Positions 1 to 64,000 of a stretch of DNA of 64,000 nucleotides are shown here, one piece after another. The notes under the pieces are model-generated. The model did no database searches, had not been told where the DNA came from, and saw nothing but the letters and a program-made list of their open reading frames with translations. The position numbers and the translations under genes are program-made. The first letter of the stretch is position 1; each line of letters starts with the position of its first letter. The stretch comes from Monocercomonoides exilis PA203 (Eukaryota; Protista; Preaxostyla), in NCBI GenBank assembly GCA_001643675.2, contig LSRY02000047.1, positions 124,001 to 188,000 on the forward strand, written 5' to 3'.

Positions 1-2
1 AA

Positions 3-3000
3 TTCGACGAGTTTTTGAAGCGAACAGTGGATCTTTCAGTCATTTCAGCACCCGAACACGATGCTGGTGTGAATCAACTGCCTGGTCAGTTACCGACTTT
101 GTTTGACTTCTATTTCGATGTTGAGAAGAGAGCGTGGAAGGCGTGGGAGACACGTGTGACTCCGTATGAGCCTCCGCCTGATCGACTGTTCTGCAACATT
201 CTTGTTCCCACCGTGGATACAGTCAGACACATTGCTATTCTGTCGCTTCTTGTGGAACAGAAGGTGCCTGTGCTGTTCATTGGAGAGTCTGGAACAGCGA
301 AGACAGTGACCATTCAGAACTACCTCCGCTCACTGAACCCAGAAAGCACTGCATCGTTGAATATCAACTTCTCAAATCGCACAAACTCTCTCATTCTGCA
401 GCGTACACTCGATGACAACTTGGACAGACCATTGATGGGAGTGATTCGCCCACGTGCAGGGAAGAAGATGATTGTGTTTGCAGATGACATCAACATGCCT
501 CAGATGGACAACGAAGAGACACAACAGCCAATCGCACTGCTGAAGTTCCTGTTCGACCGCGGCGGGTTATACGGTCGCTCATCTGCTGATTTGTCATTCA
601 GAAAGTATGCAGACATCCAGTTTGTGTGTGCGATGGGTCCACCTGGTGGAGGAAGGCACCCGACCGATGTGCGTTTCACTTCAAAGTTCTCAATCTTCAA
701 TCTTCCTTTCCCAACTGTCTCTTCTCTTAAACGCATCTACGAATCTATCCTGAACCACCACTTCGAGCCATTCAGTCAGGAGATTAGACAGGCGGTGCCT
801 GTGTTGGTGGAGAACACCCTCATCCTCTACTTCACCGTCACCAACCAGCTCCCTGCCACTCCAAAGAAGTTCCACTACATCTTCAATCTTCGCGACTTGT
901 CTCGTGTGACTGAAGGGCTCACCCTCTCCACACCTGGCAAGTTCCCTTCGCTTCAGACAGTGCTGCGCCTGTGGTGCCACGAAATCCTGCGTGTCTTCCA
1001 GGACAGGCTGATCGACTACAACGACCGCGAACTTGTCAGAACAAAGATGAGAGAGCTGGTCACTCAATCGTGGCCAGAACTGGCTGAAAACGCATATTCC
1101 GAGCCACTTCTGTTCGGATCATACAAAAAGGCGAATCTTTCTGTGGGAGATCCAATCCCAGGCGAGCTGGATGAGAAGGAGAAGGAGGCAGAAGCAGCAG
1201 GCGGAGCATCAGCATCGTCGTCTGCAAGTGATGCTGGAGACGATCCGAAGGAGTATGAAGATCTGGAGAACTTTGATGCAATCAAGCCAGTTGTGGAAGA
1301 GTGCTTAGAGACATACAACGAGACGAGGTTGAGAATGAATCTTGTGATGTTTGCAGATGCACTGCAGCATCTGGCGCGTATCCACAGAATCATCCGAATG
1401 TGCCGAGGAAACGCTCTGCTTATCGGCTACGGAGGGTTCGGTAAGCAGTCGCTGACGAAGCTGGCGACGTTCATCGCTGGCTACAGCCTATTCCAGATCA
1501 CTTTGTCAAGAGGATATGGAGATGAGGCGTTCAGACAGGATCTGAAGAAGCTGTATCAGATGCTTGGTGTGCAGAATAAAGAAGTGGTGTTCCTGTTTAC
1601 TGATGCGCATGTGGTGAACTCGTCGTTCTTGGAGTACATCAACTCGATGCTCACGTCAGGAATGGTGCCAGCGCTGTATGCCGAAGACGAGAAGGATGCG
1701 ATCATCCGCGAGCTGAGTGAGGAGATGACGCGATTCGGTTTGTTCTCACGAGATGAGTGTTGGAACCACTTTGTGAACAAGTGCAGAAACAACCTGCACA
1801 TTGTGCTGTGTATGTCGCCTGCGGGTGACACTCTGCGTATTCGGTGCAGAAACTTCCCAGGGCTTGTCAGCAACACGTGCATCGACTGGTTCGAGTCGTG
1901 GTCTGACGATGCGCTTATCCCCGTGGCGAATGTGTTCCTGGCAGATGAGGATCTGCCTGACGAGCATCATGAGAACATCATCCTGCACATGGTGAGTGTG
2001 CATAAATCGATGAGCAAGTTCAACCAGGACTTCTTCAACAAGATGCGGAGACACAACTACGTCACGCCGAAGAACTATCTGGACTACATCAACAATTACA
2101 AGAAGCTTTTGAGAGAGAACAGGAAGAAGTTTGATGAGCAGGCAGAGCATCTGCAACAGGGTGTGGAGAGATTGAAGGCGGCAGCAGTGGAAGTGGACGA
2201 GATGAACGAGAAGCTGCGGGAGCAGAAGAAAGTGGTTGATGAGCAGGCACGTGCCTGTGATGAACTTGTGCAGCAGATTGAGCTGCGGACGGCAGAAGTG
2301 AAGAAGAAGAGCGAAGATGTCGAGAAGCGCAAGAAGGAGCTGTGGGAAGAGCAGGAGAACATTGTGGTTGACAAGCAAGAAGCCGAACGAGAACTGGCAG
2401 AAGCAGAACCTGCTTTGAGAGCAGCAGCACAGGCACTGAAGTTCCTCGAAGACAACAAGGACTCTATCAACGAAATGAGGGCATACAACATCCCTCCGAA
2501 GGCTGTGGAGCAGGTGTGCGAGTGTGTGGGCATCCTTCTGGGAGAGTCTGATCTGTCATGGGAGTCCACCCGTCTCATGCTGCGTAAGCCAGACTTCCTT
2601 GATCGTTTGCTGAACTACCCGAAAGAACAGCTGCTGAAGAAGGAGTCGATCATGGCGCGTGTGAAGCCACGCATGAAAGGACAAGACCCAGGAAAAGTCA
2701 AAGCCAGCATCAGTAAAGCAGCTGGTTCCATTATGGAGTGGGTGTTTGCCATTGACGCGTGGTACGACAAAGCGAAAGTGGTGCAGCCGAAGAAAGACAG
2801 AGTGGAAGCAGCAGAGGCGAGGCTGAGACAATCTCAACTTGATCTGGAAAAAGCAGAGCAAGAAATTGAGGCACTCACAAAGGAGTTGACATTATTGGAT
2901 CAAGCACTTCAGCAAAAGAGACAAGAACAGGCAGAGCTGAGGACGAAACTGGCAACGATGGAGCGACAGCTGAATGCGGCGAAGCGGCTGATTGCTGCGT

Positions 3001-6000
3001 TGGGAACAGAAAATGTGCGCTGGAACAGACAGGCAAGAGAACTGGCAGAGAGGAAGAAGCTGCTCATTGGAGATTGCCTGCTGACTGCAGCGTTTCTGTC
3101 ATATTGTGGTGCTTTCTCACACGACTTCAGAGACGAAATGGTGTACGGGCTGTGGGAAAAGGACATCCGAGACAACAAAATCCCTCTTTCCAATCCATTC
3201 CATGTAGAGACACTGCTGACTGACGATGTGGAGATCTCAAAATGGAGAAGTGAATCTCTTCCAGGAGATGAGCTGTCCATCCAGAACGGTATATTAACCA
3301 CACGCTCGTCCCGCTTCCCGCTCTGCATCGATCCACAAGAGCAGGCTGTGAAGTGGATCCGGAAGCGCGAGGCAGGCAACGAGCTGATTCGCACGTCATT
3401 CACAAGCGATTTCTTGCCACAGCTGCGCCGGGCGATCATGTTTGGCAGGCCCATCCTGTTTGAGAATGTGGAGGAGAACATAGACACCATCCTCGACCCA
3501 GTGCTTGAGAAGAACATTTTAAGAACTGGAGGTTCAGCAGACGGCACAGGAGGCAGGAGATACATCATTCTGGGTGATCAGGAGGTTGACTGGAGCCCGG
3601 ACTTCAGGCTGTACATGACGACAAAGATGTCAAATCCACACTACACACCAGAGATTGCAGGAAAGACGATGATTGTGAACTTCAATGTGACACCACAGGG
3701 GTTGGAGGAGCAGCTGCTGAATGCAGTTGTGGGCATTGAGCGTGAAGATCTAGAAAAGGGACATGAAGAGCTGATTCAAACGATGAGTGAGCTGAGAGAG
3801 TCGCTGAAGGAGACTGAAGACACTCTTTTGCGTGAGTTCACAGCAGTGAAAGGTTCTCTGTTAGACAATGAGGAGCTCATCTGTCTGTTGGAGAAGACGA
3901 AGACGATCCACCAGGAAGTGACAGACAAGCTGGAGCGGGCGAAGGAGAACGAGAAGCAGATTGAGGAGGCACGGTCGCGCTACCGCCCAGCAGCCACACG
4001 AGGCAGCACACTCTTCTTTGTGATGAGCTCACTGTCTTCTGTGTCTTCTATGTGTGAGTATTCGCTCGATGCATTCAGAGACATCTTCATCCAGTCTATC
4101 AAGCAGGCACAGCGCAGCGACGATCTGTTCAAAAGACTGAAGAACATCATCGAGGTGGTTACAGACAACGTATTCAACTACGTCTGCCTCGGTCTATTTG
4201 AGCGGTTCCGGCTGATGTTTGCGTTCCAAATGACACTCAAAATCATGGAGCAGCAGAACATGACACGCGACAGCCAGTTGCACTTCTTCCTGAAAGGATC
4301 ACTTTCCCTCGAAAAGGCAGCAGAGCCGAGACCAGCGGGGACAGAAGACTTCCTCACAGAAGACGGATGGAAGGATGCGATTGAGCTGGTAAAGGCCGAT
4401 CCTGAGCGGTTTGGCAACTTTATTGATCTTCTGAGGGCAGATCCGGATTCGTGGAGAGAATGGGCACAGAACGAAAGACCTGAAGAGGTGATGCCACCGA
4501 TGCGCCCGTTCAATGCAAAGAGCAGCAGTGCAGATGAAGAAGAAAAGGGAGAAGGAGAAGAAAAAGGAGAAGAAGACGGAGAAAACAGGAAAGAAGAGAA
4601 AGCACCAGCAAATGAGAAAGACAACAAACGGAAAGCAAGAAAAGACGAAGCAGAAGAAGACGATGAGGCTGGTGCATCTTCAGCCTCTGCCTCCTCATCC
4701 TCCTCTGCCTCAAACGCCAAAGCTGGTTCAGGTGCTGAAGGAGAGGTCTCTGATCCTGGGCGCATCTGCGGGTCGATTGATCCGAATGCGTTATCTGAGT
4801 TAGAGCGCCTGTGTCTTCTGCGTATCTTCCGCGTCGACCGCATCACCGCTGGTGTGAACCACTTTGTGGTGGCGATGATGGGAGCGAAGTATGTCAACTA
4901 CCCGATCCTGCTGTACGACGACATCTACAACCGCTCCACCGCCTTTTCGCCGGTCGTGTTCATCATCTCGCCTGGGTCTGACCCAGCGACTGATGTGATT
5001 GCACTGGGAGAGCGGAAGGGCTTTATGCAGCCGCTGCGTCTGCGGAACATTTCTCTTGGGCAGAACATGGAGCCTCTGGCTGAACAGGCGATCGACCAGG
5101 CTGTGACTCGTGGGCAGTGGGTGCTGCTGCAGAACTGTCATCTGCTGCCGAAGTGGCTGAAGATCCTCGAGAAGAAGCTCGAGCAGATCGCCGAGCGCGA
5201 TGCAGACTCAGTCGACCCAGAGTTCCGTCTTTTCCTCACCTCTGAGCCCACCGACCAGTTCCCCATGGGCATCCTCCAGCGCTCGCTGAAGGTTGTCACA
5301 GAGCCTCCGAACTCGCTCAGAATGAACATGCTCACCACATACGGCAAGATCGGCAGAGAAGAGCTGGAGCGGTCGAACCACCCGGCATACAGGCCGCTTA
5401 TCTATGTGCTTGCTTTCTTCCACGCTGTTGTGCAGGAGCGAGGCAAATATGGGAAGTTGGGGTGGAATGTGCTGTACGACTTCAACGAGTCTGATTTCAG
5501 AGTGTCGCTTGATCTGATTGCCACTTATCTGAACAAAGCATGCGATGCAGCATTGGAAGCAGCTGGCGCTGGCGGCTCGTCCACTCAGAGCGGAGCAGCG
5601 AATGTGGCACTTGCAGAAGCAGAGGAAGGAAATGCAGAGGCGAATGACGACGACGAAGAGAAGCAGATCATTGCGGGTGTTGCTGAAATCAATCCAGACT
5701 TCTCAGGAGAAGACGATGATGAGGACGAGGAAGAGGATGAAATGGAGCGTGGAGAAGGAGGAAAAAGCAGCAGCACAAAAGAAAAGGAACAAACAGACGA
5801 TTCAGGAGAAGAAACAGCAGAAGAGTCTTCTTCAGCATCGGCTTCAGCTTCAGCTTCTTCTTCATTCACATCATCCTCTTCATCTGAAGCCGAGTCTGAG
5901 TCTTCTACAGGCGCCGCTCCACCGCCAGAGGTGAACTTCACCACAGCGCCTGTTCCATGGGCTTCGCTGAGGTATCTTGTGGGAGAAGTGATGTACGGTG

Positions 6001-7229
6001 GTCGTGTGACAGACGATTGGGACAGAAGGATTCTGATGACGTATCAGGACGAGTACATGGGCGACTTCTTGTTTGACACGTTCCAGCCATTCCACTTCTT
6101 CAAGGACAGCAGAGTCGACTACACACTCCCACCTGAGCCAGCCGTGCAGAGCATCGATCCGCAGGCATTTGTGAACTATATCGAGGCAAACATTCCTGCT
6201 GCTTCGCCTCCTGAAGTGTTTGGCTTGCACCAGAATGCAGAAATTGCTTTCAACACACAGGCAGCAAGACATCTATGGATGAATGTGATCAACCTTCAAG
6301 GAAGAGGCAAGTCAGCTTCTTCATCTGCCTCTTCTGGTGGTTCTTCAGCTTCTGCTTCATCATCTGCATCTTCTTCTGGCTCGGCTGACGGTAGCAGCGA
6401 AGACGAGCGCCTTCTGAGCATAGCAGACGATGTGCAGTCACGCATTCCTGCGAAGAATGTTGATCTGACAATCATCAGAAAGGGATTCGGAGTGCCACAG
6501 CCAACACAAGTGGTGCTGCTGCAAGAACTGGAGCACTGGAACCGCCTGTGCGACAAGATGAGGATCTCACTGAAGGAGATGAGAAGGGCACTTGCAGGAG
6601 AGATTGGAATGAGCGCGGAGCTGGACAACCTTGTTTCTTCTCTGTCTTCTGGCTTCTTGCCAGACATGTGGCGGAATCTGGCGCCAGCTACGCAGAAGAA
6701 CCTTGCTGGCTGGATGGACCACTTCCTCTCAAGAAGGCAGCAGTATGAGTCGTGGGTGGCTGATGGTGAGCCGCGTGTTATCTGGCTGTCTGGGTTCCAT
6801 CTGCCAGAGGCATACATCCACGCAGTGGTGCAGGAGGCCTGCCGTAAGAACAAGTGGCCTCTTGATCGCTCAGCTATCTACACTCGTGTGACTGAGTTCA
6901 CCAGCATAAATGAAGTTTTGACGAAGCCGTCGAATGGATGCTTTGTGAGAGGACTGTTTTTGGAAGGTGCATCTTGGGACTATGAAAACAGACAGCTTCT
7001 TCCTCAGCAACCAAAGCAGCTGCTGTGCGAACTGCCGATTTTGCATATTGTTCCTATTGAAGCTTCTCAGAAGAGACTGCAAAACACTTTCACTGCTCCA
7101 GTTTATGTTACACAAGACAGATGCAACAAAATGGGAGTGGGATTTGTGTTTGAAGCAAATCTGGATTCCACGATGCATCAATCGCATTGGGTGCTCCAGG
7201 GAGTTGCTCTACTCTTGAACGATTCGTGA
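3..7229 (+). CDS. DNAH10: Axonemal dynein heavy chain, C-terminal ~2400 aa (AAA3 to C-terminus), DNAH10/inner-arm I1-alpha-like; 5' truncated by the window edge
   Basis: Frame is open from base 3; the ORF-track start at 15 is TTG. P-loops GESGTAKT and GYGGFGKQS, coiled-coil stalk, CIDPQEQA, WVLLQNCHL, YGGRVTDDWDRR. The C-terminus LQNTFTAPVY..NKMGVGFVFEA..HWVLQGVALLLND resembles DNAH10 orthologues. Orthology is from recall; the dynein call is firm. Confidence 0.93.
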   Translation, partial: FDEFLKRTVDLSVISAPEHDAGVNQLPGQLPTLFDFYFDVEKRAWKAWETRVTPYEPPPDRLFCNILVPTVDTVRHIAILSLLVEQKVPVLFIGESGTAKTVTIQNYLRSLNPESTASLNINFSNRTNSLILQRTLDDNLDRPLMGVIRPRAGKKMIVFADDINMPQMDNEETQQPIALLKFLFDRGGLYGRSSADLSFRKYADIQFVCAMGPPGGGRHPTDVRFTSKFSIFNLPFPTVSSLKRIYESILNHHFEPFSQEIRQAVPVLVENTLILYFTVTNQLPATPKKFHYIFNLRDLSRVTEGLTLSTPGKFPSLQTVLRLWCHEILRVFQDRLIDYNDRELVRTKMRELVTQSWPELAENAYSEPLLFGSYKKANLSVGDPIPGELDEKEKEAEAAGGASASSSASDAGDDPKEYEDLENFDAIKPVVEECLETYNETRLRMNLVMFADALQHLARIHRIIRMCRGNALLIGYGGFGKQSLTKLATFIAGYSLFQITLSRGYGDEAFRQDLKKLYQMLGVQNKEVVFLFTDAHVVNSSFLEYINSMLTSGMVPALYAEDEKDAIIRELSEEMTRFGLFSRDECWNHFVNKCRNNLHIVLCMSPAGDTLRIRCRNFPGLVSNTCIDWFESWSDDALIPVANVFLADEDLPDEHHENIILHMVSVHKSMSKFNQDFFNKMRRHNYVTPKNYLDYINNYKKLLRENRKKFDEQAEHLQQGVERLKAAAVEVDEMNEKLREQKKVVDEQARACDELVQQIELRTAEVKKKSEDVEKRKKELWEEQENIVVDKQEAERELAEAEPALRAAAQALKFLEDNKDSINEMRAYNIPPKAVEQVCECVGILLGESDLSWESTRLMLRKPDFLDRLLNYPKEQLLKKESIMARVKPRMKGQDPGKVKASISKAAGSIMEWVFAIDAWYDKAKVVQPKKDRVEAAEARLRQSQLDLEKAEQEIEALTKELTLLDQALQQKRQEQAELRTKLATMERQLNAAKRLIAALGTENVRWNRQARELAERKKLLIGDCLLTAAFLSYCGAFSHDFRDEMVYGLWEKDIRDNKIPLSNPFHVETLLTDDVEISKWRSESLPGDELSIQNGILTTRSSRFPLCIDPQEQAVKWIRKREAGNELIRTSFTSDFLPQLRRAIMFGRPILFENVEENIDTILDPVLEKNILRTGGSADGTGGRRYIILGDQEVDWSPDFRLYMTTKMSNPHYTPEIAGKTMIVNFNVTPQGLEEQLLNAVVGIEREDLEKGHEELIQTMSELRESLKETEDTLLREFTAVKGSLLDNEELICLLEKTKTIHQEVTDKLERAKENEKQIEEARSRYRPAATRGSTLFFVMSSLSSVSSMCEYSLDAFRDIFIQSIKQAQRSDDLFKRLKNIIEVVTDNVFNYVCLGLFERFRLMFAFQMTLKIMEQQNMTRDSQLHFFLKGSLSLEKAAEPRPAGTEDFLTEDGWKDAIELVKADPERFGNFIDLLRADPDSWREWAQNERPEEVMPPMRPFNAKSSSADEEEKGEGEEKGEEDGENRKEEKAPANEKDNKRKARKDEAEEDDEAGASSASASSSSSASNAKAGSGAEGEVSDPGRICGSIDPNALSELERLCLLRIFRVDRITAGVNHFVVAMMGAKYVNYPILLYDDIYNRSTAFSPVVFIISPGSDPATDVIALGERKGFMQPLRLRNISLGQNMEPLAEQAIDQAVTRGQWVLLQNCHLLPKWLKILEKKLEQIAERDADSVDPEFRLFLTSEPTDQFPMGILQRSLKVVTEPPNSLRMNMLTTYGKIGREELERSNHPAYRPLIYVLAFFHAVVQERGKYGKLGWNVLYDFNESDFRVSLDLIATYLNKACDAALEAAGAGGSSTQSGAANVALAEAEEGNAEANDDDEEKQIIAGVAEINPDFSGEDDDEDEEEDEMERGEGGKSSSTKEKEQTDDSGEETAEESSSASASASASSSFTSSSSSEAESESSTGAAPPPEVNFTTAPVPWASLRYLVGEVMYGGRVTDDWDRRILMTYQDEYMGDFLFDTFQPFHFFKDSRVDYTLPPEPAVQSIDPQAFVNYIEANIPAASPPEVFGLHQNAEIAFNTQAARHLWMNVINLQGRGKSASSSASSGGSSASASSSASSSGSADGSSEDERLLSIADDVQSRIPAKNVDLTIIRKGFGVPQPTQVVLLQELEHWNRLCDKMRISLKEMRRALAGEIGMSAELDNLVSSLSSGFLPDMWRNLAPATQKNLAGWMDHFLSRRQQYESWVADGEPRVIWLSGFHLPEAYIHAVVQEACRKNKWPLDRSAIYTRVTEFTSINEVLTKPSNGCFVRGLFLEGASWDYENRQLLPQQPKQLLCELPILHIVPIEASQKRLQNTFTAPVYVTQDRCNKMGVGFVFEANLDSTMHQSHWVLQGVALLLNDS

Positions 7230-8157
7230 GGCTGTTGATTTCTTACAAGTGGAAGTCTTTAATTCATTTCCAAATTCTTCATTATCACCTGATTTATCAA
7301 AGCAGTTGTCAAATGTTACCTGTTTAATGAGAATTTTTTTCTCATACCAACTTCTTTTCATCTTATCATTTCATGAATTATCACTTCTTTTTATGTGATG
7401 TGCCAATTCGTTTTTCTCAATTTTTATTGTATTTTTATTGTATTTTTTCCTTTTTCATCAATAAATTTCACCAAAAAAATAATTCAAATTTGAAAAAAAA
7501 AATGAATTCAATTTTTAAAATCATTTTTTTTTTAACAATCTACAAAAATGTCAAAGGAAAATAAAGCAATTGAAATATTTAATTAAATTTTATTTGTTTT
7601 TATTCTATTTCCAGCTGGTAAATTGGCGACGGACTTGACGAACTTTTTTCTTCACGTCACCCAGGGCATATTCTGACTCCAATAGTAACTTTTATTTGTT
7701 CAATATTTTGTACCAAATATCTTTAAGATTTAAAATGAAAAAGTTCCTTTGTCCATGTAGTTTATTCGTAAAAAAATATCAATCTCAAAACGTATACAAA
7801 TAATTGCCGTACAGATTAGAGGATTAGATACAGCGAAGACACAAAAAAAAAAAATGGTAATGAGTTTAATTTAAAATTTCAGTACTCGAAGAAGTACAAA
7901 AAAATAACTTTTAATAACACAAGATATCAACTTCAAGAAATGATAAATATCATTTACTTGCAAAAAGAAATACTTCAAGAAAAATAACTCGCTATGAACA
8001 CATTCATTAATTTTGATATGATGAAGAAAACTGGTTTTTCTTATGTTACAAATGTTCAAAGCAAAACAATAAAAACATTAATAAGAAGAACAAGAAAAAA
8101 AGCATAACACTTTATTATAGTCTTCTTTTTGAAGTGGTATTTATGAAATTGGAGTTA

Positions 8158-9993
8158 TTAATTCCTCTGCTTTCCCCAATCATTCACATTGGTCATAGCT
8201 TGTTTCTTGGCTTCTTTCTTCATTTGCTTTCTCTGCTTTTTTTTCTGCTTCTTGTTCCAGCAACAGCAAGCAATCGAGATGATTACAGCAGCAGCAATTA
8301 GTGCTATTCCAACTGCTGCAACAAGCAGAATAATCACCACAAACTCGCCCGAAAATACAGACTTCTTTTCTACCCAATCGCTGAAATCACCCCTCGTTTT
8401 GAAAGCTATCTGATTTGAATCTGTAAGCGAAGTGGCACCTGTGAATGATGATTTCACAAGCAACCCTTCCCAAGCATCAGCTGCACCAACATCCTGCCCT
8501 TTATTTAATTTAATAGCGCTGTTGTGCTTGAACAAGCATTCTTTAAATAGAACACGTTGCTTGCGCGATTGCTCTTCCACTGTTTCTGGGTAGTTTTCTT
8601 GCACGTTCGATAGATACACACCACCTCCAATGCCTTCGTTGCTTTCGCACAAAGTTAACAGGCAATTATCGAGTGTAAGCAGCCCGTTTTCACCAAATAT
8701 CGCTTCAATAAAACATCCGCCACCGTTTTGAGAAGCATAGCAATGAGTGAATGAAGAGTAATTTAGCAGTACATCCTTGCTTATAGGATTCAAGTATAGA
8801 CCACCACCATTTTCAGCAGAGCATACAACGCAACTAGTCGTTTCAACTTTGCCCAACCCGTTCCAAATATATCCTCCTCCTTTCATTACTGCTTGACATC
8901 TATTAATCACGGTATTAGACATGTACAATTCAGGATTATTAGTGGTATCAGTTACATCAATTGCACCTCCTTGTGAATCATCATCGGTCACATTACATTT
9001 AATAAAGTTTGATTCTGTTATTTTAAGTTCGCCAGGTCCAATCATCCATATTGCACCTCCGTGATTTGGAGCTGTTGATTCTCGAATTGTGGCATGGTCA
9101 AATATTTTTGATTCGCTCAACTGTTGTTGGGCTTTACTAGCATGATACTGAGGGATTATGGCATCACGACGCATCCCTCTAATCGTTGTGTTGGCACATA
9201 CAAAACTACTCCCGAGCATTCCCTGCACAATTCCTCCATAAAATACGTTATCAACATATTCTAAAGCATTATTGACAAGAGAAGAATGATGATTGTAAGA
9301 CCATTGTGGAGATGGGTGAAAATGCTGCGAGTGTGTTATATTTTTCAGAACGCAATATGAAAAAGAAACTGAACTTGTGAAAGAATCAGCAATTAAACCA
9401 GTTGATCCTTCGATAAGAAGTGATTCGAAATTCGAAGATGAAACCGTAACAATCCCTCCTTGATGCATCGTTGTTACAACTGGCTTAATACAATCTAAAG
9501 ATGAAGAAGAAAGAACAAGATTATCAAAGTAGATTGATCCTCCGTCAAGTTCAAAACAGGAGCATGGAGATGAAAGAAATGATATATTTAAAGATGATAA
9601 TCGCAATTGCGACTCTTTATCTACGGATGCTATAAAAACAGAAGATATTGGCTCTATTTTCAAATTAGTAAGTCCGAGAGAAGCATTGGCAAGATCAAAA
9701 AGAGATTTTTCTGAAAAAGATTGAGAAAATGCCATCGGCATAACATCTCTTCCTCCAATTTGTATATTTTGATTTTTGAGATAAGTTTCGCGCTCGATAA
9801 GGGAAGGCATATCAAGAGTGAGTGAAAAAGATAGCATATCTGGAGGAATGGTTGGAAAAGCGGTATATTGCTTTGGGCGTTGAGTTTCTAAATAATTAAA
9901 ATGATTTTGATTCGTCAACGATACTTGCGCCACAGCCAATCCGACAAGTAACAGAATCATTGAATAAATAATATCTGATTTCAGGATGCCCAT
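8158..9993 (-). CDS. Type I membrane protein with GGA(I/L)-type parallel beta-helix (Pmp/pectin-lyase-like) repeats
   Basis: 611-aa intronless ORF. Hydrophobic N-terminal signal, repeats HGGAIW, QGGAID, NGGGLY, NGGGCF, GGGVY, an FxxNSA motif, C-terminal TM (FVVIILLVAAVGIALIAAAVIISIACCCW) and a basic tail. Confidence 0.75.
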   Translation of the reverse strand: MGILKSDIIYSMILLLVGLAVAQVSLTNQNHFNYLETQRPKQYTAFPTIPPDMLSFSLTLDMPSLIERETYLKNQNIQIGGRDVMPMAFSQSFSEKSLFDLANASLGLTNLKIEPISSVFIASVDKESQLRLSSLNISFLSSPCSCFELDGGSIYFDNLVLSSSSLDCIKPVVTTMHQGGIVTVSSSNFESLLIEGSTGLIADSFTSSVSFSYCVLKNITHSQHFHPSPQWSYNHHSSLVNNALEYVDNVFYGGIVQGMLGSSFVCANTTIRGMRRDAIIPQYHASKAQQQLSESKIFDHATIRESTAPNHGGAIWMIGPGELKITESNFIKCNVTDDDSQGGAIDVTDTTNNPELYMSNTVINRCQAVMKGGGYIWNGLGKVETTSCVVCSAENGGGLYLNPISKDVLLNYSSFTHCYASQNGGGCFIEAIFGENGLLTLDNCLLTLCESNEGIGGGVYLSNVQENYPETVEEQSRKQRVLFKECLFKHNSAIKLNKGQDVGAADAWEGLLVKSSFTGATSLTDSNQIAFKTRGDFSDWVEKKSVFSGEFVVIILLVAAVGIALIAAAVIISIACCCWNKKQKKKQRKQMKKEAKKQAMTNVNDWGKQRN

Positions 9994-10178
9994 TATTATA
10001 TATAATCGAAAGAAAAATATCTTTTTGATTTAATGATGCCAATAATTTTTATTGGATATGGAATTGATAATGTTCAATTTTGAGTTTGATTTCTCGTGAA
10101 GAACTAAGAAAAAAACTATGTTTTATGTTTTAGATCAGTATTATTAATAAAGTTTATTTTTCTTTACAAACTTCAAGC

Positions 10179-12415
10179 ATGTCCGATTGCTCATTAACCC
10201 CAGCTGATCCTGGATTTTCTGTAAGTTCATTTTTGCAAACTCCTTTCCTTACAGACATGTATCAATTGTGTGGGAAAATATTTTTAAAAGTTATTTTTAT
10301 TTAAATTTATCTTGGATAAAATTTTGAAGAACAATGTGCTATGCTTATTGGAGAGGTGGCATTCATAACAAAAAAGCTGCATTTGAATTATTTTTTCGAA
10401 AATGCCCATTTAAAGGCGAATATGCGATTTTCGCTGGTTTAGATACTGTATGAAACAAAAAACAATTGACGCTATAATTTTTTTAATTTGGATTAAATGT
10501 TAAAACACAACCTTAAACCGACTTTGCATGTAGGTTCTTAGATTTTTGGAAAAATTCCATTTCAGCGATAGTGATATCGAATATTTAAAAACAATCATTC
10601 CACATGCAGAACCAGAATTTTTTGAATATGTTAAGGGGATAGATGGCTCGTGCCTAAAAGTTTATTCACTTCGCGAAGGTACGATGTGTTTTCCATCTGT
10701 TCCACTTCTTCGTGTTGAAGGACCCCTTGCTGTTGCTCAGCTTGTTGAAACAACACTTCTTAACATCATTGGATTCCCAACACTTGTCGCAACAAATGCA
10801 GCTCGAATGAGGCACGTGGCTGGACCAGAAAAAACACTTCTCGAATTTGGTTTAAGAAGAGCACAAGGACCAGATGGTGGTATGTCTGCCTCTGTATATG
10901 CGATTATGGGAGGATTTGACAAAACGTCAAACGTATTGGCGGGGAAATTATTTGGACTGGAGCTTAGCGGAACTCACGCACATGCTTTTGTGATGTCTTA
11001 TCAGAATATGAAGGATGTGAAAAACAGAAAACTGAGGCGAAATATCAAAAAGGAAATTGCTTCTTCTTCTTCTTCTTCTTCTTCTTCTTCATGCCCATCG
11101 TTGGAGGAAAGCATCTCGAGCGAGGCTGAAGAAGTGGATTTTGTCGAGCTTGTTCTGTCGATCAAATCACGTCTTGGGATTGACGGGACGCAAGAGGGAG
11201 AGCTGGCGGCATTCACCGCGTATGCCATTTCATTTCCCAACGGGTTCTGTGCGTTGGTGGATACCTACAACACTCTGAAGAGCGGCGTGCCCAACTTCAT
11301 CTGCGTGAGTGTGGCGCTGGTGGAGTGCGGGTACGAGCCCGGGTCAGTGCGGCTGGACAGCGGGGATCTGGCGTATCTGAGCATCAAGTCGAAGGAGATG
11401 TTCAGGGAATATGCAGAGAAGGCAAACTGTGAGAAGCTGAAGGAGGCGCAGGTGGTGGCGTCGAATGACATTAATGAGACAACCATCGTTGCACTGAATG
11501 AGCAGCACCATCAGATTGATGTGTTTGGGATTGGGACGAATCTGGTTTGACATTCTTAATACTGTTAATGATTTTGAAAGGACATTTTTTTATTTTTATT
11601 TATTTATTTATTTATTCACCAATTTGATATTTATAACTAATATTATTGTTTCACAAATAGGTCACATGTCAAGGCCAACCGTCTCTTGGCTGCGTCTACA
11701 AACTGGTTGAGTTGGAAGGATCACCTCGAATTAAGTTGAGTGATGAAGTTTGTATTCTTTTTTTCTTTTTTTCTATTCTCTTCCTTTTCATGAATGCTAT
11801 TCATATTTATTTAATATCTCATCTTTGCTAAATTTATGCAATGTTGATTTTATGCCTTGAATATCCTGAAACATTCTTAATTCGATTCTGAACATTTTTT
11901 ATTCTGATCAAATTCTTTCTCAACTTCAATTGAATTTTCTCTTTTCTCTCTCTTTCTCTCTTTCTTTCTCTCTCTCTTTCTCTCTCTCTCTTATTCAGAT
12001 GGGCAAAACAACCCTCCCCTCGCGCAAAGTAGCCTTCCGCCTGCACTCGTCCGACGACCGCCCTCTTCTAGACATTCTGGTGCGTGTCGAAGCCGACGAC
12101 ACATTCAAAGCGCCTCAGTCAGGCGAGAAAGTGCTGTGCCGCCATCCGTTTGTGGAGTCCAAAAGATGCTATGTGATTCCCGAGCGTGTGGAGCAGCTGC
12201 ACAGCTGCGTGTGGGACGGGCGCTGTCTGATGGAGAAGCGCTACTCGTGTGTGGAGATCAGAGACTATGTAAATGCGCAGATGAATGCGCAGAGGGAGGA
12301 CAGGCTCAGGATCATCAACCCGACGCCGTACAAAGTGTCGCTCACACAGGACTTGTTTGAGCACACGCACGAGCTGATGATGGAGTGCATGCCGATCCCT
12401 GTTCTGGAAATGTAA
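10179..12415 (+). CDS. NAPRT: Nicotinate phosphoribosyltransferase, 5 exons
   Basis: GT-AG introns 10268-10329, 10448-10533, 11545-11660 and 11748-11998 join in frame to give [82 protein letters not shown] and [12 protein letters not shown]. Confidence 0.95.
11941..11990 (+). repeat. Imperfect (CT)n microsatellite forming the polypyrimidine tract of NAPRT intron 4
   Basis: Read directly; lies just upstream of the ttattcag acceptor ending at 11998. Confidence 0.85.
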
Positions 12416-13089
12416 TAAATAAATAAATAATTAAATAAATAAATTAATTTTGATGAAATGAATTGAAATGAAATGAAAATTATTGGAAACATTTCCAAAG
12501 ACAGACAAGGAACATATTTATTCAATAACCTCTAAGATTGTCAGAGCAGTTCTTTTTCTTATTTTGTATCATCTTTTCTTCATCGCATACATATTCACTC
12601 ACTTTTTCACCGCTCAGTAAGCATTCAGTTTGTTGCAGATGAAAGATGGAAATCAACTTTTTTGATCACATTTCTTATTTTTATTTTTTATTTAATCTTA
12701 CAGTATAGGTGTTTTTTACATAGTGTTATTTGATCTTGTTTTTCAGTTGATTTCGTTATATAGTTAAATCTTCGATTCAAAATTTGTATGAAAATTTTTT
12801 TAGCGTTTCTTGTTTTTTCATTACATTTTTTACAAGCATCATTATTTATCTTCTTCTTCCTTTAATACTCTTTTTCAATCAATTTAATATCTCAGCTTTT
12901 TGTTTGTGTTGAAGTTGTAAAAGCTAAGATCTTTGAATATTTATTTTAATTTTTTTCTTAAAGCGAATTCTTTGATTTTATGTTTTGTTTCCCTTTCATT
13001 CTGTCAATAAAAATGCTTATTAACTGTCTTATAACAATTTCTAATCAAACTTCAAATCATTCAGAAAAGGGTATTGATCAGATTAAGAA

Positions 13090-13905
13090 ATGTCAAATCA
13101 TGCTGAAAAAGTTCTAAAAGCAAACAACAAAAAGAGGCTTCAAATTATCATTTGCGCTTGCCTTTTTTCTACGGTAAAATTTTCATTTTGGATTGATAAG
13201 ATGATTTTATTTTTGTAACAACACATTCATAAATTATTATTTGCTATTTTAAATAAAAACAAAGATTTTAGGGTTGTTCTTCAGAATACTATTTATAGTG
13301 AGAAAGAAGGCAACTATAGGATTCTGGTCAGATTGGCTTTGGTTTATTTTAACTTCTGTTCTGCTCTTTTTCATTACCAAAATGTTCATGGGAATGGTAA
13401 AAAGAGACGAGGATATTTGCATGTCTTCAGGAATCCTTGGGTTTGATTTTTGTGAAGAAAAGCTCGTTTCATTTATTTATAAATTATTTCTATTATTTCA
13501 GCTATGTTTATGATATCCTTATTTTGAGTGTCATTTCACAAGGGCTAGCTTGGATCAGTCCAAAGTTTTGGTTGATATATGTGAGCGTATGCTTCTTTCT
13601 TTATACGAAATTGGTTCTTTTGCTATCTTTTGTTTTCTTTTTTGCTTTCTTTCTGATTGCCTTTTTTATCAAGATCCCATCATACGGACTTTATTATCTT
13701 TTCAAAAGTCAAATGGCAAAGTCTGATGAGTACACAAAACCACTTGTTTGTTACTTTTATTAACCCATTTAATAATCTTCATCATCGTTTTTAAACACAG
13801 ACTGAACAAGAGAAAAAAATGCAAGAAAAAATGCAACAGAAGGCAGACAGGCAACAACAGAGAAGAGAAAATCGTAGAAACAAAGTGAAAGTGATAAGAA
13901 GATAA
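13090..13905 (+). CDS. TMEM208: TMEM208/SND2 (DUF788) SRP-independent ER-targeting membrane protein, 5 exons
   Basis: Introns 13174-13264, 13441-13501, 13587-13673 and 13746-13800 give MSNHAEKVLKANNKKRL...YVYDILILSVISQGLAWISPKFWLIYVSIPSYGLY... with a basic QEK..RR tail, matching the DUF788 pattern. Confidence 0.8.
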
Positions 13906-14273
13906 CAATTTGAAGTAATATTGTAACATTAAAGAAGGAGTTTGAGTTTTCTCAAATTAATAAACAAAAGAACTGCAAATTTTAAATTGGATTGTAAACT
14001 CAAGCCTCAATCGAATGATTTCATTTCACATCTGTGTTCATTTATGACTCACATTAATTGATTTTTCCAAACTCGTTTTATCCCTACTCAGTTGTCTGAC
14101 AGGTTTTCCAAAATTTAAAAAGGCGAATTTTTTTTTAATAAAAGTTCTGATTTGTTTTAACAAAAATGTGATTTTCATTTTTTCAGAAAATTTAAAAATG
14201 CAAGTTAATTAATGTGCAACAAAAATTTTTGAAATGCATTTCATGCTCATTCTGCAAATAAATAACGTGATCA

Positions 14274-15242
14274 TCACTTTGAAAAATTTAATAACTTCAC
14301 TACATTAAAAATAATTGTTAAAAGTAGAACAGCAATCAGAAAAGTGGCTAATATCCATAGAGGAGGCAAAATCGGATATTTATATGTAATTTCATTTTTA
14401 ATGTTTTCTATTAAAGCATCAACTTGCTTATGAAGATTATCCAATGATCCGTCATTGTGAATCACATAGTCTGAACGTTTTTCTTTTTCAGAAGTTGGCA
14501 TTTGTGTACGTCTATCAGAAACAGTATTTTTATGTAGAAAAAGTTAAAAAGTCGATGCAAACATTCTTTTCAAAGCTTCTTCTTCTGAAAAATTATTTCG
14601 AATTTTTAATCTTTGAACTTGGACTAATTCAGGTGCAGATACTGTTATCCTTTTGGCTTTGAAAACGTAAAACGGAATCATTCAAAAAATTTTAGCAAAG
14701 CATACATGTGATTAATGTAGAAATTAACCCTGATTCAAACAACAAAGGAACGTCAAGAATAATGCATTGAGAACCTTTCAAATAATATTTTATTGAGCGA
14801 ATAAGAATTACTTCAAAAACAAGTCTTTGAACTGATTAAAGCTCTTAAATTACGATCAAATAGCAAACTTGTGAACAGCAGAATTAAGCTTTTTTCTTTT
14901 TGCCTCGTCTTCAAAAACTATGGAGGCAAGTCTTTGTCTATCTGAATCATTCAATATTTGGAAAAAACCGAAATATGAACAACCTCAAAACCTATTTCTC
15001 CATTTTCTTTAAGGGCATTTTTCCCAAACAAACGGATAACTGCATCATATCCTTTGTGACCTTGTTGATACAGCTTGAAAAAAAAAAGAAAAGAAAAGAA
15101 AAATGAAATAATAATTATCAAATAAATTTTAAACTTCAGTAACGATTGCATCTGCATCAATGATAGGAAAATGCGATGATAAAATCTTTGATACTGTTGA
15201 TTTACCACAAGCTATTCCTCCAGTTAATCCAATCACAAGCAT
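14274..15242 (-). CDS. DCAKD: Dephospho-CoA kinase (CoaE/DCAKD-like) with C-terminal TM helix, 6 exons
   Basis: MLVIGLTGGIACGKSTVS (P-loop), IIDADAI, IDRQRLASIVF, ILDVPLLFESG, QVQRLKIRN, QMPTSEKEKRSDYVIHNDG, joined through five short GT-AG introns. Confidence 0.93.
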
Positions 15243-16096
15243 GAAGAAATAATAATTTTCTTTGTGATCAAAAAACAACAAATTAGCAGTTATTTGAGAA
15301 TATGAAAGAGAAACAAAAATATCAAAATGAAAACAATGGTAAATAATCTAAAATTTCTATTTATAAAGAAAGTTTAAAAAAAAAACAATTTTTTGATAAA
15401 GAATAAAAAAACTGAATTGGAAAAATAAACGACAGAATAATAATCTCATTTATTTCGATTTTCATTTTAATAGAGAAGTACAGAACAATTCTCATTATAA
15501 ATAATTATTTTCTATTTTTCTGACAAATAAGTGAAATATTTTTTGAGTGAAATGTCGTTTTCATTTTTCACATGAAAAAGAGAAAGATTCCATTCTGACT
15601 TGCGTACTCACTTTTTCCTGCTGTGAAAGTGATTATTTCTTTTTCTGAATCTAGTTGCAAAGAATAATTATTTCTTTTACATTTCACACAGAATTTTTGC
15701 ATTTATGAAAAAATTTGATAGAAAGTTCCAAACGTTTTCTCGTATCAAATAATTGAAATTCTGGCACCCTCACGTGAAATGAAATATTGAAATATTCAAA
15801 AGTTGAGAATAATCTTTGAAAGCAATGTGTGGAACAGAATTCAAAATGCAAAATAATTCGTCAATTCTCTCAAATGAGGAAACATTCAATTTTAAACAAA
15901 CAGCAATATTTTATCATTTTGTCACTTTATTGTTTATCTTTTGTAATAAAAATAATACCACGATTTTTTTTGAATACACATGTATAATTTTTTCTGTTTG
16001 GCCCATTATATTTTTTACATTATCAAAAAACAAAAGAAATTCGCAAATTAAAACAATAAAAAATTCATTTCTTTTAGCTTTATTTATTGCATCCAT

Positions 16097-19000
16097 ATGT
16101 TAATAGTGTTCTTTCATTTGTGCTTGTTATTTTGGGTTTGTGTGCCAAATGATTGCTTCAATCACCATTTTGAGACTTTACCCCATTGTGAGTGGAATAT
16201 CCCATTTCCAAACCCTTCTCTTCATAAATCCAGTCAATCAAAAAAGGGTTCATTGGCAAGTCAGTTCTTTTATAAGGAAAGTGAGGAGGAAGAAAAAACA
16301 TGCGTAATTCCATCAAATCACCAGAAGTTGTTTAATGTTGTTAACTCTTCGGTGAATTTCAATCAATTGAACTTGTTGTCAAATTTCAAAACATGCTCCC
16401 TCAGTGGAGATTCGCTTTCATTGATGAACGTCTCGAGTTGCAGTTTTTTCATTTCGTCATCATCCTTGAGTCCATTCATCACATCTTCAGGCAAAGTCGC
16501 AATGTCAAAAATAAGAATCGTGCTGGATGCTCGTTCCCAAACAATCAGACAATCAATTGTTCATGTAGCAAAGTTCGGATCATTGACAATGAGCAACTCG
16601 ATGATGAAAAATGTTGCATTGGGAAAACTGAATGGAACCGTGTTGTATTCTGGAAAGGCATCAAATGTTGTGACAGATAGCTGTCAATTTCAGAACATTT
16701 CAATTGTTCATCATTCAGCTGATATCCGTCACAAAAAACAATCAGCAGAGTGTGTTGATATTTCTTCTTCATTTTTCGAAAACTGCATTCAGCCATATTA
16801 CGGATCAATTACAGCTCCATCCAGAATTTCTTTCACCGCAAAAAACTCATCTTTCAATTCATGCCAAAACAGCATCATTATCTCAAATGAGCCATTTGAT
16901 CAGAGGCAATCTTTCAATGAAGGAAACATTTCATTTGTTGATTGCTTCTTCAAATGCTTGTCACCAGGCAATCATGGAGGTGCTTTGTATGTCTCATCTG
17001 AAAATGTCATCTGCCTTATTTTGAGATGCCATTTTAATGAATGCTCTTGTGGAACACCAGATATCAATTGCAATGGAGGATCATTGTACTCCATATATTG
17101 CTGTAATGTGGAAATTTTTGATTCAAATTGCACATATTCAAATGGGTCTTTCTGCTGTGGAGGGATCACTTCTTATTCAGATCAACAGTTTTTCATGAAA
17201 AACTGCTATTTTTTCAATTGTTATTCTATTCACTATGCAGCCATTTTAATCGAGTTTCCTGATGGTTCTTTGGTTGATTCAACAGTTGTCTCCGCATGCA
17301 CTGCAACATATAATGCAGGTGCGTGTATTTATGCAGCAAAAGGAAAAGGACATATCACTGATAGTTGTTTTGAAGGTTGTGAATCTGGAAGATATGGGGC
17401 TTTAACATTCAACAACATTTATGGAGTCAATCACGGTGGAACAATAAAATACTGTTTTTTCGATGGAAATAAGGCAAGGAACTCAACAAATGGAGTTGAT
17501 ATATCGCTTTCGGAAAGTTGGGTTGGAAAATTGTCTGATTCAGATGTTATTGGGTGTTGTTCAACAAGCAGCCATCCTCGAGCAGTTGATGGCACAAACA
17601 ACAAGGATTATTGGCTTCCTGATGCTGTCACATCTTTAAATGGCTTTGATCAACTGTTTGTTTCCTGGCTGAGAGGAGCAGATGAATCTGGCTGTGGATA
17701 TCGGGCCAGACCATTCAAAACCATTGGACATGCATTGATCAAGCGTTCAACACAAAATGTGGTTGTTTTCAGCGGGCATTATGAAGAAAGCAGCATTTCA
17801 ATTTATTCATTCAAAATGGAATTCATAGGCCACAGATGCGACAACTCTGTTGTTCGCTCCAGAGATGTGACTTCAGGAGAGTCACTCATTTCAGTGGATA
17901 ATGGAGATCTCATCATGGAGGCATTCACCCTCATCCACGATTCTTCAACCTCAGCCAGTGGAAGCCTTTTGTCTGTGGATGGAAATGGCGCAGCAAAGCT
18001 GGAAGGATGCGAGATTCAAAGCGAATCTGAAAGCCCGGCACAGCCATTCAGTCGATCTTTGATTGAAACAAAAGGTGGATCAACAACAGTCATCAGCAAA
18101 TGCTTGTTCAAAAACATCTGCATGGAGAATATTCCCTTGATTTCAATGGAATCTGTGAACAATGTTGCCTTCTCAGGATCAGTGTTTGATGGCATTGTGC
18201 GAAAGTCAGGAAACGGTTCATTGGTTGAAGTGACTGTGGATGAAGGGGAGAAATTGAGTCTTGTGGATTTCAGGATATATAACTGCTCGTGTCTTGATGG
18301 AAATGGGGGTGCATTGATAGTGAAGATGAAAGATGGAAGCGAAGTGGCAATAGGCAACAAAAGCTCAAATGAATTTGGAAGTGGCTTCGAACAATGCAAG
18401 GCAAATAAAGGAGCAAATGAAAGAGGTGTTGGTGGAGGAATCATGATTGACTGCACAGCTGGAGGGAAGGCTTTTGATTTTGGAAATATCATCTTCACAG
18501 GGAATCAAGCAGTGTTTGGAAAGAATGTGTTTGTGATTGCCACAGGGGTTGAAGAGTTGTGTTCTCGCTCAAAGTTTGGGTTTATTCTTGATGAGAATTC
18601 ATTGGATGAGCTGATGGGATTTGAGGAATGCGAAATAGGTGCTGCAATCCCTCTGGTTTTGTTTTGGAAACCATATCCATCAGTTGTTGTTGTGAGTGGG
18701 TCAACTGGCTCAGATCATTTGAAATGTGGATTTTCAGTGTCTCCATGCAGATCCTTGCAATATGCTGAAAAGACAAATTTCGGCTCTTCCGCAAGAAAAA
18801 TCAAAATAGTCCCACCTTTCAAGTTTGATTGTTCATCTGTTTTAGAAACCAGGGATTGTGAGATTTCTGTTGAAAGGAAGGGGACAGTGATTGAAGTTGT
18901 TGGGGATTCATCGTCTCCTGAGAATGGATTTGTTGAAACAAGAATAAATGCAACATTCTCAAACATATCGTTCTCTCTTCCATCCTCGTTGCCTCAGAGC

Positions 19001-22000
19001 AAGCCATTTCTGTGCTGCACTTCACATTCGTTGAATATCCACAACTGTTGTGTTGTTCCGTCTGAAAGTGATGTGGTTGTTGAATACAGCTTTTGCTGTG
19101 TCCTCAGTGGGGCATTGAGCCTTGATCAATTCGAAATTGCAGACATGTGCTTCGGTGGCTTTCCTTTTATTTGCGTGTGTGGAGAGAATGCAGAAGGAAC
19201 ATTGGAAACAGCGTTTCTGAGGAATGTTTCAAGCAATTCAAAGGATGGGCTGATTACAGCAGAGGAAAGAGGATCCATTTTCATCCAAAACTCTGAATTT
19301 TCATCCTGTGCATTGGACAATTGCAGTATCGTGCTCGTGATAAACGGAAATTTTGTGAATATCACAAACACTGATTTTCATTCAATAACTCGCCAGAAGC
19401 AAAATGGTTCTTGTCTTTGCATTTCGAGTGAAGACAACTCTGAATCTGTGTCTGTCAATGTTTCAAATTGTGAATTTGTGAATTGTGGTGTTGAATCAGA
19501 ATCAAACGGAGGAGGAGGAATTTATGTCAGTTCAGGAGATCAAAGCTCATTGACAGTTGAACAATGCAGTTTCACTTCTTGCCATGCGCCTTGGTCTCAG
19601 CAAGGAATCACAAAGAACGGAAGAGGTGGTGCACTGTTTCTTGATTTGTTTGGCGAGAATCCCTCATTCACAATTACAAATCCCACATTCTCAAACAACA
19701 AAGCAGAATTTGGAAAGAATATATTTCTGAAGTGCAAAGATCTGAATTCCACTGCCACAAACGATAAATTTGCGTTTCAATATGGGAATATGGTGAGTGA
19801 TGAAACACTGTTCGTTGGAAGTGACACGAAATTCTTGAACACAGATCTTTTCCGATTCCTCATCAAGTTTGAGAGTGGAACTGTGTTTGTGTCTGAAGAC
19901 GGGGCTGATGTTTTGAGATGTGGAAGCAACAAAGATCCTTGCAAATCCTTTTGGAAAGGGATGAAGCAAATCAAGTCCGATTCAGAAGAAAAGAAAATTA
20001 AACTGAAAGGAGAGTGTTCAATTTGTGATGAATTTGGTATTTCTGATTTGACAATTGAATCATCAACAAGCACAATCGATGAGCCTGAAATGAGCACTTT
20101 GATGTTTGAGAATGTGCTTCCTGATAAAAATGTGCTGTTGAATGTTAATCCCAAGGTGACAATTAATCATGTTCGAATATCCACAAGGTCAGATTTTGTG
20201 TGCCTGAATTACGCTCTCATTGCCTGCCAAAATGGAAGCATTACAATGATGAGTTGCCAGTTCCACTCACTTGCTCCACACACAAATCCCCTTTCTGTTG
20301 CATTTGTCCAGATTTTTGAGGGATTTTTGATGATTCAAGGTTTGGGAGTGGAGTCAATAAACATTGAGAGAAGCATGATCGAGGCATCCAACAAAGTGAA
20401 TGTTGGTGTAATTGATATGAAAATCCAATCAGTGAATCTGACTGATGGAAGTCTTGTGAATGTTGTCTCTATTCCAACAGGTGAAAGAAACGAAGAGAAA
20501 AAACAGATTCAAATCAATTCCTCATCATTTCTTTCAGTGAACGGAAAGACTGACGAGAGCCGTATTCTGAGTTGCATCGACTCGACAAGCACAAACATAT
20601 TTGTTGTGGAATCAAACTTTTCTGGATGCCAGTTACCAGAAACACAAAAAGGAGGATGCGTTTTCATTGAGCTGTGCGAGGGAGGCACGTTCAACTTGAA
20701 TGAATGCATTATTGAAATGTGTGGGTGCTCGACAACAAATGGAAGGGGAGGTGGACTATATTTGAGAACAGAACTCACAACAAAGCTCAGCATCCACATC
20801 GAGCCATTGAAGTTCGAGGCCAATACAGCTCATGTGGGGCGTGACATGTTTGTTGAGTGCAGTGATCTGAACACACAACTGAACGAGACAATGTTCAAAA
20901 TGGATTTTGATCCGAGTGTTTTTGTTCGTCTGAATGCTTTGTATGGGATTGACCGAAACGAATTTTCATCTGAGCCTGTGAATCTTCTTGATTTTATTCT
21001 CATTTATCAGTCAGACACAATTATTGTGAGCGCAGAACAGACCAAAGGAGGAAGTGACACAAAGCAGTGCGGAACCCTTGCCCTTCCTTGTGCCACCATT
21101 GGCTACTCCCTCATCCATCTGACTCACAAAGTGGACAGTAGGCTTCTTGTCGATTTGAAGAGTGTGATAAACTGCGAAATCGAACTCTGCGATGTAACGA
21201 TGACGTCTCGAAAGAAGACAGCAGCTTCAATTGAAATTGAGGAAATCACAGAAATGGAAAAGAGTTGCATTGTTCAATGTTCTGGTTCAGTTGTTCTGAA
21301 ACAGATCTCTTTCAGCTTCCCAACAGAAATGACAACAGCTCACTCCTCATTCTTGTATTCAGAGCATGCAGCCCTCTCAATTGAAAGTTGTCAATTCTCA
21401 GGAAAGACAAGCATAGATAAATCCCACATTTCGTTTGCTCTCGTGGAAATACTTGATTCAGAATTGAGTGTCTTTGATCTGTTGATTGAAAACATCTCTG
21501 TTGCTCACCCTTTTCTGATTTGCATTCACTCGTTTTGTGGGAATATGTCTCTCGACAAGGTCAGAGTGAATTCTGTTCAAGTCGAGAAGAATGTGGTTCT
21601 TGTTGAAGGGAAAGAAAATGTTGACACTGATCTGGCTGGAGAATCTTTCGATTTTCTCCATTCAAAGTTCGAAAACATCAGCATTTCAAATGAAGAATCT
21701 TCAGTGATAAATGTTGACAAATGTTCCTGTCGTGTCAGCTGCTCCAATATTTCTGTTGTTCACAAAAGTGTGGCAAACAAAGAAGGAAGTGCTTTGACAA
21801 TGAGTTCACATCAAAACATTGTTCTGGATTCCTGTTTGTTTGATGGAACAATGAATGTTGGCAACGGAGGGGATGAGTCGAATTCTGGACAAAATGAGGT
21901 CTGTCGATGGAACGGATCAATGGTGGAACTGAAAGACTCATCAGCAACAGTGAAAGACACCATCATATCGAATGCCTCAAATGGAGCGTTGTCTGTGAGT

Positions 22001-23902
22001 GGCGGAAGTGTTTCAATTGAAATGGGGTTGTTCACAAATAACAATCCAAGATTCACAAAATACCCATCTGTGAGAAGAAACATTATCTGTTCAGATTCAG
22101 GATCACTGAGCATCACAAGTTTGAAAGGAGGAGATGGATGGGAAAGAAACACATCACTTTGGATGTTGAATGATGGGTGCAACTTTGGAGGAATAGTTTC
22201 TGAAAGGGAATCGCCGTTCTTCATTCCTGTGCTGGAGAGTGTGAAAAGCGAAGAGAATGGAACAAATACAAATCTCAAATTTGAAGGATCGCTTTTTCTG
22301 CCTTGCAATTTGTCATTCTCTGTCTTGTTCAAAGAAGGTGACGAGGAATTGATTGAAACATTCAACTTCGAAGAATCAGACTTTGAATCAGAAAATGCAG
22401 TTGTTGGAGTGATTGAAACAGAGCTTTTCAGAAAAGCTGGTGATGGAACAGAAGTGTCAGTGCGCATTCTTTTTGGAAATGAAGATTCGCCATCATCAAC
22501 TGATTCATTTATTGTGAAGAATGCAAGCGAAACAAATCAAAAAGATGATGAAAAGATTGTTGAAGGAGGAAAAGAAGGGAAATCGTATTTGTTGTTGATT
22601 GTAATAATCATGGCAATAATCCTTTTGATTGTTCTCGTTGGATTTATTTTGTTTGTTATTCGATGGAAGAAGGTCAAGAATGAGAACAAAGATCTGAGAG
22701 AGATTGTGAATGATAACATCAAAAAGGATCCGAAGGCATTTGAGATGGTTACAATGGAGATGTCACCAGAAGAACAGTGGAGAAGAGCAGAGAAGGAGGC
22801 AGAGAAGAAAAATGAAGAGAGGATCAAGAAGAGAGTGTTTGCGAAAAGCTTGGGACATTCAGAATCATCAGAGCATTTGTTGAGTGAATGTGGCTCAACA
22901 GAATATATTTTGGGAAAAGACTCAGATAAGATCCCTGAATGGGCATTGGAGAAGGTTGATGAGAAAGAAGAAGAGGAAGAGGCAAGAAAGAGAACGCCAT
23001 CGCCTTCCATTTCGTCAACAGACACTGAAACCACATTTGTTCGAGGGGAGGATTTGTGCCCAACCACTTCGTCGATGTCGAATCTGGTGGATGCAATGGC
23101 ATGCTCGTCTCCTCACGAGAAGCTGATTGTGGACTTGAGAGATTCTCTGTTCATGCTGCTTCATGGACGGAATAAGACAAAGGAGATGGCAATTGGCTCC
23201 TTGAAAGAAAGAGAGATGACAGCTGCACAGATCCTGTTCTGGGTGGCTAATCTCGCTCTTCACTCCTTTGATGAAATGGAAAACCCACTTCAATCGCTTT
23301 CCAACTTGAGTCCATACATTGTGCTGTTCTCAGAGCACATGGTGATTTGCATTGTGATGCATTCTGATTTATTGTCCGATGATGATTCAGATTCATCATC
23401 GATTTCCTCGTCGACTGTTGTGACATCTGCAAGCGATGATGACAGTGACTCCCTTCCCTCGTCTGCCTTTGAGGATGAGGATGGCTTCAAAAAAGAGTGC
23501 TTGAGGTGGAAGGCGCCTGAGCTGCTGATCAACAAGAAGATGGGAGCAACCAAGGAGTCGGTGGCATTCTCGATTGGGATGATGCTGTGGGAGTGTCTGA
23601 CACTGGATATTCCATTTGGGGAGTATGAAGCAGAAATAGCTGGAGATAAAATTGTGAAAGGAGAGAGACCAAGTTTGGAGGGAATTCAAAGCTCAAAGCA
23701 TTTGCAAGCAGTCATTTCGTGCACTTCAGGGAATTCTGAAGACAGACCCACATTGGCTGATCTGAAGCGTCACTTTATCCAGTGCTTCCCAGCAAATGCA
23801 GTGCTGATCACAATTTCAGATGCCATTATCGATGAAGAAGATTCTGATGATGAACAAGTGGGCAGTGACAACAACGAAAGCTGTGGGCAATCAGAGTCTT
23901 GA
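16097..23902 (+). CDS. 2601-aa receptor-like surface protein: signal peptide, Cys-rich beta-helix repeats, one TM, degenerate tyrosine-kinase-like C-lobe (pseudokinase)
   Basis: Four DxxxCGxxxxP(C/F)x(T/S) modules, GGG(I/L)Y and FxxNxAxxG motifs, TM YLLLIVIIMAIILLIVLVGFILFVI, then RWKAPE, AFSIGMMLWECLT..PF and RPT. HRD and DFG motifs are not recognisable. Confidence 0.8.
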   Translation: MLIVFFHLCLLFWVCVPNDCFNHHFETLPHCEWNIPFPNPSLHKSSQSKKGSLASQFFYKESEEEEKTCVIPSNHQKLFNVVNSSVNFNQLNLLSNFKTCSLSGDSLSLMNVSSCSFFISSSSLSPFITSSGKVAMSKIRIVLDARSQTIRQSIVHVAKFGSLTMSNSMMKNVALGKLNGTVLYSGKASNVVTDSCQFQNISIVHHSADIRHKKQSAECVDISSSFFENCIQPYYGSITAPSRISFTAKNSSFNSCQNSIIISNEPFDQRQSFNEGNISFVDCFFKCLSPGNHGGALYVSSENVICLILRCHFNECSCGTPDINCNGGSLYSIYCCNVEIFDSNCTYSNGSFCCGGITSYSDQQFFMKNCYFFNCYSIHYAAILIEFPDGSLVDSTVVSACTATYNAGACIYAAKGKGHITDSCFEGCESGRYGALTFNNIYGVNHGGTIKYCFFDGNKARNSTNGVDISLSESWVGKLSDSDVIGCCSTSSHPRAVDGTNNKDYWLPDAVTSLNGFDQLFVSWLRGADESGCGYRARPFKTIGHALIKRSTQNVVVFSGHYEESSISIYSFKMEFIGHRCDNSVVRSRDVTSGESLISVDNGDLIMEAFTLIHDSSTSASGSLLSVDGNGAAKLEGCEIQSESESPAQPFSRSLIETKGGSTTVISKCLFKNICMENIPLISMESVNNVAFSGSVFDGIVRKSGNGSLVEVTVDEGEKLSLVDFRIYNCSCLDGNGGALIVKMKDGSEVAIGNKSSNEFGSGFEQCKANKGANERGVGGGIMIDCTAGGKAFDFGNIIFTGNQAVFGKNVFVIATGVEELCSRSKFGFILDENSLDELMGFEECEIGAAIPLVLFWKPYPSVVVVSGSTGSDHLKCGFSVSPCRSLQYAEKTNFGSSARKIKIVPPFKFDCSSVLETRDCEISVERKGTVIEVVGDSSSPENGFVETRINATFSNISFSLPSSLPQSKPFLCCTSHSLNIHNCCVVPSESDVVVEYSFCCVLSGALSLDQFEIADMCFGGFPFICVCGENAEGTLETAFLRNVSSNSKDGLITAEERGSIFIQNSEFSSCALDNCSIVLVINGNFVNITNTDFHSITRQKQNGSCLCISSEDNSESVSVNVSNCEFVNCGVESESNGGGGIYVSSGDQSSLTVEQCSFTSCHAPWSQQGITKNGRGGALFLDLFGENPSFTITNPTFSNNKAEFGKNIFLKCKDLNSTATNDKFAFQYGNMVSDETLFVGSDTKFLNTDLFRFLIKFESGTVFVSEDGADVLRCGSNKDPCKSFWKGMKQIKSDSEEKKIKLKGECSICDEFGISDLTIESSTSTIDEPEMSTLMFENVLPDKNVLLNVNPKVTINHVRISTRSDFVCLNYALIACQNGSITMMSCQFHSLAPHTNPLSVAFVQIFEGFLMIQGLGVESINIERSMIEASNKVNVGVIDMKIQSVNLTDGSLVNVVSIPTGERNEEKKQIQINSSSFLSVNGKTDESRILSCIDSTSTNIFVVESNFSGCQLPETQKGGCVFIELCEGGTFNLNECIIEMCGCSTTNGRGGGLYLRTELTTKLSIHIEPLKFEANTAHVGRDMFVECSDLNTQLNETMFKMDFDPSVFVRLNALYGIDRNEFSSEPVNLLDFILIYQSDTIIVSAEQTKGGSDTKQCGTLALPCATIGYSLIHLTHKVDSRLLVDLKSVINCEIELCDVTMTSRKKTAASIEIEEITEMEKSCIVQCSGSVVLKQISFSFPTEMTTAHSSFLYSEHAALSIESCQFSGKTSIDKSHISFALVEILDSELSVFDLLIENISVAHPFLICIHSFCGNMSLDKVRVNSVQVEKNVVLVEGKENVDTDLAGESFDFLHSKFENISISNEESSVINVDKCSCRVSCSNISVVHKSVANKEGSALTMSSHQNIVLDSCLFDGTMNVGNGGDESNSGQNEVCRWNGSMVELKDSSATVKDTIISNASNGALSVSGGSVSIEMGLFTNNNPRFTKYPSVRRNIICSDSGSLSITSLKGGDGWERNTSLWMLNDGCNFGGIVSERESPFFIPVLESVKSEENGTNTNLKFEGSLFLPCNLSFSVLFKEGDEELIETFNFEESDFESENAVVGVIETELFRKAGDGTEVSVRILFGNEDSPSSTDSFIVKNASETNQKDDEKIVEGGKEGKSYLLLIVIIMAIILLIVLVGFILFVIRWKKVKNENKDLREIVNDNIKKDPKAFEMVTMEMSPEEQWRRAEKEAEKKNEERIKKRVFAKSLGHSESSEHLLSECGSTEYILGKDSDKIPEWALEKVDEKEEEEEARKRTPSPSISSTDTETTFVRGEDLCPTTSSMSNLVDAMACSSPHEKLIVDLRDSLFMLLHGRNKTKEMAIGSLKEREMTAAQILFWVANLALHSFDEMENPLQSLSNLSPYIVLFSEHMVICIVMHSDLLSDDDSDSSSISSSTVVTSASDDDSDSLPSSAFEDEDGFKKECLRWKAPELLINKKMGATKESVAFSIGMMLWECLTLDIPFGEYEAEIAGDKIVKGERPSLEGIQSSKHLQAVISCTSGNSEDRPTLADLKRHFIQCFPANAVLITISDAIIDEEDSDDEQVGSDNNESCGQSES

Positions 23903-24875
23903 AACATGCAGGTTTCCCTCTTGCACATTTAATGAATGAAACAATATTTTCAAATTGACAAAAAGACACAAGAGCGCATTTGCTTCGAAGATGAAACATG
24001 AGATTTAAAAGAACTGCCATTACTGGAAGTTGTTTTGGGTCTTTGAAATAAAAGGTTTTTCAAAAGAGAATAACAAGAATCATCGGAAATCGTATAATTA
24101 TAATTGTCAAAAGTTTAATCATCACTCAATCATTCTTATAATCTCATTGAAATTTCTGAATATGTTACACGTTTTGCAAGATCAGTGAAAAAGGAATTTG
24201 TTTGTATTTTGTACAGGAAACATCAAATGTCAACAGCCTTTGCTTGGATTTGAGTTCAAAATACAAATGCTCAAAAAGTTCAATTGTTTTAATAGCACAT
24301 ACTAAAAATGATTATCTTTATTTCTCAAGGGAGTCATGATTAAATTTGACATTTCTTGCTCATTCACTTCACATTTAATTCCATTTCAACAAAACAATAA
24401 ATATTGTTCTCAATATTTTCAAAGGTCTTAAAAAAGCACTTTTTCTATCTTTCAATAGTCCAGATTCTTGAGTGAAAATTGAATTTGTCAAAAAGAAAAA
24501 GGTTGTTGCCAAAAACATAGCAAAATGAAATAAAATAGAAAATGGACTTTAACGACAAGATAGTTTATCAATATGCAAATTTGCAAGTGCATAACATCTC
24601 AACATCCAAAGAAGGTTGACACAAAACAATATGCAGTTGTATTGTCTGCTGTTGTGTGCCAAACGCTGCTTTGGTTCTGAAACATCAGCGCACAAGCAAG
24701 CTGAAAGAAATCAGCATGCTTCAGTTCCCAGATGTGAGTAAATGATGAATGGTTTTGCAGGAGAAAATAGAAAAAATTTTCAATAAAATAAAATAAAAAT
24801 TAAAAAAAAAAAAATTCAAAACATAGAAGAGAAACGCATGAATGGAAAAATTCGAATTTGACGTACAGACATACT

Positions 24876-24877
24876 GA

Positions 24878-24933
<56 letters not shown>

Positions 24934-24935
24934 AA
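24876..24935 (+). repeat. (GAAA)15 tetranucleotide microsatellite
   Basis: Perfect tandem array read directly. Confidence 0.95.
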
Positions 24936-25266
24936 CAGAAATTTTGAAAGCCCACCCATATCCACTTTGACTCTTTTTTTATTTGTTTTTATTTTATTTT
25001 TTCATTTTTTATTTTGGCATTCTATTCGATTATTTTGAGCTGTTATTTGGTTTCTTTTTTTGTTTGTTCGTTTTTCAAATGTCGATGGAAGCCTTTTTTT
25101 CAAAGAAGATGGAAATGAAAACCTGCTTGAAGAAGAAGATGATGAGGAAGGTGAAGAAGAGGAAGAGAAAGGTGAAGAAGAAGAAGAGGAATAAGAAGAA
25201 GATGATGATGATGTTGTTGTTGTTGTTGTTGTTGTTGATATTATTTAAGTAGAATTTTGCAAACAA

Positions 25267-25891
25267 CTATGAAAAAGCTTTGAAAAAAGAAAGAAAGGAA
25301 TTACCACGAAAAAGAAGAGAAGTACAATGAAGAAGGCGACGATGACGACGAGAAAGAAAAAGAGGCAAAACTTTAAGAAGTTTTCGATGATGAAGAAGCA
25401 AACGACGATGACGAAAAAGAAAGGTGAAAGCACGAAGAAGAAATTTACGATAGCGAACAAGAATGGGAAAGGTACGAAGAAGAACATGACGATGACGAAG
25501 AAGAAAAAGAAAAGCATATAGAAGACGACGATGACGAAGAAGAAGAAGAGGAAGAGAAAAAAGAGAAGAAAAAGAGAAAAAAGAAGATGATGAAGGAGCA
25601 TGAGTTGAACTTAATGATGATGAAGATTGTAACTTGCACAAAGAAGTTGAAGAGGAGGAGGAGGAGGAGGAAGTTGATGGTGATTGTGATGATGATGAAG
25701 GAGTAAACCAATGAAACACCTTGGAAAAAAAAGAAGGTGGTGGAATGGAAGAAGAAGAAGCAGAAGTCTGTTCACATCTTTTCAAAAAAACATTCTCTTC
25801 CATAATTTTTCGATGTGACTTTATCTTTTTGACATCACGACAATTTTTGCTGGCTCCTCGCTCTTTGTGTAGCAATTGACGCATCTGCTCT

Positions 25892-25923
<32 letters not shown>

Positions 25924-27399
25924 TAGCAATTGTTGCAATTGTTGCAGTTGTTGCATGTATTTTTGTTGTTGTTGCTGCTGCTGCTGTTTCAGTTCTTGCA
26001 ATTGTTTTTGTTGTTGTTGTTGCTTTAACATTTCTTGTCTCACCATCTCGTTCATCTTCGCATTCAGCTCTTCGTTAATTTCAGTCAGCAACTTGACCTC
26101 CTTCTCGGTCTCTTCTTTTTCTTGAATCAAAAGTGCCATAGATGCGCTCATGTCTGTAGTGCTGCTCTTCGTATCCCTCATTAGATGTTCTCTGTGTTCA
26201 TCTCTTTGTGTGCTTTGTGAGTAATCTCTGTGTTTCTGACTGTCTTCCTTTGTGTCGTTGAAGCTAGTTCTGAGGCTGATATGTGTCAGTTTGTATATTT
26301 CCCATTCCGTCTCATCTTGCCTTGGAAGCTTCGATGCAACACTCTGATGAGAAAGTAGCCACATCAAGTCTAATTTGCTGTCTGGGTTGTGGCCAAGCAA
26401 AATCGATATGAGTGACACAATCCCTTTGTCAATTGTATCCCTGAAGTGATTCATTATGAATATCCTTGTGCAAGATCGTGACAATTCATCCAAATCATCC
26501 TGTGACAAAGAACGGAGCGTGCACAATTCAAAGAGCACAATTCCAAGTTGCCTGAGATCGGTAGCTGATTCTGAAAACGCTTGTGCAGCTGATGACGATG
26601 AACTCGAAGACGAAGCAGATGCTTGTCCCAATGCCGATGATGGCTTCTTGATTCGAAATAAGCCTGATTGATTAAAATCAAAAAACGTTTTCACATTCAG
26701 ATTTGTGTTGAATATTTTAAAAAAAAGGAAAAACTTTATTGCAAACCTAGTTTCACGTGTCCATCAGGTGTCAGACGAATGTTGTTCGAATGAATGTTAC
26801 CATGCTTCAAATCCACTTTGACATATTCAAAAAGTCCCAGCAAAAGTTCTGTTATGATGGTCCATAATTCCTTCAACAAATGAAAAAAATGAAAAACACA
26901 TTTTTTTTATAATATTATTTTATAAATTGCAGATTTAATCTTGTTGATAAATGTAATGTGCAAACTTCATTAGAATAATATCTCCAGTGTTTTTTTCTCT
27001 TCTCAATATCGTCTTTCAGGCATGTTCCATCACAGTATTCAAAAATAATGCACAATTCGCTGCTGTTGAAGTTAATTTCTTTCACAATGTTTTCAGTATA
27101 TGGACTTTTGATTGTTTTCGCTTTCGAAAGTTTCAAGTTAATTTGTTCATTTGCCAAACAAAATTTGTCTTCAAAATGGTAATGCTTCAAAATGTTCTTT
27201 TCTCCATTTTCTTTCATTGTGCTGAACACTCTGCACTCATCAACGTTCCCCAAAACCTTCACAGATATATCTTTCAAAGTGTAATGCACAGATATATTTA
27301 CAATTGAGTTAAATCTGTTAACATTGCAAAAACAAAAAACTGCAAACATTCATCCAATAAAAATTGCTCAAATCTCTTTTCTGCTTGAGATTTTGCCAT
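25267..27399 (-). CDS. NEK-like (pseudo)kinase with coiled-coil, poly-Gln and Ser-rich tail, at least 4 exons
   Basis: ATG at 27399; introns 27271-27347, 26871-26965 and 26664-26746 give LCIIFEYCDGTCL, HGNIHSNNIRL..GHVKLGLF and LGIVLFELCTL. The 3' end in low-complexity sequence is uncertain. Confidence 0.7.
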
Positions 27400-27505
27400 C
27401 AAAGCCACTTTAAGTCTGTAAAGAAAATTTTTAAAAAAAAATATGCAGATCAACGTGGATAAAAGCAATTATTGATGAATCAAACTTTGTTAAAGATGAA
27501 ATTAT

Positions 27506-27718
27506 GGTATAATTTGTCAAATGGGATGATATTTTTTGCTTTATAAATATTGTTCCATTCAGAATTTTGGAACAAATTTCTCATTTTTTAAATTTTTTCT
27601 AAACATTTTTGCATGAGAATGTTTGACTTGTTATGATATGAAAGGAGAAAAAGTTCGGAACAAATCGTTGTTTTTTTCACAAAAGCAAGAATTTTGTCCC
27701 AATTTTCATCAAATTACC
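27506..27718. mobile_element. Degenerate MITE-like inverted repeat
   Basis: Left arm ggtataatttg..aaatgggat..tttgcttt..ttgttcc versus reverse complement of the right arm ggtaatttg..aattgggac..cttgcttt..ttgttcc; many mismatches. Confidence 0.4.
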
Positions 27719-28073
27719 TTTATTTGAATTATTCAATAGACCTGTGCGACAAGTGGCAATTTTTGCCAGTAACTGACACAGGTGACCGACAGGACAATTT
27801 TTCATGATCATAACCAAAAAAATTTTTGAATTTTCATAATTTGGAATTTTTTCAAATCGAAATAAAAAATTTATAAAACATTTATTCTTTCTAATAATCG
27901 AAAAAATGTGGCATTATCGCGTTATATCGGACAACGAAAATTCCAGTTTTTTTGCGTCTGATATTCCTAAATATGTATTTTATTCATTTTAAAAATAGTT
28001 TTAAGGCGCGGAAAACGTTTTGTCAAAAATAAAAAATGTTTCTAAAATATTACAATTTTGGGTCAATTCCTGA

Positions 28074-28326
28074 TTAGGGTTATCGAAAAAAAGATAAAGT
28101 CGAAATAAAGCTTTTTCAAGACAAATGAAAATTTCAGTTTTTATTGAATTTATGCATTTATTAATGAAGAGTGTTCACTAGAACAGTTTACGGAATAGTT
28201 TAATAAACCTATTGTTTTTTTTTAGGTTTTCATTTCTCTATCAATTTTCGTTTCAACTGTGGTTTTAGGGTAAGAGTTTGCATTTGAATCAACTTTTTAG
28301 GGTTTTGTTTTGTTTTAGGGTTAGGG
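28074..28326 (+). repeat. Cluster of interstitial TTAGGG telomere-type hexamers
   Basis: TTAGGG at 28074, 28265, 28297, 28315 and 28321 (last two in tandem), all on the same strand. Confidence 0.7.
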
Positions 28327-28367
28327 TTAAAAATAAAAGATAATTTTTGAATAGAATCTTTCAGTGT

Positions 28368-28449
28368 GAAGCACTGATTGTATGGTTAGGATTTTTCTTG
28401 AATTATTGGATTGGTCTATGGTTCGAATCCCGCCAAGAACTTTTTTTTT
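28368..28449 (+). pseudogene. tRNA-derived pseudo-element (A-box-like, B-box, T-run)
   Basis: D-loop-like gtatggttaggat (28380-28392), perfect B-box GGTTCGAATCC (28420-28430) and T9 at 28441. Acceptor, anticodon and T stems do not pair, so it is not a functional tRNA. Confidence 0.55.
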
Positions 28450-30349
28450 ATTTTATATTTTTTTATTTTTTTTATCATAACATAAGTTTAATTATTCCAA
28501 AAAGTGATGGCTTGGGATTGTCCAATTGTGCAGATTTATCAGAACGAGAGGGTGAATAATAACTGTGTCAATTTTTACGATTTTTCGACTTTTTTCATTG
28601 ACCAACAATCATTTTTTTTTTGAAAAAAGAAAAATTAAAAACCTGATTTTGACTAACTTCCGCGCTATTTGAATCACCAAAACATGAATATATTTGATTG
28701 ATAAACATTTCTATCAACAGTAAAATCAATTTTTCGATGTCCGATATAACGCGAATTTGCCAAAAATGTCACATATTCCAACAAAATTTTAAATTTATTG
28801 TGAAAAATAGGATGAAATATTTGTCTCAATAAAAAATAAAGAAAGAAAAAAAGAAAATTATATAGAAAGTCAAAAAAAAAAAAATCCATTGTGTATTTTT
28901 TATTATCAAACAAGATTAAGAAATTGATAAAGAAATATAATTGATTTTTTGTATTTGTTTTTTGAAAAATTAATTCATCAAATTTACCAAAATATTTTTT
29001 TAACTGACAAGATCTGTGAAACATGGATTTTTTTATGCCACTGGAAGTCACTTCTGTCACTGACAGTCAGTCTTCTCAATGAAATAAACAAGCTCGAAAA
29101 GGAAACAAAATAACAAAATAAGTTGTTGAGCATCTGAAATGTGTATAATTTCATTTTACTATCTGTTGCAACCATAAATTTTCATTTGATATTTGATTAT
29201 CTTTTTTTTTAATGAAAGAGCCATATATATAAAAACAAAAAAGATTTGAAGATTGCTCTTTGATTGACCGTTTCAATTAATGATCGTTTGAAGATGGATA
29301 TATTTGTTAATATCATTATTTTATTATCTTTGTTTATTTGACTCGTTTTTCAATTTCCATAACATGATGTGACTTCATCCCTTGAATATGTGTAGTTAAT
29401 TTCATATTGAAACCATATCTTTCAAAGTTTTTGAATTATCGTTCCGAATCTTTTGCAAAATAAAGGATTAAATTGAATTTTATTTATATTTAAGTGGCAA
29501 GCAATGTCATTTCCTTTATGGAGCATTAAAACAGGTGATGAAAATAAACGTCTGTGCAATCATATAGACAAAGGAATTGATCCAATTATCTCAAATGTTA
29601 CAAGCTGACCGACTGAATAGTATTTGCTGAGCAATTATTGCTGGATATATTTCATTGAATGTGGAACATCTATGAAGTTTGTATTATTATGTCATTATTT
29701 CATTAGCCTTGGAAAGATCATGACTTCATTTCGAAATCTCTTGCAAATTGATTAAAAAACCAACTTTTCATTCAACTGTTCATTATTCTTCACTGATGTT
29801 GTATGATTTCTTGGAGCTTAGTCATTTTCATTTTATTTTGAACCATATTCGAAAAAAAGTCTTCTTTCTCTTATCTCTCCATCATAAAGTTATTAAAAAT
29901 CCAATATTTGTTTGAAAATTGTTGAAAACATCTGAATTGAGCAAAAAAACTGAACACAGCAGATTCATTGCAGTAACGTCGAATGAATTGATACAAAAAG
30001 AAATGAGAGGCAGGGTGGAGCGATGAAAGAAAGACGAAGGATTTTGAATGTGCTATTTTTTCATTAGAATGAAGCAACAAGTTTCTTGTGAAAAGTTTTT
30101 TGAAGAAGAAAAGAAAGTTGCGGAATAAGCGTTGATTCTGTTTTTTTCCTTGAAATCATATAGTCAAGTTTCATTTCGTTTTTCTTTTGAAAAAATTATT
30201 AAAAATAAAAGAACTTAATAAAATCCTCAAGTGTTTGTTTTTCTTTTTTGCGAAATGAATAAAAAATAACAAAAAGATAGAATAATGGAGATTCAATTTT
30301 CATTGATTAGAATTTGGCTTCACAATTACAAAATACTTAGAAATATCTA

Positions 30350-31570
30350 ATGATGAAATATCATAATATTTTTTGTTCGGGAAATCAAATATCCCTGTTA
30401 GAAAATGAAAAATTTTACGAACACTTCTTCTTCCAGATTTTCAAACATCTTCCTTTTTATTGCCTTTCTTTCCTCTTCATCAGCTTCACCATCTGTTTTT
30501 TCTTTTAATCTTTTTGAAGCACACAAAAAGAAACGAAAGCAATTCCATATGATTTTATCTTCCAAAGTTTATTGCTTCATTTCATCCAAATCAACATTAA
30601 TGTTTCCTAATCTTAACAGTGCAAACCCTTACACATTTCATATGTGATACAATTCTTAATGAATTGAAGCATTTGTTGCGATTTTCTTTGAAACCGTCTC
30701 TTGATGCTCGAAATAACTGAACAATTCTGCTACCAAGGCAAACAAATACTTCATTTCTTAAATTGTTTGATAATTTGTTTTCTTTCATCACAAAGAACTA
30801 TCTCTTGATAAAAAACATTTATTTCCCTTCTTTTTCTCCTCTTCTTTCTTCTATTCTCTTCCAATCAATATTTTTTATCAGACCTTTCAGCTCCTTTATT
30901 GCCTCTCTGATAAAATGCATTTCTTTCACAATTGCTCATTCCAAAGATCGATCGTTGAATATTTGATCAATCAAAAACTCCCAAGAAGATTTATATGCAA
31001 GTTGTTAAAGATTGTGATGTTCCTGGTGATATCCTAAAATCGCTTTGTTCTCATTCAAATGCAGTTCTCTTTTCATTTTATTAAAAAAAAGAAGTCGAAA
31101 ATAAAACATTATCAAAAATGAAAAAGAAATGTTCAAACATCAAATAAGCTGTAGTTGCAAAACAAAAGCAAAGCCATTTCCACTTCTTTTTGAATTTCAT
31201 TTCTTTTTCCTTCAAGGCAACTGTCAGAAGGCAAGGCACATATATTGAAAGAGGTTCGTTTGGAGCGCATTCAATACACAACTTCATATAGAGTTCGTAA
31301 AGATCAACAAATAGCTTGTAACACTTTCCATCTTTCTTCTCTTTCATCGATAGTTATCTTCTCAGATCTTTTATGTAACGAGGACTCTTCAAAGCCATTT
31401 ATCTTTGAATCTTTCAGTGAAGCTCAATATTTAATTGTTTCAAAAAACAGAGTGATATTTTCTATTGATATAATTTTCTTTGATTATTTTGTGAATTTTG
31501 ATGAATAGTTCTTCCGCAACAACGGAATAAAATTCATCTTTGCACATTTCTTCAATTTTCTTTTTTAATA
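30350..31570 (-). pseudogene. Decayed copy of an expanded lineage-specific helical hypothetical protein family
   Basis: Collinear fragments broken by stops and frameshifts: KIEEMCKDEFYSVVAEELFIKIHKII, LSIYVPCLLTVALK, YHQEHHNL*QLAYKSSWEFLI, HFIREAIKEL, IVQLFRASRD, KRLKEK..KRKMFENLEEE. These resemble a large family of Monocercomonoides hypothetical proteins as I recall it; not checked. Confidence 0.7.
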
Positions 31571-32035
31571 TAATCTTGTATCAATGTTTCAGACCAGTAA
31601 ACTTTTTCTTTAAAATTATAATTGAAAAAAAAATTCATTATTCATGAATTCGAGTGAAATAATAAATGCATACCACCGTATCTTCTTTATGCGTGAATTG
31701 TATGCATTTTTTTTTTGGAGGTTTTATTGAGAAAACAACACAATTGAATCATATTAACTGAATTTGCACAAGCTTGGATAAAATAAATTGAAGTTAAATA
31801 GAATCCTGATTTGTTCATGAAAGCATAAGTTTTCACGCAACACACAAAAGCACTAAGATGATGAACAACGCATTAAGAAGAAAAATATGTTTTGTTTATT
31901 CATTTATATTTTTATGGATCATATGATCAAATGAAGGAAACAGTTCAAAAGTTTTCAACAATGAAAAATAAAAGTCTAAAAATAAAGCTGAGGGAATTTT
32001 GTTACTAAAAATTCAAAAAAATTAATTAATTTCTT

Positions 32036-32037
<2 letters not shown>

Positions 32038-32097
<60 letters not shown>
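32038..32097 (+). repeat. Poly(T) tract of 60 nt inside the right end of the TIR element
   Basis: Read directly; the length may be affected by homopolymer sequencing error. Confidence 0.9.
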
Positions 32098-32099
<2 letters not shown>

Positions 32100-32155
32100 T
32101 GACCGACAGCAACAAAAAATGGCATGTCGTGTCGCATAGGTCTAATTATTCAAAT

Positions 32156-32218
32156 TAGACCTGTGCGACACGACAAGCAAATTTTTGGTTCTGCCGGTCA
32201 CTTTAAAAAAAAAAAAAA
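32156..32218. mobile_element. Second, inverted copy of the same transposon end (orphan terminus)
   Basis: TAGACCTGTGCGACACGACA...CCGGTCACT plus A14, mirroring 32098-32144 plus the T-tract, with 11 bp between them. No partner end found downstream in the window. Confidence 0.7.
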
Positions 32219-33238
32219 GTTCTTATTTTTTTATTTTAAAAAACAATTTTTTTTTCTTTTTTTTTTTTTTTTATCATATGGATAATCCTTTTTAAAATCA
32301 AACTTTCGTTCGAGTTTTGATCAAAGCTTTTTTCTTAAAGGGATTTTGAAAAATTGAAATATTGCAAACAAAAAAGGATTATTGTATTCAGACCATTTTT
32401 CATCAAAAAACTCTTTAAAATTGAATGCGAGCTTTTTATTTATCAATTTGCTGTGAAATTCTTTTCTGTCACGAAAAATGATCATCTTCATTTTTAATCT
32501 TTTGTTTAATAGTTTTTGACAAATTGTCACAATAACAATTAAAAGACAATTTCAGCTTTGATTATTTGAATTTTGGTGTCATATGCAATTGAAAGTACTC
32601 CACATCTCTTTTCATTAATAAAAATGCATTTCGAACAAATATTAATGAAAGTTTTGATGTGAGCAAAAAAAACTATTATTTTATTTTCAGTAATGATCAA
32701 TAGGTTTCAATGTTTCAAAAGCATTAATATAATCGCAGCATTGCTTCTTTTTTGCTTTTGATTCATGTGTTTAACGATAAAAGTGAGAACCACTGAAGTG
32801 ATCTTTTGCTGTCAATTTTTTATTTTAATAAAACGAAAGAATTAATCAATATATAATTCGTTGGAGTGAAAGTGAATTGTTAGTGTTATGCAATTTTTAA
32901 GAAATAAAAAGGGTGTATGATTTATATTTTGGTATTCATTCATGAAAAGTTTCACTTGTTTTTTGTTTTATTTGAATGGAATTATGAATTATTAATTATT
33001 TATTGATAAAAATTTTTCTTGTTTTCCAGTGGAGATATTAGAACGCATGAACATATATGATTATTATTGAATCCAAATTTTTAAAGATGAGAAACTTCGA
33101 TTGGAAAATTCACTTTGAATTTTGAAAAATAGATGGTGATAAGCAATATTGAATTTTTCTTAGAAATATTTCAAAAATTCATCTCATTTATTGACTTTTC
33201 TTTCGAATGAATTTCATTCAACAATTGAATAAAAATTA

Positions 33239-33634
33239 CAGATATTGCATAAAATACCGGACATCGCACAAAATACCGGACAAGATCGTTTTCTCAATAA
33301 CCACTCAAAGAGAAAATTTGATAATATTCCTCTAAAGATATCTTAACAATACAAACTCATTTGGCATATCAGACTTTCATTTCCGTGCAGACTGAATATT
33401 TAAAAAATAATTTTTAAAATTTCGGAGAATTAAGATTTTGAATTTCTCCGAAATTTTAAAAATTATTTTTTAAATATTCAGTCTGCACGGAAATGAAAGT
33501 CTGATATGCCAAATGAGTTTGTATTGTTAAGATATCTTTAGAGGAATATTATCAAATTTTCTCTTTGAGTGGTTATTGAGAAAACGATCTTGTCCGGTAT
33601 TTTGTGCGATGTCCGGTATTTTATGTGATATCTG
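33239..33634. mobile_element. 396-bp near-perfect palindromic MITE (191-bp arms, 14-nt spacer), Tc1/mariner/pogo-like CAG...CTG ends
   Basis: Arms 33239-33429 and 33444-33634 differ at only 2 positions by my reading. AAAATACCGGACA is repeated twice near each end. TA precedes the left end, but AA follows the right end. Confidence 0.88.
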
Positions 33635-34091
33635 AATCTAACTCTTAGCAAAAACATTTCAAAGATGAACACACAGATAAAAGTGATGATTCAAAAATCA
33701 ATCACTTATGATATTTTAAAATGATCATTATCTTTGAAAAATGCAATATAATGTTTCGTTTCACAGAATGAATCAATTTTTTTCGAAAAGTCACTTTTGT
33801 TAATTATTCATAATAAAAAATGTTGTCGTTTTTTAATAAAATTTCTGTTTTCTCTCTCGAAATTGCATCCAAATTGAAATATATATGCTGCTCTTTTTTG
33901 CAAACTGCAAAAGAAAATTACAAGGTTCATTGAGATTGGGCATTTTTTCATGAATTCTCACAATTAATTTGTTTTCCAAACAAACTCTTCCATTGAAAAA
34001 GGTAAAACATTTCAATGTTGTTATCATTGAATGGCTTACGTTTTGGAAATAATAAAGGTGCAAGTCCATTTCTATATCAAAAAAAATAATG

Positions 34092-34339
34092 ATATGGATA
34101 ATTCTTTTTGTAAAGTCGCAAATGTTTTATTTTCAAATAAAACAAAAATTTCATATTTCACTCAAAAATTTGTTAACATATACCAAAGGACATTAATAAG
34201 GAATCTATTTCTGGATGATGCAATTTTATTTATTCCAAAGAAGATTTGTGAGCAGAAATATTAACATGAGCAAAATATGAAAATTTTGGTTTATTTGAAA
34301 ATTGAACATTTGCGACTTTTCAAAAAGAATTGCCCATAT
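34092..34339. mobile_element. ~250-bp MITE with ~70-bp imperfect TIRs
   Basis: atatggataattctttttgtaaagtcgcaaatgtt..ttttcaaataaa versus reverse complement atatgggcaattctttttgaaaagtcgcaaatgtt..ttttcaaataaa; TA dinucleotides at the ends. Confidence 0.8.
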
Positions 34340-34639
34340 ATTTATTCGAAACATTGATCTTATCAAGAACAACTTTTAAAAAAGGATAACTCATATGATG
34401 AACAATAATTTCACAAATATTTTTTCTCCAACAATTACATTTTGATTGAAAAATTTCAATTTCAAAATGAAATAGAATATTCAATAAATAAACGTTTTAA
34501 ATAACGAGTGATTATAACTTGAACAATTGGAAAAATTATTAAGTTAACAAGAATGCGTTCCATAGAAAAAATTGCTACAAAGTTCCTACTCATAAGATAG
34601 AATTTTCGATATAATGAAACTTTTTTATCATTTTATTGT

Positions 34640-35640
34640 TAAGATAATTATTCTTTTGAACAGATTTTCCGATTACACAAATAAGTAAAAAAAAAACAAA
34701 TGATTAACAATAAAATGAATCATTTTCCTCTTTCTTCCACAACATCTATTTATTAGATGTTAATTATGTATTAAATTTCAGATGTTCACTTATTTTTCAT
34801 AATTAAAGAGTTATTTTATATACAATTAATGAAATCATCACATTAGCAATGATTTTTCAAAATTGAATCTTATCGATATCAACTAAAGAAACAAGTTTCT
34901 CAAAATAATAAATAACTAAATTAACATATGGGTGATTGCTTTTGTAATTATATTTTTTTTATAAAAATTTCGACTTTTATATTCACTTCGAATGCTTGTT
35001 GATGAATATGAAAAAAGTGAAAACTCCATTAAAAAACATCTCTCTTTTTCTTTCAAATCAAACTTTTTCATTAAAGACAATTAAGATGAATAAAACATAT
35101 CAGTGAAAATTTTATTTTGGATTTCTCGAAATTTTCAAAATTATTGACACCATGAAAAAAGTTATGATTTCAAAAATTATCACCGATATTTCACATATTG
35201 GGTAAGTATTTTTGAAATCATAACTTTTTTCGAGGTGATACTTTTTCATTAATTGTTTGGTCTTTGTGAAGAAATATTGTGATCAATTTGAAAATTAATC
35301 ACAACTGTTTTCGAACATATGCTTTAGCTTCAAAAACGATAAAAATTTCTTGAATAAGCCTTTTCAATTTTCAGAGTTTTTTTATTATTATTCAAAGGAT
35401 ATTTTCAAACCGAAAATTATGAAAGAAAAAATTTGTTGTCAAAAACAATCACCCAATATATATAAAGTTTAGTGTGTTTCAGCAAGATTGAATGTTTTTT
35501 TTTTAATTGAAATATTGTCTTGAAATTTGTTTTACAAAAATATAAATATTATATTTTAAGTGGACATGACATTTAAGTTTTTTTCTATTTTGTAATTCGA
35601 CAAATTCATAATTTACTCCGACGTTAAACAGAATTAATTA
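34640..35640. mobile_element. Old ~1-kb foldback element with a conserved 90-bp central hairpin (35148-35237)
   Basis: Core arms cacc..gaaaaaagttatgatttcaaaaat are near perfect. Outer motif tgggtgattg (34929/35455) lies on the same axis (~35192), with weaker matches further out. Outer limits are approximate. Confidence 0.6.
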
Positions 35641-35886
35641 TTAAAATAGAATTTTCGAAACTCGTCGAACAATTTGAAAATTCACAAAAAATAGTTCAGG
35701 TTCAAAAAAGAGTTGTAATTAAATTACATGAAATGTTTTATCATTTTAAAAATTCCTAAAAAATTGAAATAAAAAAACAAATATTCTCACTATTTTAATT
35801 CAGAAAATTTATAAATAGCTTGTTTGGGTTTAAAAAAAAAATATTGGAAGACAACACACAAAAATAGAAAAAATTAAAACAGAGCT

Positions 35887-36558
35887 TCATTCCTTCATTC
35901 CGATAAGAAGAGAATGATTAAAATGATATTCAGTCAAATATTTCAAATCTTCGAAAAGGCTAGGTGCATAAGTTGGAGACGCAACAAATATTTCGCCAAG
36001 AAGTGATACGAGAGCACCAGAAGTCATTGATGCAAGAAGTGAAACTTGCTCTGGACAAGCTATAATGTGCGAAGAAAGAGGAAAAAGTGTCTGAATTGTT
36101 TCCGGCTTATCTGTTATGGCAGAAAAATAATTTCTATCTACCGAAAAAGGATTTTCAATGGTCTAAAAATTTTTTTTGTAATAAAATAAGAAAGAATTTC
36201 ATCAAACTGTAGATGGAATTCCATTTTTCCGAGCAACATAAGATATTAAATCTTCAAGTACTGCTCTCAAACGAACTTGTCTTTTTTTCCAATTAGTAAC
36301 TGTAGAAAGGGTAATTTCTGTTTGTTCCTCTGATGTTTTCCCAGTTTCAAGAGATGCATCTCTTAATGAATAAACAATAGGAGCTCCTTTTTTATAGTAT
36401 AAAGTTACAAGATATGGTTCACATATCTCTTCTTTTGATGTTGGACTTGGAATGTTGACGGACACAACCAGTTCTTCTCTTCCACGAAGATAGAACTGAA
36501 AATGACGCAACCCAACGAGACTTCCAAAACGAAGAATATCCTTATGGAAATTTTCCAT
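35887..36558 (-). CDS. Uncharacterised ~208-aa protein, 2 exons
   Basis: 45-nt GTTTGA..TAG intron (36163-36207) joins MENFHKDILRFGSLVGLRHFQFYLRGREEL... in frame to TIENPFSVDRNYF...LLIGMKE*; globular composition. Family not recognised. Confidence 0.7.
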
Positions 36559-36933
36559 TTCACTTCAATAAATGATGAGACTTATTATCAAAGTTAGATG
36601 AAGGAAAAATTCAAGATCATGGACCATTTATTTTTTTTTGAGACAAATGTTTTCTTTAACAACGTGTATTTTTTATGAAGTTATTCGATACGTATCCTTT
36701 CATATATTTATATTGTAAAGCGAATGTTTTATATTTAAAAAATAATGAACTGCCTTTTCTTTGTAATTTTTTAATATTTTCTTCTTTATTCCAGAGAAAC
36801 ATTTATTTACGATGTGTGATGAAAAGCATAATACAATACTCATTTTAAGCAGAAAGCAATCAAGTCTCGTTGAGGCGTATGTTTTTTCTTTTTGAAATGA
36901 AGTTCATTGAAATGATGTGAAATGAGCTATAAA

Positions 36934-37476
36934 TTAATGGCTAAGTCTCAGAGGAGGAGATATAAGGATAATAAGATCCCCACGCACGAACATAAGAGGA
37001 TGATGCTTCTTTTGAGACTGGAAAATATGCATATATAATTTAAAAATTCACAAATAAATGTTAGAAAATTACTGAAAACAAACGTTTGCAATTTCTTCAC
37101 CAGTTTCTGGATCCACATCAACAATGTTTATTGTTTCCTCTACATCAGAAAGCAAAATATTTAAATGCTGATCATAAGCCTGTTGAAAAAATATGAACAA
37201 TTAAGGCTGAAAATGATACAAAAATAAAAGAAAATACGTGAAGCATTCCACGTAATTCACGCTCCCCTCTTAATTTGATGACAACTCTTTCGCTAAGAGA
37301 AAGCCTTATTAAATCTTATTTTGTGAATTAAAAAGATACAAATTATTATTGTGTTCAAAAGAAAATTTTCAGTTAAAAAAAGATTAATATTCAAATTTAA
37401 TCAACAAACCAAGTGGCTCTCTAACGCTTTCATCGATTTTGTCCTCATTCTTTTGGGCATGCAAAGAGTTGGACAT
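36934..37476 (-). CDS. LSM3: U6 snRNA-associated Sm-like protein LSm3, 4 exons
   Basis: Spliced product [48 protein letters not shown]...[15 protein letters not shown]; absent from the ORF track. Confidence 0.95.
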
Positions 37477-37847
37477 AAATGCAAAATAATTCAGATCGAT
37501 ATGCCCTTCATAAAAGAGATTTTTCAAGAAAAAAATAGCTAATTTTTTTGAAAAAATAAAAAATACAAATTAAACTGATACATAAAAACATTAGATTGGA
37601 ATAAAAATTTCATTTTTGTGTGATTGAAATTTCAGGTGTTATAATGGTCAAGTTAATAAAATGAATTTAAAGATTCAATATTATGGAAAGACTTTTTCTC
37701 ATAATAAATGATATTACGTTTGGAACGAATTAAAATTTGATTATCTGTATGAATTAGATAAAGTTGAAACTTAATGACAAAACGTGTATAACGTTATAAA
37801 CACATATTTAAAGTATGTAAAGTAGATCAACTTTTAAAGTTGTGAAG

Positions 37848-39448
37848 ATGGCAACTCCTTTGGATAAAAAAATTTCTGCTCTTGCAGAGAAATATACTCC
37901 TCTTGCAAGAGAGATATTAGCTGAATGCATCCGTATACCAGCTGATTATGTTGACAAATCTCCAGCAGAGGCTTGACAGTTTTAACTTTTTTGTATTATT
38001 TATGCCATTTATTTTAGGGTGGAGATCCAAGATGCGGTTTGAGCAATCACGAATATCCTCGAATTAAATACATGATGGACATGATTATAAAGCATGGAGC
38101 AGTTGAAAAGCCAGAAGATGTTTGCTTTGATGGATTTGGAAACCTTTCATGGGTTGTTGAAGATAAAGAAGATTCAACCCCAAGAGACAAAAAGAAAGTT
38201 GTGTATTTTGATGGACATACAGATACTGTAAATGCGCTTCGACCAGCATGGAGAGAGAAAATTGGAGGAATTGATTGCTATGATGGATTGATTGATCCAA
38301 AACACATCGATCGTAAGTTTCTCGAATCACAATTGGGCTATCTTCCACCAGACTCTGAATTTAATCATTGTATCTTTGGGCGTGGCTCAGCTGATCAACT
38401 TGCTGGAGTTGTTGGTGAAATTATTGCTTCAAAGATCATGCTTGAATTGAAAGCAGAAGGAGCTCTGAGAGGAGTTATCGTTAGATGCTATGGTACAGTT
38501 GCTGAAGAGGATAATGATGGAGGAGGGCCAATGTATGTCGTTAGGAAGGAGCTTCCAGGAGCAGGAGCTGATAAAATCCCAGATTGTGTCATCCATACCG
38601 AAGGTACTGGATGCTCTGAACTTGGTGCACTGGGTATTTATCGTGGACAGAGAGGCAGAATGCAAATTGAAGTTGATGTTATTGGTAAATCATGCCACGG
38701 TTCCATGCCTTGGATGGGAGTTAATCCTCTGGAGTTCGGATCGAACATCATTAAAGAGGCAAGAGAGAGATACGAAAAGGGAATTGGATTCAAGGATGAT
38801 CCTTTCCTCGGAAAGGGAACACGTGTTGCATCAGATGCACGTCTTGCTACACCTTCTGATTGCGCTGTTCCAGAAAGATTCACATTCCGCTTTGATCGTC
38901 GTTTGACTGCTGGCGAGTCGCCAAAAGAAGCTGTTGCTGATGTTGAATCATTTGAATCAGTGAAGGCTGCTCGTGCTGCTGGGTGCACAGTCACTGTTTC
39001 TGTTCCTCGCTACACAGACCCATCATGGAAGGGAACACCACCAGACAACGACCAGATTTACATGTCGTGGGTTACTCCAGAAGATCACCCAGTTATCAAA
39101 GCTGCTGTTGAGTCATACAAGAGAGTGATTACTCCAGTTATTCCAGCATCACACAAGGAAACCAAAGAAGCCATCAAGAGAGAACCACGTGTTGCTCGCT
39201 GGATCTTCTCAACTGACGGTGTCGGATATCCTATCCCTGTTTCAGACACATCTATTGCTGTTACTCCTGCAAAGAAATGGGTGACAACTGGAGAATACAA
39301 ACATCCAGCTATGTTCGGCTTTGGTGCAGGATATGAACAAAATACTCATAAGATTGGAGAATGGGTAGATGAGAGAGAAATTCAGCACGCCATTGCGCTG
39401 TATTCAAGATTCCCATCATTGTTTGCCGAAATTGATCCACCGCAATAA
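37848..39448 (+). CDS. M20 metallohydrolase, YgeY-like family, 2 exons
   Basis: ATG at 37848; intron ending at 38017; motifs DGHTDTV, GRGSADQLAG, EEDNDG, YRGQRGRM, SCHGSMP, DRRLTAGE, WIFSTDGV, GFGAG..H. Confidence 0.88.
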
Positions 39449-40018
39449 ATCTTCTTTGGTTAGACATTTTTTATAGAAAAAATTCGGCTGATGAAGAAAA
39501 ATAATGAAAACAGATATTTAAGTTATTGAGATAACATCTTTTATAAGCATTCATTTTTCGTTTAATTACTTTTTACTATTTTTTACGTGTTGTCAACAGA
39601 TGAATATAATATATTTATATATATGTGAAACATGATTGTTTATTTTTCAAAATAGGAATAATTTCTTCTTTCAGAGAGATTGTTTCAAAGGATTTTAATG
39701 TTATGCTTAAAGGACAATTTTTAATTGAATTTTGTAATGATACATATCTTAAATGAATAAGTAAAAACTACTTTTAAATTGTCTGACTGAATACTTTAAC
39801 TAAAAAATGTCCACAAAATAATAAAATATTAATTGTAAATAAACCGAATTATCATTAAAAAAACAATATTGCAAAAATTAAAATATATAATGCATTATCG
39901 AAGGAAATACTAACAATGTTGCTTTCGTCTTTAAACAAAAAAATTGTTAAACAAAGAACTTAATTTGAAAAAAAAATTCACTTATCATGAAATACAAATT
40001 TAAGGAAACATAAAAATA

Positions 40019-40369
40019 TCAAAATTTGTTAGGAAATGTATTGTAATGTTGGAATTTCGAGTTATACTTTCGGTTGATAGCTTCTAGAATAATTAATCCA
40101 GAAATTGTCAAAATGACGACACATGAACCAAAGTAAAGACAAAATGAAATTTCTTTCTTCATGTGACCATTACCGGTGGATGGATTACTCGATTCCTTAT
40201 TCATAATATGCCCATTTGGTTTGACACCTGCTTCAAGATCCATCGTTTTTTGTTTCTTAATTTGTTCTGAAGAATGTCGAACGTCTTCGAGTACATCAAT
40301 GAAATAATTGGAAGTTCGATCATGAACACACAACGTGAAACAAAAAATTACGACGAATTGCAACAACAT
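40019..40369 (-). CDS. Small hypothetical membrane protein (signal peptide plus C-terminal TM)
   Basis: 116-aa ATG-initiated ORF in AT-rich DNA with hydrophobic N- and C-terminal segments. Confidence 0.45.
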   Translation of the reverse strand: MLLQFVVIFCFTLCVHDRTSNYFIDVLEDVRHSSEQIKKQKTMDLEAGVKPNGHIMNKESSNPSTGNGHMKKEISFCLYFGSCVVILTISGLIILEAINRKYNSKFQHYNTFPNKF

Positions 40370-40566
40370 AGCATTTCACGGTCAAATCACTTAAACTCTC
40401 CCTTTATTATCTAATTATTCCGTTCCTTATCGTTTCCAAAAAAAATGGGTCAAAATATCTCAATGTTCGAAAATAATAATAATAAAATAATGATAATTTA
40501 TTTGAAACAAAAAAATGAAACAAAATATTCAAATTGATAAATGGTTATAGTGGTCAATATAAAAAC

Positions 40567-43500
40567 TCAATACTTTGAGCGAATTTTTAATTGAAGTGAA
40601 TCTAAATAATCTTCAAACGACGCCCATACATCAGTGGTGGGAGTCTGATCATTACTAGAAAAATCATTTTGTTGTTGTTGTTGTTGCGTCTGTTGCTGCT
40701 CATCTTGCTTGTTCAAAGAAGGTTTCCACCAGCCAAACATATTTTTCACTCCCTTTGCCACTGCCCCCGACAACCCAAACGTTACAGCATTCATTCCCTT
40801 CCCCAACCACCCCAATCCAATCGGAAGCACCCCTCCTTTCCCCTCTTTCTCTTCCTCCCCCTTCTTCTTCCCTCCCTTCTTCCCCCACCTGCCCCCTTTC
40901 TCCCCTTCCCTCAAAAGCATATCCAGTTTCTCTCTCTCGGACAAAATCGGCCGCGTCGGAGAAATTCGGACCAAACGAGAAAGCAGAAAACGCTCTGAAT
41001 TTGTGCCCGGGATGATCCAGCGGAAGCGCGGAGGGAACACACGGCCTCTGCACAGCAGCCTGGCTGTGTTGTGCAAAGAGACGCTGGAGCGGATGATTTC
41101 GCGGCAGAAGAGGAAAGGGTAGTGCTGGGGGGTGAGGAGGAGTGGGGTCCAGGTGAAGGGAGAGGAGGAGGAGGAAGAAGAAGAAGGCAAAGGTTGATTG
41201 CCATCAGCAGCAGCAGCAGCAGTTGTGCTAGTAGCAATGGAAGTGCCTTTGTTGAGGTTATATTCAGACAGAGAAGCATCAGATGAATCACTCATGTCAC
41301 CTTCAACTTCTGCTTCTGCTTCTGCATCATCATCATCGTAATCATAAGCATCATCATTGTCATCTTCTTCTTTATTTCCACTTTCATCTTCAACAGCATT
41401 TTCACTTCCTCCTTTATTTCTGCTGCCATTTTGTTTCGTTCCCTTCTTCTTCTTCTTCTTCTTCCCCTTCTCCTTCCTGTTCTTCTCCCTTTCCCTTTCC
41501 CTCTCCTTCTCCTTCCTCTCCCTCATCCTCCTCCTCCTCTCCCTCCTCCTCCTCTCCTCGTCCGCCCTCAGCAGCATCATCTGCTGTCTCCTCAGCTGAA
41601 TCGCATTCACCTTCTCCATCAGTTTCCCTGTCCTCCTCACCGCCCCGCCCAGCCACAGAAGGATTTCGCTGCCTTCGTCGATGATGGCGTCGCTGTGGAT
41701 GTCGAGCGCTTCGAACGACGCCAGCTGCTCTGTGACACTCAGACGCACACACACACGCTGCGTGAGGGTGTGGACGGGGCAGGTGGGGAGAGGAGGAGGG
41801 GGGGAGGAAGAGGAGGAAGAAGAAGAATGAGAAGAAGAAGAAGAAGAAGAAGAAGATGATGATGATGACGAAGATAACAAATTAGCATTTTCTTGAGCAT
41901 AGTTTCTTATTTGACTGAAAGGAAATCCTTGTTTCAAGCCAAACCCATCTTCACTTTGTGAAGAAGAAGAAGAAGAAGAAGAAGAAGAAGAAGATGTTTG
42001 ACTCATTCCAGACGCCAACACTGACGAAAACATTCGTTGTGGAAGGATATTTTCATTTCTTTGATTGTTTTTCAATTGTTTATTTGAACTTATTAATGAA
42101 TCATTTTCTGTGTTAGAAACAATTTTCTGCCGAACTGGAATGGATTGCCTATAAAAATGCGATGCTAACCACGATGGATCATTCCACCGCTGTTTTGCTT
42201 GATTCATTCGTTTTGCTGCTTCTTTCCTTTTCTCAGTGATTTTTGAACTCGTTTTGCTTCCTCTTCCAACAGAAGATGATGAAATAGATAAAGAAGAACA
42301 AACATATCCTTCTGTATTTTCTTTTCCTTTTCCACGTTCTTCTTCTTCTTCTTCTTCATATTTTTCTTTCTCATCTTCTCCCTCTTCTTCTTTCTCTTCC
42401 TTTTCTCCATCTTCACCATTTCTTTCATTCTCTCCATTCTGCTCCACAAACCACCTCATCTCCCTCTCCTCCTCCCCCATCCTCCCCATCATCCACTCCT
42501 CTTTCTCCTCAATCGTCAGCCTCCCCGCCCCAAAATCTGCTCCCGGGTGGCAGCTCTCCATCGCCACAGCCACTTCCCCTTCTTCATCGCCCACCCGATA
42601 CATCCTCGGCAGAAGCACCCTCTCTGCTACACCTTCTTCCCCATCCACAAACAGCATCCGCTCAAACTGCTTCTCGTCCTCGCTCCCTTGCTTCACCCCA
42701 GCCACCCTGCTCCGTCCAATGCAGAACAGCAGAAAGGGTACTATCTTCATAAAAGGGAACAACGTATGCACACGCGCCACGGGGAGTGCGAGGGAAAGCT
42801 GATCAACAGGCAGAAGACGGCCAAACATGAATGTGGGTGAGCGGTTGAAGAGGTCTTTGAAAGAAGAAGGGAAGCGACTCCGCCCGCCACGGCGCTCCCA
42901 CAGCTGCAGGGCGGAGGATGGGATTGTTCGGGTGTCGGAGAAAGAAGAAGAAGAAGAGGAGGAGGAGGAGGAAGAAGAAGAAGAAGATGATGATGAAGAA
43001 GCAGATACAAGCAATGCTGCTGAGTAGTTTGATGGGAGCAGCTCAGAAAAAGCAGATTGGATGAAAGAAAGAAGAAGCGAGTCGATTCGTGCGACCAGCT
43101 CGTTTGTGCGGAGTTTGATTGAATAAGAAGGGAGATAAACAGAATGGAAAGGGCGCTCAATGATGTGATAGAAACCAGAGGAAGAGATGTGGATGCGGGG
43201 GTGGCGGAGGAGGGAGATGGAAGAGGAAGAGGAAGAAGAGGAAGAAGAGGAGGAATAAATTGAACGTGAAGAACGAGAAGAAGAGGAAGAAGATGAAGGC
43301 GATATAATTTTATTGTAAAGTGCAGTAACATTCGGGTTAATGCAATGATTTCCGATTTTGTTAAGAAAGTCTCCGTCATGCTGCGATTTGAATAAATAAG
43401 CGCCTTTTTCGTCTTCTTCTTCTTCCTCTGCTGACTCCAACGCCAACACATCTCCACTATCATCATCGTCTCCATCATCTTCATCATCATCGCTATCATT

Positions 43501-46500
43501 ATCATCATCATCATCATCTTCTCTTTCTCCATTCACTTTGTGTTTTCTGTTATTTCTTCTGTTGCCGTTCCCACTCTCTAAACTCCTATTTCCACTTTGT
43601 GTGTTCATCCTTCCAGTTAAAATTCCTCCTCTCCCTCCTTTTTGCCTGTTTTGCTTGTTAACACCAGAAGAAGAAGAGGAGGAAGAAGAAGGATCAAGAA
43701 GAAGAGAATTGAGTGAAGGAGATTCAGACAGAAGATGAGCAACGCTTTGATCAACTGATACTGGCACATCAGACGATGAACGAATACTTGCAGAAGAAGA
43801 AGAAGAAATAGAAGAAGAAGAAGAAGAGGAAGAAGAAGAAGGCAATGAAGAAGAATTCTCCACTCCAACACCTATCCCACCCCCTCCATACCCTCTCCTG
43901 CCCCTCTTCCCTTTCTCCGGGTCTTCCATTGCCACAAACGAGAAAGCCGGCGAATACAGCGACGCCACAAAGCTCCTCACAATCCCCACAGCCGTCGCCA
44001 TCGGCGCAATGTGATTGACACACGTGTCCACCGACTTCACCACAGGAACCGAAAAATTTCGCACTTTCACCACTCTCTTGTTGCTCTGCGCTGAAATGTA
44101 AGACAGAGCCACTTGCAGTGTGCATTGTGTCGGGTTCAGAACGGCCTCTCTTCGGATCGTGTCTGATAGGACGATCTCGTCAAAGTGCTTGTCTCGCTTC
44201 CGCTGGTCAAACAAAAGCTCAAATTCTTCATCCAGAAACTCCCGCTGCCGCTGCCGCTCGGCTTCAATGCGTTTTCTTTCTTCTTCTTCTCTTTCTCTTT
44301 CTCTTTGTATTTCTCTTTCTCTTTCTTTCTCTCTTTCCATTTCTCTTTCTCTTTCTTCTTCTTTCTCTTTCATCATTTGTTCTTCATTGTTTTCTTTGTT
44401 TGTGTCAAGAGATGAAGAAGCAACAGAAGGAACAACAGAAATTGCACTGTCTGCCTCTGTGTCTCGTGGAAGATTCATATCCACTTCAGATTTAACTCCA
44501 ACTTCAGAAGAAGAAGAAGATGATGATGAGGAAGAAGAAGAAGAAGATGATGATGAAATGGAAGAAGAAGAAGAAGAAAAAGGAATAAAAGAAGAAGAAG
44601 AACTTGATGACGATGATGATGACAAATACGTTTGTGATGATGATGCTAAAGGAGAAGGAGGTTGACAAACTTCCATTTCATTCTGGTTATGTGTCTGTTG
44701 AAGGGAATCAAGCTGAAGCTGCTGAGAAGGTTCTAACGAAGTGTGATAGTCTGCTTTTGATTCAGAATTCTGTAGAGAAGAAGAAAAAGGAGGAGAAAAA
44801 GGAGGATTGGAAGAAGAAGAAGAAGAAGAAGAAGAAGAAGAAGATGTGATAACATTATTCTTTTCCTCTTTACCTTCAATGTTATTTGTTTCTCTATGTG
44901 TTGATTCCAAAGAAGGCGCAGAAATATCAGAAATATCAGAAGCAGAAGCAGAAGAAGAAGAAGTGAGGATGTTTGAAGTGATAGAAAGTGGCTCATCGAG
45001 TTGTGGAGTGGGTGGACCGTGTGCAAGATGAGATGGAAGAGAAGGAGAAGAAGAGGAAGAAGAAGAAGATGATGAAGTGGAAGAAGAAGACGAAGAAACA
45101 GATTGATCTTTTCTTCTTGTCGAGCGATGAAGCGGAGAAGAAGGCGAATGCTGAAGCGATGAATGAGATGCAGAAGAAGCAAGGTGCCTGGCAAGAGGAG
45201 GGGAAGGAGGAAAAGTTGAGACAGAACTTTGGAGTGAATTGCCAGCGGGGGAAGAAAGAAGAGGAAGGGTGGCGATGGAAGAAGAGGAAGAGCGGTGGAG
45301 ACGAGGAGAACTGGAGCTTTTGGAGAGAGAAGTGGGAGAGTGGGGGAAGGAAGGAGAGGAAGAGGAAGAAGAAGATGCTGAAGGTATAACAGAAGTAGCT
45401 ATTTCATTATTTCCTGGTTGTATTTGTGACTTATCAATTTCTTCATCACCATCATCAAAATGAGCATCTTTTTTCCCTTCTTCATTCTCTTGCAAAGGCT
45501 CCGGTTTCTCACAAACTTCTTCCATTTCCTCTGCTTCTGCTGCCTCTTTCTGTGGCTCTTCTTCAAACACCCCAAAATCATCTGCCACTTCACAATTATC
45601 CTTGTTTTGACTGTTTTGACTGTTTTTGCTGTTTATTTGATTGTTTTCTTCTTCTTCTTCCCCAGCCATCCAAAGTGCTTCATCTGCATAGAAACCTCCA
45701 TTTCCATTGCCTTCTTCATCATCCTCATCCTCCTCATCTTCTTCTTCCTCATCATCATCAAACTCATCAAACCCGTCCCCTTTCCCATTCCCATTCCCAC
45801 TCCCTCCACCCTTCCCCTCCCTCTTCCTCCTCCTCCTCATCTGCCTCCTCCCGTACTCCTCCATCAGCATCTCCATCTCACTCGCTGTAGACGTCGACGA
45901 CGAATCGTCTGCATCCAAATACGGATGGCTGAACTGCCTCTGCCGCTGCCTCCACATCTCCCTCGCCTGCCGCTGCCTCTCCCTCCGCTTCTTCAGCCGC
46001 CTCAAATTCTGTGCATTGATAAACTGCATCGAATAATACCTTCCAGAGTCCAAGCTGGGAGCCTGCGACTGCACAGAAAGAGTGAGCTCTGTGTTTCTGT
46101 GCAAAGAGAGCAGAGAAACAAGCGCCACGCTTTTGTCAACAGACAGCTTCTGCTTCAGCAAACAGCCCCCGCCTCCACTGCCCACAATCTGTGTGATGCC
46201 GAAGGGAGGAGAAACACGAATGAGGAGGCGGGCAGAGAAGCCGAGCAAAGAACGGCGGAGGAGAAAGACCAGCTGCTCAGTGAGGAGGGAGCGAGAGAGG
46301 CTGGCGCTGCGGAGGAGGACGGAGGGCTTGCAGTATTGCTGGAGGAAGGAGAGGGAGAAAGATGGGGGTGAAGAAGAAGAAGAAGAAGAGGATGTTTGTG
46401 ATGATCCTTGAAATGAAGAAGAGGATGAGGAGGAAGAGTTTGAAATGCCAGTTGATCGAGAGGAAGAAGAAGAAGAAGAAGATTGAAGTGCTTCTGAAGT

Positions 46501-49499
46501 GTTAACATTCTTCTGTTGCTGTAGTTGTTGTGCCCTCACAATCTGTGCCTGTAACTGTGCTGTGTATGAAATGACTGCATCCAACGCCGCATCTTCCTCT
46601 TCTGTCTTGTTTCCCATCCCTTTCTCTCCTCTTCCCCTTTCTCCTTCTTTCCCTCTCTCTTTCTCTTTTATCTTCCCCTTTCCTTTCACATTCACCCCAA
46701 CCCCCTTCTTCGCTTTCCCCATCTCCTTCTCCTTCCCTTTCCCCCTCAGCTCCACTTTCTTCCTCTCCCACTCTCTTTCCTTGTCCAGTTCTTTCTTCCA
46801 CTCCACATTCATCCCCAGCCCCTTCTGCTCTTCTTCCTCCATCTCCAGCTTCTCATAGTCCAACCGCACAATCTCATCACTCGAAGATAGCAGAACAATC
46901 CGTCCTTCGCAGTTCGAGTGGAGAAAACGAAGCGTTGGCAAGCCAAAATCCTTGTTCCCCACACAAAACACATTGAGGGAGATTCCAAGCTTCGATGCAC
47001 GCAGACCCAGGCTGTGGTAGAATGTGACGGAGAGAGGAGAGAAACGAGAGAAAGGGGCAGGAGCGTTGGTGGGGATGAGGAGGACGGCAGAGGCTGAGGA
47101 GGAGGAAGAAGAAGAAGAAGAAGAAGAGATGGGAGAAGAAGAAAAAGAAGAAGAGGAATATGGATTGGGGAGAGGAGAAGGAGATGTCTGAGTTGATTGA
47201 GATGGTTGAGATGGATGAGGTGATTGTGATGCAGTGGATGAATTGGGTGAATTGGGTGTGGGTTGTGAGTGTTGTGAAGAGGGAATAAGAGAAGAAGAAG
47301 AAGAAGAAGAAGCAGAAGCAGAAGCAGAAGCAGAAGAAGAGGAGGAGGAAGAGGAAGAAGATGGAGGAAGAAGCTGTTGATGTGAAGAGGATGAGATAGC
47401 GACAGAAGTTGAATTATCATTGTTCATAACAGAAGCATTTGAAGTGATCACAGAAGAAGAAGAAGAAGAAGAAGAAGATGTTGACGTTGTTGTGGCAAGC
47501 CCTTCAATAAGCGTCGGATCCAAAATCCTTCCTTCAGCTCCTCCTTTTCCTTCCTTTCCTTTCTGTTTGTTTTGTGTCTTCATCATCTTTCTCGGAAGTC
47601 TGATCGGATTTGCTCTTTTCACCACATCCGTCTTCACTCTCTTTTTTCTCCTTCGCTTCGTCTTCATCTTCATCTCCCCATCTTCAAAGACCCAATACTT
47701 CCCTTCTCTCCCATTGTCAGAATCTGACTCATCATACATCCCACCCCCACCCCCACCCATACCCCCAGCGCCTTTCTTCTTCGGCTTCTTTATTCCCATT
47801 GCTTCGCTGTCAATCTCCCCACTCCTCACAATCACATCATCAACAACATCTTCTTCCTCTTCATCGTCTGCTTCGCTATCATAATCATATTCATCATCAC
47901 CTTCTTCTTTTCCTTTCCCTCCTCCATCAACCCCATCACGCCCATTTTTCCCTGCTTTGCCTCTCAGCGCTGCCTTTTCCTTCTCCATCACTTTAACCTC
48001 CTTTCTCCACTTCTCTCTCTCCAGCTGCTCTTCTTCTCTCCTCTTCTTCTCCTCTTTCCTCTTCTCCACAATCCGCAGCCACTCGGGATCATCTATCGCA
48101 TACCCTTTCACCGGCGTCGTTGTCCGGATCGTGCCACACACAGACCCCACACCAAAATTCGGGGCGCCTGCTGTAAACAGAAGCAGCGTGCCCCTCCTCA
48201 GCCGCTGCGGATGGAATGAAGGAGTATTTTTGAATGTGGGAGGTGGAGGGATAACGCGAGAAGAATTCCCAGTTTCCTGCAGCTTCTCCCATTCTGCTAG
48301 TTTCTGGCTTCGCATGCGCTCTTTCCACTCGTCGACAGGTGTCACTGAGATGAGCGGGGCGACATTTGGATTTGTGAGCACAAAATCAGACAGAACATAA
48401 TACGCATCAATAACATCCAGTGCAAGCACAAGAGCATTTCCAGTGCACCGCCACTGCATCTTTTGGCTGCTTTCCTCAGAATCTGCCAGGCGGATGCAAT
48501 CCATTACAGCAGCGGAGACACACTCAGCAGCAAAGGGCAGAGAAATGAAGAAGTCGGAGATTGACTGGCAGATATGGAGAACGAGGGGAGAGAGGAAGGA
48601 CGAGGCCGACGAAGACTCCAGCGGAGGAAGCAGAGGCACGTCTGGCGGACGCGGTGGAAAGTCGATTGACAAAAAGCCGTCTGCATGCTTGGTGATGAAG
48701 GAGCCTGCTGCTACAAGTTGCTGAGTAGACACCTGCTGGAGAAGATGATACGGATATGTTGATCGGAACGTGGTGAAATCTCGTGAAGTGAACTCAACAA
48801 ATGGAGGAGAAAATCCATCGGCAGATTGCTCATATTGCTTTGGAGAAAACTTTCCGAGCTGATAAAGCCTCACATGTTCTCCGAATGAAAGAAGAGCAAC
48901 TTTTGTATGAAGCTGTAAACTGTTCATTGACTTCAAAATGGAAACTAATATGTTTCTTAATTCGGATGCTTTTAATGTGAGATCGATTACGTACACTACC
49001 AATGGAGAATATCCTGGCGTTGAAGGAGAATGAGAAATTCTTTGCAGAAATGGAGGAAGAACGCATTCAAAAGAAGAAGAGGTTAATTCTTCATAATCTC
49101 TGGCAATTTGATTAGAAACTTTTCTTTTTGTTTGGGGATCTAGATTTTTTAAGATTTGACGAGAATGAGGAAGTGAATTGATACATTTACAGAAAACACA
49201 TTCCCATTTGTGAGGTGGAAGCTTTTGTTCTGGTTCAGCATCTCCTAGCGGTTTATAAAATTTTAATAATCAGAAATAAAATAATGACATCGTCAGTTTG
49301 GTTATATGTCAAACAAACCTCTTTGTTTATGAGGTTGAGCATAAAAAGCTCCACAGTACTTACATCGAAGGGGTTTTCTTCCCTTAATCTTGCAGCATGA
49401 GCTTTCTGTAAGATTTTCAGTTCTAAGAAATACGTGATGAGGCCCTAAATGGCTCAGAGCCCCAAAAGAATGATCCGAACAAAAAATCCCCGAAAACAT
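40567..49499 (-). CDS. Sec23-like COPII protein expanded to ~2950 aa by low-complexity insertions, 2 exons
   Basis: ATG at 49499; intron 49245-49318. Zn finger PLRCKYCGAF..WECVFC, vWA VVYVID, RCTGNAL, LLFTAGAPNFGVG, FYHSLG; beta-sandwich GFSARLLIRVS; gelsolin IIDEGSEILLWLG; C-terminal GTNSERFLLSRL. Confidence 0.85.
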
Positions 49500-49566
49500 C
49501 AAATAAGTTCTGGTAAAGATCTAAAAAGATTTTTTCAAAAATCATTGATAATTTTGTATATGCTGA
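49500..49566. promoter_or_regulatory. Putative 67-bp bidirectional promoter/5'UTR interval
   Basis: Distance between the divergent ATGs at 49499 (-) and 49567 (+); function inferred from geometry only. Confidence 0.45.
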
Positions 49567-52434
49567 ATGACAGAATGCGACAAAGAAAAAAATCGCTTGC
49601 AATATTTATTTAAGATTGCTTGCTCAGCTCCAAACGATGCATCTCGCGTTTACAATGAAAAATTTCAATCATTTTTATCTTTTTTCCATCTTTCGTTGTC
49701 AACGAAGCAAAACGACAAACCATTGTTTCCTCAATGGCAAAAATCATCATTATCAACGCATGCTTATTGCAAACTATGCCATTCGATGCTTGTTCCAAAA
49801 CGCAATTGCGATTTATGCTTTTCAAATAACTCTCGAAGCACAGATAAAAAATCTCAAAATAAACGTGATAAATCAGAGTTTTATGTGACTTGTCTTCTCT
49901 GCGGTGAAAAGACATTAGACATTGAAATGAATAAAAATGTTTCCAAACATCTTCGAGAAGAATGGATGAAAGCTCTTCGCGAGCAGGAAGAACGAGACAA
50001 GCGACAAAGCATCACACAACAAGCATCTGATGAATTTATACCACTTTTTAAAGATATTTCACCTGATCCTATCGATGCACCAATTCAACATCTTCCACAG
50101 TTCAAACCTGAACCTGTTAATATGTCTGTTCCAACAGAACAAAAAAATGATCCAATTGAACTATCTTCTGCTCTGAAAACAGCAGAACCCGGAAAATCGC
50201 TGTGGGAATCAAGCGGTTCAGCAGATGAAATGTTGTCTCTGATGGGGGGGTTGTTTGCGGCTTTTGGAGGTTTTTCAGAGCCATTGCCCGTTTCGTCTTC
50301 AATTACACCAGCAGCACAACCAACGGCCACTTCCACTGAACAGGATATGAAATCGAAGCAACCTCTTGATTCAGCGACTGATGCTCAGTCATCTAATAAC
50401 TCAGAAACTATTATGGTGAATAGTATCTTGCCTCAGCTATTTTCACAGCAATTGAATGAAAAGGAATCAACAAATCAACTTCCTATTCAGCCATCAACTT
50501 CTTCTTCTCCTTCACCTTCAATAACTTCATCGCAATCTTCTCTTTCACAGGATCAAAAAGAGCAGGAACAAAGCAAAAACCCTTTGATTTCTTCTCAGAT
50601 TCAGTTATCTTCACCTTCACTCAATCAAGTTGATGAATCTATTAACAGTCAGAATTCCTCAACAACCACTATTCCATTGGCATCAGAAGAAAGCATCAGA
50701 AAAGAAGAAATAGAAAAAGATGCTAATGATCAACAAAATTCTGCTTTAACATCCACAGTCCAGTCAGAAGAGATAGCAGTTTCAAAAACAATATCAGAAG
50801 AAGAATCTTCACACATTACCAAGGTTAACCAACAAACTTCTAATAAGGAGCATTCTCTTCTGTCTGACTCAGAAAGCAAAGCAAACTCTTCAAAAACTGA
50901 TGGCTCAATGTCATTTTTACCCACACCTTCAAAAGATGCTAATGAGATTGTAATAACATCAACGGACAGCCGAAATAACTTATCTTCCAATAGCGCCATT
51001 GAAATTGATAACCATCAAACACATTCACCACAAAGCCTCAATGAAATTGCATCTGAATTGAACCCTGAGGCTTCATTACCATCTGAATCAACCACAACTT
51101 CCTCATCCTCATCCTTTTCTTCATTGCAAACCTCATCTATCTCTGCTTCAGAAGCAACTGATTGTGCTTCTTCTATTTCAGGCGCTTCCTCTTCTGCACA
51201 ATCAAATGATATTGTTCAGGATACGATAAATGCAACTTCTTCATCTTCTACCTCTTCATCTTCATCCGAATCAATGAACAATAGCTTATCACCCGAAACC
51301 CAAACTCTTTCCTCTTCTTCAACAACAGAAACATCATCATCTTTAACAACAACAACAAATTCTTCCACTTCTACCTCACCTTCTGCTTCTTCTTCTTCAC
51401 CTTCTTCTTCTTCTTCACCTTCTTCTTCTTCCCCATCTCAAATGGACAGCCTTGCTGGCGTTCTCTCTTCTCTTCCTCAGTCCGTCATTTCATACATCTC
51501 TGCTCTTTCCCCCGAACAGCTCAAAGTTGTTCTCGATCCACATTTTCTCAATTCTCTTGTCGCAAAGCAAGCTTCTCTGTCTAATGGAAGCACAACTGAT
51601 AATTCCCATATGGCATCTGCAAATTCTTTGGTTCCTTCTTCTTCGTTAAATACTGCAGATTCGTCTCGGTTGGCTGGGTTTGCTTCGTCCCCATCAGTCA
51701 TGCAACAGTCAAATACAGTTCCTTCTTCGTCATTATCATTTCCTTCTTCACCTTCTTCTTCCTCTTCCTCTTCCAATCCGATTCACAATCCTTATCCCTC
51801 CCACCAGCCATTTCATTTGCCACAAGCCTCGTTCCAGACAGCCAGCGGAAAGAGAACGCAGATCAAAGGAGAAAGCGGCTATTATTATACAACAAATAGG
51901 GTTGATGGCTCATTAACTCCATTTCGTGCTGATGATGATGATGATGGCGGCGATGATGATGCAAAAAGAATGGAAAAGGACATGGACTATTCAAAACCAG
52001 GAAAGAGGAAGAGGAAGAAATTTGCAAACAAGTCGGATAATCAGATGAATGATGAAGAGAAAGAAGAGCAAAATGAACAATCTTTTAATTCAAAGAAATT
52101 CACACAGAATCAAACGAAAAACAAGAGCAATGCTTTTGAGCAGAAAAACTCAAAAAAGAAGCAATCTGAACAAAAACAGAAGCAAACTCCTATGCCGAAG
52201 CACAAATCAGGGTTCTCATTCAAAGATGCTGTTGTTGGATCTCACCAGCAGTCATCTTCAAAAAATATGGATGAATCATCTCAATCCGATAACGAGCAAA
52301 AAACTTCTGGAGGCGGTGCATCTTGGATTTTGGAAATGGGCGAAAGAATTGAACAGCAAAAACATAAAAAAGGAACAAGATTTGTTAAACCGTATCAAAA
52401 TTCATTTCACAATTCTCATTTCAACAGAAGATAA
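49567..52434 (+). CDS. RNase P/MRP Rpr2/RPP21/Snm1-domain protein with a long Ser/Thr-rich extension
   Basis: N-terminal RLQYLFKIA, CKLCHSMLVP..C and VTCLLCG zinc-ribbon pattern; the remaining ~830 aa are low complexity with a basic C-terminus. Confidence 0.65.
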   Translation: MTECDKEKNRLQYLFKIACSAPNDASRVYNEKFQSFLSFFHLSLSTKQNDKPLFPQWQKSSLSTHAYCKLCHSMLVPKRNCDLCFSNNSRSTDKKSQNKRDKSEFYVTCLLCGEKTLDIEMNKNVSKHLREEWMKALREQEERDKRQSITQQASDEFIPLFKDISPDPIDAPIQHLPQFKPEPVNMSVPTEQKNDPIELSSALKTAEPGKSLWESSGSADEMLSLMGGLFAAFGGFSEPLPVSSSITPAAQPTATSTEQDMKSKQPLDSATDAQSSNNSETIMVNSILPQLFSQQLNEKESTNQLPIQPSTSSSPSPSITSSQSSLSQDQKEQEQSKNPLISSQIQLSSPSLNQVDESINSQNSSTTTIPLASEESIRKEEIEKDANDQQNSALTSTVQSEEIAVSKTISEEESSHITKVNQQTSNKEHSLLSDSESKANSSKTDGSMSFLPTPSKDANEIVITSTDSRNNLSSNSAIEIDNHQTHSPQSLNEIASELNPEASLPSESTTTSSSSSFSSLQTSSISASEATDCASSISGASSSAQSNDIVQDTINATSSSSTSSSSSESMNNSLSPETQTLSSSSTTETSSSLTTTTNSSTSTSPSASSSSPSSSSSPSSSSPSQMDSLAGVLSSLPQSVISYISALSPEQLKVVLDPHFLNSLVAKQASLSNGSTTDNSHMASANSLVPSSSLNTADSSRLAGFASSPSVMQQSNTVPSSSLSFPSSPSSSSSSSNPIHNPYPSHQPFHLPQASFQTASGKRTQIKGESGYYYTTNRVDGSLTPFRADDDDDGGDDDAKRMEKDMDYSKPGKRKRKKFANKSDNQMNDEEKEEQNEQSFNSKKFTQNQTKNKSNAFEQKNSKKKQSEQKQKQTPMPKHKSGFSFKDAVVGSHQQSSSKNMDESSQSDNEQKTSGGGASWILEMGERIEQQKHKKGTRFVKPYQNSFHNSHFNRR

Positions 52435-52494
52435 AAAAAAATATGATCCAACATTCCAGAATAAAAATATTTTATTTGCATTTTATTTTATAAA

Positions 52495-53011
52495 ATGGAT
52501 TTATCAGTTGCATCGTTAGAAACATCAGTTCAAGCGGTTGCAAAAGATGTTTCTGCATTATCTTCAGAATTAGAAAAACAAGCGCTTCCATATTCTTTAA
52601 CTGTATGCAAGAAAATTTTGAAAATTTATTTTTTGAAAATTATTTCTTAGTCAAGCACAGAAGGAATACATACATCGATTCAAAAGTGTTTAAATCGTGC
52701 AGGGAAACTTCGTGAAGATGTTACTCAAATTATGGAGCAAAAGAAAGTATGAAGTTATAATTTGTTGTAATTCACATTTATCTCCATTCAGGAATTATTG
52801 ACACAAATTACGGAAATTGGAAAGCTATCCGAAGCTATTTTTTCTGAACTATATGCGACAATTAATTTTTTGCCAGATGATACACAACTTATGTTTGTCA
52901 TGATATTTAAACAATAAATTTTTCTTCTATTATCGAATTCAAAACATTTTCAGAGAGCGAGGAAATGTACTAAATCAGTTGCAAGAATTACAAAAATCAC
53001 TGCAAAATTGA
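52495..53011 (+). CDS. 120-aa coiled-coil protein, 4 exons, possibly SKA2-like
   Basis: Three GT-AG introns join in frame to give MDLSVASLETSVQAVAKDVSALSSELEKQ...KLREDVTQIMEQKKELLTQI...LQELQKSLQN*; absent from the ORF track. The gene model is firm; the SKA2 identity is tentative. Confidence 0.65.
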
Positions 53012-53385
53012 CAATTTTGCATTATCCAAAATACATTTCGAATTATTTTCATTTCAACACACAGACTTATCATGCATTTCAATTAGCACTTCATCACTTT
53101 AATGTTTAATAAAACTTTCTTCTTCTTTTTTGCACAAAGGCAATTTCATATATTTTTTTAAATCAACAACTTTGAAAATCAATGCTCAACTGTTGAGAAA
53201 GAAATTTATAAAAAAAAAAAAAAAAAAGCGAACAACGAGTCAGCGAAAGAAAAATGCTAATTATTCACAACCAAAAAATGTCAGAAATTACACCATTATT
53301 TGCCTACAATTATCTGCTTTTGAAATTTTTTAAAATTTGTTGATCTTCACTGCCCTTTACTTTTTGTTATTTGTTTTTGTTTTTC

Positions 53386-55169
53386 ATGGATGAGCATAAT
53401 CAAATCATTTTATCCTTAACTGCACCAAGTATTTGACTATAATTATTTTCTTATACTGTATTCATTATTTTTAAAGCTATTTATGGAAATGGAGGAACCA
53501 TGCTCCTTTTTTTATTTATTGGCTATTTTCTATGTCTTATTTTTGCTTCTACCCAATTACTTTTTGAGCTCGTTGAAAGGAAGAACGCAAATAATTTGTG
53601 GAAAAAGATGATACTTTCGCTTATTGTTGCACAATCAACTTTAGATTGTTTTATTCTTGTTGTTCCTCTCCCTCTTTCAAATGGCTTCGCTTTTTTATTA
53701 GAAACATCCATTCCTGATCACCTTATATCTCTTATGTGGATGCTGTTAATTGTATGGATCGGAAATGCAACTATTTTCCCATATATTGCAAATCCAAAAA
53801 TTAAAAAAGGATTTCCTATAGCAATTATCGTGGCCTTTTCTATACTTCTAATTATAAATGTGGCATTTAGTTATGTATATACATTTATTGGAACAAGTTA
53901 TTCTGAGAATTTAGTGTATTACAGCAAAATGATTATTGATTTCCTGATTGTAACTTTAACAATTCCGATGGCTATTAAAGTCAAATTAATAACTCGATCT
54001 CTCAAACAGCCAGCATTTCAATCTCTTAAAATAAGACTTCAAGCGTTTTTCGTGATGTTATGCATTATATCAGCAATATTTGTCGCTCTTGTGACACATG
54101 ATATTCTTACTGAGGCAGGAGTTAAGGTTACTGTTGGCCTTGATGATCCAATTGTTTACAATTGTCTTAATGATGAATCGCAGTGGTATGTTGCATAAAG
54201 TGTTCTTTTGCATATTATAATTTTTTGCATTATTGGCTGTAAACATATTAATTTTTATATAAATCTACTTAATTTATTGTTATGTTACATAGTTATCCTC
54301 TTATGGCCCTGATGTCATTTCTTGACCTGTTACTGCTATGCTGTCCCGTTCTTGTATTTCTTGTGACATTTTTCTATTTCAACCTCAAAACCTCAAGCTC
54401 CTCTCGAATCTCTGCCCAAAAGAAGACGAAGAAAAAACAGAAAAAGATGTCCAAAACACAAACACAAACTTATGTGCCATCTTCCCCCAGATCGTGCGTA
54501 TACATTTCCACCCCTTCCAACGAGCCAGGTTTCTCCCACAAATCTCACACACACCACACAGAAAACTTTCAGACAGCGTCTTCTTACACCCCTTCTGTCT
54601 CTCTTTCCATCTCAGCCACCGAAAACGAACGCCTTTTGTCTAACACAAGTGGTTACTACAGCTCATCTACTGGCAAATACTCAAACCTCCCCACACGCCG
54701 CTCTGAATCTGCCTCGTCTCTCTCATCTCTCTCTGAGTTCTCAGACTCCTCTCTCTCCACCCGCTCCTCTTCTTCCTCCGCTCGGCTGCATGGCCTCTCT
54801 GACGACTATTCCTCCCAGTCTCCGCTCTCTGCCTCCCCTGCAGACTACCCCGCTCATCCTCCCTTTCACCCCCAGCTCCACACCATCAGCTACACAGACA
54901 CACAGGTCTCCATCCCAAGCTCCCCCACATTCGGCCCCCATTCTTTTGACCCAACATCGAACATCGCTTCTGACCGTTTTGCCTCTGCACAGCTGCTCCC
55001 TTACCACTCGACTGAACGTACTTTGATCACTCGCCCCATCTCGCCCCACAGAAATCACCACAGAAAGGGAAGGGAGAAATCTCGTGTGAAAAATCAGCAG
55101 CAACAGCAGCAACAACAACAGCAGTCTTATTCTAATTACACACTTTCCACAAATAATTCAGACCATTAA
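53386..55169 (+). CDS. Multi-pass (~7TM) membrane protein with Ser/His-rich tail, THH1/TOM1/GPR137-like topology, 3 exons
   Basis: ATG at 53386; two GT-AG introns (second 54186-54292) link ORFs 53500-54198 and 54282-55169; about seven hydrophobic segments. Confidence 0.65.
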
Positions 55170-55556
55170 AGCCCTTTATTTAGCGTTTTGTTAAGTAATT
55201 ATTATCATTCAACACTTAATTGATGTATTCCGTTACATTGAGTTTGAATTAAATACATTTGATTTGGTTCAGACTCCGAGAGATTTTTGTTATTATTCAA
55301 TTTAATGTTAATGCTATTTGTTTTTTTATTGAATTGTGTTTATATGTAAAATAACTCTTTTTTTCACGATCATAAAATGATCTATAATGGGATTGTGTTT
55401 GGATAATCTTCTGATATTTTGCCCTTAATCAGCTTCAAATAGATAGTAAAGCCAAAATGTTTGATTTATCTATCGTTTTAAAATTAAAGTCATGATTATT
55501 ACCTTTGAAATGACCAAAATAACTCTTTTTATGCTTCTTATAATGATGTTTTAGTG

Positions 55557-58500
55557 ATGTCAGGAGAAGATTCAGATAATGATAGTCTTAGTTCTGAAGA
55601 TGATCAAAGATTTAGCATTGAATCATTTAAATGCATGATCTGTTTTGGCCATGCAAAAAGGCCAGTCATTACGAGATGCTGCACAAAACTTATGTGCTTC
55701 AGCTGTATCCGACGTTGGATCAATTCAAATCAAACCTGCCCTCAATGCAGAAAAAGGCTTTCTACAAACGATATTATTGAAATCGGAAGACTTGTTTCAA
55801 ACGTTTCAGAGGTTAGAAGTTCTATTTTTAATGCTTTTTTTGCATTTATGCTTTTCAAATCACTTTTTTGGAACATTTCAGGAACTTTCTCCAATCGTTG
55901 GAACAGCGCATCATCCTAATCCAAGATGCCCAGAACATCCTGATCATCTACTTAATTATTTTTGCAAAAATTGTGAACAAGCAATTTGTGAGCATTGCGC
56001 AATTTTATCACCAACTGTTTGTTTCCGTCACCTTATTTGCTCGTTTAATATTTTGTTTTCTTTGCGCAAAATGATTTTTATTTATTTACTATGTTTTGTT
56101 CTGATTTGTATCGATTTAATTATTAAATGAATAAATATAAAACTATTTATTCATTCAACTTTTTAGCACAAAGGCCACAACGTTACTACCCTTACACAAG
56201 TGCGTGATGAGCGAGAAAAGGAAATTCTCGAGACTCGCGACAGCATGCAAGCGCGAATGACGGACATATCCTCACTGCTCAAAGTCATCGAGGAAGAAGA
56301 AAACGAGCTGACACAGCAGAAAGCCACGCTGACCAAGACGATTGAAGGGCAGCTGGCGAAGATGAAGGAAGACGTGGAGAAGAGAGCGTCTGACATCGTC
56401 GCAGAGGCTGTGAAGAAGCGGCGGCAGGTGTGTGAGAAGGAGAACGGCATCTTGAGCAGCGAGGCGAAGACGATATCTCAGTTTCTGCGCAAAGAGTGTG
56501 ACAAGAATGTGGTGGAGAAGAAAAATTCTGTGATTTCCAAGGCTGTGGAAGCGATCGCACGCTCATTTGAGTTTGAGGATGAGCCGTTTGTGCATCCGCC
56601 GGATGTGAACCACGGGGCGCCTATGGAAGATGTGCTGGGGGTGATGGAGCGGATAGAGAGGAGGGAGAGGAGGCAGCTGAAGAGGAGGGTGAGGAGGAGG
56701 GTGGTGAGGGCGATTGCGAAGGAGGAGATGGAGGTGGGGAAGGAGGGTGGAGAAGGAGAAGGGAAGGAGAAAGAGAAAGGGAAAAAAGAAGATTTAACAG
56801 AAGATGAAGAAGATGAAGACGAATATGATGAATATGATGACGATGATGATGAATATGAAGATCGCATTGAAAGTGACACAGACGACGCTTTATCTTCAAA
56901 CAAGCACAAATCCAATCAGAGGAAGAAGAGTAAGAGTAAGAGCCAAAAGAAGAACACCCACTCAACAGAAGAAGAGAAAGACGAGCGAGAAGAGAAACAG
57001 AGGTTTGAAGAAAGATCGGATTTGAGGCATTTTTACAGGGCGTTCTTTGGAGGATGGGATCAGAAAGAAGAGAGTGTGAGTGAGAGCGAGGCAACGACAG
57101 TATCTTCGGTGGAGATGGAAGAAGAGGAAGAGGAGGAAGGAGAAGAAGAGAAAGGGAAGAAGAGAAGAGGAGGGAGAAGTGGAAAGCTGCTGAAGAAAGT
57201 GGAGAAGAAGAAGAAAGCTCTAAAAGAAATGATGAATTCAAAGAAAGACACAAAAAATGAGATTATTTCACCATCTTCTTCTTCTCCTCTTCCTTCTTCT
57301 TCTTCTTCTTCTTCTTCCTCATCCCCATCCAAACCCCGTCCTCTTCGCCTCGTCCGCCGCTACATCAACCATCACCCTCTCCCTCCCAACCACTACAAAC
57401 CTTCGCTTCCTCCTTCCCCTTTCCCATCCGCTCCTCTCCTCTCCCCCTTAACCCCTCCTTACACCTACTTCTTCTTCTCTTTCCCTTCTTTCTTCCGCAG
57501 CTGCCCTCATCAGCCGGCTTTGTTTTCTCCGCTTTTTGAGCTCCACCCTTTCCCTTTCAAATTCAGATGTCAAATTTTTGCAAAGCCAGAGCCAACGAAG
57601 ACGCAGTATCGATTGGGCGAAGGGTTTTTGAAGAAGATGGCAGAGAGGAGGGTGAATGACGATGGAAGTTGGGTGGGAGAGAATGAGAATGAAGGAGGTA
57701 AAGAAGGAACAAGTTCTTCTTCTTCTTCTTCTTCTTCTTCCTCTTCCTCTTCTTCCTCTTCCTTTGTCTTCCCCACCTCGTCCTATGTGTTCATGCCAGA
57801 GTATGCAAAGCAGCAGCATCGAGACAAGCAGGCACAGATGAGGAAGCGGATGTCGCAATCAATGAAGGATGCGCAGAGAGAAAGAGAAGAAAGAAGGAGA
57901 AGAGGAGACGGAAACGATGATGATGATGATGATGATGATGACGACGACGATGATGATGAGGGAGATGAAGATGGAGAATATGAAGGCAATGGCAATGGAG
58001 AAGGAGGAAATGGAAAGGGAAAGAGAAAAGTGAAGAACGAGTTTGCGCGTATGATTTCAAAGCCGAAGACGATACAGCTGAATGAAAGATCATTGGCAGT
58101 TTATTTGGAGCTGATGGAAGGGTATCCAGACTGGTGCTATACTCTGCCGAAGAACGAGGAGACGATGAAGATAATTAGAGAGGCAAAGGGGAAAGGAGCA
58201 GGAGGAGGAGGTGAAGGGAATAAGAAGAAGGAAGGGAAAGGCAAGGGGAATGGGAAAGGAAATGGAATGGATTGGAGAAGGAGGTATGTGGGAGAAGAAG
58301 AAGATGATGATGATGAAGACGATGAAGACGATGAAGACGATGAGGAAGATGAAGATGATGAAGAAGGATTAAACGGAAAGAACAAGAAGAAGAGAAGAGG
58401 AGGAGACGGAAGCGGAGAAGAAATGAGCGAGAGGAAGAAGAGGAAGAAAGAGAGGAAGATGAAGAGGATGCAGAAGAAGAAAGAAGAAGAGGAAGAAGAA

Positions 58501-60237
58501 GCTAATGCGAAACAAGAAATGATTGAACTTCTATTGGAAGAGCAGAAGAAGCTGAAGGAGGAGAAGAGGAAGAGGAGGAACGAGAAGGCGAAGAATGATC
58601 CAATTGAGATTGATCCGATTGATTTGGCGACGTATGTGGAGGAGGAGACGAGTGAGGAGAGCGAAGAGAGCGAAGAGAGCGAAGAAGAAGAAGAAGAAGA
58701 AGAGAAGGAAAAGGAAGAGGAGAAGGAGAAGAAGGAGAAGGAGAAGGTGAAAGAGGAAAAAGAGAAAGAGAAAGTGAAAGAGAAAGAAGGAGAAAAAGAA
58801 GGAGAAAGTGAAAGCAAAGATAAACAGTCTAGTGATGCACAAAACACAATAAAAGAAGAAGATAAATCGAAAATAGAGAAACAGAAAGGGAAAAGGATGA
58901 AGAGCTTGTTAGAGTGCGTGGATGAGGAGTGGATGAGGGTGAATGCAGATGTGGTGATGGAGATGATTGCAAGACAGGTGAAGGAGAAGAGAAAGAGAAA
59001 GAGAAGAGAAAGAGAAGGAAGAAGAAGTGAAAATGAAATAACAACTTCTTCTTCCTCTTCCTCTTCGTCATCTTCCTCCTCTTCTGAACATTTCTTCCTT
59101 CCTCCTTCCTCTCTGGATTCCATTTGCAATGAGTCTTCTATTTTTGATGCAAACAACAAAGAAGGAGAAGAAGAAACAGAAGAAGAAGAAGAAGACGATG
59201 ATGAAGACGATGATGATGAAGTGTCAGATAGCATAAGCACTTCAGATATTTCCCTCTCTGACTCTTCTGATTCCTCTTCCTCTGAAATCAACTTCTTCAC
59301 CCCTTCCACCACACAATCCACATCTCAGAACAATAATAGCACTTCATCCTCTTCTTCTTCTTCCTCTTCCTCCTCTTCTTCTTCTCACAAAGTTTACCCT
59401 CCCTCCGTCCTCCACGCCCTCCACGACGCCTACCACACCCACCCATTCATCAACCTCCTCCGCGCATCAGATGCGCAATCATCTGCCACCCCTAATCCAT
59501 CTGCTCTTCTTCCTCATCACTTCTTCGAGTGGAGAATCGAACTGCTGGCACAGCCAACCGCTCTGTCTTCATCGGCAAAGTGTGGAACTCCAGGGGCGTG
59601 GGTGAATACACAGATGCCGGAGAAGAAGAAGAAGAAAGAGAAGAAAGAGAAGAGCGAGAAGGAAAAGAAAGAGGAGAAGGAGAAAGAGAAGGAAGATTCT
59701 TCTTCATCTTCTTCTGCGTCTTCTTCTGGTTGTGCAGGAAATGAAGGCAACAATAAGAAAGATGCTGAAGACAAAACCCAAAACAGCTCAACTTCTTCTT
59801 CTTCTTCTTCTTCTACTACTACTACTTCTTATACTTCTACCACTTCACAAACAGATTCCATATGCTTGTATTCTTCTTCTTCCTCTTCTTCCTCTTCCTC
59901 TTCTTCCTCTTCCTCCTCCTCTCTCTCTGGCACCACCTCCTCCTTCCTCATTTCGCGCCCTGCTGTGTTCAGCCGTGGCTACACCTCTTTCTTCCAAATG
60001 CACCAGCCACTGGGCTACAGACAATTCCTGTCATTTCAGGAGATTCTGAAAGGGAACTATTTGTGGCTGACAAGGATACACCAGCAGAAAGAGGTTGAGA
60101 TTGTGGAGAGGATGGAGAGGAAGGAGAAGGAGAAGGAGAAGGAGAGGGAGAAGGAGAGGATTATGAAGAAGTGGCAGGGTGGAGGAAGAAATGGAAAAGA
60201 AGAAGGAAATGAAAATTCTTCTTCATCTTCTTCCTCT

Positions 60238-60281
<44 letters not shown>

Positions 60282-62439
60282 TTCTAATACCTCAATTATT
60301 CCTCAAAGCCACATCAAAATTGAGCTGCATGAAACAATCCGCACTTCTCATTCATGTGCCTCGGATGACAAGATTCCAATGGATAAATTGATTAAAATAG
60401 GAAAGAAAACAGAGAAAGAGAAAGAGAAAGAGAAAGAGAAAGAGAAGGAGAAGGAGAAAGAAGAGAAGAAAGAAGAATCTTTCAACACATATCCATTCGA
60501 AGGCGCGTTGTTCTTCCGTTTGGGCATAAGAAAACCGACTTTCAAAGACGAATGCGAAGAATATGAAAGATTAGTGGAGTATGGAAGGATGTGTATGAAG
60601 AGAGAGGAAGCGATGAAGCTGAGGAAGAAGAAGATGGAGATAAGGAGGAAGAGGAAGAAGGAGAAGAAGAAGGAGCTGCTGAAGCAGAAGAAGACGGAGA
60701 AGAAGACGAAAAGGGAAGAAATTGAAAGGAAGATTGACGAGTTTGTGAAAATGATTGAGAAGAAGAAGAAAGAGGAAGCAGAGAAAAGGAAGGAAAGAAG
60801 AGAAAAGGAGGAGAAGGAGAAGGAGAAGGAGAAGGAGAAGGAGAAGGAGAAGGAGAAGGAGAAGGAGAAGGAGAAGGAGAAGGAGAAGAAGGAAGAAGAG
60901 AAAGAGAAAGAAGAAGGAAAAGAAAAGAAAGAAGAAGGAGCAGAGAAAGAGAGGCAAAAGAAGAAGGAAGAAAGAAGGAAGAGGAGAAAGAGAAGAGCAA
61001 TAGCAGAAGAAATGAAGAAAGAAGCGAAAGAGAAAGAAGAGAAAGAAAGAGAAGAGAGAGAGAAAGAGAAAGAAAGAATAAGAAAACAAAGAGAAGAAGA
61101 AGCGATGGCATACAGAAATCCATATGCTTCACCGAACAAGACATTAACACCAGGAAGAAGTGGAAGCGGTTCTTCAGTAACGCTATCTGTGAATGCAACA
61201 CCTTATACATCAAAGAATTCTTCTTCTTCTTCTCCTTCTCCTTCTCCTTCTTCTGCTCAAAGGAAAACAGGAATTTCAGCAGCAAATGTGTCAAATGTAA
61301 CATCTCCTTCTTCATTTAGCTTCTCTGCCTCTTCTCAAATGCCCAAGCAATCAGTTGGATTTGGGCTGAACAAGAGTCCATCAACATCATCTTCTTCTTC
61401 AATGGGAAGAGGAGGAGGAGGAGGTATAGCATCTTCTTCTTCTTCTTCTTCTTCAATGAACCCATCAATAACAGACAACCCCTTTGCCAACTTGCAGATG
61501 GGTCAGTCATTTTCTGAGATGTTTGCTTCTTTGTATCCAAACTCTGTTTCTTCTCTTTCTTCTTCTCCTTCTTCCTCTTCTTCTTCCTCTTCTCCTTCCT
61601 CTTCTTCTCCTTCATCATCATCTTCTTCTTCCTTTGGCAATGCTGCTTCTTCTTTACTTAGTACCCAGCTCTCTTCAAATTCTTCATCCAGCCTCATCGA
61701 CAGAACAAACCCGTTTTTCGCTCTCAACCAGAAGAATCAGAGTTTATTGGCTGGATTAACTAGAGGTAGCAATACATCTTCTTCTTCTCCTTCTTCTTCC
61801 ATTTCTTCCTCTCCTTCTTCTTCTTCCACTTCTCCTTCTTCTGCTTCAAATGCATCTTCCGCCAGCTCTCAAAACAGAGGGGCAACAGGAGGAATAGGAG
61901 GAGGAGGAGGAGGAGGCGATGGAAGAGGAGATGGCAGAGATTTGTACTCTGTTTATTCCTCAGCATTTCAGAGAAGGTTTTTGGGGTATCCAGCACTGAA
62001 CACACGGATGGCAGAGCTACAAATGGCGAATGACAACAGAAGCAGAACAAGTGGAGGAGGAAGTGGTGGAGGAGGAGAAAGAGGAGGAGGAGGAAGCGAA
62101 GGAAGTGGAAGCAGAAGCAATAGAGGAATAGGAATGGGAGGAGGAATAGGAGGAGCAGCAGGAGCAGGGGTGAATGCAAGTTCTAATGTAATCTCAGGTG
62201 GAAGTGGCGGGGGAAGGTATGAAGACGAGTTTGATATGATGGCCGAGGAGTCAGAAGATGAGGACGATGTGGATGTGTGGCTGCAGAAGCAGAGGGACAG
62301 CTTTTTGGGCGGAGATTTGAGGAGCGAAGATGGAAGTGGAGAGGAAGGGGGGAATGAGGTGGACACAGATGAAGATGAAGAAGATGATGACGATGATGAC
62401 GATGATGATAGTGATGATGATGATGATGATGAGTATTAA
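55557..62439 (+). CDS. TRIM37: TRIM37-like E3 ligase (RING, B-box, coiled coil, fragmented MATH), 3 exons
   Basis: Introns 55812-55881 and 56017-56166. RING FKCMIC..CTKLMCFSCIRRWI..CPQCR; B-box CPEH..FCKNCEQAICEHCA..HKGH; MATH pieces LTPPY..F, LFSPLF..FRCQIF, LAVYLELMEG, FEWRIELL, GYRQFL..YL and FRLGIRKPTF in TRIM37 order. Confidence 0.8.
60811..60888 (+). repeat. (GAGAAG)13 coding hexanucleotide repeat (poly-EK)
   Basis: Perfect tandem array inside the TRIM37-like ORF. Confidence 0.9.
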
Positions 62440-63505
62440 GAAGGATTAGAGGTTGAGTGAAAGTTCATTAACAGTTGGGGAATAGCGGATAAATGTTTAT
62501 GCGAGGAGGAGGAGGAGGAGGAGGAGGAGAGGGAGGATGGGAGGGGTGGAAAAAATATCAAGGCATTTATTTATTTATTTATTTGTCTTATTCTTATTCT
62601 TTCTTCTTTCTTATTTCTTCTTTCTTCTTCATGTTATTTTTTTATTTTTTTCCCCGCCATTTTTGTATTTTCATATATAAGCTGAGTGAAAACGTTGACT
62701 CAGAAGTTAGAATGAGATGGCCAATAGCAATTAACATTATTAAGACAACAAAAATAAAAAAAAAAAGGAAAGATCCAATTTTATTGTGAATGTTAGAATG
62801 AATTATTGAATATGCTCATTCATCCAAATAATTTTATTTTATTTTTTTTTTTTTTTCCAAATAAGTTTATGTTTGTTTATTTTTAAATAGTCTTTTCATC
62901 TTCCTTCTTCTTCTTCTTCTTCCTACTCATTTTCTTCCTCTTCTACCTCTTCTTTTCTCTTTCTCTATTTCAAAATCTATTCAGACTTTTACTAATTTTG
63001 TTTGCATTCATTCATCCTTCTCTCTTCCTTTGTCCTTTTTATCTTTTCTTATCTTTTCTTTTTTTTTATTTTCTTTTTATTTTATTCATTTTGCATTCTT
63101 TTTTCTAATTCTTATTCATTTCTCCTTCATACACTCTTTTCAAAAAAGACAGTCTTTTTCTCGTTTTCTCTTCAACAATTCTCAATTAATAACGATTTTT
63201 ATTTTTTCCCCCTTCATTTGACAAAATATAATTCACTCTTTCTTTTCATTTAGCCTAAATTCAATCTATTTGATCAGGTGTTTATATTTGTTCTCCAATC
63301 ACAGAAGATTAAAGAGACATAATTAACTTAGAAAAAATTTATATAAAAATAAGAATTTGACTTCATGAAAAAAACGAGAAGATGAAAGTTTAATAAGCAG
63401 AAGAAGAAGGATAAGAAAGGAGGCGATATGAGGAATAATCAAAGGGGAACCGTCGAAATTACCCATTTAAATACTCAAAGTGACCAACAAACAAGCGAGA
63501 TGAGT

Positions 63506-64000
63506 CTATTCATAGAACACTTTGATGATTCTCTCAGCAAGAAGCTTTTCGCCATCTAAAAATCGAATCACACACTTCAATTTTCCACTGTCGAAAAAAT
63601 ATTATAACCAATTATTAAATGATTAATAGATAAAATGAAAACATTCATTAATGATTAAAAATAGCAATATTGCATTTTTCATTGAAAGATTGAAAAAAGC
63701 AAACTTCAACATTTCAGGTGGAATCATTTTGCCTTCTCCAGCCCCATGAATTGTGCTGTCAAAGGTATTTGTACTTCCTGGGATAATAAATCCAAATTCA
63801 AATTTAAAATCTTTTGAAATTAAATCGAACGAAAAATTATCAATTAAGCAAAGACTCAAAGAACAGACATTCTATTGGAGTCGTTCCAAGAACCATGATT
63901 TGCTCCATTTTCAATTCCTCAACTTCATTTTCGGAAGTAAATTCATATTTTGTTTGTACGGCTTTTGCCTTCAACAATTCTTTCTCCAAATGCACTGTTT
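63506..64000 (-). CDS. PDE6D: PDE6D prenyl-binding protein (GMP-PDE delta), 5' truncated by the window edge
   Basis: Spliced exons give ELLKAKAVQTKYEFTS.., FEFGFIIPGSTNTFDSTI..MIPPEML and GKLKCVIRFLDGEKLLAERIIKVFYE*. Confidence 0.88.

Follow-up and report, generated by a model that had tools for sequence, protein, structure and literature searches.

The question raised by this locus is what kind of mobile element occupies the middle of the window, the 64,000-nucleotide stretch of Monocercomonoides exilis PA203 DNA analysed here (contig LSRY02000047.1; positions below are those of the window unless another contig is named), and whether its features set it apart from the known DNA transposons. 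A sequence-only reading had described a non-autonomous, gene-carrying DNA transposon with inverted ends and a 9-bp target-site duplication (TSD), hesitating between hAT, Mutator/Pack-MULE and a possibly unclassified family. The general description holds, and the stretch 27737-32144 is very probably an old copy, immobile and devoid of a transposase, from a transposon family of M. exilis belonging to the hAT superfamily. The element is thus an ordinary hAT of a known kind and not a new class.

Borders and contents of the window element

The element body spans positions 27737-32144 (~4.4 kb). The features recognised in and around it are, from left to right:

27728..27736, no strand: left TSD copy ATTATTCAA, 9 bp, directly outside the left end
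27737..27751, plus strand: left terminal inverted repeat TAGACCTGTGCGACA, located by motif search of the window
27737..27909, plus strand: left subterminal region, L-end type (...GCGACAAGTGGCAA...), aligning with the first 175 positions of the family copies
27902..27909 (left) and 28762-28769 (right), no strand: 8-bp duplication AAAAATGT of the nested element
27910..28761, no strand: nested non-autonomous DNA transposon, 852 bp, ~15 copies in the genome
28762..30418, minus strand: interior 3' of the cargo gene, common to the family, no coding signal
30419..31335, minus strand: cargo pseudogene, corresponding to residues 120-426 of a host paralogue of 459 aa
32038..32097, plus strand: poly-T tract of ~60 nt adjoining the right end
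32099..32144, plus strand: right subterminal region and terminal inverted repeat, R-end type
32145..32153, no strand: right TSD copy ATTATTCAA, 9 bp, directly outside the right end
32156..32219 (or to 32201), plus strand: solo inverted R-end fragment of the hAT family, 46-64 bp

The 15-bp terminal inverted repeats were found as proposed, the right one (32130-32144) reading TAGACCTATGCGACA on the reverse strand and matching the left end at 14 of 15 positions, and a search of the window allowing up to two mismatches returned three matches where 0.12 were expected. The identical 9-mer claimed outside both ends is also present; ATTATTCAA is itself common in the window (four occurrences vs. 2.3 expected), and its weight comes from its position against both ends rather than from rarity. 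The subterminal motif noticed near both ends, GTGACCGACAG, lies at 27782-27792, in a region that also carries repeated CGACA motifs, and at 32099-32109, and it forms part of the family consensus at either end. The poly-T tract is likewise a family feature, appearing as (A)n after GGTCAC-T in the R-end consensus. An ORF scan of the element detected no transposase and no long ORF (the longest has 130 aa), in agreement with what had been noticed before.

What had been described as a foldback containing telomere and tRNA sequence turned out to be a discrete nested transposon (27910-28761), with inverted ends of its own of the form GGCAwwwTCGCGTTATATCGGACA. TTAGGG-like runs and a B-box-like piece lie within it; neither ARAGORN nor Rfam detected a tRNA. 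Its relatives share 80-92% identity over their full length, TTAGGG runs included, and exact 8-bp duplications flank 7 of the 10 copies fetched, with near-exact ones in two more. The only break in the lengthwise alignment of the window copy with the 3.5-kb copies of the hAT family is this 852-bp insert, between window-element positions 173 and 1029. One candidate autonomous parent of the 852-bp family (L075) was discarded because its DDE_1 ORF belongs to a nested pogo-like element with a TA duplication and CAGT ends.

Family copies, target-site duplications and superfamily

A genome-wide search with the family ends (TAGACCTGTGCGAC(A), 14-15 bp) gave ~108 matches in the 82-Mb genome, versus 24 for a reversed control. 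The ends recur mostly as pairs throughout the genome, spaced 3.0-3.9 kb apart, for a family size of roughly 50 copies. Exact 8-bp duplications flank 26 of 34 end pairs and 8-bp duplications with one mismatch another three (29 of 34 at 8 bp in all), while 9 bp was seen exactly in two pairs only (the window copy and L046) and with one mismatch (8 of 9) in L054; the two remaining pairs lack a duplication. This tabulation contradicts the idea of a 9-bp TSD as a family trait. The duplication sequences differ among all pairs, and since the flanks vary from copy to copy they are true duplications, as had been supposed, and not element sequence. With regard to target preference, the 26 oriented duplications carry A in 11 and T in 10 cases at position 2, and T in 12 and A in 8 at position 7, i.e., no signal for the consensus nTnnnnAn beyond the AT-richness of the genome (n = 26). 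Within the terminal 150 bp the CGACA motif reaches 15.7 per kb, vs. 0.6 per kb in the interiors (~26-fold enrichment). The nearest sibling of the window copy (on C14) is 85% identical and has a decayed right end, which leaves no duplication length to be read. Two other copies (L059 and L060) are 99.87% identical and have different duplications, which demonstrates recent movement.

Looking for a copy that encodes a transposase, as the sequence-only reading had suggested, led to two longer copies with the family ends (L051 and L055), both holding a decayed hAT transposase. The first is the end pair C48:121625-129833, flanked by the duplication AAAACATT, with its transposase gene broken by stops; within it the hAT dimerisation model PF05699 matches at C48:126550-126756 (29.4 bits, cut-off 21.4). 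A 372-aa ORF of the same copy contains a TRW motif, which we take to be a hAT motif, and has >100 homologues in the genome, the closest of them in other copies with the family ends (67% identity in L055). As Pfam and PDB sequence searches with this 372-aa piece returned no match, the classification goes through the PF05699 match and through a 918-aa homologue, to whose residues 323-626 the piece is 35% identical (E = 7e-52); this 918-aa ORF matches PF05699 as well and its C-terminus matches that of the Hermes transposase. Matches to Pfam models or solved structures are confined to the C-terminal dimerisation region, the catalytic core (RNase-H-like, of DDE type and interrupted by an all-helical domain in Hermes) being not directly matched. 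An intact transposase of the family lineage was not found in the assembly, all close relatives containing stops. Two further candidates for autonomous elements were rejected, their long ORFs lying in nested foreign insertions: a 1,145-aa tyrosine recombinase (PF00589) in L052 and a 545-aa ORF of no family in L053. Similarity between L051 and the gene-carrying form is confined to the ends and the cargo.

The decayed hAT transposases located between family ends, together with the 8-bp duplications, identify the family as hAT, one of the affinities originally suggested. The other proposal, that this is a Mutator element of the Pack-MULE type or an undescribed inverted-end superfamily with a 9-bp duplication as its hallmark, could draw on the exact 9-bp repeats of the window copy and L046, on the 8 of 9 matching positions of L054 and on the presence of gene capture, a phenomenon best known from Pack-MULEs. 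Against it, duplications of 8 bp prevail in 29 of 34 pairs, the sole transposase found between family ends is hAT-like, and the ends are short, start with TAG and are accompanied by subterminal repeats as in hAT, so that we give this alternative next to no credence.

What remains to be accounted for is the window copy itself, which unlike most of the family is flanked by an exact 9-bp match. A paralogous empty site (L064) with a single copy of GAATTATTCAAAT supports a real 9-bp duplication here. It could have come from a rare 9-bp staggered cut, as a minority outcome, or else from an 8-bp duplication altered by a 1-bp indel or by a homopolymer error of the assembly; in neither case does it define a class. 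The surroundings offer another possible explanation, as 11 bp past the right end lies a solo R-end fragment, overlooked in the earlier reading and placed head-to-head with the element, the two forming a 66-nt palindrome with 86% complementarity. Element and fragment might have originated in one aberrant event, either alternative transposition using two right ends or fold-back break repair at the ATTCA centre, which would explain the odd 9-bp junction too. The palindrome, with arms extending 3 nt past the element ends, would fit such an event, as would the empty site, where both element and fragment are missing, and the lack of a target duplication of the fragment's own. However, the two arms agree at no more than 86%, the fragment resembles the family consensus (90-92%) more closely than it does the right end of the element, L046 has a 9-bp duplication without such a neighbour, and an older neighbouring copy, later truncated, would account for the layout, local insertions of the same family being common for hAT (PMC8903248). 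A single event therefore seems unlikely to us, and we keep to an ordinary hAT insertion.

The captured gene

The decayed host-family gene claimed inside the element is confirmed as a minus-strand pseudogene (31335-30419), with 39-58% identity to the 459-aa host paralogue, at least five in-frame stops and changes of frame. This cargo is not private to the window copy but common to the entire ~3.5-kb subfamily, whose copies retain residues 16-459 of the paralogue in antisense orientation, and pieces of it are also found in the transposase-bearing L051 and L055. Collinearity between cargo and host loci extends through the spacers, and the interior at 28762..30418 is probably captured 3' flank. 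The host gene family is very large (>1,000 members, with 1,665 first-look candidates genome-wide). A Pfam search with the cargo and the host paralogues gave no significant family. The protein is all-helical and possibly armadillo-like, to judge from language-model features and from an AlphaFold prediction made for the host protein from a single sequence, which came out all-helical at low confidence (pLDDT 49.7).

The direction of transfer could also be reversed, the internal gene being an accessory gene of the element itself, and the elements having seeded or expanded the >1,000-member host family. Two observations go in this direction, namely that the gene is found in transposase-bearing copies too and that 35% of the M. 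exilis genome is unclassified repeat overlapping expanded gene families (PMC8767320). Nonetheless, the element-borne copies amount to a few tens against the 1,665 first-look candidates, and none of the three host loci sampled showed a pair of inverted ends matching exactly over 11 bp and flanked by an exact 8-bp duplication, a small sample in which exact matches were required. Moreover, the element-borne copies show only ~40-58% protein identity to host members, yet are collinear with each other at the DNA level, and this combination indicates one capture. An accessory gene of the element appears very improbable on these grounds, and capture from the host remains our reading. A more far-reaching scenario, in which hAT capture of whole members of the giant orphan, armadillo-like families drove the expansion of those families and the staggered cut of the transposase genuinely varies between 8 and 9 bp, is likewise very improbable; were it true, part of the 35% unclassified repeat would consist of genes spread by transposons.

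Proposed history and comparison with known systems

Following established hAT biology, from which the mechanism is inferred, a hAT transposase supplied in trans would bind the terminal inverted repeats of 15 bp as well as the subterminal repeats rich in CGACA, excise the element and reinsert it across a staggered cut, normally of 8 bp. As read from the copies, an autonomous ancestor very probably acquired a near-whole copy of the host gene in antisense, and loss of the transposase region then produced the ~3.5-kb gene-carrying (Pack-type) form that amplified. The window copy, with no sibling closer than 85% identity, represents an old branch; its cargo decayed to a pseudogene, and its left arm later received an unrelated 852-bp non-autonomous transposon.

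On the transposable elements of M. exilis our literature search found genome-level totals only, with 76% of the repeats unclassified (28.9 of 37.8 Mb; PMC8767320), and no published description of hAT families for this oxymonad. What is gained here is a hAT family with defined ends, a spectrum of duplication lengths, decayed autonomous copies and a captured cargo. For annotation, its copies should be masked as transposons and not tallied in the expanded gene family. The accepted view of how hAT elements work is left unchanged.

Among the classical hAT elements (Ac/Ds, hobo, Hermes, and Tol2), the M. exilis family finds its counterparts in the 8-bp duplication, the asymmetric ends starting with TAG, the short subterminal repeats and a transposase with a C-terminal hAT dimerisation region and TRW motif. 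It differs from them in that no intact autonomous copy of its lineage was found in the assembly, in a very divergent transposase that matches Pfam and PDB entries at the C-terminus only, and in that nTnnnnAn is not evident in its duplications. With Pack-MULEs it shares the condition of a gene-carrying non-autonomous DNA transposon and, in the window copy, a 9-bp duplication. MULEs, however, have long ends (≥100 bp in plants), family-wide duplications of 9-11 bp and a MuDR-type transposase, all absent from the M. exilis family.

The closest parallels are Pack-hAT elements and hAT transduplication, with Pack-TYPE elements described in maize and rice (PMC8903248); in the fungi Pseudocercospora and Pyrenophora, it was histone H3 that hAT elements captured and amplified (PMC6710886). 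Short inverted ends, an 8-bp duplication, a non-autonomous body made of host gene sequence and tens of copies are common to all, and in the fungal H3 case, as here, a transposase-bearing copy also holds the captured gene. The M. exilis family departs from these systems in having 9 bp in two to three of its 32 duplication-bearing pairs and in carrying, nearly complete, a gene from a huge orphan family instead of a single-copy housekeeping gene. Its host is, furthermore, an oxymonad protist, and transposon gene capture, known in plants and fungi, is thereby extended to an amitochondriate metamonad.

A hAT family sharing the ends of the window copy

27737-32144: hAT element, window copy, 4,408 bp
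27910-28761: nested transposon, 852 bp, inverted ends GGCAwwwTCGCGTTATATCGGACA, 8-bp duplication AAAAATGT
31335-30419, minus strand: cargo pseudogene, residues 120-426, with five or more stops and with frame changes
C48:121625-129833: L051, transposase-bearing copy on another contig, 8,209 bp, duplication AAAACATT, PF05699 match inside

The left end of the window copy is TAGACCTGTGCGACA and the right end its reverse complement with one mismatch, ATTATTCAA abuts both ends on the outer side, and GTGACCGACAG lies 46 bp inside the left end and 36 bp inside the right one. The inverted ends, identical outer 9-mer and subterminal motif described in a sequence-only reading are thus all present, as is the decayed host-family gene (the minus-strand pseudogene), and no reading frame exceeds 130 codons, the length of the longest, in keeping with the claimed absence of a transposase ORF.

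In the M. exilis PA203 Oxford Nanopore assembly (101 contigs, 82.3 Mb), the 14-bp end had 108 matches at up to one mismatch versus 24 for the reversed control, mostly arranged as convergent pairs spaced 3.0-3.9 kb (copy sizes include 2,875 bp for L034 and 3,452 bp for L039). We retrieved 33 end pairs with flanks; the duplication tally covers 34. The ends are asymmetric and conserved, with a left end ...GCGACAAGTGGCAAATTTTGTCAGTAACTGACACAGGTGACCGACAGG and a right-end consensus ...GCGACACGACATGCAATTTTTTGTTGCTGTCGGTCAC, after which come T and a run of A, and the density of CGACA in the terminal 150 bp is ~26 times that of the interiors. Since the flanking repeats vary in sequence among copies, they represent duplicated target sites rather than part of the element, the 9-mer of the window copy included. 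The genome-wide pairing and tabulation suggested by the sequence-only reading showed that the ends do pair and that 8 bp prevails.

Target-site duplications in the 34 end pairs
Exact over 8 bp: 26
8 bp with a single mismatch: 3
Exact over 9 bp: 2 (window copy and L046)
9 bp with a single mismatch: 1 (L054)
No duplication: 2

When the whole genome was scanned with the profile of the hAT dimerisation domain (Pfam PF05699, cut-off 21.4 bits), a match of 29.4 bits appeared at C48:126550-126756, within the end pair of L051. The 372-aa ORF of this copy has more than 100 genome homologues, the closest located within or beside further copies that share these ends (L055, 67%; C32:111103, 58%; C37, 78%), all of them with stops, and among these homologues no intact transposase of the family's lineage was found. 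It also aligns with an intact ORF of 918 aa (over residues 323-626 of the latter; 35% identity, E = 7e-52), which matches PF05699 as well as the C-terminal part of the Hermes transposase, and a TRW motif, which we take to be a hAT transposase motif, is visible in the alignment. The search for a transposase-encoding copy ended in two, L051 and L055, carrying decayed hAT transposase. Together with the 8-bp duplications and short ends that start with TAG, these remnants make the family hAT, and the Mutator affinity or unclassified Pack-type element previously proposed is rejected.

L052 (C47:1812366-1821095), an 8.3-kb hAT-family copy, contains a nested 1,145-aa ORF (1383-4817, minus strand) that includes a tyrosine-recombinase domain (PF00589, E = 4.7e-7) and may represent a Crypton- or DIRS-like element. 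L050 (C25:2418921-2419416) is a 496-bp element with related ends (TAGACCTCTGCGACATGACAAG) and without direct duplication, flanked by inverted copies of one sequence (tatcatcaaaaa / tttttgatgata); possible readings are a sister hAT family and an inverted repeat that reaches further outward.

The insertion site and a head-to-head fragment

An empty site was found at the paralogous locus C80:1236955-1237313, which covers both flanks without the element and holds GAATTATTCAAAT once; compared with it, the window copy shows a true 9-bp duplication. Alternatively, only 8 bp would be duplicated, with an additional A at a junction, a base that could be a left-junction homopolymer-length error in both exact 9-bp cases. 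Besides the 9-bp duplication, a third copy of the family end, absent from the sequence-only reading, lies inverted at 32156, 11 bp past the right end. This solo right-end piece of 46-64 bp, also missing from the C80 locus, lies exactly between ...CAAAT and TTC... without duplication of its own, and makes up, with the right end, a palindrome of 66 nt (window 32082-32218) whose arms are 86% complementary around the 5-nt centre ATTCA. Read most simply, the fragment is the remnant of an older adjacent copy that was truncated later. In maize, local insertions of hAT elements of one family show significant enrichment (PMC8903248). Element and fragment may also have arisen in a single aberrant event.

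The flanks themselves (27522-27706 and 32246-32360) are short dispersed repeats, the left one a ~185-bp unit (364 first-look candidates) and the right one a ~80-110-bp unit in inverted pairs ~130 bp apart (272 candidates), an arrangement resembling a miniature inverted-repeat element. L054 (C38:434789-441536) is a 6.3-kb composite of a complete 3.3-kb copy directly followed by a second one without its left 500 bp; given the near-identical 9-mer around the outer ends, both seem to have moved as a single unit.

A captured gene and a nested transposon

The window copy aligns with the ~3.5-kb copies at 65-76% identity across positions 1-173, 1029-2773 and 3083-4408, and with its nearest sibling (C14:247659-250711) at 85%, so its interior is family sequence rather than private cargo. 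This common interior represents a captured gene. Searching the genome with a 179-codon exon of one copy (L040) gave 1,665 first-look candidates at ~50% identity, element and host loci are collinear, spacers included, and the 3.5-kb copies correspond to residues 16-459 of a host paralogue 459 aa long, antisense to the left-to-right direction. As the transposase-bearing L051 and L055 hold parts of it (residues 16-262 and 227-382), capture most likely took place in an autonomous ancestor. In three sampled host loci, a search requiring exact matches turned up no 11-bp inverted ends paired with an 8-bp duplication. The host family had no Pfam match; language-model features suggest armadillo/HEAT repeats and a single-sequence structure model is all-helical at low confidence (pLDDT 49.7), so that the predicted protein is possibly armadillo-like.

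The family alignment is broken by 27910-28761, which has its own ends, its own duplication and ~15 genome copies, and is an ordinary nested non-autonomous transposon. Duplications are exact 8 bp in 7 of the 10 copies examined and near-exact in 2 more. End to end, and with the TTAGGG-like runs counted in, the 850-bp copies share 80-92% identity; the body combines these runs with a B-box-like GGTTCGAATCC and then poly-T. Of the foldback proposed to hold telomere and tRNA pieces, the telomere-like runs stand, as a trait of this 852-bp family, while tRNA and Rfam searches of the nested element detected neither a tRNA nor an Rfam family. The longest relative (L075, C17:450110-453603) holds a DDE_1 ORF (PF03184, E = 6.8e-16), rejected as the family's own because it belongs to a nested pogo-like element (locus positions ~586-3137, ends of ~35 bp starting CAGTC, TA duplication). 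No autonomous partner was identified among the nested copy and L067-L075.

Recent movement and comparison with known elements

Most hAT-family copies diverge by 5-30%. L059 (C19:201654-204790) and L060 (C24:955025-958158) are 99.87% identical across 3,137 bp on separate contigs with different 8-bp duplications, a near-identity that points to recent transposition of part of the family.

The paper on the M. exilis PA203 Nanopore assembly gives repeat totals (4.5% DNA transposons, 35% unclassified repeats), individual transposon families not being described there (PMC8767320). Pack-type hAT elements are now seen in an oxymonad, a host for which a literature search found no published family-level description. 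The window copy belongs to a known kind, the same as the Pack-type hAT of maize and rice (PMC8903248) and of fungi (PMC6710886), and, as in the M. exilis family, the hAT of fungi with captured histone H3 has its captured gene in a transposase-bearing element (PMC6710886).
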